The notes beneath the pieces are model-generated. The model searched no databases. It saw only the letters and a program-made list of their open reading frames with translations, and was not told where the DNA came from. The translations under genes were made by a program, and so were the position numbers. Shown one piece after another: positions 1 to 39,037 of a stretch of DNA of 39,037 nucleotides. Source of the stretch: Escherichia phage pO2. The stretch's first letter is position 1; every line of letters begins with the position of its first letter. Location: the sequence record OR228483.1; one strand, given 5' to 3'.

Positions 1-119
1 TAGTCAATAGGTAGTCTTAAATAATATTGATTAAGCTATCGTCGGCCCCATGGTGTAATAGGATATAGTCTTTGACTAACATGTCTCTGACCTTAAGTCT
101 ATAGCTTTGTGTCTATTAA

Positions 120-237
120 CTGTAGGTCTTTGACTGTAGGATGTGAGTGTCTTATGGTTGATACTGTAGGTTAGTCAGACTGTAGGTTGTAGGACTGTAG
201 GTTGTAGGACTGTAGGTTATAGGACCTATGGTTATAC
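120..237. repeat. Cluster of short CTGTAGG(T) direct repeats, including four tandem 15-bp units (GACTGTAGGTTGTAG-like) at 178..237; analogous in position to the short repeat arrays near T7 genome ends
   Basis: CTGTAGG at 120, 134, 164, 180, 195 and 210; 15-bp period read directly; lies beyond the last gene at the genome right end. Confidence 0.6.
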
Positions 238-455
238 AGATAGAGACTCAGAGACAGACCCATAGTCCCTACCTATCGTCCTGACCTCCAGCCATAGCCT
301 AGACCTATCGTTGACCTAACGTCTTGACCATCGGTACAACCTTATGATAGACTGGGGTAGGGCCTTTGGTCTGTACTTAAAGAGGGCCTATGGGGAGACT
401 TGAGGTTCTTGAACTGTGAGATGTGGTCTCAAACTTTTGGTCCAAAACTCATCGA

Positions 456-497
456 ATACTGTAGGTGGCAGCTACTGTAGGTCAAGGACCGTAGGTC
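456..497. repeat. Second small cluster of CTGTAGG / CCGTAGG repeats
   Basis: CTGTAGG at 459 and 475, CCGTAGG at 489. Confidence 0.45.
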
Positions 498-658
498 AGG
501 CGACACTAGGATAGACCAATAAGTAGGATGACCCTAGGTGAGCTTCTATTAAGGTGTTACCTAAAGTCCTTGACTACAGTAGCTAAGGTCAGTAGAGTGA
601 GTCTTTATCCACGTACTGACCTTAGGTCTTCCGCTCATGAATCGTTACCATGATTGCG

Positions 659-817
659 TTAATTACACTGAGACACCAGAGAACATACGAGAGTCTCGAC
701 CCACCCGACCCACTTACTTCCAGCAGTAACGCCAGCAGCAAGTAGAACAGCAGCAAGAAACCTGTATGTAGCTCGATTGGTCGCCAGAGCTTTAAGTACA
801 GCTTTGGTCTTTGCCAT
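659..817 (-). CDS. Small hydrophobic protein, 52 aa (gp19.5-like position, downstream of terminase)
   Basis: ATG at 817 preceded by AGGAGG; ORF MAKTKAVLKALATNRATYRFLAAVLLAAGVTAGSKW... to TAA at 659..661; below ORF-track size cut-off. Confidence 0.3.
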   Translation of the reverse strand: MAKTKAVLKALATNRATYRFLAAVLLAAGVTAGSKWVGWVETLVCSLVSQCN

Positions 818-997
818 ATGCTACATACCTCCTGTATCTATGGTCGGTGACTATCTGTATTGGAGGGATTATGATTAATATCACCCTCCTTCCATCGGTG
901 CAAGCCTTAGGTAAGAACTCGGAGTCTGCCTCCTAAGGTCTTGCATAAAGTCTGCATATGTATATTCACTACAGTAATACTATAAGTAACCGGGGGT

Positions 998-1020
998 CTT
1001 CCCTATAGTGATAGTTAAGT
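998..1020 (-). promoter_or_regulatory. Phage RNA polymerase promoter (phiOR-like, after terminase gene)
   Basis: Minus-strand read ACTTAACTATCACTATAGGGAAG matches the 11-copy promoter family. Confidence 0.6.
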
Positions 1021-1114
1021 CTAAACTCCTTGTAAAACAGTAGGTTAGACTGGTAGTAACTATAGGTTACTAACTGCTTATTAATTCAGTTTTCGCCTAT
1101 AGTTATTCATTCAG

Positions 1115-2884
1115 CTAGTGGAACGTAACGTAGGACCCTAGCCCCAGCTCGTCGTCCGTATCGTGAGTTACCCGGACCCCATTGTCCCAGAACTCAGTGT
1201 GGATGGACTCGAAGCCTTTCCGTGGGTTCTCCATCTGTTCCTCCAGCCACTCCTCAGTGACTTCACGTTCGCCTTTGTTGGCATCCTTCGCCATAGACTC
1301 AACGAAGAACTGTACACCGATAGCCAGCGCATCAAGTCGGTCATCGTGTGCCAATGCTCCACGTTCACGAGAGATACGTGTCATCTGGTAGAAGAGAGAG
1401 TAGATAGGATTACGAACACCATCCTTATCAGAGGCAGACTGGTAATCTTGGACGATAGCAGCAGCGTTAACGATAAGTCGGTGAGACCCCATGATAGGCT
1501 CCAGAACGTCACAGATGCGGAGTTCCTTCTGACCCTTACTCTTCACTTCAGTTACAGCAGCAGGATGAATACGGGAAGCTACAGGCTTGAATAGCTCAAG
1601 GTACATACCATCACCGAAGTTACCCTCAATGACGTATTCGTTGACCTTCCACTTACGACCAATCTTAGCCAAGGCTTCCAGCGTAGAGTCTTCATAGCCA
1701 CCTCGCATACCGCCAACTTCCATAGCGAAGATGTAGCCGTTTAGCTGGTACAGTACCGCATAACCAGTTTCATCCTTACCACGACCACTAGGGTCAATGA
1801 CTAGAATCTTCTGGGTGTACGAACTGAAGGCAGAACCTACAGTCTGATACGTGTGGTATGAGTCACCCATGAGTCCAACGTTAGGAACGTCCTCACGCTT
1901 GTTCTGAGGGTTAGGAAGCCATTGGTATACCATTGGGCTAGACGATGGGTCCAAGTCGGCTACGATAAGGTCACGGAGCTTCAGAGGGTACTTCTCAGCA
2001 TCGCTCAGGTTAGGGTTAAGCATGAACTGTAGAGCGAAGCCAGCTTTACCATAGGACAGCTCACGTTCCTTCAGGTCCGTATCATCAAATCGTACTTCAT
2101 CGGTCGGACGCCAGTAGAAGGACTCAGGGTCCTCTTCCAGCTCTGCCTGAAGCATCGGTGCCAGACGGTCGCCGTAAGACTGCCAGTCCTTCCTGTCGCG
2201 TGGATAACGAGCAGGCCAGATGGTAGTGGTGTATCCACGGCCTTCCAGCTCACGATACAAGGTCATCTCGTTCTGAGGAGTACCCAGATAGATGATTGTG
2301 CCTCCCGGCTTCAGGATAGCGTCGAACTCTTTCACAAGCTCTGACAGACGGTCTCGTGCAGCCTGAGTCGCTGAGTTGTTCGGAACCTCCACGTCATCGG
2401 CAATCAGGATGTCAGCACGACTACCAGTCAACTGACCAGTGATACCAACGGACTTAACCGAAGGTGAGTGGTCTGGCTTGGCTGGTCCAACGTCGAAGCT
2501 GATAACCGCATCTCGCTGCCCCTGCTTAGGTTTGAGTTCCTTAAGCTGAGGCATGAGGTCGATTATTCGCTTGATGAAGATGGAGTTAGCATCGGCTCGT
2601 TCCTTTGAGGCCGACACAATCATGAACTTCAAGTCCGGGTTATTCCATAACTTCCAGACCACGAAACCACAGGTCAGGAACGACTTTCCAATACCACGGA
2701 ATGCTTGAAGGATGAAGCGTCGATTATCTCCAGCCGCCAGCTTCTTACACATATCTATCTGGCAGCGTGTTGGAACAGGAAGGCTCAGAGCTTTCCATAG
2801 AACGAAGATGAAGAACACGAAGTCATCCCTCATCCTTTGGGTCATTTCTGCCTGTCTTTCAGCAGGTGTTTTCTTATTCGCCAC
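1115..2884 (-). CDS. gp19: Terminase large subunit (DNA maturase B)
   Basis: 589 aa; strong similarity to T7 gp19 ([31 protein letters not shown]); GTG start at 2884 preceded by AAGGAGG. Confidence 0.95.
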
Positions 2885-3308
2885 GCAACCTCCTTATGGT
2901 TTCCTGTAGAGCTTTCTCCTTAAGGTCAGCTTCTTGCGTTATTCGGATAAGACTTTTAGAAGTTTCTGGGTGTAGTTCGACTCTACCATTAGGGAAGCAT
3001 CGACTGTAATCTGGCTCGCTGAGACCTGAGGTCTTGACTTTGACGAGCAGCCGCTTGTTATCGCGGTTAAGGTCATTAATAATCCTATCAGTAGAGCCTT
3101 CCAGCGAGGACATCTTGTCCTGCCACTCCGCTGAGACTTCATCGACTCGTGCTTGGATAGCAGTTCGTTGACTCTCTCGTGCCTCAAGTTTCGTGATGTA
3201 TTCTTCATTTACTTTAGCCTCCCACTTATTGTTAGCGGTGTGGTAGCCACCAGCAAACATCACTGCTGCAAGTAGCCACGGAGCCGCTCTCTTTAAAAAT
3301 TCGAGCAT
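2874..3308 (-). CDS. rz: Rz-like i-spanin
   Basis: 144 aa, N-terminal transmembrane segment then coiled-coil-like region; position after small terminase as T7 gene 18.5; GGGAGG before ATG. Confidence 0.8.
2939..3142 (-). CDS. rz1: Rz1-like o-spanin lipoprotein embedded in rz in another frame
   Basis: Internal ATG at 3142 gives [34 protein letters not shown]: signal peptide plus lipobox-like TSGC; fully nested in rz. Confidence 0.5.
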   Translation of the reverse strand: MKSQRSGRTRCPRWKALLIGLLMTLTAITSGCSSKSRPQVSASQITVDASLMVESNYTQKLLKVLSE

Positions 3309-3367
3309 AGTTGCCCTCCCGGTTTATCAGATTTCACGTAGAGTCGCCTCCACTAGTTAGTGTTAAC

Positions 3368-3405
3368 CATAAAGGCCACTACATACAGTAATGACCTTGA
3401 GTCTA
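3368..3405 (-). promoter_or_regulatory. Conserved hairpin element (candidate RNase III processing site, R18.5-like), copy 1 of 3
   Basis: Shares CATAAAGGCCAC...TGACCTTGAGTCTA with copies at 26053 and 33439; stem pairs with G-U wobbles only in the minus-strand RNA. Confidence 0.45.
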
Positions 3406-3409
3406 ACAC

Positions 3410-3673
3410 TTATTGAACACCATACCCGGTGTCATTATCCTCAGTCGCTGAAAGCACCTTATCGTACTCTGCGTTCAGGGCCTCCATATCAGCCAGCGTC
3501 TTCTCGTCCACGGACACCTTGCTTAACACAAAGTTGTGACGAGCAAGCAGCTTCTCAATGGCGTTGTAAAGCTGGGGTGAACGCTTAGTGTCATCCCGCA
3601 GGTCTTGCAGCATGAGTCGAGCACGTTCAGTATCTAGCATTAAGAGGAACTTCTCTAAGTCCATCTGCGTCAT
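3410..3673 (-). CDS. gp18: Terminase small subunit (DNA maturase A)
   Basis: 87 aa, T7 gp18-like size and position; AAAGGAGG before ATG; start overlaps holin stop (ATGA). Confidence 0.85.
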   Translation of the reverse strand: MTQMDLEKFLLMLDTERARLMLQDLRDDTKRSPQLYNAIEKLLARHNFVLSKVSVDEKTLADMEALNAEYDKVLSATEDNDTGYGVQ

Positions 3674-3864
3674 GTTTTACCACCTCCTTTAATCGTTTTG
3701 TAGACTAGCACACCAATCTGGACAACGGTGTACGCGATAGCTGCAACGTAGAACCATTCGTTTAGTGTAAGTCCGAAGAAGAACCGACTGGCACCATCAG
3801 CCGCAGCGGTCCCGACGATAGGAGAGGCTTTAAGGACCTCATTCTTGAAGTCTAACTCAATCAT
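3670..3864 (-). CDS. gp17.5: Class II holin
   Basis: 64 aa; FFFGLTLNEWFYVAAIAYTVVQIG closely matches T7 gp17.5; GGAGG before ATG. Confidence 0.85.
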   Translation of the reverse strand: MIELDFKNEVLKASPIVGTAAADGASRFFFGLTLNEWFYVAAIAYTVVQIGVLVYKTIKGGGKT

Positions 3865-4022
3865 AAAACCTCCATTGTTAAACGGGTCGTCCTTGACCCA
3901 AAGTTGTTACCCTACGTTGGTTAGCGTGTAGTTAGCCTCTACCTCCACAACCTTCTAACATCTACACCCCACTCCTCACCCTATTCATGGATAACCACCT
4001 CAGCGAATCCATGCGTACATTT

Positions 4023-6053
4023 CTAGCGTCGGATGGCCTGTACCATCAAGTCACCAAGAAGAGTAACACTACCACCTGCACTTAAGTTCTTAATGTACAC
4101 ATTACATAAATTCTCCCCTATTGGCTTGAGAATAATTGAACATGACTTAACATCAAAGGTAGCACCATACACAAGCACATCCCCCTTAGTTGGCTTGTAG
4201 TCACCAGTGAGGGTAATATTACCGGCATTCAGGTCAGCACCTGGTTCAAGCGCAGTGTTAACTGCAAGAGTACCTTTGGCTACAACTCCGTTGTTGCTAC
4301 ACCATCCGACCGTGACTGTTGGAACAAAGACTGTGTTGTCATACTCAATCAAACTGTTACCTAGTGCAGCCAGTGACGCCCCACCCGTAGCACCAGTCCA
4401 CAACTTCAATCTAGTAGTTCCAAGCTTAACTCTAGCATCCCCAGAAGACAGGACTGGGTACATGAATACAGCAGTAGACGTCAGGTCTTCCCCGAAGAAG
4501 ATACCATCAACAGTAACGCGAGAACTTTCATGTGCTCGTAAGAAGTAAGCCTCCCCAGAACTAGCCAGAACTTTGTGGGAATGTAGTGCATATCCGTTAA
4601 GTGTTACTGTTGAGTCCCCATGAATATATATAGAGGCATGTCCATTATGATGAATCTCACAGTTCTCGCTGTACATGCCATTTATTACCATACCTTTACA
4701 GTTGTTAATATCAAAAGCCTGTAGACCTTGTATATCATTACAGCCGTCCATTGCACAATTGTTCATAGTCATGTTGTACACGTTTGCAAAATTGAACGCC
4801 TGATAACAATTAAGTGCGTAGCATGTATCCATTAGGACTGTAGTACCAATATGCTTACGGAAACCTTCCCAGCAATTAATCGCCAATACGTTACGCATGG
4901 TATACTGAAAAGCCCCTGTCACGTCATGAATACCAAAGTACGCACCACGTACTATGATGTTCTCAATGATAAATTGTGAAGGCCATGCTGTCTGCGATGC
5001 ATCACCAATATCAATACCTTTGCGACCACCATAGTTGTCTGGCTTGTTCTCACCATAATCAATGAATAAACCGCCTAAGTATCCACCCATGGAGTATCCA
5101 GAGTTAACGTCATACTTAAAAGCTGCTTCATTGTGAGAGATTGCTAGGATTGTACCAAGACTTGGTGATGGAGATATTCCCCCACCTTTAATAACTTGGT
5201 TCTTAAAGTACAAAGTCTCTTTAATGATGTATATACCAACGGGGATATATAGATTCTTTCCTGTTGCTAGTGCTGCCTTGAAAGCCTCTGTATCATCCGC
5301 AGAACCATCACCTTTAGCACCCCATCCGCGAACATCACCCTCATCTCGCCAGCGTGCCATCTGTAATTCTGGGTAGAGTATTGCCCCTTCCGGGTTTGAA
5401 ATCTGACTTCTTAAAGCAGCATCACCAACACTAACCCACGCACCTAATCCAATCCCACCGGAAGTTTCAGGAGTTGAACCAGCAGGAACGTTCTTTGGAA
5501 GCGTACCATCCCAGCGGTAATAATCACCATCCTCTTCCCATAGCAGGACCTCGCTCCATGTTGTAACGTTGTAGCCTTTCTCGAAGGAGCGACGGGTAAT
5601 ATAACCAATTAGACCAGCCTCCCTGATACTCTCAGCGATTCGTCGTGCTTCGTCCTCGCTATCCTTAGCGTTGCCAGCAGAGCTACCAGCAGCATCGGCA
5701 TATTCCTTCGCTAAGTCAACCGTTTGGTCTCTACCTTCTTCTGCAATATGGATAGCCTGAAGCTCTGAATTGGTCAGGTCACTAGCTGTCAACACTGAGC
5801 CATTCCTGAAGTCTACCACTAAGTCAGTTCCAGTCTGACGGTGAATACGAACGATGTCGAAACCTGATTGGTCAACCAACATCTCAATCATCGTTGGATT
5901 AAGGAATCGGTAATCTCGACCAACTTCCAGTACACGGTTCAGGGTAAGGTTAGAGCTATTCACCAGCGTAACAACAACAAACGTTCTGGCTAGGTAGTCG
6001 AACTCAATCCTGTACTGAGTGTTTCCTGAAGGGAATTGTGTAATCGTGGACAT
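4023..6053 (-). CDS. gp17: Tail fiber / tailspike: T7 gp17-like N-terminal adaptor domain fused to a parallel beta-helix (pectate-lyase-type) domain, probable polysaccharide depolymerase
   Basis: N-terminal ~120 aa resemble T7 gp17 (FDYLARTFVVVTL, DYRF); downstream GWGAKGDGSADDTEAFKAAL motif and repeated N/G/C-rich beta-helix-like segments; AAAGGAGG before ATG. Confidence 0.85.
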   Translation of the reverse strand: MSTITQFPSGNTQYRIEFDYLARTFVVVTLVNSSNLTLNRVLEVGRDYRFLNPTMIEMLVDQSGFDIVRIHRQTGTDLVVDFRNGSVLTASDLTNSELQAIHIAEEGRDQTVDLAKEYADAAGSSAGNAKDSEDEARRIAESIREAGLIGYITRRSFEKGYNVTTWSEVLLWEEDGDYYRWDGTLPKNVPAGSTPETSGGIGLGAWVSVGDAALRSQISNPEGAILYPELQMARWRDEGDVRGWGAKGDGSADDTEAFKAALATGKNLYIPVGIYIIKETLYFKNQVIKGGGISPSPSLGTILAISHNEAAFKYDVNSGYSMGGYLGGLFIDYGENKPDNYGGRKGIDIGDASQTAWPSQFIIENIIVRGAYFGIHDVTGAFQYTMRNVLAINCWEGFRKHIGTTVLMDTCYALNCYQAFNFANVYNMTMNNCAMDGCNDIQGLQAFDINNCKGMVINGMYSENCEIHHNGHASIYIHGDSTVTLNGYALHSHKVLASSGEAYFLRAHESSRVTVDGIFFGEDLTSTAVFMYPVLSSGDARVKLGTTRLKLWTGATGGASLAALGNSLIEYDNTVFVPTVTVGWCSNNGVVAKGTLAVNTALEPGADLNAGNITLTGDYKPTKGDVLVYGATFDVKSCSIILKPIGENLCNVYIKNLSAGGSVTLLGDLMVQAIRR

Positions 6054-6099
6054 TATGCCTCCTTTGTGATTTAAATGGAGACCTATGGTAGCGCCTCCA

Positions 6100-6122
6100 G
6101 TTTCCTATAGTGATAGTTTAGT
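6100..6122 (-). promoter_or_regulatory. Phage RNA polymerase promoter (phi17-like)
   Basis: + strand CCTATAGTGATAGTTTAG; overlaps gp16 stop codon. Confidence 0.65.
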
Positions 6123-9100
6123 CCTTGATGTGGATACCTTGCTCCTCAAACATTCCAAGCAACAGCTTCTGGGTAATGGGGTCGTTCGGAACCAGTTCAC
6201 GGAACGTATTATACATCCCGGTCATGTAGTCACGCTCGTTGACACGAGTATCAGCCTTGAGGTAGCCAGCCAAGTTATAAGCAGAAACGCCAACGTTAGC
6301 AGCATATCCGAAAGCTGGAACCTGCTCCAAGAAGTTACCAACAACATTCATCACAGGGTCACTTGTAGCTGCACCAAACGTGATGGCACGTTCAGGCTTC
6401 TCTGTAGGCGAACGAGGTAGGATAGACGAACGGAGCATCTTAGTGTCCTCATACCCAGCGATGCCACCTAGAATGTTAGCTACCCCAAGTGGTCCACCCA
6501 GATGTGAACTACGGGACAGGGCCGCATAGGCAATCATCGTTGGGTCCAGAGCTTGCTTGAGATAATCTCGGTCTCGACCGTCCTGCATAGCGTAAGCCTT
6601 GACGTGCGCCTGAGCCATGTAGTAGATACCAGCCAGACCCATAGACATCACAGTAGACAGTGCAGCGTCCATCGCTCGGTTGTTCTTCGTGGCGTTATAG
6701 AATGTTCGCATGGTTCGACCATTGATGGACTTGATGACGAAGTTCTTAAACTGAAGGACAGTCTTAGCGAGAGGACCATAAGCCTTGGCGTCCATGTTGG
6801 ACAGCTTATGAGGACGGAGTAACGTTTCGTCAGCGATGGTATCACCCATACGCCATAGGTCCATAGCCCTTGGGTCCTGACTGAACGCCTTCTTATCCTT
6901 GATGGTGTACTTCCCGTCTGGACCACGAGTCACTGACTCACGGATGAGGGACTTAATGCCCTTCCACTGCTCGTCAGAGATACCAGCGGTCTTAAGCCAG
7001 CGGTCATCGAACTTACGCTTACTACCAGTCAGGCTATGCTCCACGATGTCAGACAGGAAGCCTTGACGTCCAGCATCTAACAGGTAGTTGGTCGTACCGT
7101 TGAGGACTTTAGTGAACGGAGAGCGTACTGCAAGTTCACCAGTGTAATACTTGACAGTTCCCAGAGCTGTAGCTGCCCCGCGACCTAGGTCACTGTAAGA
7201 CCGCAGACGGTCAATGACATCCTGTTTAGACGGACGGATTGAGTCATCCAGTTCCTTACCGAAGATAACATTGTGCAGGTCCTTAATCTCTGAGGCCCCA
7301 ACCTTCTTGTTACGGAAGGCTAGGTCACGGAAAATTGGGACTCCATGCAGCATTGCACGAACGTTGCCACGAGCCAGCATACCACCAATCTCCGTTAAGT
7401 TCTGAACACCCATGTAGGCATTCTTAGCGAAGAACGATAGGTCTGTCATTGTGCGCATCACGGTAGCGAAGGCTGCATCATCAGCACCATCACGTCGAGC
7501 ACGACCAGTGAGAATCTTCAGGGTGTCACGTAAGGTAGATACTTCACCTTTCAACTTACCGTCATCCCCAGCCTTGTTCATCATGGTCTCAACCAAGTCC
7601 TTCATGTCCTTCGTGGTCTTTCCTGTACCAGCCATGATAGCAATGTCACCATTGACTCGACGGTTGTAGGCCGGGACAATCTTGTCCATGTCCCACTCAC
7701 GCAGGTTGTTGACACTGAAGGTCTGACCGTTAGGTAGGACGATTGACATATCGCTATCGAACAGGTTACGAGCCTCAAGGAAGCTGTTGTTCTCCAGACC
7801 CACCAGACCATTGATGTTCTCTTCCATTACGGATGAACGCTCGAACTGCTCGGTGTGAGAGATACCATAAGCCTTATCGTTGGCGTACTTATCGACCGCA
7901 GCCGCAAGTCCTTCTGGAGTCAACGTAGGGTCAGCCTCTAAGAGTGCCTCGTCCACACGTTTCTTGACCTCAGGTCGAGACGCATAGCTGGTCAACCATG
8001 ACTTCTTGATGGCCTCCTGTAGTGCCTCTGGACTCCCAAGCTCCTTGATGTACAGCTCCTTCATCTGGTTGCTATACACATGCGGGACGTAGGTTCCCTT
8101 GAAGCGGCTACCCGGAAAGATAGACTGAGCGTCTGGACGACCAAACATCGCCGGGTTCTCCATCATCTCACGCTTGGCGTCAAACTGGTTCTTCAGCAGG
8201 TCATATACTTTCAGTTCTCCCGGAGTCAGTTCAGCCTTCAGGTTCCCACTTCCGTCTTCAATAGCCATAGACACACGCTGGTAGATGTCCTGACGGAATG
8301 CGCCAGAGTCTCGCCAGAATGCTGTCTGGAAGTATGGGTCCTTGAGCGCCTCAGTAACCGCGTCGTCGATGTCGTTGTAGAACCGATGGTCCACAGCACG
8401 AAGTCTCTCAAATACGTCTGACGCAGTGGTCCCGATTTTACCTGAGGCCCCTGACTGCATACCAGTTGGTGAACGCACTAAGTCAGCAGCGACTCCACGA
8501 ATCTCAGGGTTCTCTGACCGAAGCAGCTTCAGGCCAATCTCAGTAAGCCCACCAAGGTTCACACCAGCAGCGGCACGTTCAGGCTCAATCACTTCATCAA
8601 AGACTTGACGTGTCTTAGGGTTCAGAGGGTTCTCACCAATCAGGATTGAACCATCTTCCAGTCGTACACTACCCGGCTCGTTCGGAACGTCAGCGAACTT
8701 AACGCCTTGATGACTAAAGGTCTGCTCACCTTCCTGAATAGGGAGACGAGACAGGTCCTGACCATCAACGTTACGAGCGGTCTCACGAGCTTCCAGACGT
8801 GTAGCTGGGCCAGCAAACTCATTAGTGTTGCGACCTAAGGCTCTGCCTAACCCATCAGCGATAGCAGTCATACCACCACCGAAGAGAGCACCACCAAGGA
8901 TAGCTTCAGCCACATGAGCATCACCACCAGCCACTGAGGTACGGGCCATCTCGGACACACCAGCCAGTGCTCCAGATTGAGCAGCCACGGTGAACATCTT
9001 GTTGACCAGCTTACCGCCTTTACCAACCTGTCCAGCGATAGGAACGTATGTCAGAGGGTCTACACCAGCGCCAATCACACCAGCAGCTAACTGAGCACCA

Positions 9101-10005
9101 GTCCCAGCCTTGGCCTTCTCTTGGTCCAACTTCTGGTTCTCAAGCGCCAAGTTAATAAGCTCGGTCAGGTTCTGAGGGGAGCCACCAGTAATGACTCCGT
9201 AATACTGAGGCAGAACCCCAGCGTTACGAATCTGGTCAAGCTCTTCACGAGTCCACTTATGGTTGTTCCAGCGGGTCGGGTTGAACACATCGCCAATGAC
9301 ATCAAGTGAGTCCTCTGTCTGCCCAGCGCGGATAGCCACGCCGACCATAGAGTTCTTCACTTCAGCTTCTGTAGCAGCACCGAAACCGAACCACGTAGAG
9401 CGATCCTCTCGTTCCTGCATGGTCTCGCCAGTAGACTTATAGAACATCTCACCGAACGATTCGTTGGGAGCTTCAGGTGCTTGACCCTCAATGTTTAGAC
9501 CAGCAGCGGTAGGAAGGTTCTCGCCCAGAGCTACTTTAGGTTTAGCCTTGAGTCCTTCCGTGAGTGCGTCAAATACGTTAGCGCTTACTGGTGGAGTCTT
9601 TGGGCTAATGCCATTGAGTGCTCGTGCGACTCCCTTCTGATAGACTTCTGGATTGTACCGGGAGCCTGTCTCATGGAAGCTAATAGCTTGCGCCAGAGCA
9701 GACAGGGTGTCCGGGTTCGATAGGTCGAGACTCTGGGTAGCTGGAATACCAGTTGCAGCCACCACTGAGTCGATATAAGCCTTAGTGTCGTTCTCGTTAG
9801 GAGGTGCCCATCGGTTGATAATCTTCTCGATGGAGTCATAACCTCGGCGACCGTAGGACAGCAGGTTTTTACCTAAAGCTCGGACGCCAGACTCTGGACT
9901 ATCGAAGGTGACGAATGCACCATCATCTCCAGTCATTCCTTCCCATTGGTCCTTACTTACCCGGATGTTACCCGGATTGTTATTGCGAATACCACGAGTC
10001 GCCAT
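6118..10005 (-). CDS. gp16: Internal virion (ejection) protein D
   Basis: 1295 aa; central and C-terminal regions resemble T7 gp16 (RLEARETARN, SPTGMQSGASGK, NPAMFG); N-terminus differs from the T7 transglycosylase region; TAAGGAG before ATG. Confidence 0.9.
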   Translation of the reverse strand: MATRGIRNNNPGNIRVSKDQWEGMTGDDGAFVTFDSPESGVRALGKNLLSYGRRGYDSIEKIINRWAPPNENDTKAYIDSVVAATGIPATQSLDLSNPDTLSALAQAISFHETGSRYNPEVYQKGVARALNGISPKTPPVSANVFDALTEGLKAKPKVALGENLPTAAGLNIEGQAPEAPNESFGEMFYKSTGETMQEREDRSTWFGFGAATEAEVKNSMVGVAIRAGQTEDSLDVIGDVFNPTRWNNHKWTREELDQIRNAGVLPQYYGVITGGSPQNLTELINLALENQKLDQEKAKAGTGAQLAAGVIGAGVDPLTYVPIAGQVGKGGKLVNKMFTVAAQSGALAGVSEMARTSVAGGDAHVAEAILGGALFGGGMTAIADGLGRALGRNTNEFAGPATRLEARETARNVDGQDLSRLPIQEGEQTFSHQGVKFADVPNEPGSVRLEDGSILIGENPLNPKTRQVFDEVIEPERAAAGVNLGGLTEIGLKLLRSENPEIRGVAADLVRSPTGMQSGASGKIGTTASDVFERLRAVDHRFYNDIDDAVTEALKDPYFQTAFWRDSGAFRQDIYQRVSMAIEDGSGNLKAELTPGELKVYDLLKNQFDAKREMMENPAMFGRPDAQSIFPGSRFKGTYVPHVYSNQMKELYIKELGSPEALQEAIKKSWLTSYASRPEVKKRVDEALLEADPTLTPEGLAAAVDKYANDKAYGISHTEQFERSSVMEENINGLVGLENNSFLEARNLFDSDMSIVLPNGQTFSVNNLREWDMDKIVPAYNRRVNGDIAIMAGTGKTTKDMKDLVETMMNKAGDDGKLKGEVSTLRDTLKILTGRARRDGADDAAFATVMRTMTDLSFFAKNAYMGVQNLTEIGGMLARGNVRAMLHGVPIFRDLAFRNKKVGASEIKDLHNVIFGKELDDSIRPSKQDVIDRLRSYSDLGRGAATALGTVKYYTGELAVRSPFTKVLNGTTNYLLDAGRQGFLSDIVEHSLTGSKRKFDDRWLKTAGISDEQWKGIKSLIRESVTRGPDGKYTIKDKKAFSQDPRAMDLWRMGDTIADETLLRPHKLSNMDAKAYGPLAKTVLQFKNFVIKSINGRTMRTFYNATKNNRAMDAALSTVMSMGLAGIYYMAQAHVKAYAMQDGRDRDYLKQALDPTMIAYAALSRSSHLGGPLGVANILGGIAGYEDTKMLRSSILPRSPTEKPERAITFGAATSDPVMNVVGNFLEQVPAFGYAANVGVSAYNLAGYLKADTRVNERDYMTGMYNTFRELVPNDPITQKLLLGMFEEQGIHIKD

Positions 10006-10009
10006 TATG

Positions 10010-12292
10010 TTACTCCTTACTAATTAGTACGTTTGCGATACCCTCCAGTGAGACGTCATTGTACATCCCACCGCGCTTCTCGATGTTGGCCTCTCGGTCA
10101 GCTCGACGTTTGTCACCAGCAGCCTTAGTCCCGACGATACGCGCTCGCTTGTTAGCGTCACGTTCTGCCTGAGCGTATGCGGCATCTTGTGCCTTCTGCT
10201 GTTGTTCGCGGTAGAGTTTACCTACAAGTTCTTTATCGTAGCGAATACGAATAGTCCCCGTAGCGTCTTGGAGGAAGATAGAGCCGTTCTGTTCAACAAC
10301 GGACAACTGAGAGTTCACTACCCAAGGGTTGGCCTTAATGAGCTGCTTACGAGCGGTGTCGATAATGTCTCGACCAACCTGCCACGACTCTGGGTTATCC
10401 CCGACCATAAGCTGGTGTTTGGACACCATGCCGATGGACTTACCATCAGAACCCTCAGACTGGAACGTTACGGTGTTCTCATTCAGCCAGCGTTGAGTCT
10501 GCTGAGTTGCAGCGTCAGCGTTACCTGTACGATAGTACCATGAGTCCCAGACCTTACGAGCACTTGCGTCCAGAGACGTAGGAAGACGCGAAAGGTCCTT
10601 ATTCCGAGAGTCGTTCTTCAACTCCTGCCACGCCTTGTCTGACTCAATGCGCATCTCACGGCTTTGACTTGCAGCTTGCTTATCAGCTTCAATCATCGTC
10701 TGAGGGTCCAGACCCATCTTGTCCATCTGGTCGAACGTAGAGAACAACTGAGCTTGGTCAGGATACAGAGCAGAAAAACTTGAAGGGTCCTGAGTGTAGG
10801 CACGACGAAGAGATTCGAAGCGTTGCATCTTGTCTGGGTCGTACTGCCCACGGATGACCGCAGCTTGCCACTCACCAGCAGCGTCCTGAGTCAGCGTCTG
10901 GAAGGCATTACGGAACGGACCGTTGTTAGTGTCAGCTCTTAATAATGCAACCTTCTGTGCGTCCTTAGCAGCCTCAGGGATGTCCATCTGGTCAATCTGC
11001 TGTAGCTTAGCAGACGCATAGTTGTTCATGTCTGAACGCTTGAACTCTCCTGTGGATTCAGAGACCGGAAGGTCCTCATAGTTGGTGGACACGTTGTCTC
11101 CAGCCAGACGTCGCTGATAAACTTGGTCTATGACCAGTTGCTTGTTCTGGGTCTGGATTAACTTAGTGTTCTCCTTTGCCTGTTCAGCAGACTTACGCTT
11201 GACCGCTTCCAGTAAGCTGGCTTCTGCATTAATAAGCATCTGACGCTGAGGCGTTAGTTCTTCACCCGGCTGAAGCAGGTTGTTCTGCTCCTTGAGTTTC
11301 TGAATCTGGGCCAGACCGATGGTTGGGTCATCCTGAAGAATCGCAGACTGAACGCCTAACGACAAGTCTTCCTGATACTTAGCCACCAGTTTATACTCAG
11401 TACCTTGGGCCTCAACCATAGCAGCATTGAAGACGTCAGGTCCTACAATCTCTTCGATGGTAGCGTCAACACCGTTAAGGGTGATACGCTCGCCACGGAC
11501 TTGCTGTAGGAAGTTTGAGCCTCCTGACTTCTGGATTGCGTCACGGACCGTCTGGGTGATGACCTCTCGTGCTCTCTGGTCCGAAGGTATAGCAGCAGTC
11601 GTCAATCCATCCCGAAGGTAGGCCATGAATGTCTTGCCAGACTCAGGTGAACGCATCAGGTCGCCATCGTTCAGGAATGAGTTCATCTCAATACGAGTGT
11701 TCAACATTGCTGTCTCTTCAGACTGCTTGCTGAAATACTTATTGAAAGACCCATAGATAGCGATGTTGCGGTCTGTGATGTTATCGTTGAACCCACGCTG
11801 GAAGAACTCGTCTGTAGGGTTAATACCCGACTCTTCAGCATAGGACTTAGCGGCATCCTGAAGTCGCTGGTGGCGATACTCTTCCATTTCCTGACGTGTG
11901 CGGAACTCACCGTTCTGAATCTTAACGTTAATCTCGTCGTCTACAGCAAAGGCAGCATTACGACCAGTCTTGACTCGAAGTGCTTCCATAGCGTAAGGGT
12001 CATCCTGATACAGCAATGTGCCGTTCTGGATAGCCTCACGTCTTTGCTGAGGTGTCAGTTTACGGATAATCTCGTTAGACCGCTCGTCGGCCCGTGTCTT
12101 TTCATCGTCCTTGAACTGCTTGTACAATCCAGTCCCAGACTCAACGAAGTTGGTTAACGCACGAGCCAGACCGGAGTCACCAGTCGGAGCCTGAACGCTG
12201 GCTGCTTGATAGTTTACGGCGATAGTTTTACCCGGCGCTCTGCCGCGACCCATAGTCCGATTAGCCAGAGCTGATTCAATATTACTAGCCAT
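10010..12292 (-). CDS. gp15: Internal virion protein C
   Basis: 760 aa, T7 gp15-like size and position; AGAGGAGG before ATG. Confidence 0.85.
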   Translation of the reverse strand: MASNIESALANRTMGRGRAPGKTIAVNYQAASVQAPTGDSGLARALTNFVESGTGLYKQFKDDEKTRADERSNEIIRKLTPQQRREAIQNGTLLYQDDPYAMEALRVKTGRNAAFAVDDEINVKIQNGEFRTRQEMEEYRHQRLQDAAKSYAEESGINPTDEFFQRGFNDNITDRNIAIYGSFNKYFSKQSEETAMLNTRIEMNSFLNDGDLMRSPESGKTFMAYLRDGLTTAAIPSDQRAREVITQTVRDAIQKSGGSNFLQQVRGERITLNGVDATIEEIVGPDVFNAAMVEAQGTEYKLVAKYQEDLSLGVQSAILQDDPTIGLAQIQKLKEQNNLLQPGEELTPQRQMLINAEASLLEAVKRKSAEQAKENTKLIQTQNKQLVIDQVYQRRLAGDNVSTNYEDLPVSESTGEFKRSDMNNYASAKLQQIDQMDIPEAAKDAQKVALLRADTNNGPFRNAFQTLTQDAAGEWQAAVIRGQYDPDKMQRFESLRRAYTQDPSSFSALYPDQAQLFSTFDQMDKMGLDPQTMIEADKQAASQSREMRIESDKAWQELKNDSRNKDLSRLPTSLDASARKVWDSWYYRTGNADAATQQTQRWLNENTVTFQSEGSDGKSIGMVSKHQLMVGDNPESWQVGRDIIDTARKQLIKANPWVVNSQLSVVEQNGSIFLQDATGTIRIRYDKELVGKLYREQQQKAQDAAYAQAERDANKRARIVGTKAAGDKRRADREANIEKRGGMYNDVSLEGIANVLISKE

Positions 12293-12303
12293 TAGTCCTC
12301 CTC

Positions 12304-12891
12304 TTAGCTATGACCTGTAGGTGTGCCTTTAGCAGCCCTAATTGGTGCAGAACCGCCAGAGCTGGATGACCCAGACATTGATTCACCAGCAGCGTAACCT
12401 TGCATCCCGGCGTTAGCAACATTAAGTGCATGAGCCAGTGGGCTGGTCTTGATGATTTTACCTTGACCACGGATAGCAGACTTTGTGTTCTCAATGTTGG
12501 CGATACGGTTCCCGAAGATAGCCGCATAGTCGCGGTTGTAACTTTCGGTAATCCCTGCTCGCTCCTTGACTGTATCTCCTTCGACCTGACGTTCAATCCT
12601 GTCCATAGAGTTACCTTCCAGACCTGACTCAGCCACTGCAGCTCGGACCATCCCCTGATTGCGGATACCGTTTAGAGTGGTCTCTGTCAGTTCAGCCATC
12701 TGCTGCTCCTTCAGGTCTCGCTCCTGCATCTTCAGGTTGGCGTCAGAGTAGTTCATCTGCTTAACCATTTCCTGAGCCTGTCGGTTCTGAGCGTCAATTG
12801 CTGCACCTTCTGCCTTGGCCTGTTGGGATGCGGACATAGTGGCCCCGGCTACAGCCATGATTCCTAGACCGATACTTACGGGTTCACACAT
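12304..12891 (-). CDS. gp14: Internal virion protein B
   Basis: 195 aa; resembles T7 gp14 (LEGNSMDRIERQVEG, YNRDYAAIF); TAAGGAGG before ATG. Confidence 0.85.
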   Translation of the reverse strand: MCEPVSIGLGIMAVAGATMSASQQAKAEGAAIDAQNRQAQEMVKQMNYSDANLKMQERDLKEQQMAELTETTLNGIRNQGMVRAAVAESGLEGNSMDRIERQVEGDTVKERAGITESYNRDYAAIFGNRIANIENTKSAIRGQGKIIKTSPLAHALNVANAGMQGYAAGESMSGSSSSGGSAPIRAAKGTPTGHS

Positions 12892-13346
12892 ACGTCCTCC
12901 TTAGAGATAGTGAATAATTGAAAACGCTCACCAGTTACCGGGCTGATAGTCCAATCATCATGGAACTTAGCCCCAAGCAACTTCAAGAATTTAATGTGAG
13001 ACTTATTGCCTGACCACACGTAGTTCCAGATGGTCCCGTATTGGTCTAACATTAAGTCCCTGTACTCAGAGATACGCTTTATGAACTCTCGCTTCTCTTT
13101 AGGTCTCAGCTTATAGACCAGACCGGAAGTCAAGAACCATACGTTATCCCCTTGGTTTCCACCATAGGCAAACACTTCGCCTACACCGTTCGTTAAAACC
13201 ACAGATGACGGAGATAGGTGCTTAAGCAGTCTTTCAGAGAGACCAACGGTTGACCCGTAGTTTGCTTTGCACTCATTAACATCATCTGCTGAAAGATGCC
13301 ACAGAAAGTAGTGGACATCCGGTTCCGTAGCCTTGCGAATATACAT
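12876..13346 (-). CDS. gp13: Internal virion protein A (gp13-like, by position)
   Basis: 156 aa between gp12 and gp14; AAGGAG before ATG. Confidence 0.6.
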   Translation of the reverse strand: MYIRKATEPDVHYFLWHLSADDVNECKANYGSTVGLSERLLKHLSPSSVVLTNGVGEVFAYGGNQGDNVWFLTSGLVYKLRPKEKREFIKRISEYRDLMLDQYGTIWNYVWSGNKSHIKFLKLLGAKFHDDWTISPVTGERFQLFTISKEDVCVNP

Positions 13347-13365
13347 AAAGTCTCCTTATAACCTT

Positions 13366-13415
13366 AAGGGCCTATAGTCCCTATAGTGATAGTTAAGGTA
13401 AATCTATAGGCCCTT
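13366..13415 (-). promoter_or_regulatory. Perfect 12-bp inverted repeat (AAGGGCCTATAG / CTATAGGCCCTT) enclosing the phi13 promoter; candidate R13-like processing hairpin
   Basis: Arms at 13366..13377 and 13404..13415 read directly; promoter lies in the loop. Confidence 0.45.
13376..13398 (-). promoter_or_regulatory. Phage RNA polymerase promoter (phi13-like)
   Basis: + strand CCCTATAGTGATAGTTAAGG. Confidence 0.65.
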
Positions 13416-13422
13416 CAATAAG

Positions 13423-15780
13423 TTAGACTGAACGAGCTTTCTTAGCGTATGATGCCTCCCAGCCACACCCAACGATGGACACTGGGGTAGGATAGTCGGA
13501 CTCTAAGGTTAGACTCGTGGTTAATGCGTTACCATTCATAGCGAATCGATACTGCCCGTCACCAATGTTTGTAGTACCGATGGTTTGCTGACCAAGGGTG
13601 TACCCGTTGAAGGTATTCACGAACTCCCGCTCACCGTTTCTGACAATGAGTCTCAGAGCGCCAGTGTCCTTGTAGTTGACCCAAGCCCGACGAAGCTGTA
13701 GACGACCAGTGTCTTCAGACTGAGTGCCACTATCATCTTCAATCTTAATCAGGAACCGTGAGAACTTGTAGGACATCAGATAGGGCCGTCCGATGAACAC
13801 TGTACGTCCTGACCAATCGCCGTTGAGGGTAATCACAGTAGAGATACTGGACAAGTCCCCAAGGTCCACATAAGCACCCTGACTGTCAATCAGATAGTAC
13901 CGACCGGGAGACGGAGCGTTGCCGCCATAAGCAGCACCAATGTCAACCGTAGTCTTATAGGTGTCAGCATTATATGAGCCAATTGGAATTACCATAGACA
14001 CCTTGGAGTCAATGTGTAGTCTATATGGCTCTGACGGGAAGTCAGTTGCCTCCTTGATGAACTTAAGGTGCTCAATGTCTACCCCTCCTTGGTGCTGACG
14101 AACAATGAACATGGTAGAGCCAATAGAAGCAGACGCCAGAATCTTATCATCTTTAGGGAACTCCCAGTGTGACCAAGAGGCTTGAAGCTGTACTCCGTCC
14201 TTAAACAAGAACTTGTAGATGTAGATTCGGTTGTATGCACCTGTAGAGTTGACGCAGATGTAGTTCTCAGTACCTGTACCTTGAATATCAAACACCCCGT
14301 TAGGGATGTAGGACAGTACGTGACCAGTTGTATCATCTGCATCCTTCACATCAGATACATCAGCTACAGCGAAGTATCGCTTAATACTGGTGAATGACCC
14401 ACGAGGAGCTGAGAAGAAGACTGAGCGTCCTACAGCGAACGGTCTGGCATTATCACCTAGGGCAAACTCTGAGCCTACATCAAGCTGGATAGACTTCGAG
14501 GTAAGGACCCCAGAGCTTGTCATCACGAACTGAACCTCATCCGACCAAAGTAGTAGCTGCTCGCTAAACGGAACGGCATACTTAAGGATTGAGATTCGAG
14601 GGTGACTTACAGCTACGTCAATAGGGTCATCATCACTCAGTGTCGCCACACTCTTAGGGAAGAACGCAAAGTAGCTGGCTGAACGGCTCATGATTACGTT
14701 CTCACCCGACAAGAACCCTAGCCTGTTCCTGTAGAAGAACACATCATTAATCGCAGCATCCACGAAGCTAGGCATAGGGTTTGTGTCATCGTTACCAGCA
14801 CCACGCTTGGACCAATCCAGAGTCTTGAACTCAAAGGAGCCGTCAGATTGTCTTACCAGAGCGTGTGGCATTGTGGTGTTATCGAACCCAGTGACAACTC
14901 CCGGCTCCACTGTCTCCTTCCACGTCTTAGTGTTGGAGTCATACATCACGTAGTATTCATCGGCGCTACTGTTTGTTTCACCTTGAATCTTAATGATATA
15001 CCCATTAGGAGCGGCAAGAGGTAGTTTAGAGATTGTCTGCACAGTGTCTAGGACTGGGCTTATTAGCTGGTTAGCGTAGCCATCCTCCGTCTCCACTGAG
15101 TTAATGTCGGTCCCTGAAGGAGCTGTGATTAGCAGGAAGCCAGACCCAAGGTCAAACGTGAAGTCAGGATAGGACTGAACAAGAAGGTCTCTCAGAGCTG
15201 CACCAATGGCCTGAGCGTCCACCTTAGGTGGGTCATTCTCGGCATCATTACCTGCTGGTAGCTTATGCGAGACCTTAACGCCACCGTTGATTCCCACCTT
15301 AAGGGTTCGACCATACTGTCCACCACGCAGGTTAATTAAAGCTCGTGCTTTGCGGTTATAACCAGAGTGTGACTTCTCGCTTCCACCTTTGACGACAACC
15401 TTACGGTTAACGACGAACGTATAGTCTGCCACGGTAACGACACGGATGTCATCTCGTGGGTTGGAGGACTTAACGTAGTCTACCGCACCTGACACTGAGT
15501 ATTGATTACCACTCAAGTCAACTACCTGAATGTTGGACCCATTGAACACGATGTAATACTGCTCATGCTCATCACGGTTAATCAGGTGGAACTTAGGGTT
15601 GCTCCCAACGTCGATGTTAAGACGTCGCTTGAAGACTGTAGGTGGACGCTTCTGGAGGCCATCACTCTCTGATGACCAGCAGTTAACCTGTGACTCGCCT
15701 TGGTCTGAGAACCTCAGTATATCAGGCTGTTGGCTAATGCCACCCTTAAGATTTTTTATGCTTTGCGTAATAAGCGGCAT
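13423..15780 (-). CDS. gp12: Tail tubular protein B
   Basis: 785 aa; N-terminus SQSIKNLKGGISQQPDILR near-identical to T7 gp12. Confidence 0.95.
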   Translation of the reverse strand: MPLITQSIKNLKGGISQQPDILRFSDQGESQVNCWSSESDGLQKRPPTVFKRRLNIDVGSNPKFHLINRDEHEQYYIVFNGSNIQVVDLSGNQYSVSGAVDYVKSSNPRDDIRVVTVADYTFVVNRKVVVKGGSEKSHSGYNRKARALINLRGGQYGRTLKVGINGGVKVSHKLPAGNDAENDPPKVDAQAIGAALRDLLVQSYPDFTFDLGSGFLLITAPSGTDINSVETEDGYANQLISPVLDTVQTISKLPLAAPNGYIIKIQGETNSSADEYYVMYDSNTKTWKETVEPGVVTGFDNTTMPHALVRQSDGSFEFKTLDWSKRGAGNDDTNPMPSFVDAAINDVFFYRNRLGFLSGENVIMSRSASYFAFFPKSVATLSDDDPIDVAVSHPRISILKYAVPFSEQLLLWSDEVQFVMTSSGVLTSKSIQLDVGSEFALGDNARPFAVGRSVFFSAPRGSFTSIKRYFAVADVSDVKDADDTTGHVLSYIPNGVFDIQGTGTENYICVNSTGAYNRIYIYKFLFKDGVQLQASWSHWEFPKDDKILASASIGSTMFIVRQHQGGVDIEHLKFIKEATDFPSEPYRLHIDSKVSMVIPIGSYNADTYKTTVDIGAAYGGNAPSPGRYYLIDSQGAYVDLGDLSSISTVITLNGDWSGRTVFIGRPYLMSYKFSRFLIKIEDDSGTQSEDTGRLQLRRAWVNYKDTGALRLIVRNGEREFVNTFNGYTLGQQTIGTTNIGDGQYRFAMNGNALTTSLTLESDYPTPVSIVGCGWEASYAKKARSV

Positions 15781-16346
15781 TAGTCTCTCCCAATGTCGGA
15801 CATCATGTTGTAGCGACCAGTATCCATCTCGTATTCCATGACCTGCTGATAGAGTTCTGCTTCCTGCTCACGAAGGTACAGTTCAGACTCTGGGCTACCG
15901 AAGAACTTAGCGTTGAACTCACGGCTAGCTTTAGTGACGATGTAGTCCCTGAAGACCACAGGCATCTCTGAGAATGGCTTCATCTCCACAAGCTCTACCG
16001 TGATAGGGTCGGTGAAAGTGGTCGACTGAGTGGACAGGTCGTACAGGTATCCACCCATGTTGCTGTAGTAGCTGGTGGCCCCAGCGGTCATTACACGAAG
16101 GTATGACGGCAAGAATCGAATCCTATTGTCTTGGACATCAGGTGTCAGGACAGCAGCTTCGTTGATGTTAAAGTTCCAGCCTTTAGCTTGGACCTGACGA
16201 TTGACACGATGCAGGATACGTTGGGCGTTCGAGACGTCAGCATTCCCCTCGTCAAGCTGTAGGACTGCTGGTTCACCGATAGCAGCTAACATATCGTTGA
16301 TAGCGTCTAAGTCATCGTTAGCATTCAGTGGAATGTATTGAGCCAT
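15780..16346 (-). CDS. gp11: Tail tubular protein A
   Basis: T7 gp11-like (AIGEPAV, YIVTKASREFN, MEYEMD); start placed at ATG 16346 with GGAGG rather than the ORF-track start 16376, which lacks a ribosome-binding site. Confidence 0.9.
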   Translation of the reverse strand: MAQYIPLNANDDLDAINDMLAAIGEPAVLQLDEGNADVSNAQRILHRVNRQVQAKGWNFNINEAAVLTPDVQDNRIRFLPSYLRVMTAGATSYYSNMGGYLYDLSTQSTTFTDPITVELVEMKPFSEMPVVFRDYIVTKASREFNAKFFGSPESELYLREQEAELYQQVMEYEMDTGRYNMMSDIGRD

Positions 16347-16463
16347 ACTCCCTCCTATCTGTCGTAAGGACTGCATGGTCCGGTTAATAATATAATCGCC
16401 CAGAAACTAACAAATAGTCCCAAGGCTGTAAGTAAGTAAAACATAATCATCCTCACTCTAAGC

Positions 16464-16501
16464 AAAAAAAACCCCTCAAGCACCCGAAGGCACCCAAGGG
16501 G
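16464..16501 (-). terminator. Tphi-like intrinsic terminator after the capsid gene
   Basis: Minus-strand RNA CCCCUUGGGUGCC-UUCG-GGUGCUUGAGGGG then U8; stem uses G-U wobbles so it is strand specific. Confidence 0.8.
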
Positions 16502-16507
16502 TTTCAA

Positions 16508-16798
16508 TTAGTTTGTGAAAGATACGTTGAAGGAACGCACAGGCGAACCGTCATACCCAACAATCACCAGACCTTCCGCGCCAGAGGTGGCCTTGAAGTA
16601 GAGACTGTTGGTTCTACGGGAGTAGCTAACACCATCAGGCGTAGTCACCTCAAGCAGCGACCAATCGGTCACATCTGAAAGCTCAGGTAAGTCAACCTTC
16701 AGGCTGGTCCCCACCGTAGAACTGTACGTCTCTAAGGTAGGACCCTCTGTAGAGAGGGCCTTAAAGGTCGTTAGCCCGCTGACGCTGCTGTGAAAACC
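16508..16798 (-). CDS. gp10B: Minor capsid protein 10B C-terminal extension, reached by a programmed -1 ribosomal frameshift near the end of gene 10A
   Basis: -1 frame open from shifty GGUUUUC (16792..16798) across the 10A stop to 16508; ORF-track 68-aa ORF 16508..16714 is the distal part of this frame. Confidence 0.55.
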   Translation of the reverse strand, partial: GFHSSVSGLTTFKALSTEGPTLETYSSTVGTSLKVDLPELSDVTDWSLLEVTTPDGVSYSRRTNSLYFKATSGAEGLVIVGYDGSPVRSFNVSFTN

Positions 16799-17820
16799 AG
16801 CGCACCCGCCGCTTCAGGACGCAGACCACCGTGACCCATAGCGTACTTACCAACAATCAGGTCGCCCTGAGCATCAACGTCACGGTCACGTTCCAGCGCC
16901 AAGTCACGAAGCTTCACAGTACCCACAGCAGAACGGTGAGAGAACAGGCCCACAACGTTGTCCAGAGCAACTTTAACATTACCAGTAGCAGTAGCTGGGA
17001 AGGCGTGCTTCTGACCAGTCGCAATAGTGATACCATCATCACCACGAGTTTCACCAGCACCACCCTGAGTCAAGTGTGGGACTTCAACAACCACGAAGCC
17101 CATTACGTTACGGATGTTACCAGTCTCTGGGTCAATCAGCGCAGCATAGTTAGCAGCGTTCGGCATCAGAGCCGCGAGGATTGCAGAATAGTTATCCGGC
17201 GTTGTATAGAAATAACGGTCGCCAGCAGGAACGTAGTTGGAGGTCAGTTTCGCACGAGCGATGGTCAGTTGACCGATGATTGCTTCGCCCAGTTTAGCCG
17301 GGGTGTTGAGGTCAGCTTTCGTACCAACTTCCAGTACGGACGCAGTACCCAGACCAGCGATGTTCTCGTTGGATGCAGCTGGGAGGTTACACAAGAGAGC
17401 CGTTTCAGCCAGAACCGCACCATCAGCAGCGATAGCCAGAGCTTCACCCAACTGGTTGGAATACTCACCAGCCACGTCATAGTGGTTCATCGCGTCTTCA
17501 ATGTCGAAAATCATCACATCGGCAGTCAGCAGACCATCAATGGTAATTGTTTTCTCGGTATGTTTGATACCTTTACGCTTATCGGACAGTCGCTCACCCG
17601 GAGCCAGATACACACCAGAGGTGCGACCCATGACCGGGAACTGAGCAGACTTACCGTTCTGAATTGTACGGACAATATGCTTGTCAGCAGTTACAGAGCG
17701 GCGAGTGAATGCGGTCAGGACTTCGCCAGCAAAGACCTTCAGGAACAACGCCAGAGCGTCGGAACCAGATTTGCCTTTACCTTGGTCTGTACCTACTTTC
17801 TGACCCGGAACGTTTGCCAT
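16771..17820 (-). CDS. gp10A: Major capsid protein 10A
   Basis: 349 aa; extensive identity to T7 gp10A (ALFLKVF, KHTEKTITIDGLLTADV, VKLRDLALER, YAMGHGGLRPEAAGA). Confidence 0.97.
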   Translation of the reverse strand: MANVPGQKVGTDQGKGKSGSDALALFLKVFAGEVLTAFTRRSVTADKHIVRTIQNGKSAQFPVMGRTSGVYLAPGERLSDKRKGIKHTEKTITIDGLLTADVMIFDIEDAMNHYDVAGEYSNQLGEALAIAADGAVLAETALLCNLPAASNENIAGLGTASVLEVGTKADLNTPAKLGEAIIGQLTIARAKLTSNYVPAGDRYFYTTPDNYSAILAALMPNAANYAALIDPETGNIRNVMGFVVVEVPHLTQGGAGETRGDDGITIATGQKHAFPATATGNVKVALDNVVGLFSHRSAVGTVKLRDLALERDRDVDAQGDLIVGKYAMGHGGLRPEAAGALVFTAASAG

Positions 17821-17922
17821 ATGATAATTCTCCTATTCAATTGAAAGATAAAGTTTATTACTTGCTTTACGCCCAATCCGTATGGACTGAAGTAATAGGG
17901 GAACCTTGAGTCTGTATCTTGG

Positions 17923-17945
17923 TCTCCCTATAGTGATAGTTTAGT
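17923..17945 (-). promoter_or_regulatory. Phage RNA polymerase promoter (phi10-like)
   Basis: Minus-strand read ACTAAACTATCACTATAGGGAGA; -10..+6 identical to the T7 consensus, -17..-8 differs. Confidence 0.7.
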
Positions 17946-17946
17946 C

Positions 17947-18831
17947 CTACAGGCTTGATGCAGCTACCTTAGCGCGAACTTCCATCGTGTACTTAGCGTC
18001 ACGCAGGTATCGCGGGTCACTCATAGCCTTAATCATGTCAGCCTTGGAGCTGAATGCTTCGGTCTGAGGAGCCTTAGGTGCGACCACAGGTTTAGCCTGA
18101 GTGGTGATGGTTCGCTGAGGTTTAACACCTACAGCTTTACCCAGAGTCTTGCCAGCCAGATTCAGCAGAGCTTTGGTAGTCGCAATGTCCTTACGAACGA
18201 TAGCAGCTTCCAGTGCTTCACGAGTTGACGGGTCGTTGGACTCAAGGTGTGACAGGATGCGATTAAACTGTTCAGCACCACCAGCGTAGCGAACCACACC
18301 AGCAGCATACTGTTCAGCAAGAGCTTCCTGACCACGGACAAACGAATCTACGAAACGCTTGGTGTAACCTGCTTCCTGCAACTTAGCGTAGGATGCGTCA
18401 GACAGCTTACCGTCCTTGGCGTATTCAGCCTTGATAGCGGTAATTTCATCAGCAGTGACCTTGCCAGCTTCTACAGCAGAAGACACCATGTCGTCAAATG
18501 CAGCTTCGTTTTCATCCAGAGCGGTGACACTTTCAGTCAGCTCTTTCGGTGCATCACCTAGTTCGATGAACTCAGGCTGCTCACCATCGGTCTCAGACTC
18601 TTCGTCATCGGACTCGATGTCTTCTTCACCATCGGTCTCTTCGACGTTTTCGTCTTCTTCGGTCGCCTCTTCATTTTCAGCTTCCAGTTGCTTGAAGGTA
18701 ATAGCGTCATCGCCATCACGAACAGCTACGTCCTGTTCAAGCATAGACTTCTGGTGTTCGTTCAGGTCCTCAACAGAACCAGTGATTGCATTAGAGCTAA
18801 CGCCGAACTCGGCATAAACTGATTGAGACAT
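17947..18831 (-). CDS. gp9: Capsid assembly (scaffolding) protein
   Basis: 294 aa, highly acidic, between portal and capsid genes. Confidence 0.85.
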   Translation of the reverse strand: MSQSVYAEFGVSSNAITGSVEDLNEHQKSMLEQDVAVRDGDDAITFKQLEAENEEATEEDENVEETDGEEDIESDDEESETDGEQPEFIELGDAPKELTESVTALDENEAAFDDMVSSAVEAGKVTADEITAIKAEYAKDGKLSDASYAKLQEAGYTKRFVDSFVRGQEALAEQYAAGVVRYAGGAEQFNRILSHLESNDPSTREALEAAIVRKDIATTKALLNLAGKTLGKAVGVKPQRTITTQAKPVVAPKAPQTEAFSSKADMIKAMSDPRYLRDAKYTMEVRAKVAASSL

Positions 18832-18918
18832 TGAGTCATTCTCCTTTGGTAGTTAATAGGTGACGGGACAGAGTATGGTAGCTCCCAGTGGCACACTCGC
18901 GGTGAATGTGTGTCCCGT

Positions 18919-18941
18919 TGTTCCTATAGTGATAGTTTAGG
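18919..18941 (-). promoter_or_regulatory. Phage RNA polymerase promoter (phi9-like)
   Basis: + strand TTCCTATAGTGATAGTTTAGG; overlaps portal stop codon. Confidence 0.65.
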
Positions 18942-20505
18942 CTTGAGCCATGTCCTCACCAGCTACTTGTCCAACAGTAGCGCCCATGTTAGCACCAGCA
19001 GCAGACGCACCGTTGACCACAGCTCCTTGAGCGGACTGTTCAGCCATACGTTGCATCTTCTCGTCCTGAGTCAGCAGAAGGCCAGCAGTATCAATGCCTA
19101 AGGCATTCAGCAGTCGCAGCTTCAGGGTCGGCAAGTTAATGTCTGGGTCCTGTTGCAGAGGCTGTAGCCCGGTCATCATGTTGACTGCCTGAGTCAGCTT
19201 CTCTAAGTCTTGACCACGACCTAACGCTTCCAGACCAGTGGATACCGTAGGCTCTACCGCTTCTTTCGGAAGGTCAGGAATCATGCCAGCAGACTGAAGC
19301 TGGTTCATAAGCACACGGACGATAGGTAACTGAAGCTCTTGGGATTGTACTGAGTACACGCCACCTAAGGTCGCCTCCAGTTCTCCAGCAACATAACGAA
19401 TCTCTTCAGCAGTGACTCGCTCGGCATTACGCTGAACAGCACTATTAAGAAGGAAGGCCCAGCCTAAACGTTGCTCGATAGCATCAGCCACCGACTTGGC
19501 AATCGTAAAGTCCTGACCCTTAGTCAGTTGCAGGAAGTTGATGTCCTCAACGCGACCGGCAACGAACTCACCTGTAGCCGCCTTGTTCAGACGACGAGGT
19601 TGCGTGATACCGTTCGGGTTAACGAGGCCCACCACCTTGGAGGCTACCTTAGCCATTTTGGTGATAGCTTCTGTAATCGTCTCCAGCGAGTTCAGGTCTC
19701 CCAGATACTCCTCGCAGTAAGAACGACCATAGTCTTCACCATCCAGTCGAACCATTCGTACCGGGATGTATGGACATGCAGTCAGTGGGTAAGAACCCTC
19801 GGTCCCTGCTACCTCAATGCCTTCCACTTCCTCATAACGTAGATACTCGTCGTCTTGACGGTAGATGTGCGTATATACTTCCAGCTCTGTGTCAGGCTCA
19901 TAGTCGTCTGCGTTGAGTTGTGACTTAACGTCTTCCGGTAGAGCACTAAACGCTACCTTGTCGAGAGTCACAATCTGCAAGATATTACCGAAAGCATCAC
20001 GTTGAACAACGTAGGACACTAAGCGGTACATTCGCATAGGACTGTAAGTACCCTGTTCAGGCTCTGGAATGTAAAGCAGACAGTTACCGGAGACGATAAG
20101 CTGCTTCAGAGCTTCGAACAATGGCACACGGAAACTGTTGGTCTCCATGTAGGCCATCAACACACGCTCGACCATAGCCAGCCCTTCGTCAACACGAGCA
20201 GCAGCCTCTGAGTCCTGACTCAAGGTCTTGGCCTCATATTCGGAGACTGTCAGTCGCATCCACGGTGACTGAGGGAATAATGCCAACATCAGCTTTGCAG
20301 CCAAGTTGTTCAAACAGCGAGCACCTACAGCTTGCCACGGAGTTGTGTACTCAGTAGACGAGTTGTCGGACTCCTTAGGAAACAGTGACGGGATAGTGAC
20401 AGCAGCACAGTTCTGAGCGCGTGTCTCATATGGCTGTCTACCGTTCTTCAGTCGGTCATAGACCGCTTTGGCTCCTTCAGCAGCGAACCCTTCACGTTCA
20501 GCCAT
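18937..20505 (-). CDS. gp8: Portal (head-tail connector) protein
   Basis: 522 aa; strong identity to T7 gp8 (YETRAQNCA, TIPSLFPK, YRLVSYVVQRDAFGN); TAAGGAGG before ATG. Confidence 0.95.
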   Translation of the reverse strand: MAEREGFAAEGAKAVYDRLKNGRQPYETRAQNCAAVTIPSLFPKESDNSSTEYTTPWQAVGARCLNNLAAKLMLALFPQSPWMRLTVSEYEAKTLSQDSEAAARVDEGLAMVERVLMAYMETNSFRVPLFEALKQLIVSGNCLLYIPEPEQGTYSPMRMYRLVSYVVQRDAFGNILQIVTLDKVAFSALPEDVKSQLNADDYEPDTELEVYTHIYRQDDEYLRYEEVEGIEVAGTEGSYPLTACPYIPVRMVRLDGEDYGRSYCEEYLGDLNSLETITEAITKMAKVASKVVGLVNPNGITQPRRLNKAATGEFVAGRVEDINFLQLTKGQDFTIAKSVADAIEQRLGWAFLLNSAVQRNAERVTAEEIRYVAGELEATLGGVYSVQSQELQLPIVRVLMNQLQSAGMIPDLPKEAVEPTVSTGLEALGRGQDLEKLTQAVNMMTGLQPLQQDPDINLPTLKLRLLNALGIDTAGLLLTQDEKMQRMAEQSAQGAVVNGASAAGANMGATVGQVAGEDMAQA

Positions 20506-20516
20506 TCGTCACCTCC

Positions 20517-20765
20517 TTAAATAGAAATACCGCCACCAGAGGTGCGAGAGACCTGAAGGCTACGCTTACCGGAACGCTTCACTTTCTTCTCATCAGATGC
20601 GGTTGCTTCAGTATCCACATCCTCCACTTTGTCGTTCGGTACTTCCACTGGTGCTGCTGGGGTCTTAGCCTCAACAACCTTAGGCGCGTCATCAGAGCCA
20701 AGACCAACGGTCCCTAATGCACCTTTTACTACTTTCTTGAAGGCCTTACTGATTGATTTACCCAC
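20517..20765 (-). CDS. gp7.3: Tail / host-specificity protein gp7.3-like
   Basis: 82 aa, MGK... start, basic, ends SGGGISI like T7 gp7.3; GTG start with TAAGGAG. Confidence 0.75.
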   Translation of the reverse strand: MGKSISKAFKKVVKGALGTVGLGSDDAPKVVEAKTPAAPVEVPNDKVEDVDTEATASDEKKVKRSGKRSLQVSRTSGGGISI

Positions 20766-21162
20766 GATTAATCTCCTTAGTTGTTACGATGTCTACCGAC
20801 CCGGGAACATGCTTGACACGAGAATACCAGCCAAGACCCCAACGCTTGCACTCTTCGTCTATGATGTGTCTGACAGTCTCAAGAACCTTGCGGGAGGACT
20901 GCGAGTCACGACGAATAGCGACTATTGAAAGGTCAAGACCGGGAGTCGGTCGGTGCCAAGATGCGGTAGCCAGCATGTAGAGATACGCTACTGGTTGACC
21001 TGAGGCATCGTAGATTGTGTATTCTTCACCGTCGAACTCGTCAGCCATACGGTAAGTATGAGCCTTGAAGTCCTCGAATGACTTGAAGTTAGACTGCCCG
21101 TCTTCCCAGAGGCGACAAGCGCACATATGGCGACCTTCGCGTGAGTTGAGATATGGTAGCAT
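20758..21162 (-). CDS. gp7-like protein (by position), function unknown
   Basis: 134-aa ORF between gp6.7 and gp7.3; weak ribosome-binding site, start uncertain. Confidence 0.5.
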   Translation of the reverse strand: MLPYLNSREGRHMCACRLWEDGQSNFKSFEDFKAHTYRMADEFDGEEYTIYDASGQPVAYLYMLATASWHRPTPGLDLSIVAIRRDSQSSRKVLETVRHIIDEECKRWGLGWYSRVKHVPGSVDIVTTKEINRG

Positions 21163-21166
21163 TGTC

Positions 21167-21391
21167 TTACCCCATGTTGACGCCAGAGGCTCGCATGGCG
21201 CGGCTAACTGACGATTTATCTTTAGGTGCAGACTCCTTCTTGACCTTCAGGTCTTTGATACCTTTGGTCTCGTTGGTGTCCACATCTGATTCAGCCCCGA
21301 TGTCAACTGACGCAACTTCCTCACTCAGAGGTGCTGGTTCAGGTGCTTGGACCGAAGGCTTCGGAGTGCTAATCTTCGGACTGAAACACAT
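21167..21391 (-). CDS. gp6.7: gp6.7-like virion protein
   Basis: 74 aa; N-terminus MCFSPKISTPK matches T7 gp6.7; TAGGAGG before ATG. Confidence 0.75.
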   Translation of the reverse strand: MCFSPKISTPKPSVQAPEPAPLSEEVASVDIGAESDVDTNETKGIKDLKVKKESAPKDKSSVSRAMRASGVNMG

Positions 21392-21405
21392 AGTCCCTCC
21401 TACAG

Positions 21406-21678
21406 TTAATCAAACTGAACGGTATCTTTCAGCTCACGACGCATAGCAATCGCAGAGTCGAGAGTGTCAGAACAATACTGGAGACCCTTGATGAACCCGG
21501 CAATGAACGCATCGCTGTAGCCTTGCTGCTTGAGGAGACTGATAGCTCCCATCTTCTCAGCGTAGCTTGCGTTGAACAATACGTGCAGGAACTGGATAGC
21601 AGACTGTGAGATGTTCGGGACATCAAGTCTTTCTTCCTGTAACTGCTTAACAACGTTTTCAATAGCAGTAATAGCCAT
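21406..21678 (-). CDS. gp6.5-like protein (by position)
   Basis: 90 aa; AGAGGAG before ATG; follows the phi6.5-like promoter. Confidence 0.55.
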   Translation of the reverse strand: MAITAIENVVKQLQEERLDVPNISQSAIQFLHVLFNASYAEKMGAISLLKQQGYSDAFIAGFIKGLQYCSDTLDSAIAMRRELKDTVQFD

Positions 21679-21739
21679 CTTGAATCTCCTCTTTAAGTTA
21701 AGACTAAAGTCTATCTTATAGTCATATCTTAGGTCCTAA

Positions 21740-21762
21740 AGTCCCTATAGTGATAGTTTAGT
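21740..21762 (-). promoter_or_regulatory. Phage RNA polymerase promoter (phi6.5-like)
   Basis: + strand GTCCCTATAGTGATAGTTTAGTG. Confidence 0.65.
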
Positions 21763-21814
21763 GTTTCACCTATGGATGACTGTTGGATTGATAGGATATG
21801 ACTATCGGCTAGAC

Positions 21815-21907
21815 TCAGTGTTTAGGGCGGTTGTTCGACCCGAACCACTTGTACATGCAGTAAAGGGCAAGAAGTCCTACCCAGTAAATTACATGGGTGG
21901 TGTCCAT
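21815..21907 (-). CDS. Small hydrophobic protein, 30 aa (gp6.3-like position)
   Basis: ATG at 21907 preceded by AGGAGG; MDTTHVIYWVGLLALYCMYKWFGSNNRPKH; overlaps last codons of gene 6; below ORF-track cut-off. Confidence 0.35.
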   Translation of the reverse strand: MDTTHVIYWVGLLALYCMYKWFGSNNRPKH

Positions 21908-22758
21908 AGGATGACCTCCTTGGACTTAGGGTCATAGTCAGATGCTCGACAAATACGAGCGACCTGAGCTTGGACCAGAAGTTCCTCCTCGGTCATGCCA
22001 GCCTTAGCAGCCAGTGTAACCATGCAGTCCCACAGCGTCATGTCTTCACGCTTCGGATACTTCTTCCATTCGGTCTTAATCTGGCCTTTGTTCTTGCCAG
22101 TCTTAAGCTCACGGCTCTCCTGCACGAAGTAGTACGGCTCGTCAAGGAACGCACGAGTGGTGTCCTCACCCATCCCCGGAATACCACCATAGCCATCTGT
22201 AGTGTCACCCTTGATGGTCTGCTCCATGTGCCAATAGTCTGCCTCAGCAGTCGTATGACTCAGGATTTCACCAGTGGTTAACCAGAAGAACTCACAGTTC
22301 GGGATGGTCTTGAAGTCCTTGTCACAGGACACCAGAACCGCATGATCACAGTCAACAATCTGAGGTCGGGTCCCGATGATACCCATACAGTCATCACCTT
22401 CAAGCGTAGGACGCAGGAAGCTGTTGAACCGTGGGTCAGCCATCACTTCGGCTACGAACTTCTTGTAACCTACAGGCTTGCGGGAACCTTTACGGTTGGC
22501 CTTATAGGTTGGCAGAACGTCCTTACGCCAGTTGTAATCGTCGGTGAAGCACATCACAATCTTAGCGTCTTTCCACGCCTTGCGCTTCTTAACGATTTCA
22601 GCGATGGTGTTCTCAAGGATACGACGAGCCTTGGCGTGGTCGCAGATAAGGGTCCAGATGTCATCACCCCAGTCTGTCTCGTCCTCGGCAGCAGCCATAG
22701 AAGAGAATACTAGGTAATCGCCATCAAGAACAAGAGCTATCTTCTTCTCAGCACCCAT
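21889..22758 (-). CDS. gp6: 5-prime to 3-prime exonuclease
   Basis: T7 gp6-like (CDHAKARRILE, WRKDVLPTYKANRK, DKDFKTIPNC, WDCMVTLAAKAGMTEE); start at ATG 22758 with AGGAGG, overlapping the upstream gene stop. Confidence 0.92.
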   Translation of the reverse strand: MGAEKKIALVLDGDYLVFSSMAAAEDETDWGDDIWTLICDHAKARRILENTIAEIVKKRKAWKDAKIVMCFTDDYNWRKDVLPTYKANRKGSRKPVGYKKFVAEVMADPRFNSFLRPTLEGDDCMGIIGTRPQIVDCDHAVLVSCDKDFKTIPNCEFFWLTTGEILSHTTAEADYWHMEQTIKGDTTDGYGGIPGMGEDTTRAFLDEPYYFVQESRELKTGKNKGQIKTEWKKYPKREDMTLWDCMVTLAAKAGMTEEELLVQAQVARICRASDYDPKSKEVILWTPPM

Positions 22759-23197
22759 CGTCCAGACCTCCTGTAGCCATAGCGACTGCATATGGCATCA
22801 AGGGCACTTTCGGCTCCTCTATACGTTCGAGAGTCACCTCAGGCTTCAGCCATTTGTTGGCGAACTCATGGGCCTTGTCGTTGTCCTCTGAGTTTAGGTG
22901 TGACATCAGGTTCCAGAAGTTTGAAGACATCTCAGTCTCCTTCTCAACTTGGCGGCACACGTCCCAGTCGTTTACCTCTGAACCGTATCTGTCATCCCAC
23001 ATACCGCTAGCTACGATGGTCAGTCCGATGAATGGACGCCACTCATAAGCCTCAGCGGGAGACTCGGTGTATGACTCAACGTCCTTCTCTGTCAAGGTGT
23101 ATGACCAAGATGCGTAGAACTCACCGTACTTGCGGTGCTCCTTATCGAATTCACCCATTTCAAGGACCAGCTCTTTCAGACTTTCAGGTATCTTCAC
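22748..23197 (-). CDS. Hypothetical protein, 149 aa, acidic
   Basis: ORF between gp5.7 and gp6 (the T7 gp5.9 position) but much larger and unrelated by eye; GTG start with GGAGG. Confidence 0.6.
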   Translation of the reverse strand: MKIPESLKELVLEMGEFDKEHRKYGEFYASWSYTLTEKDVESYTESPAEAYEWRPFIGLTIVASGMWDDRYGSEVNDWDVCRQVEKETEMSSNFWNLMSHLNSEDNDKAHEFANKWLKPEVTLERIEEPKVPLMPYAVAMATGGLDDGC

Positions 23198-23403
23198 AGA
23201 CAGCCTCCGTGTTGGTTAAGGAACTTGGTGCCAGCAGCGGTAATCTCCCACGCACCGTTGTTACGCCCATCCATAGACAGGCAGCTTAGATGTCCACGAC
23301 TCGCAGCCTCAGCCACAAGTGCAGCGTTGTTGCGCACATAGTTGGACTGGAATGTCTTCGGGCAGGACTTAAGGGCCGCTAGGACCCGTAAGTATTCACT
23401 CAT
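23194..23403 (-). CDS. gp5.7: gp5.7-like protein
   Basis: 69 aa; KSCPKTFQSNYVRNNAALVAEAASRGH resembles T7 gp5.7 as recalled. Confidence 0.7.
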   Translation of the reverse strand: MSEYLRVLAALKSCPKTFQSNYVRNNAALVAEAASRGHLSCLSMDGRNNGAWEITAAGTKFLNQHGGCL

Positions 23404-23684
23404 TGCTTGACCTCGAATCGCAGGTTGGACACACCGGACTGACCCTCACCAAAGGAGTCTACCAGCTCCTCCTTGATGATCTTCTTGGTGACAATTTCAA
23501 TGGCAGACTCAGGGCCTGACTCTATTGCTGCTTTGACCATAGCCATCTGAAGCCCATCCAGCTTCTCACCATCAGCGTAGGCTTTAGTCATCTCAGCCAG
23601 TTGGCGACACACTGTCTCTTCTCTCTTTGAGCTAACAACCATCTTCAGGTCAAAACTCACACGAATACGTTTAGTAATAGCCAT
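23400..23684 (-). CDS. gp5.5: gp5.5-like protein
   Basis: 94 aa, MAITKRIRVSFD start, position after DNA polymerase. Confidence 0.6.
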   Translation of the reverse strand: MAITKRIRVSFDLKMVVSSKREETVCRQLAEMTKAYADGEKLDGLQMAMVKAAIESGPESAIEIVTKKIIKEELVDSFGEGQSGVSNLRFEVKQ

Positions 23685-23842
23685 TAGTCTTCTCCTTCTT
23701 CGTTATGTTCTTTCAGAATTTCACGAATGTCTCGACTGCACTGTCCACTGAGGTTTGGACTATAACGAGACTCCTCGTGTCCACACCACCAAGCTGACCG
23801 CATCAGGTCTTTGACCTCCTGCTCACTATAAGTTTTAGCCAT
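23684..23842 (-). CDS. Small protein, 52 aa (gp5.3-like position)
   Basis: ATG at 23842 overlaps DNA polymerase stop (TAATG); MAKTYSEQEVKDLMRSAWWCGHEESRYSPN...; stop overlaps gp5.5 start. Confidence 0.35.
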   Translation of the reverse strand: MAKTYSEQEVKDLMRSAWWCGHEESRYSPNLSGQCSRDIREILKEHNEEGED

Positions 23843-26028
23843 TAGTGACACTCCTTCCACGTTGGTCCAATCTTACCTTCGGTATCAAGGACACATTTAA
23901 AGTTATAGAACTCACCCACCTTACGCATAGCAAGTTGAGCAATCTTGACGACTTCTTCGGCAATCTCCTGAGTACGGCACGCAATCTGTAGCTCATCGTG
24001 AACCCAAGCCATGTACGCGAAGTCTCCTTCCCAGCCATGAACATACCCGGCCTCTTCGAGCATACGTTCAGTCTCAACAATCCAGTGCTTACAGACTACC
24101 GCACCATCACCTTGAAGTAAGGCGTTCAGTGCTGAGTGTGGCGACCGGATGTGGATACGGCGACCATCGAGTCCACGCAACCAACGGCGTTTCCACTTGA
24201 CGATGTTCTCTCCGTCCACCCACTTAGAGTCTGAGATTAACGTATTACTCACAGCTTCCCTGAGGTCTTTGATGGCTGGTGTACCCTCAATGAATTTCTT
24301 CATGAGAGCTGAACCTTCCTTCTTACCACCGCCGACTATCAGTCCAATCTTAGCGGCCCCTGCACCATACAGGAACGCATAGATGAACGTCTTAGCGTTG
24401 TTACGGAAAGCATCATGGTCGTGGTTCGATTTATCGCGTGGGACGTTAGGTGCTAACCCAGCGTTGACTGCGTTGGCCCAGTGGATGTCACCTTCGACCA
24501 CAGTCTTCGCATAGGCACCACCATCAAACGGAGCTGCTCGGTTCCCCAGACAACGAAGCTCAAGACCTGAGGCATCCACACCCACTTGAATCCAAGGGTC
24601 TGGTAATTGTCTTCCATCCGGGAACGTCAGCTTGTTCCACGCTGCACCGAAAGCACCACGGCAAATCTCACCGTATGGAGCACCGTTAGCCGGGACCTGA
24701 GCCATGTTTGGTGTACTATGAGTCGCACGTCCGGTTACTGCCCCGCATGGGTTGATTGAACCGTGCATACGTCCGTCTGGGCCTACAAGTTTCAACCATG
24801 CGTTCTTACCTTCAGCCGCCTGACCGATGCGCTTCTGGACTACCAGATACTCACGGACCAGCTCTACGCAAGCCTGAGCCTCTGCGTCTGGTAGCTTAAC
24901 GTGTTCTAACGTCTCGTCATCGACTACAGGTTTCCCAGTGTCAGTGAAGTCCACAGGCTCCCAACCACGCTCCATCAAGACTTTCGCTAAGTGGTCTCCG
25001 CTTCCCGGATTAAACTCAACGTAAGTGATTGGCGTGAACGGTGCTCCTTCCATCGTGTCTCGTGAGTCGAACTCGCAAGGCTCCAGACCTAAGCGTTGAG
25101 CTTTGTTCTTCGGCTTCTTGAATACTGACCCGACCTTAGGATACACGACTCGCGGATACTTCGGAAGGTCCTTGCCTGTCCGTGGGTGCTTGAAGAACTC
25201 CTTGCCTCCCTTTGGTGCATACCAGCTACCGAAAGTCGAACGCAGCTTGTCCAACAACTCTGCACGTTTGACGGTGAGTTCACGATATAAGCCTTCGACC
25301 ATCTCGGTGTTCATCGGATAGCCGTTACGCTCCATCTTCGCACAGGTCCACGCAGCATCATGTTCCAGACGCAACGCATAAATCTGGTCGAAAGCGAACT
25401 GTTCAGACTGGAAGTAATACTTGTCAGTCAGGAACTTCTTGAACAACGCCAGTGTGACCACAACGTCTTGAACGTTATAGTCTAGCATCTCCTGAGATGG
25501 GAACAACCATTCGTCCCCAGCCTTATATTCGATACCTTCAGCCTTGCACTTGGCAACGTAATCGTGTTTGTACTCACCTTTCATCTCACCGAGACGATAG
25601 CCCCAAGCCTCAAGAGACTGGCGTCCCATCATCTTAGGTGGCAGACGACCAGCTTTCACTGCGCCCATGTCTGAGAACTTAATGTTTGGATACATCAAGC
25701 GTCCCAGCACCAAGGTATCAATCATCTTGTGTTTCGGGAAGTTAAAGCGTTTCCCAAAGTACAGACGCTTTAGCTTGTCAATAGCCGGGACGTCATAGTT
25801 GATACCGTTGTGGAATACCAGCATACCATCAGGTGATGCGGCAATCTCTTCCACCTTCTGTACATACTCTTTGAAGCCACCGACGATACCGACCATCGGA
25901 GCTACCCCATACTTAAGGGTCTCATTCGACTCGGCGTTAATCAGGACCCCACAGTGAAACTGGGAGACTGTATCAAGGAGACCGTTGGTCTCTATGTCGG
26001 AACCCCAGATACTCTTAAGGTCAAACAT
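23842..26028 (-). CDS. gp5: DNA polymerase (family A) with thioredoxin-binding-domain-like insertion
   Basis: Strong identity to T7 gp5 (FHCGV, WGYRLGEMKGEYK, FGSWY, PKYPR, FAYMAWVHDE); start at ATG 26028 with GGAGG; ORF-track start 26064 is an upstream GTG. Confidence 0.96.
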   Translation of the reverse strand: MFDLKSIWGSDIETNGLLDTVSQFHCGVLINAESNETLKYGVAPMVGIVGGFKEYVQKVEEIAASPDGMLVFHNGINYDVPAIDKLKRLYFGKRFNFPKHKMIDTLVLGRLMYPNIKFSDMGAVKAGRLPPKMMGRQSLEAWGYRLGEMKGEYKHDYVAKCKAEGIEYKAGDEWLFPSQEMLDYNVQDVVVTLALFKKFLTDKYYFQSEQFAFDQIYALRLEHDAAWTCAKMERNGYPMNTEMVEGLYRELTVKRAELLDKLRSTFGSWYAPKGGKEFFKHPRTGKDLPKYPRVVYPKVGSVFKKPKNKAQRLGLEPCEFDSRDTMEGAPFTPITYVEFNPGSGDHLAKVLMERGWEPVDFTDTGKPVVDDETLEHVKLPDAEAQACVELVREYLVVQKRIGQAAEGKNAWLKLVGPDGRMHGSINPCGAVTGRATHSTPNMAQVPANGAPYGEICRGAFGAAWNKLTFPDGRQLPDPWIQVGVDASGLELRCLGNRAAPFDGGAYAKTVVEGDIHWANAVNAGLAPNVPRDKSNHDHDAFRNNAKTFIYAFLYGAGAAKIGLIVGGGKKEGSALMKKFIEGTPAIKDLREAVSNTLISDSKWVDGENIVKWKRRWLRGLDGRRIHIRSPHSALNALLQGDGAVVCKHWIVETERMLEEAGYVHGWEGDFAYMAWVHDELQIACRTQEIAEEVVKIAQLAMRKVGEFYNFKCVLDTEGKIGPTWKECH

Positions 26029-26052
26029 GGTTAATCCTCCGTTTAGTCTAAT

Positions 26053-26088
26053 CATAAAGGCCACTCGATGTGAATGACCTTGAGTCTA
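26053..26088 (-). promoter_or_regulatory. Conserved hairpin element (candidate RNase III site, R4.7-like), copy 2 of 3
   Basis: CATAAAGGCCAC...TGACCTTGAGTCTA just upstream of the DNA polymerase gene. Confidence 0.45.
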
Positions 26089-26091
26089 GAC

Positions 26092-27971
<1,880 letters not shown>

Positions 27972-28018
27972 TCACTCCTTAATCACGAATGCGAACAAAG
28001 GGACAGGACTTATTGTCC

Positions 28019-28041
28019 CATCCCTAAGGTGATAGTTTAGG
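28019..28041 (-). promoter_or_regulatory. Variant phage promoter (phi4-like), CACCTTAGGG in place of CACTATAGGG
   Basis: + strand TCCCTAAGGTGATAGTTTAGG upstream of gene 4. Confidence 0.5.
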
Positions 28042-28252
28042 CTTTGAAGAACTGAGCCAACTGGTCAGCTTTGGTGTCAGCTTGACGTGCCTTCATGCCA
28101 GCTTCCAGTGACGCGATGGTCAGCTTGTCAGCCAGAGCAGCAGCATCAGCCGCACTGTCAGCAGTCTTCTTTTCTACCTTTCGTTCCAGTACCGCAGCAC
28201 GACGATAACCACGCACCACCAGACGACCAAGAAATTCGATAAGTTTAATCAT
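28037..28252 (-). CDS. Hypothetical protein, 71 aa
   Basis: ORF between HNH endonuclease and primase; Ala/Lys-rich, no recognisable motif. Confidence 0.5.
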   Translation of the reverse strand: MIKLIEFLGRLVVRGYRRAAVLERKVEKKTADSAADAAALADKLTIASLEAGMKARQADTKADQLAQFFKA

Positions 28253-28688
28253 TGAGTTGTTCTCCTAGCCATTCGATGGCTTCATTAGATGTTTTGAAAG
28301 ACTTCGACGTCCTCTCGCCAAAGCGCTGCTTGTGTGCTACATAAGGCTTAGTTCTGCCAGCTCTGTATGCTACACCCTTGATGCCAGACTTTGAGTCCTT
28401 CCTAACGCTGGTGTTGCATACGTTGACTTGCCTAGTCACAATCCTGAGGTTGTCAATCCTGTTGTTATGGCCGTCACGGTCAATATGGTCAACTTCCATT
28501 CCATCTGGTATAGGACCTCCAGTTTTGAGCATCATGATTATGACGTGGCACATTACTGGCTTCCCTTTAACCTTAGTCCTCCAATATCTACCAGCGTCCC
28601 ATCCAGTAGGCTTACCATTTCTGGATAGACCTGAGGGACTAGATGGGTCGATACTAAACTGATTCGCGGTCAGATGTAACCAGTTCAT
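28245..28688 (-). CDS. HNH homing-endonuclease-like protein with C-terminal AP2-like DNA-binding region
   Basis: EVDHIDRDGHNNRIDNLRIVTRQVN HNH motif; C-terminal GIKGVAYRAGRTKPYVAHKQRFGERT...SNEAIEWL; overlaps lysozyme 3-prime end by about 35 nt. Confidence 0.8.
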   Translation of the reverse strand: MNWLHLTANQFSIDPSSPSGLSRNGKPTGWDAGRYWRTKVKGKPVMCHVIIMMLKTGGPIPDGMEVDHIDRDGHNNRIDNLRIVTRQVNVCNTSVRKDSKSGIKGVAYRAGRTKPYVAHKQRFGERTSKSFKTSNEAIEWLGEQLND

Positions 28689-29118
28689 TCTTGGTCCACC
28701 AGCGCTTCACGTCGAAACTTGGACAGGCTTTGGCTGCTACTGAATGATGGGCCATTAGCTCTGCATTAGGGTACTTACTCATAAGCTCCTCCAGCTTGTT
28801 GCGCAGGGAGTTCATCTGGGCCGGAGTGAAGTTAGCTTCAAACTTGCCCTTAGCGTCAATTCCACCTACAAGGCAGACGCCTACAGACCGTGAGTTCCAG
28901 TCCTTAACGTGTGACCCTACGACATTGACCGGGCGACCCTCTTCCACAGTGCCATCTCGCTTGATGATAAAGTGGTAGCCTACGTCCAGCCAGCCTTGCT
29001 GCTTGTGCCACATACGGATGGTCTCTACCCCGATGTCCATATCTGGCTTGGTAGCAGAACAGTGAACGAAGATAGCGTCAGTCCGGGACCGTGGTTTGAA
29101 TTGAACTTTACTTACCAT
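28654..29118 (-). CDS. gp3.5: Lysozyme (N-acetylmuramoyl-L-alanine amidase)
   Basis: 154 aa; near-identical blocks to T7 gp3.5 (DAIFVHCSATKP, GWLDVGYHFIIKRDGTVE, KACPSFD, WTKNELVTSDR). Confidence 0.95.
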   Translation of the reverse strand: MVSKVQFKPRSRTDAIFVHCSATKPDMDIGVETIRMWHKQQGWLDVGYHFIIKRDGTVEEGRPVNVVGSHVKDWNSRSVGVCLVGGIDAKGKFEANFTPAQMNSLRNKLEELMSKYPNAELMAHHSVAAKACPSFDVKRWWTKNELVTSDRESV

Positions 29119-29578
29119 TGTACACCACCAGCTCTACTACGACCAGATTCAGATGTGACTGGAAGCGCTGTGCGTCAGTCGTGTGCATCTGGAGCAACTT
29201 ATGGTTGAAGACGTGAGAGTTGCTAATCTTCACGTACACTTCGTCAGGCTTACCGTGGACGATGAACGTCTGACCTACACCAATCTTGTTGATGGTCAGG
29301 ACTTCACGTTTAACGGTGACAGGAGGGACACTTGAGGCTGGCAGGACTTGCGGTTTATCCTCTACAATTTCCTCAAGATTTGCTTTTTCAACCCACGCCC
29401 CCCACATACCGTCAGGCTGAGTGTTAAAACCTGCTGCTCCGTGCTTGTAGTGGCCCCGCTCAGTGGATTCCACCAGGACAATTCCAGATGCTGGATATGG
29501 GTCTTTCGCACATTTCGTAACGATAGTACCTTTAGGCCACCCGTAGCAACTAACCTTAAGTCTATATTTCTGAGTCAT
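29108..29578 (-). CDS. Hypothetical protein, 156 aa
   Basis: Between endonuclease I and lysozyme; ATG at 29578 overlaps gp3 stop, AAAGGAG upstream; no motif recognised. Confidence 0.6.
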   Translation of the reverse strand: MTQKYRLKVSCYGWPKGTIVTKCAKDPYPASGIVLVESTERGHYKHGAAGFNTQPDGMWGAWVEKANLEEIVEDKPQVLPASSVPPVTVKREVLTINKIGVGQTFIVHGKPDEVYVKISNSHVFNHKLLQMHTTDAQRFQSHLNLVVVELVVYNGK

Positions 29579-30030
29579 CACTTAACTCCTTTCTTCTTGG
29601 GGATGAGGATACCTGAAGGCAGACGTACAGTCGCCTCTCGCAGCCACTCAACCGGGATGAACTTATCGGCATACTTATATCCGTTCTTTTCGCACCATGC
29701 GCCATACGTGGTCGGAGACCCTTTGTATAACTTGGAGCGGGAACTTGAGAACACGAACCGGATGTCTAACTCTGGGTGCTGTTCTCGTACCAGAAGGTGC
29801 TTCTTACGGTCATCACTATCGAAGATACCTTTGGTCTCCACGATGATACCGTTAGGAAGGATAAAGTCTGGTGTGTACTTGTGGTCGGAAGCCGGAATCA
29901 CATAGTTGATATAATGGCTTTCGTACTCCGCTTTGACGCCGTTCTGTTCCAGCCACTGCTGGTTCTTGGCTTCAAGTCCAGAGCGGTAGGCACCCACAGA
30001 GTGCCCCCGTTTTGCAGACCATTGGGCCAT
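29578..30030 (-). CDS. gp3: Endonuclease I (Holliday junction resolvase)
   Basis: 150 aa; strong identity to T7 gp3 (FRSGLE, YVIPAS, YTPDF, PNGIIVETKG, DDRKKHLLVREQHPELDIR). Confidence 0.95.
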   Translation of the reverse strand: MAQWSAKRGHSVGAYRSGLEAKNQQWLEQNGVKAEYESHYINYVIPASDHKYTPDFILPNGIIVETKGIFDSDDRKKHLLVREQHPELDIRFVFSSSRSKLYKGSPTTYGAWCEKNGYKYADKFIPVEWLREATVRLPSGILIPKKKGVK

Positions 30031-30728
30031 TAGAAGTCGTAATCGCCACCAGAGTTGGAGTCATCCCCACCTTCGGAACCATCGTCACCGAAGTCATCAG
30101 ACCCGAAGTCACCATCGGTTGACGCTTTGTAGCCAGTACCGAGGTCTTCATCATCACCCCAGCCACCATCGCCACCAGCACCATCACCTTTCCACTCCTT
30201 CAGTTCTACCAGAAGGCAGGACTCAAGCTGGAGCTTAACGCTTGCACCAGTCGCAGCGTTCCACTTGAACGGCAGGACTTTAAACTTGACCTTCAGCTTT
30301 GAGCCAGCGCCAATATTCGGGACGTCACGGATTAACTTAGCATCGGTGTCGTAGAACCGTAATATGATAGGCTCTGACTTACCATCCTTCAGGTAAGACG
30401 CGAAGCATTTAAACTTCATGGTAACAGTACCGTCACCATTCTCAATCCACGGCATGTCGCCTTCTCGTGGTTCAATAGGCTTCTTGCCACGCTGAACCTG
30501 AGGTGGGTTCTTCTCGTGGTCTGCAAGTGCTCTCGCATACGCATCGTCGTGAATCTTCTGTAAGACATCAATCATCTTACGGACCTTCGGGTTGCTCAGG
30601 TCGAATGTCAGGTTGACTTTGTGTTCACCACGCTCGTTGAACTTGGTGTCTGCTTTGTTCAGCCATGCGTAAGGCTCAACGATGCCAGCTACCGGAGTGG
30701 TGAAAGTCTTCAGTTGCTCTTTAGCCAT
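30030..30728 (-). CDS. gp2.5: Single-stranded DNA-binding protein
   Basis: 232 aa; T7 gp2.5-like (GDMPW, NGDGT, KFKC, GSKLKVK, ASVKLQLES), acidic tail ending DF. Confidence 0.93.
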   Translation of the reverse strand: MAKEQLKTFTTPVAGIVEPYAWLNKADTKFNERGEHKVNLTFDLSNPKVRKMIDVLQKIHDDAYARALADHEKNPPQVQRGKKPIEPREGDMPWIENGDGTVTMKFKCFASYLKDGKSEPIILRFYDTDAKLIRDVPNIGAGSKLKVKFKVLPFKWNAATGASVKLQLESCLLVELKEWKGDGAGGDGGWGDDEDLGTGYKASTDGDFGSDDFGDDGSEGGDDSNSGGDYDF

Positions 30729-30768
30729 TGGTGTAAATCTCCTAATTTAAAAGTTACGAACTGGACGT

Positions 30769-30791
30769 CTGTCCTACAGTGATAGTTAGGT
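30769..30791 (-). promoter_or_regulatory. Variant phage promoter (phi2.5-like), CACTGTAGGA
   Basis: + strand GTCCTACAGTGATAGTTAGG upstream of gp2.5; overlaps gp2 stop. Confidence 0.5.
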
Positions 30792-30944
30792 CTCAGGACG
30801 AATCCGTCCGACCACAAACCCAGCGTCCTCATACTCTTGGGACTTCAGGGTAGCCTCTTCAAGAGACTTTGCGTACACAGGAACCTCGAAGGACTGAACG
30901 CGACCCTCAAGCTCCACGATGTATTTCTTCTCAACCTCAGTCAT
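30786..30944 (-). CDS. gp2: Inhibitor of host RNA polymerase (gp2)
   Basis: 52 aa, hand-found: [35 protein letters not shown] matches T7 gp2 ([35 protein letters not shown]); AAGGAGA before ATG. Confidence 0.75.
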
Positions 30945-31060
30945 AAAATCTCCTTGTCGAGAATCTCTTCCAGCTTAACAAGTTCCTCTTCGGATAAATC
31001 AGTGAAGTCCACGAACTCCTTAATAAGCTGACACACAAAGTTAATCTGGTCTTGGTTCAT
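30941..31060 (-). CDS. Small acidic protein, 39 aa (gp1.8-like position)
   Basis: ATG at 31060 preceded by AAGGAG; stop overlaps gp2 start; ORF-track version 30941..31138 starts at a GTG with no ribosome-binding site. Confidence 0.4.
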
Positions 31061-31138
31061 AAACCGCGCTCCTTCCATTGGTTGTATAACGTAATGTAGT
31101 CCGGGTTGAGAGTCTTCTCGTACATCTCCCGGCACCAC

Positions 31139-31468
31139 TCACTCGGCAGCATAGCACTTACCTTTATGCAGGTCGAACAGCTCCTGATAGAAGGCTGCTT
31201 TGTTCAGGTCCTTCTCCATAGTAGCCAGCTCGGACTTCTTACCAGCTCGGAGTCGATACTTCAGGACGTTACCCATGCAGAAACCACGGAACTCACTGAC
31301 AGTCATGGACCGGGCGATAATCTCAATGGATTCCACACCATCAAAGACCTGATAGTGGGACGGCTTGTATACACCGTCATCAGCTACAGCAACTGGATGA
31401 GGTGTTGAGATACCGCATCGACAGTCGTCATAACGTTCATGGCACGTCTTGCATTCGTAGTGTGACAT
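31139..31468 (-). CDS. Conserved phage protein with N-terminal Cys cluster (CKTCHERYDDCRC); possibly DUF3310-like
   Basis: 109 aa; GAAGGAGG before ATG; family assignment from memory only. Confidence 0.55.
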   Translation of the reverse strand: MSHYECKTCHERYDDCRCGISTPHPVAVADDGVYKPSHYQVFDGVESIEIIARSMTVSEFRGFCMGNVLKYRLRAGKKSELATMEKDLNKAAFYQELFDLHKGKCYAAE

Positions 31469-31722
31469 TAGAACACCTCCTTCACGACCTCAACGAACAG
31501 ACGAACGCGAGGCCACTTGGTGTAGACCACAGGTACGTTGGCCTCACGCTTCTGGCGAGCCTCTTCAGCTTTGCCGGGAGTAATCAGAGCGTAGACTGTA
31601 GGTGACAGCTTAACGGCCTTCCCGAAGTAGCCCAGCTTCTCATTACACTTAATGCAAGCGAACGGGTTGTGAGACAGGTGGAAGGTATTGGAGTAACGGT
31701 TGAACATTAAGTTCTTAAACAT
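31468..31722 (-). CDS. Hypothetical protein, 84 aa
   Basis: TAAGGAGG before ATG; first gene after the phi1.5-like promoter. Confidence 0.55.
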   Translation of the reverse strand: MFKNLMFNRYSNTFHLSHNPFACIKCNEKLGYFGKAVKLSPTVYALITPGKAEEARQKREANVPVVYTKWPRVRLFVEVVKEVF

Positions 31723-31749
31723 GGTCGGCCTCCTTAGGTCGAGTTATGG

Positions 31750-31772
31750 TTGTCCTATAGTGATAGCTTAGG
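31750..31772 (-). promoter_or_regulatory. Phage RNA polymerase promoter (phi1.5-like)
   Basis: + strand TGTCCTATAGTGATAGCTTAGGG. Confidence 0.6.
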
Positions 31773-31808
31773 GTCAGGCTGGTGGCCCATACGATAGCTT
31801 GCTAGCAT

Positions 31809-31843
31809 AAGCAGAGAAACCCAGCAGTCCGAAGACCACTGGG
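31809..31843 (-). terminator. TE-like intrinsic terminator after the ligase gene (end of early operon)
   Basis: Minus-strand RNA CCCAGUGGUC-UUCG-GACUGCUGGG then UUUCUCUGCUU; 10-bp stem with two G-U pairs. Confidence 0.6.
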
Positions 31844-31854
31844 TTGACGTTTAG

Positions 31855-32970
31855 TTAACTCTTAACGGTCGGATTGTCTTCCGTTCCACGCCAGCACTTG
31901 AAGCTGGGGTGACGAAGTGAACCATCTGGGAACCGCTCCATGAATAGGACTTCACACTGCCAGCCTTCGTATGGGTTATCGAAGTAAGGTTCGTTACCAC
32001 CAATGGCATACGGAGCAAAGATGCCCCCCGCAGCAAGCGGGTCTTCATTGACCTTAGCCGTGAACTCGTCCTTCTGTGTTTCAGTCAGACCGCAGGCGTT
32101 AACCACCATACCGTCTTCCAGTAGCACCTCAAATCCTATGACCTTACCCTCGTTAGCTTTACCCGGAGTCCCCCACACGAGGCCACACACGGTCCCGTCG
32201 ATGGTCTCCTCAGGCTTCATTTTCCACATGCCAGACTTCTTGCCACGCTTGTATTTACCAAGCGGGTCCTTGACTACCAGACCCTCATGTCCTTCCAGCC
32301 GCTTCTCTTCGTACAGGGAGCTGAGCGACTCAAGGTCATAGACCGTGTGTGACTCAGACAGAACCCAGTCGATTTCCGGGAAGTATTTCTGGAGGAGAGG
32401 GATGACAGCTTCGGCCTTCAGGCGTGTGACGCTATGGATAGGACCTTCGGATTTCGGGTCAAGGATGACGTTAAGGTCCACTACACCGTAGACGACCACC
32501 TTGATGAACCTCTGGTCCAGACAGAATGGTAGCTTCTCTTTCGTCCAGTTCTTACCCCAGTGCTCACCAGTTGAAAACTCAAAGTTCTTTTGCTTTACCC
32601 ACTTCGTTCGGATGAGACCTGAAGACGTATTGAAGTCCACTCCTTTTACCATGACCTCACCGTCAATCATCAGACCAGTGCCTTCGTAGCCAGCCTGCTT
32701 CAGGAACCACCGCCAGTCGCTAGCTTTTTGCTGGTCCTCGACGATGTTGTCGATGTTGGTAAGGACTGACAGCCACTCAAGGGCTGGGAGAGGTTTAGAC
32801 TCACGGCTCAACCATTGAGTCTCACCAGTAGGGAAGACCGGAAGATTCAACCGGACACCGTCATACTTCACTTCAGCTTCCAGCGACCCGGCAGCTTCCA
32901 AGGCCTTCTTAACGCCAGACTCAGAGTAATCTACAGCGCGGTGCGGGTTAGTTTTGATAGTCGTTGTCAT
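31855..32970 (-). CDS. gp1.3: ATP-dependent DNA ligase
   Basis: 371 aa; T7 ligase-like (KTNP, EVKYDGVR adenylation lysine, EGLVVKDP, YKRGKKSGMWKMKPE, GSLRHPSF). Confidence 0.95.
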   Translation of the reverse strand: MTTTIKTNPHRAVDYSESGVKKALEAAGSLEAEVKYDGVRLNLPVFPTGETQWLSRESKPLPALEWLSVLTNIDNIVEDQQKASDWRWFLKQAGYEGTGLMIDGEVMVKGVDFNTSSGLIRTKWVKQKNFEFSTGEHWGKNWTKEKLPFCLDQRFIKVVVYGVVDLNVILDPKSEGPIHSVTRLKAEAVIPLLQKYFPEIDWVLSESHTVYDLESLSSLYEEKRLEGHEGLVVKDPLGKYKRGKKSGMWKMKPEETIDGTVCGLVWGTPGKANEGKVIGFEVLLEDGMVVNACGLTETQKDEFTAKVNEDPLAAGGIFAPYAIGGNEPYFDNPYEGWQCEVLFMERFPDGSLRHPSFKCWRGTEDNPTVKS

Positions 32971-33221
32971 TATTTCCAGCTCCTATAAGCGTTCAATTGT
33001 TGTAAGCACCATTGCTCACAGCTAAAGATTTCATCTTTGGTAAATTCGCGGGAGACCAGAAGCCTCCCACCATCTGCTTCAATTACTCTGACCAGAGTTT
33101 TTCCGGGGCACGGCGAGTAATCCATTAGGACATCAAGTCCTGCCTCACTCAGCTCGCGGTGTGTCCGGCCTAACGATGACCACTGGCTGGTGGACGCATC
33201 AAATACCCAACGTCTGCTCAT
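32970..33221 (-). CDS. gp1.2: gp1.2-like protein (dGTPase inhibitor homolog)
   Basis: 83 aa; C-terminal region resembles T7 gp1.2 and ends WK. Confidence 0.7.
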   Translation of the reverse strand: MSRRWVFDASTSQWSSLGRTHRELSEAGLDVLMDYSPCPGKTLVRVIEADGGRLLVSREFTKDEIFSCEQWCLQQLNAYRSWK

Positions 33222-33224
33222 GTC

Positions 33225-33404
33225 TTACGCTCCTACGAAATACTTCTCTCTGTTGACCAGAGAGTCTTTACCTTCAGCGTTACGGAAAGCACCCTTGACA
33301 CCGCCGCCACGCTTGGTCTTGTTCAGCTTGCGGCCCTTCGGAATGTAACCTTCAGTCTGCTGACGTTCACGGATTCGCTCGAAGTTGATAGTGTTCTGAT
33401 ACAT
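33225..33404 (-). CDS. Small basic protein, 59 aa (gp1.1-like position)
   Basis: Hand-found: ATG 33404 preceded by AGGAG; ...KGRKLNKTKRGGGVKGAF...; stop overlaps gp1.2 start. Confidence 0.5.
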   Translation of the reverse strand: MYQNTINFERIRERQQTEGYIPKGRKLNKTKRGGGVKGAFRNAEGKDSLVNREKYFVGA

Positions 33405-33438
33405 GGTGTAGCTCCTGATTGAATGAGTTAGGGTTAAT

Positions 33439-33476
33439 CATGAAGGCCACGACTTTGAGTCATGACCTTGAGTCTA
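33439..33476 (-). promoter_or_regulatory. Conserved hairpin element (candidate RNase III site, R1.1-like), copy 3 of 3
   Basis: CATGAAGGCCAC...TGACCTTGAGTCTA; minus-strand RNA forms a 12-bp stem AAGGUCAUGACU / AGUCGUGGCCUU with G-U wobbles. Confidence 0.5.
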
Positions 33477-33497
33477 ATCCTATAGTGATAGTTTAGG
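33475..33497 (-). promoter_or_regulatory. Phage RNA polymerase promoter (phi1.1-like; T7 replication-origin region equivalent)
   Basis: + strand CCTATAGTGATAGTTTAGGTTA. Confidence 0.65.
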
Positions 33498-33571
33498 TTA
33501 ACCTCTTCTGCGTGGGATTAAAGTGAATACTGCGAGTGCTCCCAGCCACAAGGCCAGTAACTGTAGGTCTG

Positions 33572-33787
33572 TCATTTGGTCTGCTCCAGCTTGGTCACTG
33601 CGTCTTTCAGGTATTTCTCGTGGCTGGATTCCACAAGATAGACGAGGGTCTTGAATGGGACGTTAAGCTGCTTTGACATTTCGGTAGGAATGACCGTGGT
33701 CTTCACCAGACCCTTTCCGTTGTGTTCTGTTACGGTCACGATTTGAGTCCCACCATTAACGCCAGTCTGCTTGTGTGCAAATTTCAT
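33572..33787 (-). CDS. Hypothetical protein, 71 aa, immediately downstream of the RNA polymerase gene
   Basis: AGGAGA before ATG at 33787. Confidence 0.5.
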   Translation of the reverse strand: MKFAHKQTGVNGGTQIVTVTEHNGKGLVKTTVIPTEMSKQLNVPFKTLVYLVESSHEKYLKDAVTKLEQTK

Positions 33788-33801
33788 AACTCTCTCTCCT
33801 G

Positions 33802-36483
33802 TTAAGCGAATGCAAAGTCTGAAGACAAGATGTCCTCGATATTCAGTTTACCTTTCTTCGGAAGCTCAGGCAACTTGTCGCGCTGACTCTCGTGAAGCTG
33901 GTATTCGAACTGCTCGTAGAAGTCAAGCAGCACATCGTTGTCGCGGTAGGTCTCTACCATCGTCTCACGGACACCACGGAACAGATACTCAGCGTCAGCC
34001 GGGATGGTCCCGAAGCTATCGTGAATCACTGCGAATGACATCACGCCATACTTGCGGTGCGTGTGGACTACAGTCTTGCGGAGGTGGCTACCATCTTGTG
34101 AGTGGACGAAGTTCGGGCTAATGCCTGACTCCTGCTTGTGCTTGTCCAGCTCTTTCTTCGTACCTCTGTTGACGGTAGGTTGAAGGTTGAATGACCCTAA
34201 GAACATCAGGTTCAGACGAGTGGTATCTTTCTTGCGGTATTCCTGCCAGACCGGGAAACCATCAGGTGTGACCCAGTGTACCGGAAGGCATGGCTTCAGG
34301 ATTTCGCCAGTCTTCTTGTCCTTCACTTCAGCAGCCAGCAGCTTGGCAGCGCCTTGAAGCCACTTCATCGCGTCAACCGCAGCAACTACTGTCACACTCA
34401 CAGCTTCCCAAATCATCTTTGCCATGAAGCGAGACGCTTGGCTTGGCTCGGTGAACATTGCTCCCTTACCGGAGTCAATCGCTGGCATCACGGTGTCTTC
34501 GAACACTTGGTCGGCGAACCCATACTCTTTCGACCCGTAGGCCAGAGTCATGACCGAGCGCTTAGTGACCGAGCGAGACATACCGAATTGCAGCCACTGA
34601 CGGGCCAGCTCTCGTGTCCCCAGCTTGATACGTTCGGTAATCTCACCAGTTTTCTTATCCTCGTGAGTGACCATCTCGTTGTCAGTACCGTTAATCAGCA
34701 GGACTTTAAGCTCCTCCTCAATGCGGTCAGACACAATGCGGTAGATGTCTTGCACCTTACCGGATGGCGTCAGGTTTACTGCATGTCCACCGATGTGGTC
34801 ACGAAGCATCGCGCTGAAGTGCTGAATACCAGAGCATGACCCATCGAACGCTATCGGCAGCGAGCAGGAGTAAGACAGGCCGTGGTGCATTACGCCAGCA
34901 TACTCGAAGCAGAACGCGAGGAAACAGAACGGAGAGTCTAACTTGCCCCACCACTCAATACTATCCATCGGTGCCTTAGCAGCAGCCATGATGTTTTCGT
35001 GGTTGTCTTCCACCCACTTGATGCGCTCATCGAAGGTGACTTTATCGACACCCGCACAGTTTGCACCGTGGACCTTCAGCCATTTGAAACCGTCAGCACC
35101 AATAGGCTTGCCGACTGCCAGAGTCAGGAGACCCTTCTGCATGTCGTTACCCTGAGGGTTGAACATCGGGACAGCGTAGACACGACCTCGCCAATCCATG
35201 TTGTACGGGAACCAGATGGCCTTGAACTGAGAGAACTTGTTTGCTTGGTTAACGATAAAGCTCAGTGATAATCTGCGTGACTGTCTGGCCTTCTCGCGGC
35301 GATAGATACCAGCAGCAGCCTTCTTCCATGCCTTGAGTTCCTCCTCGGTCTCACCAGCATAGTCCTCAGGCTTCAGCGGTTCCATCTGAGGGATGTCATC
35401 AATAGGCGTGTTGTTCAGCTTCTCGACCATGTTCACCACGTCCAGAACCTTCTTGTTAACTTTCCAAGGTGTATTCTGAATGATGTTCACAGCGTCATAG
35501 ACTTCAGGCATGTATACGTCTTCATAACGTGCTACCGCAGACTTAGACCCTAAGCGAATCAATGGTAACGGTCTGCGACCTTTGGCCCAGTACCCACCAC
35601 CTACGACACCAGTCCACGGCTTAGGTGGAACGACGCAAGGCTGGTAGACTGGAGCGATACCCGCAAGGCTGAATCCTCGTTGTGCCATCTTCTTGACCCA
35701 GAAGTCTGACAGGTGGACCATCTCTACGTCAGCCGCTGCATTACCAGCACCGTACCGCTTAAGCTCGACCAGTTGTGTTGACTGGATGACAATCTCGAGC
35801 ATCTTGATGCCAACGTGGACAGCCTCTGTAGGACTCCAAGTCCCCCATGCATCTTCCAGTTGGCCTTGCTCCAGCATGGACGCCTCGACCGCTTGCATGT
35901 AGGCTTTCTTGTAGGATGCCCCAGCTCGCTTGTTCAGGTTCTCAGCTATCGCCTTCTTGAAGTGCTCCTTCTCTTTGTCACGGATGCGACCGAAGCGGAT
36001 TTCGTCCTCAAGTGTGCGACCTATCGCGGAGGCCATCGGTGTAATCGGTATCCCTTCAGGCTTGACCAGCTTGGAGAGTATGACCTTCAGTATGATAACC
36101 GCAGCGGACTCACAGGAGATGCGCATAGAGCGGTCCTTTACGGCCTTCTCTTCAGTGCTCAACATGGTGAACGCTACGCTAGGACGCGAGGTTGACAGCT
36201 TCCCGTCTGGGCCTTCATGCCACTCCTTGACGGCTTGCGCAATCTTAGGGACCAGAGTCTGCATCAAAGGCTTGGCGACCTGATTGTCTGCCAGTTCCCC
36301 GCGCTCAGTCTGTCGCTCAAGGTTCTTGATGAAACGTCGCTCGCCTTCTGTATATGCCTCATGCTCAAGCTGAAGCTGTTTGACTGCAAGGTCTTGCCCG
36401 TAGTGGTCAGCCAGCAGGTTAAACGGCTCAATGGCGTTCGACACATCAGAGAAGTCGTGTTTGTCAATAGAGATGACGCTCAT
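33802..36483 (-). CDS. gp1: Single-subunit DNA-directed RNA polymerase
   Basis: 893 aa; long identical blocks to T7/T3 RNA polymerase (PCVVPPKPWTG, FPYNMDWRGRVYA, AFDGSCSGIQHFSAM, HDSFGT, C-terminal FAFA). Confidence 0.98.
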   Translation of the reverse strand: MSVISIDKHDFSDVSNAIEPFNLLADHYGQDLAVKQLQLEHEAYTEGERRFIKNLERQTERGELADNQVAKPLMQTLVPKIAQAVKEWHEGPDGKLSTSRPSVAFTMLSTEEKAVKDRSMRISCESAAVIILKVILSKLVKPEGIPITPMASAIGRTLEDEIRFGRIRDKEKEHFKKAIAENLNKRAGASYKKAYMQAVEASMLEQGQLEDAWGTWSPTEAVHVGIKMLEIVIQSTQLVELKRYGAGNAAADVEMVHLSDFWVKKMAQRGFSLAGIAPVYQPCVVPPKPWTGVVGGGYWAKGRRPLPLIRLGSKSAVARYEDVYMPEVYDAVNIIQNTPWKVNKKVLDVVNMVEKLNNTPIDDIPQMEPLKPEDYAGETEEELKAWKKAAAGIYRREKARQSRRLSLSFIVNQANKFSQFKAIWFPYNMDWRGRVYAVPMFNPQGNDMQKGLLTLAVGKPIGADGFKWLKVHGANCAGVDKVTFDERIKWVEDNHENIMAAAKAPMDSIEWWGKLDSPFCFLAFCFEYAGVMHHGLSYSCSLPIAFDGSCSGIQHFSAMLRDHIGGHAVNLTPSGKVQDIYRIVSDRIEEELKVLLINGTDNEMVTHEDKKTGEITERIKLGTRELARQWLQFGMSRSVTKRSVMTLAYGSKEYGFADQVFEDTVMPAIDSGKGAMFTEPSQASRFMAKMIWEAVSVTVVAAVDAMKWLQGAAKLLAAEVKDKKTGEILKPCLPVHWVTPDGFPVWQEYRKKDTTRLNLMFLGSFNLQPTVNRGTKKELDKHKQESGISPNFVHSQDGSHLRKTVVHTHRKYGVMSFAVIHDSFGTIPADAEYLFRGVRETMVETYRDNDVLLDFYEQFEYQLHESQRDKLPELPKKGKLNIEDILSSDFAFA

Positions 36484-36503
36484 ACTTAAAGTCCTTGTTA
36501 TTA

Positions 36504-36544
36504 GTCTTTCACTTAGAGTCTCTTTGGTCTTTCACTTGGAGTCT
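36504..36544 (-). repeat. Two 18-bp direct repeats (GTCTTTCACTT[A/G]GAGTCT) in the RNA polymerase gene leader
   Basis: Units at 36504..36521 and 36527..36544, 17/18 identical. Confidence 0.6.
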
Positions 36545-36552
36545 TAGACCTT

Positions 36553-36575
36553 GAGTCCTATAGTGATAGTTTAGT
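36553..36575 (-). promoter_or_regulatory. Phage RNA polymerase promoter directly upstream of the RNA polymerase gene
   Basis: + strand GTCCTATAGTGATAGTTTAGTC, full match to the promoter family. Confidence 0.6.
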
Positions 36576-36580
36576 CATAA

Positions 36581-36907
36581 TTACTTGCATATCAATGGGT
36601 TAGCGTGAAGATGACTGAAGTCACCATGAGTCGTGTGCTTGATGGTTGACCGTTGGTCTATCGCCTTCCAGCCTGAGACCAGAAGTTTACCATCGTCTGT
36701 GATTGGTCGTCCACCATACGCCAGACACATCAGCTCGGACTTATGGCCCTCGGCCCGGAGTCTTGCTTGCAGAACCCGGTCGCGCTCCTGCTGTTGACGT
36801 GCGGTGTGACTTGACGTTCCGTGACGATACCCTGTAGCCAGTAGGCTTAACATGTTCATTTCTGCGTCCATAGAGTGTACCAGATTAATCCCGTATGATT
36901 TGTTCAT
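36581..36907 (-). CDS. Hypothetical early protein, 108 aa
   Basis: ATG at 36907 overlaps upstream stop (TAATG); no motif recognised. Confidence 0.5.
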   Translation of the reverse strand: MNKSYGINLVHSMDAEMNMLSLLATGYRHGTSSHTARQQQERDRVLQARLRAEGHKSELMCLAYGGRPITDDGKLLVSGWKAIDQRSTIKHTTHGDFSHLHANPLICK

Positions 36908-37104
36908 TACAGTTTGCTCCCAAGTGTTGCTATATCCCAGACGTTCGCTAAATTGCGCAGGAATCGTCCGTTAGGTTGACGTACAGTCCAGCGGACCATA
37001 CGTACATAGTTGAATTTATAGACTTTACGCGCTTTGTTGATGTCTCTCATCAGCATGTAGGCGATAAGTCCATAGCCTATGGCTATCAATAGTTCGATAC
37101 TCAT
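36907..37104 (-). CDS. Small early membrane protein, 65 aa
   Basis: N-terminal hydrophobic segment LLIAIGYGLIAYMLM, then basic tail. Confidence 0.5.
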   Translation of the reverse strand: MSIELLIAIGYGLIAYMLMRDINKARKVYKFNYVRMVRWTVRQPNGRFLRNLANVWDIATLGSKL

Positions 37105-37190
37105 AGTGATTTCCGTTTAATACAGTCGTATAACCCATAGCCTATCATCCAGACAACTGGCGCTAGGCAGACCCAATATCCCAAACTCAT
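37101..37190 (-). CDS. Small hydrophobic peptide, 29 aa
   Basis: Hand-found: ATG 37190 preceded by GGAG; MSLGYWVCLAPVVWMIGYGLYDCIKRKSL; stop overlaps next start (ATGA). Confidence 0.3.
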   Translation of the reverse strand: MSLGYWVCLAPVVWMIGYGLYDCIKRKSL

Positions 37191-37264
37191 AGTTAACTCC
37201 TATCAATTTAAGTGATAATCTTCGAGGCCACCTATCAGTCGATGACCTCTCGTCTATCACTCTC

Positions 37265-37636
37265 CTACACTTCCACCGCTACGGTAGTCATCTTGGTCAC
37301 AGTAAGGCCACCAGCAAGCTCGACCGCATAGCGTATCGCCTCGTCTTTGGACCTGAAATCTTTTCCAGCAAGGTGGTAAATATCACCGTTTATTACTTTG
37401 GTCGGCTTGCGGCTGACTGCTATGGCGTTGCTAAGGGAAAGCTCACCCTTCAACCACTGAGAGTGCCAGCGGCATACGCTCTTAGGAGATACGTTGAAGT
37501 CACTGGCCACCTTCGCAAGCACAGAGTTAAGTCTAGAAGAGCTGCATTGAGGCTGGCGCACCAAGTCGTATGCCTTTGCTACTCGGATTTTAAACTCGAC
37601 CGTGTAGCTGTTGCGGGCTGTCGTAGTTGTGTTCAT
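37265..37636 (-). CDS. Early helix-turn-helix (HTH) DNA-binding protein, 123 aa; HTH resembles the IS3-family OrfA / transposase_8 type
   Basis: YTVEFKIRVAKAY...LNSVLAKVASDFNVSPKSVCRWHSQW pattern; AAGGA before ATG; sits where T7 has gene 0.7. Confidence 0.6.
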   Translation of the reverse strand: MNTTTTARNSYTVEFKIRVAKAYDLVRQPQCSSSRLNSVLAKVASDFNVSPKSVCRWHSQWLKGELSLSNAIAVSRKPTKVINGDIYHLAGKDFRSKDEAIRYAVELAGGLTVTKMTTVAVEV

Positions 37637-37666
37637 GAGTGTATCCTTTTGTTAATTAATTAAATA

Positions 37667-37715
37667 AGTGACAATCAGTCAGGCCCCTCAGTCAAAGGGC
37701 CTGTAGTCTATCACT
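37667..37715 (-). promoter_or_regulatory. Early-region conserved hairpin element (candidate RNase III site), copy 1 of 3
   Basis: AGTGACAATCAGTCAGG ... CCTGTAGTCTATCACT with inner perfect hairpin GGCCC-N10-GGGCC. Confidence 0.4.
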
Positions 37716-37860
37716 CAGCGTGTAAACTATCGTGTATGCGCTTGCGTCTCCTGTAGACCACTTTCAAGAGACGCATGGCCTCCTCGTGGTTTAACCGCCC
37801 GGTTTTGACCAAAATCCTGGCGTTGGTGACGTGGTGCTGGCAGAGACCATAAGTTACCAT
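37711..37860 (-). CDS. Small basic protein, 49 aa, translationally coupled to the Ocr-like gene
   Basis: Hand-found: ATG 37860 overlaps Ocr stop (TGATG); [49 protein letters not shown]. Confidence 0.3.
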   Translation of the reverse strand: MVTYGLCQHHVTNARILVKTGRLNHEEAMRLLKVVYRRRKRIHDSLHAE

Positions 37861-38363
37861 CACTCGCAATCCTCAGCAGCAGGGTCAAACACTACGTTAT
37901 CGTTGATGTCTTCCACCTTCAGGTGGCGACCTATCGCATAGAAGTCTTTTGCACATGCAGTAGCGACCTCAAGAGCTACAGCTTGCACAATTATTTCGCC
38001 TGTTTTAGCGTCAACTACCCAATATTCATCCTCTTCGTCTGCCTCTTCATCCTCAAACCAGACTACATCCAAGCTATTAGACACATCGTTATAAAGCGCC
38101 TCATAGATGCGAGCTTGTAGGATACGCGTTACGTCCTTGGTTTCAGGCATCAGCCCAGAGTCTTCGAACTCGTGGTCTATACCATCAGCAGCCATCACCG
38201 TGAAAATCTCGTGGTAATAGTTCGGGACCTGACCGTCTACGACCTCATGCAGCGCATCGCTGTAGTCATCGCCTTCAGCTATTTCGTCGTACTGAATACG
38301 CTCATTGAACATCTCAACGGTTGCAGCCAGCAGCTCATAGTATGCGTTAGCATTACGTTCCAT
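37860..38363 (-). CDS. ocr: Ocr-like anti-restriction (DNA mimic) protein with about 50-aa C-terminal extension
   Basis: Residues ~15-115 match T7 Ocr ([43 protein letters not shown], acidic tract); 167 aa versus 117 in T7; GAGGA before ATG. Confidence 0.85.
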
Positions 38364-38384
38364 AGTTATATCCTCTCAGTTGTT

Positions 38385-38434
38385 AGTGACTATCAGTCAG
38401 GCCGCTATGAGTTAACGACCTGTAGTTAATCACT
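38385..38434 (-). promoter_or_regulatory. Early-region conserved hairpin element, copy 2 of 3
   Basis: AGTGACTATCAGTCAGG ... CCTGTAGTTAATCACT. Confidence 0.4.
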
Positions 38435-38435
38435 C

Positions 38436-38690
38436 TCAGTTAGCGAAATAAGGAGCTGAGACGCCCGCTGTAGGACTCACGGCTATCTGCGAGTCTATCA
38501 GGTAGGTCTCGTTGTCTATACGCACAGTATCTACGCTGTAGTTGCTGAACGGCTTGCTTGAGACCTTGCGCACTACCACACGGTGACGCGCTCCTGTCAT
38601 CTCTTTAAGCTGAATCCACGCATAACCTTTAGTGTTCACGAATACGTCATTGCGATTAGTGATTGTGCTTAAGTGTTTCATAGTGTCCAT
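38436..38690 (-). CDS. Hypothetical first early protein, 84 aa, upstream of ocr
   Basis: Weak ribosome-binding site; no recognisable motif; position has no T7 counterpart. Confidence 0.45.
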   Translation of the reverse strand: MDTMKHLSTITNRNDVFVNTKGYAWIQLKEMTGARHRVVVRKVSSKPFSNYSVDTVRIDNETYLIDSQIAVSPTAGVSAPYFAN

Positions 38691-38700
38691 CCGTTAAGTT

Positions 38701-38757
38701 AGTGACTATCAGTCAGGGCCTTCAGATGTAGACTCAAAGACCCTGTAGTTAGTCGCT
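38701..38757 (-). promoter_or_regulatory. Early-region conserved hairpin element, copy 3 of 3
   Basis: AGTGACTATCAGTCAGGG ... CCCTGTAGTTAGTCGCT. Confidence 0.4.
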
Positions 38758-38873
38758 ATCGGCGCACATTAAGAGTTTATCCAGATTGTTAAAGAGCATT
38801 CCCTTCAGTCAGAGGACTTCAGGTAGACCATTTCAGTGTTGGTCATCACCGTTGTTTCGTGTTGATGTGGTAC

Positions 38874-38903
38874 ATACTACTTTAAGTCGGTACATCTTGT
38901 CAA
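38874..38903 (-). promoter_or_regulatory. Candidate host sigma70 early promoter (A-promoter analog)
   Basis: Minus-strand read TTGACA, 18-bp spacer, TAGTAT; upstream of all early genes. Confidence 0.3.
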
Positions 38904-39037
38904 CTACTTTCTGTCATCTGCCTGTTGTTCGTATGACTTATCAGGCTGTCTACTTAACCGGGATGACCCGGCGTCTTCACTATCCGGTTGTTGCCGTGTC
39001 GTGTTGACGGAAGCTATTAAGCCATAGTCTAGACCTG

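Follow-up and report, generated by a model that had tools for sequence, protein, structure and literature searches.

Five short open reading frames (ORFs) lie between the ocr gene and the RNA polymerase gene of Escherichia phage pO2 (sequence record OR228483.1), where T7 carries the gene for the gp0.7 protein kinase. This raises the question of whether these ORFs have taken the place of the kinase, as the original prediction held, or are ordinary early genes of the group of phages to which pO2 belongs. The stretch of DNA analysed (39,037 nucleotides, here called the window) comprises the full genome of a Kayfunavirus, a K1F-like phage of the T7 group. It lies on the minus strand and shares 94–96% identity with known coliphages; for known phages the range is 92–96%. 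All five ORFs were found on the minus strand where they had been placed (Table 1), and they constitute the standard early genes of K1F-like (Kayfunavirus) phages, the sole uncommon one being the accessory gene for the 123-aa protein. The region had been taken to be unusual, but its gene set is kept across hundreds of sequenced phages and the absence of the kinase is usual in the K1F clade. We consider it quite probable that the locus as a whole (positions 36581–37860, minus strand) is to be explained as the distal portion of the class I early operon in a K1F-type Kayfunavirus. Being a standard early module of a well-sampled genus, in which kinase loss is a known clade trait, the region carries little weight for genome biology at large.

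The layout would follow the T7/T3 plan (0.3 – 0.4 – R0.5 – 0.5 – 0.6 – (0.7) – 1), with the five genes presumably read by the host RNA polymerase. On the upstream side the block is bounded by ocr, the product of which shares 85% identity with K1F gp0.3 and 51% with T7 Ocr, and on the downstream side by gene 1, labelled as RNA polymerase in the annotations of all relatives. With up to 3 mismatches allowed, the promoter consensus found just upstream of gene 1 occurs 11 times in the genome, each time on the minus strand, as against 0.28 occurrences expected; the copy at this site marks the end of the block that is transcribed solely by host RNA polymerase. Since the five ORFs are located upstream of this first phage-type promoter, they are early genes, as had been proposed. 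A scan for sigma-70 promoters and terminators gave matches at chance level only.

Table 1. Features of the early region of the window (all on the minus strand), listed in the direction of transcription.
Feature	Position	Strand	Remarks
RNase III-type hairpin upstream of ocr (R0.3-like)	38385..38434	-	fold -23 kcal/mol, z -3.8
ocr (gene 0.3), 167 aa, C-terminal extension	37860..38363	-	upstream boundary; Pfam ocr 5.5e-31
49-aa basic protein, T7 gp0.4 family by profile (= K1F gp0.35)	37711..37860	-	ATG start; pI 10.5
RNase III-type hairpin homologous to T7 R0.5, holds stop codon of 49-aa gene	37666..37716	-	fold -25.8 kcal/mol, z -4.6
123-aa protein ORF	37265-37636	-	
N-terminal domain, residues 1-64 of 123-aa protein	37445..37636	-	three-helix HTH, transposase (HTH_Tnp_1) / Brinker / CENP-B type
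C-terminal domain, residues 65-123 of 123-aa protein (59 aa)	37268..37444	-	most conserved part
Second RNase III-type hairpin (R0.5-like), immediately 3' of 123-aa gene	37210..37262	-	fold -24.9 kcal/mol, z -3.6
29-aa hydrophobic peptide, one membrane helix	37101..37190	-	position of T7 gene 0.5
65-aa single-pass membrane protein, basic tail, T3 gene 0.6 family (= K1F gp0.37, also labelled '0.6')	36907..37104	-	
108-aa protein, Kayfunavirus-specific (= K1F gp0.38 family)	36581..36907	-	
Phage-RNA-polymerase promoter consensus directly upstream of gene 1	36556..36571	-	exact AACTATCACTATAGGA
T7-type RNA polymerase gene (gene 1)	33802..36483	-	downstream boundary; 893-aa ORF

Each of the five ORFs has a Shine-Dalgarno-like motif, and the pN/pS values relative to phage ASO2B (0.10 for the 49-aa, 0.54 for the 123-aa, 0.49 for the 29-aa, 0.55 for the 65-aa and 0.35 for the 108-aa protein) indicate that all are retained as coding sequence and are under purifying selection. 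The tight packing with overlapping stop and start codons that had been described applies to three junctions, i.e., ocr/49 (1-nt overlap), 29/65 (ATGA, 4-nt overlap) and 65/108 (TAATG, 1-nt overlap), but not to those between the 49- and 123-aa genes and between the 123- and 29-aa genes, which are 74-nt gaps with one stable hairpin in each. None of the five products matched an anti-phage defence profile of PADLOC, and a comparison with the named families of NCBIfam yielded only sub-threshold HTH matches.

That a gp0.7-type kinase is lacking was confirmed, since the whole window, when searched by tblastn with T7 gp0.7 and the Dev2 kinase as queries, returned noise only (all E values at least 0.47); a search for the Pfam kinase domain among the five ORF products also gave no match. 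This absence is the usual state of the ocr plus gp0.4 (K1F-type) configuration. The kinase is absent from 15 of 23 related IMG/VR loci, and the K1F record is annotated without one, a statement for which we rely on the annotation of that record together with the searches of this analysis. None of the five genes replaces the kinase. Next to a T7-type kinase, both Dev2-like Kayfunaviruses (L033, L037 and L005) and T7/T3-like contigs (L007, L008 and L013) encode the 29-, 65- and 108-aa products as well as full-length relatives of the HTH protein. As the small genes are found beside the kinase in Dev2-like and in T3/T7-like phages, they are not substitutes for it, and the idea that they are present "instead of" the kinase is not supported.

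A lineage-specific replacement, in which new functions in host takeover or anti-defence make up for the lost kinase, might still seem attractive: the window has no kinase, four of the five products are without known function (with PHROG families listed as "unknown function"), and an anti-defence role is frequent among the early-region accessory genes of T7-like phages, Ocr and the T7 kinase being examples (PMC13645617). We regard it as improbable, however, not only because of the coexistence with the kinase in Dev2-type Kayfunaviruses and T7/T3-like contigs, but also because the 65-aa family occurs in T3, which has gp0.7, because the 49-aa protein is a homologue of gp0.4 and T7 possesses both gp0.4 and the kinase, and because the 108-aa protein is unlike gp0.7, its shut-off domain included. 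The 108-aa gene fills the slot just before gene 1, as does the gene of T7 gp0.7 (PF27024), without any sequence or profile similarity between the products. The possibility that it encodes a stand-alone gp0.7 shut-off domain was rejected (hhalign probability 0.2%). In Dev2-type relatives, the gp0.7 homologue of 244 aa consists of the kinase domain alone.

Judging from profile comparisons, the 49-aa protein is a member of the family of T7 gp0.4, a known FtsZ inhibitor. Among the PHROG profiles it matches phrog_5058 (5.6e-25) and, weakly, the T7 gp0.4 family phrog_7202; reciprocally, T7 gp0.4 matches phrog_5058 at 9e-5, and both proteins match phrog_25044. The assignment to PF26807 (Phage_T7_GP04) was made via counterparts, as the Pfam copy that was searched does not include this family: precomputed PF26807 matches exist for the counterpart in L009, with 42 of 49 residues identical, and for the chimera P0029. 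Direct similarity to T7 gp0.4 is weak (approximately 37% identity over 41 aa), and BLASTP at default settings gave no match between the two. The 49-aa protein resembles T7 gp0.4 in its size class, its site right after ocr, the 1-nt stop/start overlap, the reciprocal profile matches and the location of the stop codon inside an R0.5-type hairpin, but it is far more basic (Table 1). By homology to gp0.4 it may bind FtsZ and block Z-ring assembly and cell division: T7 gp0.4 binds FtsZ (PMC9372555, PMC13423816) and infection by K1F, the gp0.35 of which is 84% identical to the 49-aa protein, blocks the function of the FtsZ ring (PMC9372555). FtsZ binding is not assured, however, since W28 of T7 gp0.4, a residue with a reported escape substitution (PMC13423816), appears to be aligned with a His in the 49-aa protein in the alignment as we read it. 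As to the uncharacterised functions that had been envisaged for all five ORFs, four of them have no experimentally known function.

Within the genus, the 29-, 65- and 108-aa genes belong to the core early genes, and their translation is coupled. The hydropathy of the 29- and 65-aa products speaks for a single N-terminal membrane helix in each, in line with their earlier description as a hydrophobic peptide and a membrane protein. The 65-aa protein is present in 669 phage records and belongs to phrog_2385 (2.2e-30), the PHROG that also contains T3 gp0.6 (9.1e-30), with which it shares 42% identity in BLASTP (E 2e-10). Both are 65 aa long, with a hydrophobic helix at the N-terminus and, after it, a basic tail that contains an R(F/W)TVRxxNGRF motif. 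Clear homology to characterised T7-group early proteins, which had been considered the finding that would speak against the predicted novelty, was therefore encountered for two of the products, the 49-aa protein (T7 gp0.4) and the 65-aa protein (T3 gene 0.6). To the best of our knowledge, the T3 gene 0.6 protein has no known function. No BLAST similarity was detected between the 65-aa protein and T7 gp0.6A/B, an MreB inhibitor, and T7 gp0.6A falls in other PHROGs (phrog_8393).

The 29-aa peptide, with a hydropathy maximum of 1.56, gave no PHROG match and no BLAST similarity to T7 gp0.5 (PF26813, Gp0_5); the two resemble each other only in being hydrophobic and in being encoded downstream of the R0.5 hairpin. 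One may ask whether some of the small ORFs, and this very short one especially, are simply chance ORFs, the more so as the 29- and 65-aa ORFs were left uncalled in one near-identical contig and the 29-aa ORF was left uncalled in PSK1. This is hardly credible in view of its recovery by tblastn from 90 phage records, down to 58% identity and with the frame intact, its AGGAG Shine-Dalgarno sequence and ATGA coupling to the next gene, a pN/pS below 1 with conservative substitutions, and the existence of a hydrophobic peptide gene at the same position in T7 (0.5) and K1F (55 aa).

The early region of K1F (gp0.3, gp0.35, gp0.36/55-aa, gp0.37 = "0.6", gp0.38, gene 1) shows the same order, likewise without a kinase. 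The two phages share not only the 49-aa protein but also the 65-aa protein, at 86% identity, and the core of the 108-aa protein. K1F differs in having the 55-aa hydrophobic protein where the window phage has the 29-aa peptide, and its gp0.38 copy in NC_007456 is broken by a stop codon. Several of the "hypothetical proteins" annotated in hundreds of records of Kayfunaviruses can be named as members of the gp0.4, T3 gp0.6 and K1F gp0.38 families. Phage-therapy work directed at pathogenic E. coli, K1 strains among them, makes use of Kayfunaviruses, and their engineering benefits from a distinction between core and optional early genes.

The optional part of the region is associated with the hairpins. 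The hairpin that follows the 49-aa gene has GAGTGATAGAC...GATTGTCACTT arms that can be aligned with T7 R0.5, and the hairpin upstream of ocr is alignable with T7 R0.5 as well as with the other hairpins of the window; the T7 R0.5 alignment contains 19 invariant columns. The likeness to T7 R0.5 extends to the GAGTGATAGAC...GGCC...GATTATCACTT arms, the irregular shape of the hairpin and the same place after gene 0.4. In contrast to T7, however, the site is doubled here and flanks an inserted gene. The second copy, located after the 123-aa gene, has a near-identical equivalent in K1F, where a single hairpin follows the 49-aa gene. The intergenic hairpins gave no matches in Rfam, which has no family for such sites. 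We infer processing by RNase III at these hairpins solely from their homology to T7 R0.5. Cuts at the R0.5-type hairpins would divide the early transcript into a piece with ocr and 0.4, a piece with the 123-aa gene, and a piece with the 29-, 65- and 108-aa genes that possibly continues into gene 1. The 123-aa gene forms, together with one duplicated hairpin, an optional cassette. K1F has one R0.5-type hairpin only and no 123-aa gene, PSK1 and UKE3-2 carry a 75-aa gene in its place, and a 75-aa Cys-rich protein occupies this slot in many of the closest relatives of the window phage.

The 123-aa protein occurs in about 9–17% of the relatives and was found in the early regions of T7-like phages only. 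The IS3-OrfA-like HTH that had been recognised in it is supported: residues 1–64 resemble, in both their three-helix DNA-binding fold and their profile, the HTH of IS3-family OrfA, Brinker and CENP-B (Pfam HTH_Tnp_1 and BrkDBD). For the protein itself, no HTH family of Pfam gives a score that reaches the gathering cut-off, and the AF2 model obtained is of only moderate quality (pLDDT 70.7). The C-terminal domain has a mean column identity of 85% and a pN/pS of ~0.17 versus Penshu1 and Dev2. It matched nothing in Pfam, PHROG or PDB, and its resemblance to DUF2188 (PF09954) was rejected as sub-threshold (E 0.13; 12.9 bits, the cut-off being 22; only 19 residues covered). Distant relatives retain the combination of HTH and C-terminal domain, and the latter is also seen fused to other N-termini. 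One relative bears the source name "SiR5 protein", for which a literature search gave nothing and which may be a structural-genomics target label.

In view of the resemblance to OrfA, the 123-aa gene might have been left behind by an insertion sequence, or travel with one as a passenger (IS3-type OrfA), and would then be selfish DNA and not a phage function. There are weak matches to HTH_Tnp_1 and to IS66 TnpA-like proteins, the relatives in SFPH2 and Phoria are named "Transposase" in UniProt, and the distribution is patchy and cassette-like. However, no OrfB/DDE catalytic ORF, no other transposase partner and no inverted-repeat IS ends accompany the gene; RNase III-type hairpins form the borders of the cassette, and all relatives with a readable genomic context are situated in the early region of T7-like phages. 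Moreover, the best conserved part is the non-HTH C-terminal domain, which is under purifying selection. Unlike an IS3-family OrfA, the protein combines its HTH with a 59-aa domain that is confined to T7-like phages, and an origin as selfish DNA is very improbable.

It seems most likely that the 123-aa protein acts as an early DNA-binding regulator, with the HTH contacting DNA and the 59-aa C-terminal domain possibly serving oligomerisation or the binding of a partner. A search for its DNA target found none; a TTAATTAATTAA palindrome upstream of the gene was considered as an operator and dropped because it is not conserved among relatives. More specifically, the protein could be an Aca-like regulator and adjust the expression of an anti-restriction gene nearby, be it ocr or SAM lyase. 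L008 and L013 have the gene directly upstream of one or the other of these, the window and L007 have it a short distance downstream of ocr, and Dev2 has the C-terminal domain fused to an N-terminal fragment of SAM lyase. We nevertheless consider this unlikely, as there is no conserved operator-like palindrome upstream of the gene across the relatives, the early promoters are far upstream, and in L033 and L037 the gene adjoins the kinase and not SAM lyase; we also know of no autoregulation of this kind among T7-group early genes. It is conceivable, although doubtful, that the 123-aa protein belongs to an undescribed family of mobile early effectors of T7-like phages, moving from genome to genome in a cassette bounded by RNase III-site hairpins, in which the C-terminal domain would have a new fold or function targeting a host process or defence system and the HTH would be a swappable targeting module. 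With its conserved, unannotated C-terminal domain, this accessory protein provides one small, well-delimited experimental target.

The long ORFs of the window all lie on the minus strand, and its right end is a T7-type early region in which an 84-aa ORF, ocr, and five small ORFs precede the gene for an 893-aa single-subunit RNA polymerase (gene 1). The early region matched 249 phage records (megablast), the best being E. coli Kayfunavirus (K1F-like) phages at 92–94% identity, and 25 kb of the remaining genome is 94–96% identical to phages UFJF_EcSW4, Vec13, and vB_EcoP_F. With these matches of 92–96% to K1F-like phages, the window is unremarkable within a genus that has been densely sampled. 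Its early region is a standard, already catalogued Kayfunavirus early module, in which named T7/T3 early families account for two of the five genes and the 123-aa protein is the sole uncommon element. The ocr product is longer than that of T7 (117 aa); the Pfam ocr match does not go beyond residue 95, and T7 Ocr can be aligned up to about residue 113, so that roughly 50–70 residues represent a C-terminal extension, which is common to K1F and relatives.

Features of the early region of Escherichia phage pO2 (OR228483.1)
Feature	Position	Strand	Remarks
GACTGATAGTC-type hairpin arm	about 38704-38714	-	precedes 84-aa ORF
84-aa ORF	38436-38690	-	upstream of ocr; phrog_10124; K1F gp0.2 family
ocr	37860-38363	-	167 aa
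49-aa ORF	37711-37860	-	K1F gp0.35
123-aa ORF	37265-37636	-	HTH (residues 1-64) and C-terminal domain, CTD (residues 65-123)
29-aa ORF	37101-37190	-	
65-aa ORF	36907-37104	-	T3 gene 0.6 family (K1F gp0.37)
108-aa ORF	36581-36907	-	K1F gp0.38 family
Sigma-70-like promoter, TTGATA-16-TAAACT	36568-36595	-	overlaps final codons (PLICK) of 108-aa gene
Phage RNA polymerase promoter consensus AACTATCACTATAGGA, exact copy	36556-36571	-	directly upstream of RNA polymerase gene
Two direct repeats of AAGTGAAAGAC, 23 nt apart	36504-36547	-	leader between promoter and gene 1 start codon

An ORF scan recovered the five ORFs exactly where the original prediction had placed them (36581-37860), and the 49-aa product is basic, as proposed (pI 10.5). 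The tight packing with overlapping stop and start codons that had been described holds for the ocr/49 (one-base overlap, TGATG), 29/65 (ATGA), and 65/108 (TAATG) junctions, but not for 49/123 and 123/29, which are gaps of 74 nt each. All five ORFs have a Shine-Dalgarno-like motif, and pN/pS versus phage ASO2B is 0.10 (49 aa), 0.54 (123 aa), 0.49 (29 aa), 0.55 (65 aa), and 0.35 (108 aa). Together with their conservation, which speaks against some of them being chance ORFs and led us to reject that explanation, this indicates that all five behave as genes. The 29- and 65-aa products, earlier called hydrophobic and membrane proteins, each possess one strongly hydrophobic N-terminal segment in hydropathy analysis and are presumably inserted into the membrane.

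Stable hairpins (-23 to -26 kcal/mol, z -3.6 to -4.6; none of 200 shuffles folds as well) occur in both 74-nt gaps and upstream of ocr, whereas none of this kind was found before gene 1 in the fold test (z -0.6). The hairpin arms (GAGTGATAGAC ... GATTATCACTT) align with the T7 RNase III processing site R0.5 and with elements of K1F, ASO2B, and UKE3-2; equivalent elements are annotated as R0.3, R0.5, and R1 in the T3 record. By homology, RNase III would cut the early transcript at these hairpins into an ocr-49 unit, a 123 unit, and a unit starting with 29-65-108. The position of the phage promoter implies that the five ORFs are transcribed only by the host RNA polymerase, and their earlier assignment as early genes was thus correct. 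This promoter motif is also present in K1F and PSK1. Upstream of gene 1, the T7 record annotates only E. coli promoter C; a phage promoter upstream of its own gene would mean positive feedback for the polymerase gene. The AAGTGAAAGAC repeats are conserved in K1F, PSK1, and UKE3-2.

In agreement with the original prediction, no T7-type kinase was detectable in the window with T7 gp0.7 and the kinase of the relative Dev2 as queries. However, the proposal that the five ORFs occur instead of a kinase was not borne out. Among 23 IMG/VR loci, fetched via the 65-aa gene and scored by tblastn, 15 lack the kinase and possess a gp0.4-like gene, preceded by ocr (10 loci) or by a 174-aa Penshu1-type protein (5 loci); hence, the K1F-type configuration normally has no kinase. 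The other 8 carry a Dev2-type kinase, which 7 of them pair with a T3-like SAM lyase, without gp0.4. The Dev2 kinase (244 aa) is 32% identical to the kinase domain of T7 gp0.7 (E 2e-35) and is without the shut-off domain. The genus thus shows two alternating early-region configurations (L017-L039, i.e., the IMG/VR loci, and L005, Dev2): ocr or the 174-aa protein with gp0.4, versus SAM lyase with a kinase-domain-only gp0.7 homologue. A single locus (L030) combines ocr and kinase. The 65- and 108-aa genes occur with and without the kinase, many loci in each group encode the 29-aa peptide, and the HTH-CTD gene is present in 4 of the 23 loci, two with and two without kinase. The five ORFs thus include no alternative to the kinase. 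The 174-aa protein (Penshu1, L006 962-1486; L018, L019, L025, L026, L039) fills the ocr slot and has no match in Pfam. Possibly a kinase-like protein in degenerate or miniature form, it resembles at its N-terminus (KLIGKGAFTKCYLKDCGKRVLLVS) the glycine loop of the T7 kinase and its surroundings (LGNGHFSAAYSH...RVIKVG).

Based on sequence comparison and exact synteny, the 49-aa protein is a member of the gp0.4 family. Three PHROG families are matched both by it and by T7 gp0.4: phrog_5058 (5.6e-25 and 9e-5, respectively), phrog_7202 (weakly and at 4.6e-33), and phrog_25044 (weakly and at 9e-7). Its 51-aa counterpart in L009, a contig with a near-identical early region, is identical at 42 of 49 positions and has a precomputed Pfam match to PF26807 (Phage_T7_GP04), as does P0029, a chimeric relative of the 123-aa protein. 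Identity is 84% to the K1F counterpart but only 37% over 41 aa to T7 gp0.4, the latter seen with permissive BLAST settings only. As in T7, the final base of the ocr stop codon is also the first base of the gene's start codon, and the R0.5 hairpin includes the gene's stop codon in its 5' arm. T7 gp0.4 is an FtsZ-binding protein that blocks division; K1F infection likewise blocks FtsZ function (PMC9372555; PMC13423816). The 49-aa protein is, therefore, predicted from its family to inhibit FtsZ.

Relatives of the 123-aa protein occur in 23 of about 50,700 phage records (tblastn; best full-length match 57% identical) and in about 30 clusters of a 5.8-billion-protein search, the complete contigs being ~40 kb. 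The CTD is by far the better conserved part (mean column identity 85%), and its 59 codons show a pS of about 0.52–0.56 and a pN of about 0.09 versus Penshu1 and Dev2, i.e., it is under purifying selection. It matches nothing in Pfam, PHROG, NCBIfam, or PDB; a resemblance to DUF2188 was sub-threshold and was discarded. When 1.84 billion representatives were searched with a profile, only about a dozen small proteins were added, and in each of them this CTD comes after one or two HTH motifs; those with readable context are from early regions of T7/T3-like phages that encode a T7-type kinase. The gene order in these regions is ocr ... HTH - kinase in L007, HTH - ocr - gp0.4 - gp0.5 - kinase in L008, and HTH - SAM lyase - gp0.4 - kinase in L013. 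An origin as an IS remnant was rejected, since a catalytic ORF and IS ends are absent and the distribution is confined to phage early regions. The protein probably binds DNA, and adjacency to an anti-restriction gene is suggestive of an Aca-like regulator of that gene, a role that we considered, although there is no conserved operator. This HTH-CTD accessory protein is the one lead from the region worth an experiment.

In chimeric proteins the CTD follows a different N-terminus, which is gp0.4-like in P0029, a fragment of a small 41-aa early protein in P0026, and a SAM lyase fragment in P0027; the breakpoint is always at the CTD start. P0027 is Dev2 gp0.2 (L005 759-1076), named "SAM-dependent methyltransferase" in RefSeq. 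The slot of the 123-aa gene is bounded by two hairpins here, whereas in K1F the slot is empty and there is a single R0.5-type hairpin, and in PSK1 and UKE3-2 two hairpins enclose a gene for a 75-aa Cys-rich protein. This acidic protein (loci L001 1865-2092 and L002 2317-2544) has a CxxH...CxxC pattern, is possibly a zinc ribbon, and replaces the HTH protein in many of the closest relatives of the window.

The 65-aa protein (phrog_2385, 2.2e-30) is 42% identical (E 2e-10) to the product of T3 gene 0.6, which has the same length and matches the same family (9.1e-30); no relationship with T7 gp0.6 was found by BLAST and PHROG. By tblastn, the family was traced to 669 phage records, among them Kvp1 and Klebsiella Przondovirus-like phages. 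The same approach detected the 29-aa peptide in 90 phage records. Its gene lies 3' of an R0.5-type hairpin, like T7 gene 0.5 and the gene for a 55-aa hydrophobic protein of K1F, but BLAST revealed no sequence similarity to T7 gp0.5. The C-terminal tail of the 108-aa protein (GDFSHLHANPLICK) is near-invariant, even in N-terminally different variants and Dev2 gp0.38. By analogy with E. coli promoter C of T7/T3, this may partly reflect a DNA-level constraint. Compared with its relatives' copies, K1F gp0.38 (L004, NC_007456, 2205-2470) has an in-frame stop after "MKTVYINRPSIR" and the RefSeq record, therefore, annotates nothing there.

Follow-up and report, generated by a model that had tools for sequence, protein, structure and literature searches.

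The early mRNA of the phages T7 and T3 is split into stable pieces at hairpins that serve as processing signals for the host RNase III. The T7 sites R0.3, R0.5, R1 and R1.1 (work of Dunn and Studier and, for R1.1, of the Nicholson laboratory) share one architecture: a lower stem is followed by an internal loop with four nucleotides on one side and five on the other, and then by an upper stem some 10 bp long. Internal loops of this kind limit cleavage to one bond and leave a protective 3' hairpin (PMC6993053; PMC1540722). According to the latter paper, a G-C or C-G pair at position 2 of the proximal box strongly inhibits binding of RNase III, substitutions at position 3 of this box lowered binding of a minimal substrate, and substitutions beside the scissile bond can uncouple binding from cleavage. 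For R1.1[WC], an upper-stem product of 28 nt is reported there (PMC1540722).

Our literature searches on RNase III in K1F, Kayfunavirus or phiYeO3-12 returned nothing specific and no experimental report of processing for pO2 or any Kayfunavirus; a search for R0.3/R0.5 led to unrelated papers only. In the GenBank records of K1F no such sites are annotated, and the records that we examined either leave the hairpins out, place spurious 'hypothetical protein' genes over them or call them terminators.

The window analysed here, a stretch of 39,037 nucleotides (OR228483.1), is the genome of the Escherichia phage pO2, a Kayfunavirus (K1F-like, T7-like), in reverse orientation, and the hairpins are therefore transcribed from the minus strand. 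We found four hairpins in its early region, E1 to E4, which very probably act as host RNase III processing signals of the family that includes R0.3, R0.5, R1 and R1.1 of T7 and T3. Homology and structure speak for this reading, namely the fold, its strand specificity, covariation, synteny and the similarity to the T7 and T3 sites. The reading agrees with the original prediction, which had compared the elements with T7-type RNase III sites.

Early hairpins of phage pO2

The original prediction described three intergenic elements with a common motif. This motif is real, since the pattern AGTGACWATCAGTCAGG-N(14-36)-CCTGTAGT has three exact matches on the plus strand (37667-37707, 38385-38426 and 38701-38749), whereas none is expected (100 dinucleotide-preserving shuffles). 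A repeat search returned the same hairpin families, D1 and D3. The terminal ATCACT that had been assigned to all three copies is found in the first two (E1 and E2), but the third (E3) ends in GTCGCT, from which a C.A mismatch in its lower stem arises. While all three copies exist, a fourth one, E4, had been missed or placed elsewhere (Table 1).

The predicted outer and inner stems with an internal loop between them are present on the minus strand, with z values from -2.7 to -5.4. In each of the four hairpins the lower stem comprises 8-10 bp and the upper one 9-10 bp, and the loop between the stems is asymmetric, with 4 nt on the 5' side and 5 nt on the 3' side. It reads ACUA/ACUGA in E1-E3 and ACGA/GAAGA in E4, whose arms are as in the other three hairpins. 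The RNA of E3 is UAGCGACUA / ACUA / CAGGGUCUUU ... GAAGGCCCUG / ACUGA / UAGUCACUA. All four hairpins start on the stop codon of the preceding gene or a few nucleotides from it, and end 20-40 nt before the next start codon; the start of E2 is itself the stop codon of the upstream gene, and the 5' arm of E1 contains the stop codon of the 0.35-like ORF. As to the genes that the elements were said to separate, ocr was confirmed by a Pfam match, but the assignment of the HTH gene stayed below the threshold (HTH_23, E 0.0036, 17.5 bits against a cutoff of 24.6). The latter gene is missing from K1F.

Table 1. Hairpins, early genes and promoter match in the pO2 window. Scores in bits are those of the covariance model; folds are given as MFE (kcal/mol) and z, calculated on the minus strand; predicted RNase III cuts lie between the two positions given.
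Feature	Position	Strand	Location or description	Score	Fold (MFE; z)	Predicted cut
Hairpin E3, subtype a	38697..38761	-	upstream of gp0.2-like gene	68.4 bits, E 5e-15	-23.8; -2.7	38711/38710 (ACU^GA)
Hairpin E2, subtype b	38381..38438	-	between gp0.2-like gene and ocr	74.2 bits	-22.9; -3.7	38395/38394
Hairpin E1, subtype c	37663..37719	-	between 0.35-like ORF and HTH-like gene	73.4 bits	-26.9; -5.4	37677/37676
Hairpin E4, subtype d	37207..37265	-	directly after HTH-like gene; repeats D3, D5	70.2 bits	-24.9; -4.0	37221/37220
T7-type hairpin, R1.1 position	33426..33485	-	directly after phage promoter downstream of gene 1	29.7 bits, E 2.5e-5
T7-type hairpin, R4.7 position	26041..26097	-	primase/helicase–DNA polymerase gap	28.1 bits
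T7-type hairpin, R18.5 position	3355..3414	-	gene 18-like/18.5-like ORF gap	34.4 bits
gp0.2-like early gene	38436..38681	-	81 aa from second AUG; family F11; cargo between E3 and E2
ocr	37860..38363	-	DNA-mimic anti-restriction protein, 167 aa	Pfam PF08684, E 5.5e-31
HTH-like early gene	37265..37636	-	123 aa; cargo between E1 and E4
Sigma-70-type promoter match	38874..38903	-	TTGACA-18-TAGTAT; upstream of E3	10/12

Likeness to the sites of T7 and T3

A covariance model was trained on E1-E4 alone. An unfiltered scan of the whole window with this model gave seven significant matches, all of them on the minus (coding) strand, and the three matches beyond E1-E4 lie at the positions of R1.1, R4.7 and R18.5 of T7. 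The first of these three reads ACUC / AAGGUC...GGCCUU / CAUGA. For all seven copies the fold of the minus-strand RNA is better than that of the plus strand, by 2.5-13 kcal/mol. To look for an equivalent of R1, we folded the sequence immediately before gene 1 (36485-36590), which gave no significant fold (z -1.0) and no match to the model. pO2 has four hairpins before gene 1 and none that is recognisable directly upstream of it, where T7 has R1.

Within positions 1-7000 of T7, the five best matches of the model were 1425-1482, 850-904, 5845-5901, 3098-3152 and 6410-6456. The five early RNase III cuts of T7, at what we take to be their coordinates, lie within these five intervals, and the cuts at 890, 1468 and 5887, presumably those of Dunn and Studier (1983), correspond in the model alignment to the U^G of UAU^GA. 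The T7 records NC_001604 and V01146 list no RNase III features, and the coordinates of the T7 cuts were checked for internal consistency. The 28-nt product of R1.1[WC] agrees with the same bond. The T7 sites were scored at 40.6 bits (R0.5), 39.0 (R0.3), 31.9 (R1.1) and 18.8 (R1). Moreover, in T3 (NC_003298) the model matches all five stem-loops that are annotated 'RNase III recognition site' (R0.3, R0.5, R1, R1.1 and R1.3). A search of Rfam with E values up to 10 gave nothing relevant, and no curated family fits the hairpins.

Using the pattern ACTACAGG...CCTGACTGA, we found 59 loci in viral contigs. When 65 loci were searched with the model, matches occurred in T7-like contigs of roughly 39-40 kb only, and we therefore regard the metagenome fragments as chance matches of the pattern.

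The early T7 sites are, as we take it, mapped, whereas those of pO2 are predicted from sequence. The two groups have the blocks GAGUGAUAGAC...AGGUC...GGCCU...GAUUAUCACUU in common. The nearest pair is E4 and T7 R0.5, and among E1-E4 it is also E4 whose arms and upper stem come closest to T7 R0.5 and R1. The gene order is similar as well, with one hairpin just upstream of ocr, as for R0.3, and another after the small gene following ocr, as for R0.5. The internal loop differs, being ACUA/ACUGA or ACGA/GAAGA in pO2 and ACUC/UAUGA in T7. Similarly, the first upper-stem pair is C-G or G-C in E1-E4 but A-U in T7, with the exception of T7 R1, which resembles the pO2 hairpins in this respect. T7 R1 and T3 R1 share the upper stem CAGG...CCUG.

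Hairpins resembling E2 were also found in the Teetrevirus phages phiYe-F10 (1857-1914) and phiCFP-1 (1720-1777) and in Pantoea phage F5M1C. In phiYe-F10 and phiCFP-1 the upper stem is identical to that of E2 (CAGGUCGUUA...UAGCGGCCUG), while the lower stem has changed in a compensatory manner from GUGAUUA/UAGUCAC to GUAAUUA/UAAUUAC. T3-type sites carry the loop ACUC/UAUGA, unlike E1-E4, and the neighbouring genes differ too, a SAM hydrolase and the 0.7 kinase being found in the T3 group and a gp0.2-like and an HTH-like gene in pO2. E2 is 95-98% identical across more than 80 phage records, and it is still recognisable in Teetrevirus phages.

Conserved pairing and predicted processing

Conservation in relatives, which the original prediction had named as one of the points on which it could fail, was borne out. 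Kayfunavirus-like contigs provided 63 distinct copies, in which 94% of the cells are paired and 12 of 19 pairs have changed on both sides; the covariation score is 0.551, compared with 0.05-0.13 with slid partners. A second set of 22 distinct copies (T7, T3, other Teetrevirus and Kayfunavirus) is paired in 96% of the cells, with 11/19 double-changed pairs. In the slid controls of both sets 28-51% of the cells were paired; the pair counts themselves are biased towards structure, as the alignments were fitted to the model. Per hairpin, the related copies have some three G.U pairs, which could not form in the complementary strand. In the internal loop, C at position 2 of the 5' side and G at position 4 of the 3' side are invariant (63/63), and A is found at 5' position 1 in 60/63 copies and at 3' position 5 in 62/63.

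That the elements contain host promoters had been left open as an alternative, and sigma-70 promoters within the hairpins might start separate early transcripts. A precedent exists in T3, whose annotation places the minor E. coli promoters B and C so that they immediately precede or overlap R0.5 and R1, and in pO2 a 9/12 match (TAGTCA-16-TATAAC, 38392..38365) extends from the 3' arm of E2 to the start of ocr. However, the conserved last T is missing from this candidate, a relative (L006) has neither its spacing nor its -10 hexamer intact, and, as TATAAC stops 1 nt short of the ocr AUG, transcription would start within the gene. No sigma-70 candidate is common to the hairpin copies, neither strict nor relaxed scans gave a match in or beside the hairpins above the regional background of 8-9/12, and a promoter scan of the region found four sites where 3.5 were expected. 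Furthermore, a promoter needs neither base-pair covariation nor a strand-specific RNA fold. We consider a promoter function very unlikely, and it was dropped after the negative scans. The sole strong sigma-70-type match of the early region is the one upstream of E3 (Table 1), and the early transcript that the hairpins would punctuate probably starts from this putative promoter.

In the record of phage ASO2B (MZ726794), homologues of the hairpins (1060-1095, 1860-1892 and 2298-2333) are labelled 'rho-independent terminator; discovered using WebGeSTer'. Such terminators resemble the hairpins in being intergenic and containing G+C, and directly after E1 there is a U/A-rich stretch, UUAUUUAAUUAAUU. 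Yet a terminator scan found none at E1-E4, and a run of U after the stem is present in none of the four, the post-stem sequences being CACUAACAACUG, CACUAACUUAAC, CACUUAUUUAAU and CACUUAAAUUGA. The lack of a U-tract and the large internal loop of 9 nt, which breaks the stems, set the hairpins apart from intrinsic terminators, as does the need of the flanking genes for co-transcription: efficient termination ahead of gene 1 would stop expression of the phage RNA polymerase. It also speaks against termination that one and the same model matches what we take to be the T7 sites and those T3 stem-loops that are annotated as RNase III recognition sites. The chance that the hairpins are terminators is very small in our view and the idea was abandoned with the negative scan; the label in ASO2B is most likely an artefact of the software.

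If the hairpins are RNase III signals, processing may proceed as follows. Host RNA polymerase would transcribe the early genes from the leftmost promoter or promoters as one long minus-strand RNA. In each hairpin, the lower stem of about 9 bp, stacked on the upper stem of about 10 bp, would offer roughly two helical turns for binding of RNase III, and the 4-nt/5-nt loop would leave only one bond open to cleavage, on the 3' side and three nucleotides beyond the upper stem. The predicted bond is ACU^GA in E1-E3 and GAA^GA in E4. The upstream mRNA would keep an intact terminal hairpin that may protect it from 3' exonucleases, whereas the downstream mRNA would begin 29-40 nt ahead of the start codon, with a free ribosome-binding site. 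For ocr, the predicted cut in E2 would give a 31-nt leader with the Shine-Dalgarno sequence GAGAGGA ahead of the AUG. We infer cleavage itself, the exact bond and the stabilising effect by homology.

The positions of the proximal box were placed on the hairpin by inference from PMC1540722 (rules of Pertzev and Nicholson 2006). Position 2, the second upper-stem pair, is A-U in 63/63 and 22/22 copies, and position 1, the third pair, for which the rules ask for a canonical pair, is G-C in 62/63. At position 3 the optimum is A-U or U-A, but the first upper-stem pair is C-G in E1-E3 and G-C in E4, and position 4 is A.A in the early subtypes where T7 R1.1 has U.C. Since substitutions at position 3 lowered binding of the minimal substrate, RNase III may cut these sites less rapidly than T7 R1.1. 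C-G is found at this position in T7 R1 and T3 R1 as well, and the deviation therefore lowers the expected reactivity while being compatible with membership in the family.

These departures of subtypes a-d from T7 R1.1 at positions 3 and 4, together with the reported uncoupling of binding from cleavage by substitutions next to the scissile bond, would also suit a structured RNA that is bound by RNase III, or by a different protein, but stays uncut, or that acts as a passive stabiliser or insulator between cistrons. This is improbable in our estimation. The upper stem CAGG...CCUG is shared by T3 R1 and by T7 R1, which we take to be a mapped and cleaved site. The GA that follows the predicted scissile bond is almost invariant (G in 63/63 and A in 62/63 copies), and the 2-nt-overhang geometry is kept as in cleaved sites. 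The hairpins are therefore best read as RNase III sites of the well-known kind that splits the early mRNA of T7 and T3 into stable pieces.

Hairpins and the exchange of early genes

In the 14 early regions that we compared, each additional accessory gene is accompanied by exactly one additional hairpin. Unrelated cargo genes can fill one and the same slot bounded by hairpins: the families F11 and F20 alternate between hairpins a and b, and Enterobacter phage vB_EclP_26 has a SAM hydrolase and a kinase between subtypes whose neighbours in the window are other genes. Two breakpoints of module presence or absence could be aligned, and both fall within hairpin arms that neighbouring hairpins share, one of 11 nt (GAGTGATAGAC) and one of about 20 nt (CCTGACTGATAGTCACTAAC). 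It is conceivable, and we propose it tentatively, that the hairpins are processing signals and, at the same time, the points at which cassettes of early anti-defence and accessory genes are joined.

The shared arms at the breakpoints and the pairing of one hairpin with each accessory gene might also be taken to mean that the repeats are DNA-level boundaries of recombination between cassettes, with no function in RNA. We regard this as extremely improbable, as homology for recombination requires neither an inverted repeat, nor G.U pairing on one strand, nor compensatory changes, nor the 4/5 loop. If the repeats take part in recombination, this is more plausibly a by-product of their presence than their function, which we continue to assign to RNase III processing.

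The value of these data lies chiefly in annotation: a small covariance model recovers the hairpins cleanly across T7-, T3- and K1F-like phages. Knowledge of the processing sites would define the real early mRNAs and leaders of K1F-like phages and could aid phage engineering. If the cassette reading is true, the arms would provide the homology for gain, loss and swap of early genes in phages of the T7 group, and a swapped gene would automatically bring its own processing and stabilising signal. Should the rule of one gene and one hairpin be confirmed, it would offer a simple mechanistic view of how T7-like phages reshuffle their fast-evolving anti-defence region.

Early hairpins of pO2 and their setting

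Judged by its sequence, the window is a K1F-like member of the T7 group in reverse-complement orientation, since the largest ORF near the hairpins encodes a T7-type single-subunit RNA polymerase (33802-36483, minus strand) and the last 2.6 kb share 92-95% identity with Escherichia phage K1F and other Kayfunavirus genomes. The early genes span ~39037 to 36483 on the minus strand, and the hairpin RNA is minus-strand RNA. The neighbours named in the original prediction were largely recovered, ocr by a Pfam match and the HTH gene by a sub-threshold match.

The predicted composite motif occurs exactly three times (37667-37707, 38385-38426 and 38701-38749; 0 expected from 100 shuffles), and a repeat search of the window recovers the families of this pattern. 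All three copies share the motif except at its end, where ATCACT is replaced by GTCGCT in the copy at 38701-38749. We found a fourth element, E4, directly after the HTH-like gene, with arms common to the other three and a different internal loop. The RNA of all four copies (E1-E4) folds into the two stems and internal loop that had been claimed. The lower stem measures 8-10 bp and the upper stem 9-10 bp, the internal loop between them has 4 nt on its 5' and 5 nt on its 3' side, and the apical loop has 4-8 nt or more. Minimum free energies are -22.9 to -26.9 kcal/mol (z-scores -2.7 to -5.4), and the opposite strand folds more weakly in every copy, by 2.5-13 kcal/mol.

Immediately past E4 lies a 29-codon ORF (37102-37191, minus strand) for the hydrophobic peptide MSLGYWVCLAPVVWMIGYGLYDCIKRKSL, with a good Shine-Dalgarno sequence (UAGGAG) and a stop codon overlapping the start of the next gene.

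Features of the early region, further hairpins of the window and copies with an apical insertion
Feature	Location	Strand	Remarks
E3, early hairpin, subtype a	38697-38761	-	predicted cut 38711/38710, ACU^GA, by homology
E2, early hairpin, subtype b	38381-38438	-	predicted cut 38395/38394, ACU^GA, by homology
E1, early hairpin, subtype c	37663-37719	-	predicted cut 37677/37676, ACU^GA, by homology
E4, early hairpin, subtype d	37207-37265	-	predicted cut 37221/37220, GAA^GA, by homology
ocr	37860-38363	-	Pfam ocr match, E 5.5e-31
HTH-like gene, 123 aa	37265-37636	-	HTH_23 match, sub-threshold only
T7-type hairpin	33426-33485	-	after gene 1, behind phage promoter; as T7 R1.1
T7-type hairpin	26041-26097	-	between primase/helicase and DNA polymerase genes; as R4.7
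T7-type hairpin	3355-3414	-	between gene 18-like and 18.5-like ORFs; as R18.5
Apical-insertion copy	L007:818-905
Apical-insertion copy	L018:785-871
Apical-insertion copy	L025:727-813
Apical-insertion copy	L083:1633-1720

Relation to the RNase III sites of T7 and T3

The five T7 early RNase III site regions were folded and then aligned with the window elements, which they resemble in sequence and in predicted shape. T7 R0.5 (5' to 3') reads GAGUGAUAG ACUC AAGGUCGCUC...GAGUGGCCUU UAUGA UUAUCACUU and E4 reads GAGUGAUAG ACGA GAGGUCAUC...GGUGGCCUC GAAGA UUAUCACUU, so that the outer arms are identical, whereas the internal loops differ. A covariance model built from the four window hairpins alone gave its five best matches in the first 7 kb of T7 at 1425-1482, 850-904, 5845-5901, 3098-3152 and 6410-6456, which contain R0.5, R0.3, R1.1, R1 and R1.3, respectively. 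In the T3 RefSeq record, all five stem-loops annotated as 'RNase III recognition site' were matched.

The model further identified 68 copies (63 distinct) in K1F, ASO2B and IMG/VR contigs of ~39-40 kb, with pairing kept; lack of conservation in relatives had been named as refuting the prediction. Unrelated metagenome loci from a loose pattern scan gave no model match. The 63-copy alignment was fitted to the model, which biases it towards structure, and has standard pairs in 94% of cells compared with 28-51% with slid partners, changes on both sides in 12 of 19 pairs, and a covariation score of 0.551 compared with 0.05-0.13 in slid controls. A second alignment, biased in the same way, comprises 22 distinct copies from T7, T3, three further Teetrevirus phages, two further Kayfunavirus phages and an unclassified Enterobacter phage; 96% of its cells are paired and 11 pairs show double changes. 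In phiYe-F10 and phiCFP-1, the upper stem of E2 is retained, while the lower stem GUGAUUA/UAGUCAC has become GUAAUUA/UAAUUAC. Despite the model-fitted alignments, the slid-partner controls and the ~3 G.U pairs per hairpin point to selection acting on this strand's RNA.

The T7 and T3 matches, the fold and the covariation together support the reading as RNase III sites of the T7 early type; the observation itself is confirmed, and we regard this interpretation as very probable. The original prediction had left open that the hairpins contain sigma-70 host promoters instead, a reasonable caution given that minor host promoters abut R0.5 and R1 in T3. Nothing comparable was seen here: a strict scan found four sites (3.5 expected) and none within hairpins, while a relaxed scan gave only 8-9/12 matches, as common elsewhere. 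TAGTCA-16-TATAAC, the best candidate, stops 1 nt short of the ocr AUG and is disrupted in the relative L006; the sole good host promoter, TTGACA-18-TAGTAT (38903-38874), lies upstream of E3. In ASO2B (MZ726794), the homologues are labelled rho-independent terminators (1060-1095, 1860-1892 and 2298-2333), a reading that we reject, as the U-run is absent, the stems are interrupted, a terminator scan found none at the hairpins and termination there would prevent expression of gene 1. The hairpins may in addition serve as binding sites that are not cleaved, or as recombination repeats acting purely at the DNA level, but such roles leave the conserved cut-site geometry and the strand-specific pairing unexplained.

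The hairpins belong to a class of RNase III processing signals long known from T7 and T3. The only novelty is that, in the records examined, the Kayfunavirus hairpins are unannotated, mis-annotated or under spurious ORFs. Many other records carry 'hypothetical protein' CDS calls overlapping homologous hairpins, and Providencia phage EPr2 has a 15-aa CDS over one. Such calls and the terminator labels are probably annotation artefacts.

Predicted cleavage and its consequences

Taking the T7 cuts to lie at 1468 (R0.5), 890 (R0.3), 5887 (R1.1), 3138 (R1) and 6448 (R1.3) (Dunn and Studier 1983), the model alignment places the first three on the U/G bond of UAU^GA, which lies three nucleotides beyond the last upper-stem pair, and that of R1 on the equivalent bond, AAU^AG. 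The UAU^GA bond is consistent with the upper stem-loop product of 28 nt from R1.1[WC] (PMC1540722). Internal loops can restrict RNase III to one phosphodiester, and single cleavage leaves 3' hairpins that shield RNA from 3'-5' exonucleases (PMC1540722; summarized in PMC6993053). For the pO2 hairpins we infer cleavage, the exact bond and the stabilising effect: RNase III would cut the early transcript at one predicted bond per hairpin, likely yielding separate early mRNAs, each 3'-protected by a hairpin, and the downstream mRNAs would have leaders of 29-40 nt bearing Shine-Dalgarno sequences.

When the proximal-box numbering of PMC1540722 is mapped on the hairpin, A9:U30 is the second and U12:G27 the fifth upper-stem pair. 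Position 2, where G-C or C-G is strongly inhibitory (PMC1540722), is A-U in 63/63 and 22/22 copies, and position 1 is G-C in 62/63. At position 3 the early subtypes have C-G or G-C, like T7 R1 and T3 R1, whereas R1.1 has A-U; the early sites may hence be somewhat weaker.

Subtypes and hairpin-bounded cassettes

An unfiltered model scan of the window gave seven matches with E < 1e-4, all on the minus strand, with the early hairpins at 68-74 bits and three T7-type hairpins at 28-34 bits. Since one model matches both, the 'second' hairpin family of the original prediction and its 'other' family are two subtypes of one family. By internal loop, the recognisable subtypes are ACUA/ACUGA, ACGA/AAAGA and ACUC/UAUGA.

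The third nucleotides of the 5' and 3' loops (alignment columns 15 and 86) change in concert and without exception: 45 copies have U in both loops, and 18 have G in the 5' and A in the 3' loop. E1-E3 and E4 exemplify the split, and the 3' partner is the base just before the predicted cut. A non-canonical pair at the cleavage site could account for this switch, as could a single ancestral subtype split. In some relatives, subtype a carries an apical insertion of ~25 nt (GUCUACCGCGAGACGGGCUUGACUUGAGCGACU) that lengthens the upper stem, with arms and internal loop unaltered.

T7 and T3 carry R1 before gene 1, whereas no R1-type RNase III hairpin was detectable by model scan and fold at 36485-36560 (minus strand) in the window; the fold of this leader region is not significant (z -1.0). 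The leader contains two tandem ~21-nt repeats, AGACUC(C/U)AAGUGAAAGAC(C/U)AA (36501-36544, minus strand), and half of a T7-type hairpin (ACUCAAGGUC) stands before them. In the window there are 11 copies of the phage-promoter core AACTATCACTATAGG (8 exact, 3 with 1-2 mismatches; ~1 expected), always on the minus strand. One of them (36557-36571) is immediately upstream of the RNA polymerase gene (start 36483), which by position could be transcribed from it.

Hairpins and ORF families were mapped in 14 early regions (the window and loci L001, L003 and L005-L015). With hairpin subtypes as letters, the basic layout is a - ocr - 0.35 - d - 0.37 - 0.38 - gene 1, and each additional gene comes with exactly one extra hairpin. 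Distinct cargo genes occupy the same hairpin-bounded slots: a - F11 - b - ocr (F11 being gp0.2-like) in the window, K1F, ASO2B and L012; a - F20 - b - ocr in L009 and L014; a - F33 - b - F11 - b - ocr in L010; and c - HTH - d in the window, ASO2B, L005 and L013. An Enterobacter phage has SAM hydrolase and kinase genes between hairpin subtypes whose neighbours in the window are other genes.

In K1F, where the HTH gene is missing, the sequence agrees with the window as far as GCUGAGUGAUAGAC of E1 and from there with E4. In L006, where gp0.2 is missing, it agrees with E3 through CCUGACUGAUAGUCACUAAC and from there with the ocr leader downstream of E2. Both indel breakpoints examined fall within arm blocks common to neighbouring hairpins, of 11 nt (GAGTGATAGAC) and ~20 nt (CCTGACTGATAGTCACTAAC), which suggests that the arms may provide recombination homology for cassette gain and loss. 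Early-region deletions in T7 are reported to arise between short repeats, so this idea is maybe not entirely new. The hairpin-bounded gene cassettes are a moderately interesting side lead.

Follow-up and report, generated by a model that had tools for sequence, protein, structure and literature searches.

The Ocr protein of Escherichia phage pO2 is a canonical Ocr that carries an extra domain of about 50 residues inserted in its acidic tail. The complete coding sequence (ocr, gene 0.3), TGA stop codon included, extends over positions 37860..38363 on the minus strand of the window, i.e., of the whole 39,037-bp stretch of DNA that was analyzed, and specifies 167 amino acids, in agreement with the reading frame and the protein sequence given in a preliminary description of this DNA. 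The window represents an essentially complete T7-like phage genome in reverse orientation that belongs to the genus Kayfunavirus. Its early and replication half is 93–95% identical to Kayfunavirus phages, and ocr is a member of the early region, residing near the left (early) end of the genome in the phage's own orientation. The gene as such is not new: its product is 100% identical to WLJ69906.1, 'protein Ocr [Escherichia phage pO2]', and is already present in the databases as 'Ocr'. The new part is the uncharacterized domain. Searches of the accessible literature for K1F, Kayfunavirus, Ocr homologs and C-terminal extensions yielded no description of it, and genome papers list a 169-aa 'DNA mimic ocr' with the extra domain left unmentioned (PMC8861465).

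With regard to the role of the domain, we infer a contribution to protein binding or anti-defence and put the probability at roughly 0.4 that it is a tethered protein-binding accessory through which the range of host proteins addressed by Ocr is broadened or changed. The first part of the protein (residues 1–103) would, by homology with T7 Ocr, act as a dimeric, acidic mimic of bent B-DNA and block the clefts with which type I restriction-modification enzymes and the BREX methyltransferase bind DNA. The second part (residues 114–161) is a small, mildly acidic domain predicted as alpha/beta, present as an in-frame cassette in the flexible acidic tail. Its insertion in the tail implies that each Ocr dimer would bear two copies of the domain on poly-Asp/Glu tethers.

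The Ocr core and its early-region surroundings

Ocr is the textbook DNA-mimic anti-restriction protein and touches type I restriction-modification, BREX, PARIS and RNA polymerase. Residues 1–103 of the pO2 protein (38055..38363, minus strand) constitute the DNA-mimic domain. Pfam family PF08684 (ocr) is matched over residues 7–95 with 107.5 bits against a cut-off of 25 (E 5.5e-31), PHROG 2568 ('ocr-like anti-restriction', phrog_2568) is matched with E 4.7e-54, and phmmer on PDB sequences returned the T7 Ocr structure (1s7z_A) with E 2e-26, residues 8–113 being aligned with residues 8–116. Identity with T7 Ocr amounts to 62.8% over residues 17–94 (tblastn). It had been stated in the preliminary description that the first ~117 residues align well with T7 Ocr; this applies to residues 8–94, where the alignment is strong, while it is looser over residues 95–113. 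Instead of the last helix of T7 Ocr (about residues 95–108), pO2 has a 10-residue segment predicted as coil plus an acidic run, and the helices modelled by AF2 comprise residues 7–25, 35–69 and 75–95. The core has an acidic surface with a net charge of -18, a pI of about 4.05 and 22% acidic residues; for the whole protein, net charge is -34 in pO2 compared to -28 in T7 Ocr. Residue F54 at the dimer interface, which is needed for Ocr dimerisation (PMC9122126), is invariant in 48 aligned homologs. The pO2 protein contains cysteines C137 and C166, whereas T7 Ocr has none (PMC2806950).

The likeness to T7 Ocr thus comprises acidic character, F54, the location in an early gene that is followed by a small gene with an overlap of one nucleotide, and flanking hairpins of RNase III type. 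The small gene encodes gp0.35 (37711..37860, minus strand; 49 aa; phrog_5058; 'gp0.35' in K1F and EcoDS1), and its ATG overlaps the TGA of ocr by one base (TGATG), like T7 genes 0.3 and 0.4; the two genes are co-linear in phages with long and with short Ocr. BLASTP revealed no similarity between gp0.35 and T7 gp0.4. Homologs of gp0.35 on metagenome contigs bear the precomputed Pfam assignment PF26807 'Phage_T7_GP04', a match that was absent in the local Pfam scan of gp0.35.

A hairpin with an internal loop is located just upstream of ocr (38385..38434, minus strand; z = -3.8), at the 5' end of the ocr-gp0.35 mRNA unit, and a similar hairpin just downstream of gp0.35 (37670..37712, minus strand; z = -3.7), at the 3' end of the unit. 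These coincide with repeated intergenic elements with the core GTTAGTGACTATCAGTCAGG ... CCTGTAGTTAATCAC that are found on the minus strand at 38385–38434, 38691–38765 and 37670–37712, with a weaker copy at about 37232–37264, and that fold as internal-loop hairpins (z = -2.7 to -3.8). The hairpins are similar to T7 RNase III processing sites; cleavage at them would divide the early transcript into units, among them one made up of ocr and gp0.35.

Upstream of ocr lies an early ORF of 84 aa (38436–38690, minus strand; phrog_10124), the counterpart of K1F gp0.2. Some relatives with long Ocr and some with short Ocr have this ORF, EcoDS1 does not, and it is thus another variable early gene. An early ORF of 123 aa (37265–37636, minus strand) lacks a PHROG match and has weak helix-turn-helix similarity (HTH_23, E 0.0036); copies with about 57% identity occur in only three of the fetched relatives (L008, L016 and L075). 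No association was found between the long form of Ocr and the gp0.2-like 84-aa ORF or the 123-aa ORF.

A cassette within the acidic tail

In pO2 Ocr, the core is followed by an acidic linker (residues 104–113; 38025..38054, minus strand), the inserted orphan domain ('C-dom', residues 114–161; 37881..38024, minus strand) and the retained acidic tail AAEDCE (residues 162–167; 37863..37880, minus strand). Linker and retained tail each carry a GAGGAT repeat on the minus strand, the left one at codons E111-D112 (38028-38033) and the right one at codons E164-D165 (37869-37874). The long forms share the layout ...EESDEEDE[YWVV...FDPAAA]EEDCE, and the EDCE end is common to pO2 Ocr and the short Ocr alleles. 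Because the ancestral ...EEDCE terminus is kept after the extra segment, the latter is an insertion and not a pure C-terminal extension. Of the earlier proposal of an extra C-terminal domain of about 50 residues, the separate domain stands, as detailed below for its predicted structure, while its position has to be corrected to the inside of the acidic tail.

Short relatives, e.g., EcoDS1 and the IMG/VR loci L011–L018, possess an Ocr domain that is 89–93% identical to that of pO2 in a protein of only 110–114 aa, which ends with ...WFEPEEDCE or ...WFEAEESDEEDCE. Alignment of EcoDS1 and pO2 DNA resulted in a single clean gap of 171 nt (57 codons), and the short allele L017 equals pO2 minus exactly the 53 codons lying between both GAGGAT repeats. 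EcoDS1 gp0.3 (110 aa) and Ocr of Klebsiella phage Kp1 (115 aa) are short alleles from Kayfunavirus and Przondovirus, respectively, with Ocr domains 79–93% identical to that of pO2 and with termini reading ...EEDCE, or ...EDCDD in the case of Kp1. Short alleles differ from the pO2 gene in that they are devoid of exactly the cassette between the GAGGAT repeats, and those of Kayfunavirus are followed by the same gp0.35 as in pO2. The presence of the domain varies within the genus, where it comes and goes as an in-frame cassette flanked by repeats. Long Ocr is encoded in about 71–73 GenBank phage records compared to 162 that carry gp0.35 (about 45%), and in four out of 66 IMG/VR Ocr loci. Linker length ranges from 0 to about 30 residues among relatives, the protein from CLB_P1 being almost without linker. 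The cysteine of the tail (EDCE or EDCDD; 37863–37880, minus strand, in the window) is kept in Ocr of Kayfunavirus and Klebsiella phages, in long as well as in short forms (L011–L044). In T7 Ocr, tail residues E107, E111 and E116 contact BrxX (PMC11317158), and the Ocr tail is a tolerant, functionally relevant site.

The same frame including the extension was present in the 120 best matches from the protein collection, all of which are 162–179 aa in length (>120 clusters). When the extension alone served as tblastn query, it was found in 71 phage records, each time at the Ocr locus. Carriers include K1F (gp0.3), CLB_P1 and LM33_P1 as well as phages of Citrobacter, Hafnia, Providencia, Enterobacter and Salmonella. 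K1F is the type phage of the genus; its gp0.3 (169 aa), available in GenBank since 2005 and annotated only as putative Ocr, has the same two-domain architecture as the pO2 protein with an inserted domain that is about 70% identical, and its helix surface is a distinct variant that reads SLYEAIACAKELYEEGFHMQV as opposed to a 21-residue stretch in pO2. The suggestion that the extension might be an ordinary feature of many Ocr homologs with no fold of its own is therefore accurate insofar as it is common within one genus, K1F included; the domain does have its own predicted fold.

On the basis of this distribution, the chance is negligible that a frameshift, an assembly error or the loss of a stop codon artificially joined Ocr to a separate downstream ORF. 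A lost stop near residue 117 had been considered in the preliminary description, and one metagenome contig set indeed has both parts in different frames due to an extra G in a G-run. On the other hand, more than 120 independent clusters and about 71 finished phage genomes, that of K1F among them, share a single frame; a clean in-frame indel, and no stop codon, sets the short alleles apart; and gp0.35 follows as the true downstream gene with its 1-nt overlap in long and short forms. The conserved frame, also seen in 48 aligned variants, the clean in-frame indel and the dN/dS value of 0.39 reported below exclude a sequencing frameshift.

The contig set with the split reading frame (L005–L007; Logan contigs, SRR33193082-84) stems from three samples of one study. 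The extra G is located in a TGGG run within the first codons of the domain and gives rise to a 117-aa Ocr and an overlapping ORF of 59 aa, which points either to natural loss of the domain or to a homopolymer error that recurred. In another variant, P0084 from the protein collection (167 aa; seven contigs, the longest of 38,886 bp), the domain breaks off after ...GRHLK and the C-terminus of gp0.35 (...KRIHDSLHAE) is joined to it, which implies a deletion fusing ocr and gp0.35.

Predicted fold and relatives of the inserted domain

Residues 114–161 are predicted to form an autonomous beta-beta-alpha-beta-beta domain. Modelling of the domain alone by AF2, based on 25 aligned variants, gave a mean pLDDT of 90.7 and a pTM of 0.73 with the topology beta(2–5)-beta(11–13)-alpha(18–30)-beta(35–38)-beta(44–46). 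The same elements appear in the full-length model with pLDDT values of 84–91, while values are lower for the linker and overall pTM is 0.52. The overall value together with the weak linker suggests two independently placed domains.

This model bears on a structural explanation, according to which the domain lengthens or caps the DNA-like rod or adds an oligomerisation contact and thereby tunes affinity or range towards type I restriction-modification enzymes and BREX instead of providing a further target. All 25 variants of the domain are acidic (mean net charge -4.8, range -3 to -8; pI about 4.5), the domain sits in the acidic tail that contacts BrxX in T7 Ocr, and it is found only in Ocr proteins, never alone. 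However, acidic residues make up only 17% of the domain, compared to 22% of the Ocr core and 90% of the linker. Furthermore, the highly variable length of the linker argues against a fixed geometry, the full-length pTM suggests that there is no fixed docking, and the core works without the domain, as judged from the short alleles. We thus regard a structural extension of the mimic as unlikely.

The extension had been described as unrelated to anything known, and this assessment held when the C-terminal residues were searched alone. Scans of the approximately 54 extra residues against Pfam, PHROGs and NCBIfam did not provide any family match. A profile search of PDB sequences resulted only in sub-threshold chance matches on VEDINDN (botulinum toxin, cadherin), and HMMER against 1.84 billion cluster representatives in three spurious, likewise VEDINDN-based matches (E 1e-4 to 1e-6), which lie in long, oddly composed or cadherin-containing proteins. 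In two profile searches of a collection of 5.8 billion clusters, the only matches were frameshift fragments of ocr. A described protein family with significant similarity was accordingly found neither in Pfam, PHROGs and NCBIfam nor among PDB sequences and the 1.84 billion representatives. The profile searches of the cluster collections also returned no stand-alone homolog of the domain, a result that carries less weight as the long Ocr proteins themselves were not retrieved from the 1.84- and 5.8-billion libraries with the domain profile, presumably because clusters formed at 50% identity are represented by short Ocr, so that instances may be hidden. For present purposes, the inserted domain is an orphan fold confined to Ocr proteins.

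Foldseek with the domain model revealed nothing significant in the PDB. Among the predicted viral structures of BFVD, it matched only uncharacterized phage proteins of 50–93 aa (E 0.03–0.3, TM-score up to 0.78). Fold similarity to the T4 antitoxin Dmd (5HY3_B), AcrIF9 (7CHR), ClpS, which aligns over 40 residues, and the C-terminal domain of ribosomal protein L7/L12 is marginal and partial, and gives no grounds for assuming homology or a common function with any of them. Homology with Dmd was rejected upon profile comparison with hhalign (0.2% probability), and the full-domain ClpS-like fold, in which a three-stranded sheet is covered by three helices, was not recovered. A cadherin Ca2+-binding repeat is likewise not present: only VEDINDN resembles the cadherin linker, the matches are sub-threshold, and assignment to cadherins calls for a beta-sandwich domain, the DxNDN motif alone being insufficient, whereas the predicted fold is alpha/beta. 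Fusion with a T7 early gene was rejected as well, since nothing was retrieved when the extension was compared by BLASTP and tblastn with T7 gp0.4, 0.5, 0.6A and 0.7 and with the first 4 kb of T7; gp0.35 of EcoDS1 is a homolog of the pO2 downstream gene and not of the extension.

Selection, possible roles and variant loci

Alignment of 48 variants revealed A134, G145, H147, V150, D155, V157, V158 and P161 as invariant residues of the domain and YWVVD, TG, C137 and VEDIND as near-invariant; conservation is best from G145-x-H147 to residue 161. For ten Kayfunavirus alleles, the dN/dS ratio (Nei-Gojobori) is 0.18 in the Ocr core, 0.39 in the extra domain and 0.45 in the linker. Judged by these ratios, the domain is under purifying selection and evolves faster than the core, which could reflect an arms race or relaxed constraint. 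Aeromonas phages contain a diverged two-domain Ocr with 55% identity overall and about 30% in the domain; synonymous sites are saturated there (pS 0.84–0.94). The signal of selection together with this deep copy in Aeromonas phages argues that the domain is not junk, and the existence of natural short alleles indicates that it is dispensable for the persistence of the Ocr core.

Both aspects have to be considered when asking whether the domain is a nearly neutral passenger, i.e., a small stable fold that was captured in a tolerant disordered tail and is kept mainly by linkage. Such a scenario would account for repeated loss, short alleles being about as common as long ones, for the +1 frameshift at the start of the domain in three metagenome contigs and for the truncated, fused variant P0084. 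It is difficult to reconcile with a dN/dS of 0.39 and several invariant residues in the 48 aligned sequences, with the retention of a diverged copy in Aeromonas phages, where synonymous sites are saturated, and with the compactness of these 39-kb genomes, which rarely keep useless coding sequence. We consider it quite improbable that the domain is a mere passenger.

As a protein-binding accessory module, which is the reading that we prefer, the domain would shift the range of targets of the Ocr dimer. Binding of another host defence or host factor is conceivable, as is altered recognition of Ocr by Ocr-sensing systems, e.g., PARIS; for DNA mimicry itself the domain would not be needed, as the natural short alleles indicate. 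The nearest folds, albeit weak matches, belong to small proteins of phages, among them the inhibitors Dmd and AcrIF9, which we count in favor of an accessory module. On the other hand, the frequent natural loss apparent from short alleles and the frameshift variant would also fit a nearly neutral decoration, and evolution at a faster rate than that of the core as well as the failure to find a stand-alone homolog count against it.

A more specific possibility, which we rate as somewhat doubtful, is that the domain is an unrecognised anti-defence effector that rides on Ocr as a tethered second inhibitor or as an anti-sensor. It would then neutralise a defence other than type I restriction-modification and BREX or block abortive infection triggered by Ocr (PARIS), and the cassette would be gained and lost according to the hosts met by the respective Kayfunavirus lineage.

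Bulky tethered domains might also shield Ocr, hiding it from AriA-like sensors of PARIS or from proteases while inhibition of restriction-modification and BREX is kept. Ocr acts as a trigger of PARIS, and one substitution in Ocr can be enough for escape (PMC9122126); a polymorphism in presence and absence combined with faster evolution fits a host-dependent arms-race trait. However, the PARIS-escape position F54 is unchanged, and C-terminally tagged T7 Ocr has still been used with PARIS, such that small additions to the tail are compatible with that use. Shielding as the main role of the domain hence seems improbable to us.

Together with the matched short alleles in sister phages, the natural two-domain Ocr is a ready-made experiment on the ways in which phages may combine several counter-defences in a single polypeptide or conceal a mimic from sensors; much would be gained if the domain turned out to be a second counter-defence. 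Even an inert domain would be a tidy case of cassette-like gain and loss of a domain via microhomology in a disordered tail. Kayfunaviruses (K1F, CLB_P1, LM33_P1) are used in phage-therapy research, which lends practical interest to host-range determinants of the early region.

Aeromonas phage vB_AroA_KFSA9 (L003; PQ824399.1) encodes a SAM hydrolase of T3 type and, three genes further on, a diverged Ocr with two domains (172 aa) that is annotated as hypothetical, and so combines two different anti-restriction strategies in one early region. Locus L060 (IMGVR_UViG_638277131) encodes a T7-like Ocr of 140 aa, the tail of which is replaced by C-terminal residues of the gp0.7 kinase (...NIDKQLDAMLMG); it looks like the result of an early-region deletion that fused genes 0.3 and 0.7.

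Follow-up and report, generated by a model that had tools for sequence, protein, structure and literature searches.

Is the short open reading frame (ORF) that lies ahead of ocr in the genome of Escherichia phage pO2 a real early gene or an untranslated leader and, if it is a gene, what might its product do? Ocr (T7 gp0.3) and SAM lyase (T3 gp0.3) are the first-expressed anti-restriction proteins of T7-like phages. The window analyzed here is the complete sequence record OR228483.1 (39,037 nt), which represents a whole K1F-like genome (Kayfunavirus, Autographiviridae) whose genes lie on the minus strand. An 84-codon ORF, running from ATG to TGA, occupies positions 38436..38690 (-), directly upstream of an Ocr homolog and downstream of the promoter-like sequence TTGACA-18-TAGTAT. 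The initial annotation, which had placed such an ORF between a putative host promoter and ocr, is confirmed in this respect.

Identity and Start Codon of Gene 0.2

The ORF is the ortholog of gene 0.2 of phage K1F, with 96% amino-acid identity between the two products. The K1F gene spans positions 785..1030 of record AM084414 and encodes 81 aa under the name 'gp0.2 protein' (CAJ29341). The description of the gene as unknown in the initial annotation agrees with most records of K1F-like phages, where it is called hypothetical, but the gene has in fact been known since AM084414. The match to phrog_10124 (E 1.2e-39) extends over residues 4-84 of the ORF and over profile positions 1-77 of 77. The similarity to the K1F gp0.2/phrog_10124 family is thus full-length and, like the other members, the product is a small single-domain protein from the early region of a lytic phage.

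A search of a literature library for gp0.2 and phrog_10124 found no phage paper, and neither K1F nor gp0.2 is mentioned in the supplements of Silas et al. (2023). Two proteins from published work were considered and rejected. The orf24 product of Silas et al. (2023), which is encoded next to ocr and triggers cell death, is a different protein, whose model starts MFKHEIYTDCNKSAK, and JSS1_004 (mBio 2025) is a homolog of the gp0.7 kinase and irrelevant to gp0.2.

Although the 84-codon ORF itself stands, the protein is not of 84 aa as initially proposed. Sequence comparison places its start at the second ATG (38681), which gives a product of 81 aa. This start is supported by the K1F annotation, by the homologs from outside Kayfunavirus, which align there, and by phage ECG4, which lacks the first ATG. 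The PHROG alignment begins at residue 4 of the 84-codon ORF.

We estimated the strength of the Shine-Dalgarno (SD) sequence as the duplex energy of the 18 nt before each ATG against the 16S anti-SD. The values were -5.7 kcal/mol for the second ATG, +0.6 for the first and -5.8 for ocr, to be read against a median of -6.9 for 28 long minus-strand ORFs and -2.7 kcal/mol for random positions. Each homolog has its own SD 6-10 nt ahead of the aligned ATG. The ribosome-binding site of gene 0.2 is ordinary and as strong as that of ocr; the weak site reported earlier had been read from the wrong ATG, whereas the second one is served by GGAUGGA.

Layout of the Early Region

The 1.4 kb around gene 0.2 are 91-94% identical to K1F-like phages. 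The window is circularly permuted relative to K1F, with K1F nt 1-433 corresponding to window positions 421..1 and K1F 435-1820 to 39036..37665, so that the region upstream of gene 0.2 continues from 39037 at window 421..1. The features of the region are collected in table 1. The doubtful 'gp0.1' ORF of K1F (K1F 352-567) would cross the window junction 1|39037, and its counterpart in Citrobacter phage CR44b (gene 0.01) is marked as a pseudogene.

Table 1. Predicted features of the early region of pO2 and further RNase III-type hairpins in the window
Feature	Position	Strand	Basis and remarks
Sigma-70-type early promoter candidate, TTGACA-18-TAGTAT	38903..38874	-	10/12 consensus matches; counterpart of T7 A promoters
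RNase III-type hairpin upstream of gene 0.2	38698..38760	-	Fold, T7-like architecture, compensatory pairs; 61 bits (training sequence)
Shine-Dalgarno sequence GGAUGGA for the ATG at 38681	38686..38692	-	-5.7 kcal/mol; contains the unused first ATG (38690-38688)
Gene 0.2, predicted CDS, 81 codons + TGA	38436..38681	-	K1F gp0.2/phrog_10124 family; small basic all-beta protein (model)
RNase III-type hairpin between gene 0.2 and ocr	38382..38437	-	Fold, consensus structure; 69.6 bits (training sequence); begins within the gene 0.2 stop codon
ocr-like DNA-mimic anti-restriction gene (gene 0.3), 167 aa	37860..38363	-	PF08684, E 5.5e-31, residues 7-95; phrog_2568, E 4.7e-54
RNase III-type hairpin after small 0.35-like ORF	37664..37718	-	Fold z-score -5.5; 63.6 bits (training sequence)
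Fourth early RNase III-type hairpin	37208..37264	-	Fold; 64.1 bits (training sequence)
Three new RNase III-type hairpins	3356-3413, 26042-26094, 33427-33484	-	Covariance model, 38-52 bits

The promoter candidate is the best sigma-70-like site of the region and its sole strong one by simple consensus match, the circular junction included. The same kind of scan found no comparable promoter in the upstream continuation (window 421..1). The -35 hexamer and its surroundings are kept in 11 of 12 aligned Kayfunavirus loci, and the predicted site combines the features of T7 A-type promoters, namely -35 and -10 consensus, a spacing (18 nt) within the range of 16-18 nt and conservation in relatives. The ORF therefore qualifies as first early gene in the sense that it lies behind the one sigma-70-like site that scores as strong in the consensus scan.

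The Ocr homolog of the window has 167 aa, compared with 117 in T7, 114 in CR44b and 111 in ECG4. The Pfam ocr domain spans only residues 7-95, and the K1F-type protein carries a C-terminal extension of ~70 residues. In phage LM33_P1, the gene at the ocr position (LT594300 1121-1624, 167 aa) is mislabeled 'Phage protein kinase'; in RefSeq (NC_031937) it is given as ocr-like.

Evidence for a Protein-Coding Gene

Length is uninformative for an ORF of this size: both strands of the window carry numerous ORFs of 50-96 aa that overlap real genes. An untranslated ORF, in a non-coding leader or spacer that links the promoter to ocr, would agree with the frequency of such chance ORFs, with the lack of an SD sequence at the first ATG and with the fact that gene 0.2 is left out of the annotation of K1F in GenBank DQ111067 and of ECG4. 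The comparison with related genomes, however, speaks against it. A phmmer-type search gave 33 homolog clusters with 61-95% identity, nearly all of 81-92 aa, and tblastn located gene 0.2 in 103 phage records, of which some 85 bear the organism names of Kayfunavirus-like phages. The taxa concerned are Kayfunavirus, Klebsiella Przondovirus, Ermolevavirus phiKT, Phapecoctavirus myoviruses of ~150 kb and N4-like Gamaleyavirus.

In 20 loci of five named genera the frame stays open across the homologous stretch, with SD6 and cp26 as exceptions, and it is also kept in three metagenomic podophage contigs. The SD6 copy (901-1101) has a premature stop at codon 64, while in the Klebsiella phage cp26 the C-terminal third has been swapped for unrelated sequence, resulting in a recombinant frame of 120 codons. 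Three further variants, of 70 aa, lack the APYF tail. Judging from their sequences, the truncated copies may mean either that the tail is dispensable or that these copies are decaying.

In a codon alignment of 18 sequences, the numbers of variable columns at codon positions 1, 2 and 3 were 45, 41 and 78 of 81. Between the window and Przondovirus (Klebsiella phages), dN is ~0.24 with dS saturated, and omega is ~0.1 where computable. Within Kayfunavirus, pairwise omega is noisy, ranging from 0.3 to 1.7 on 4-16 substitutions, which are too few for stable ratios. Moreover, the protein is 50-70% identical in unrelated phage backbones whose flanking DNA is not homologous. Such amino-acid identity between non-homologous flanks, the excess of third-position variation, the contrast between dN and dS and the presence of a proper SD at the aligned ATG in every homolog all argue against a leader.

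These patterns indicate that gene 0.2 is under purifying selection and is a genuine protein-coding gene. Because the frame is conserved under such selection across distant phages, the non-coding leader, one of the two alternatives left by the initial annotation, is excluded for practical purposes, and we give it a negligible probability. The check it had proposed, conservation in related genomes, found the frame kept and thereby favors its other alternative, a real early protein. On the evidence of the alignments, we regard a real, translated early gene forming part of a cassette as almost certain.

RNase III-Type Hairpins around Gene 0.2

Gene 0.2 is flanked on both sides by hairpins of one type, at 38698-38760 upstream and 38382-38437 downstream. 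Four such hairpins are found in the early region, all between ORFs and on the transcribed strand, and they share one shape, in which an asymmetric internal loop separates a lower stem of 8-10 bp from an upper stem of ~10 bp. This is the two-turn hairpin architecture (lower stem, internal loop, upper stem) of T7-type RNase III sites. Segments of T7 near nt 890, 1468 and 3138 have the identical fold and partly the same sequence, for example GAGUGAUAGACU...CCU..UGAU.AUCACU. These segments correspond to the RNase III sites R0.3, R0.5 and R1, as reported by Dunn and Studier (1983). In the joint alignment, compensatory changes were present in half of the consensus pairs (9/18). An Rfam scan of window positions 36000-39037 matched no family, RNase III hairpins being without an Rfam model.

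A covariance model was trained on seven sequences, that is, the four early sites of pO2 and the three T7 sites. It gave seven strong matches in the window (E <=1e-6), all on the minus, transcribed strand, and four of them are the training sites themselves; matches on the plus strand had E >0.1. The three new hairpins are probably counterparts of the middle and late sites of T7. Polycistronic transcripts of T7 are processed at ten such sites (PMC6938266), and the seven sites in the window fit this pattern of about ten. The hairpin that the initial annotation had described as conserved and as separating the ORF from ocr is indeed present, but as one of seven sites of T7 type, with another one upstream of the gene.

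The internal loops of such sites limit RNase III to a single cut, and the 3' hairpin that is left protects the upstream RNA (PMC1540722). By analogy with T7, the host RNA polymerase would start at the sigma-70-type promoter (38903-38874) while the front end of the genome is passing into the cell, and host RNase III would cut the early polycistronic transcript in both flanking internal loops, at ~38711 and ~38395. These cuts would release a monocistronic 0.2 mRNA of ~317 nt (~0.32 kb), shielded from exonucleases by its 3' hairpin, and gp0.2 would be made before Ocr or together with it, in the first minutes of infection. The likeness to T7 makes processing of this kind, with a monocistronic 0.2 mRNA, quite probable.

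An Optional Cassette ahead of ocr

The promoter and leader of CR44b are 96.7% identical to those of the window. In CR44b, a single hairpin is followed at once by the ocr ribosome-binding site and ATG known from the window, and gene 0.2 is missing. The CR44b leader runs straight to ocr. To obtain the arrangement of the window, gene 0.2 and another hairpin have to be added to that of CR44b, and the point of joining falls in a repeat: both hairpins flanking the gene have 3' halves that are identical 20-mers (38698-38717 and 38382-38401). Gene 0.2 and one hairpin thus constitute an optional cassette, whose boundaries lie within these repeated 3' halves. The leader is present in 172 phage records versus 103 for gene 0.2.

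In other relatives that share this promoter and leader, the first slot is taken by a SAM-lyase-type gene (CHRF_30116.2) or by an unrelated 105-aa gene (Cronobacter phage Dev2). The gene downstream of gene 0.2 is not ocr in ST31, SD6 or Enterobacter phage 03, and other phages carry different genes behind an R0.3-type hairpin. Gene 0.2 therefore forms an accessory module independent of ocr, whose exchange probably takes place by recombination at RNase III sites. The Dev2 protein called 'gp0.2' was rejected as a homolog, being unrelated despite its name.

The segment before gene 0.2 in Vec13 (upstream of 1277) is ~490 nt longer than that of K1F and cannot be aligned with the shared promoter and leader, a layout consistent with module shuffling at hairpins. 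The hairpin ahead of gene 0.2 in Vec13 bears an R0.3-type upper stem. Should a gene be present in the additional sequence, gene 0.2 would not come first among the early genes of this phage.

Another gene of the window, encoding 123 aa (37265-37636, -), is flanked by the RNase III-type hairpins at 37664-37718 and 37208-37264. It gave weak helix-turn-helix matches (HTH_23, E 0.004) and has no counterpart in K1F; its best full-length matches in the phage database are ~57% identical. A homolog of this gene, mislabeled 'gp0.2', fills the first early slot in Dev2. From its sequence context, it looks like a second hairpin-bounded cassette.

Gene 0.2 is immediately upstream of ocr in ~50 Kayfunavirus genomes. 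The Przondovirus homolog comes first from the genome end, that of phiKT lies directly behind an S-adenosylmethionine lyase gene (PF23780, E 2e-24), and that of the N4-like phage EC1-UPM is located in the early region, near the RNAP1 subunits. In three distant metagenomic podophages the homolog is upstream of a single-subunit RNA polymerase, and two of the three have a non-coding gap of ~1 kb with the homolog as the first gene behind it. Copies were confined to phages, as none was found in plasmids (tblastn) or E. coli genomes (blastn). Some records of these loci are mislabeled: the phiKT SAM lyase (2005-2499) appears as 'SAM-dependent methyltransferase' with a tape-measure note, and the 0.2 region of SHAK7854 as 'N4-like RNA polymerase'.

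Properties of the gp0.2 Protein

An AlphaFold2 model built with 26 sequences is all-beta, with six strands (pLDDT 79, pTM 0.67) and low confidence in the last 15 residues. The protein is basic (pI 9.7, net charge +4), as is the family (pI ~9-10, net +3 to +8), and hydrophilic throughout; the Ocr homolog, by comparison, has a pI of 4.1 and a net charge of -34. Across the wide family, the conserved core consists of LS near the N-terminus followed by RK-x2-SK-x-FSN-x-S-x-D-x-VR-x5-YLIDS. A C-terminal ...SAPYF(A)N tail is kept in one subfamily, which includes phiKT and some distant members. Judged from its sequence, this conserved and presumably disordered tail could be a linear docking motif.

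Scans of gp0.2 against Pfam, NCBIfam and PADLOC matched no family, and a PDB sequence profile gave a chance match only (E 0.79). Compared with the PDB, the model had no significant fold similarity to any solved structure, anti-defense and host-takeover proteins included. An exhaustive HMM search matched no more than 17 proteins among 1.84 billion representatives; one of them, of 1147 aa, is an SH3_5-repeat amidase. A profile search of 5.8 billion gave 76 clusters, all of 63-100 aa and unannotated.

Among predicted structures (BFVD), the fold matches were all uncharacterized small early proteins of podophages (E 2.8e-6 to 3e-2, TM 0.57-0.72). They come from Lelliottia phage (phD2B_003), Acinetobacter phages B09_Aci08 and APK87 and Proteus phage PmP19, and share the predicted fold with gp0.2 at a sequence identity of just 15-31%; phD2B_003 is also a weak sequence match.

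Three assignments were considered and rejected. Membership in SH3_5 (PF08460) rested on a local match to a GYAW hairpin that is confined to one subfamily. An Ocr-type DNA mimic would be acidic and belong to PF08684, whereas gp0.2 is basic and without Pfam match. The membrane annotation given in phage Pipis is unsupported by the soluble all-beta model.

Possible Roles of gp0.2

Taken as a whole, the locus is best explained as a coding cassette that is released by RNase III and serves host takeover or counter-defense, an explanation to which we assign slightly better than an even chance. The role itself, inferred from position and neighborhood, stands at about even chances. It is suggested because the gene is repeatedly the first of an early operon beside Ocr or SAM lyase, and because it is accessory, mobile and limited to lytic phages. 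As the whole region is 'early' in T7-like phages, adjacency to ocr is in itself weak evidence for function. We propose that gp0.2 may be an accessory factor that binds a host macromolecule, its folded beta core displaying the conserved RK-x2-SK-x-FSN...VR-x5-YLIDS surface. More tentatively, the family could represent an unrecognized counter-defense or host-shut-off protein without detectable relative among solved structures, which we hold to be possible but rather doubtful.

Other roles would fit parts of the evidence. The basic charge means that gp0.2 is not a DNA mimic but leaves room for a small nucleic-acid-binding protein, with a basic SH3-like or Sso7d-like beta domain, that would guard or mark the entering genome end or modulate host transcription or RNA processing instead of blocking a defense protein. 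Such a role is unlikely, as the basic charge is unspecific, the SH3_5 match stems from a GYAW hairpin limited to one subfamily, and the structure matched no nucleic-acid-binding fold significantly. An early, accessory and horizontally mobile small gene restricted to lytic phages might also be expected to act in competition between phages, through superinfection exclusion or the blocking of co-infecting phages, rather than against host immunity. With a soluble all-beta model that has no membrane segment or signal peptide, and a PADLOC scan of gp0.2 without match, we consider this improbable.

Still less probable is a partnership with Ocr, in which gp0.2 would be a helper or a shield against Ocr-sensing defenses such as PARIS. 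The position of the gene immediately 5' of ocr in the ~50 Kayfunavirus genomes and the opposite charges of the two proteins (+4 versus -34) would agree with it. However, there is no adjacent ocr in ST31, SD6, Enterobacter phage 03, Przondovirus, phiKT, the N4-like phages or Phapecoctavirus, and ocr occurs without gene 0.2 in CR44b and T7; since each gene is found without the other, a role tied to Ocr is unlikely.

If the more tentative reading, an unrecognized counter-defense or host-shut-off protein, is true, selection in several lineages of Autographiviridae would have favored gp0.2 as the very first product of the incoming genome, its cassette would have spread to N4-like and large myovirus genomes, and its target may act earlier than the restriction systems blocked by Ocr or without depending on them. 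To what was known of the gene, our analysis adds purifying selection, a normal ribosome-binding site, a discrete cassette with RNase III sites at its boundaries and a first-expressed position in several phage lineages. The product has no recognizable relative of known function, and its neighbors are known anti-restriction genes. Both K1F-like phages and the Klebsiella phages of Przondovirus figure in therapy work, and an accessory first-expressed gene could alter host range against strains with particular defenses.

Comparison with Known Systems

The gp0.2 protein shares neither sequence nor fold similarity with Ocr or SAM lyase, and it is basic and without enzyme-like features; nevertheless, its gene takes the same first-expressed slot as theirs and adjoins one or the other. 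In K1F, the 81-aa gene 0.2 (96% identity) sits in the same slot, between the leader hairpin and gene 0.3, and we found no substantive difference between the two phages. The class I operon of T7 (promoters A1-A3, sites R0.3, R0.5 and R1, ocr first) resembles the early region of pO2 in its sigma-70 promoter, in the design of its hairpins, whose sequence is partly shared with the window, and in the early position of ocr. The two differ in that T7 has one hairpin and then ocr directly, whereas in pO2 an additional gene and an additional hairpin are interposed.
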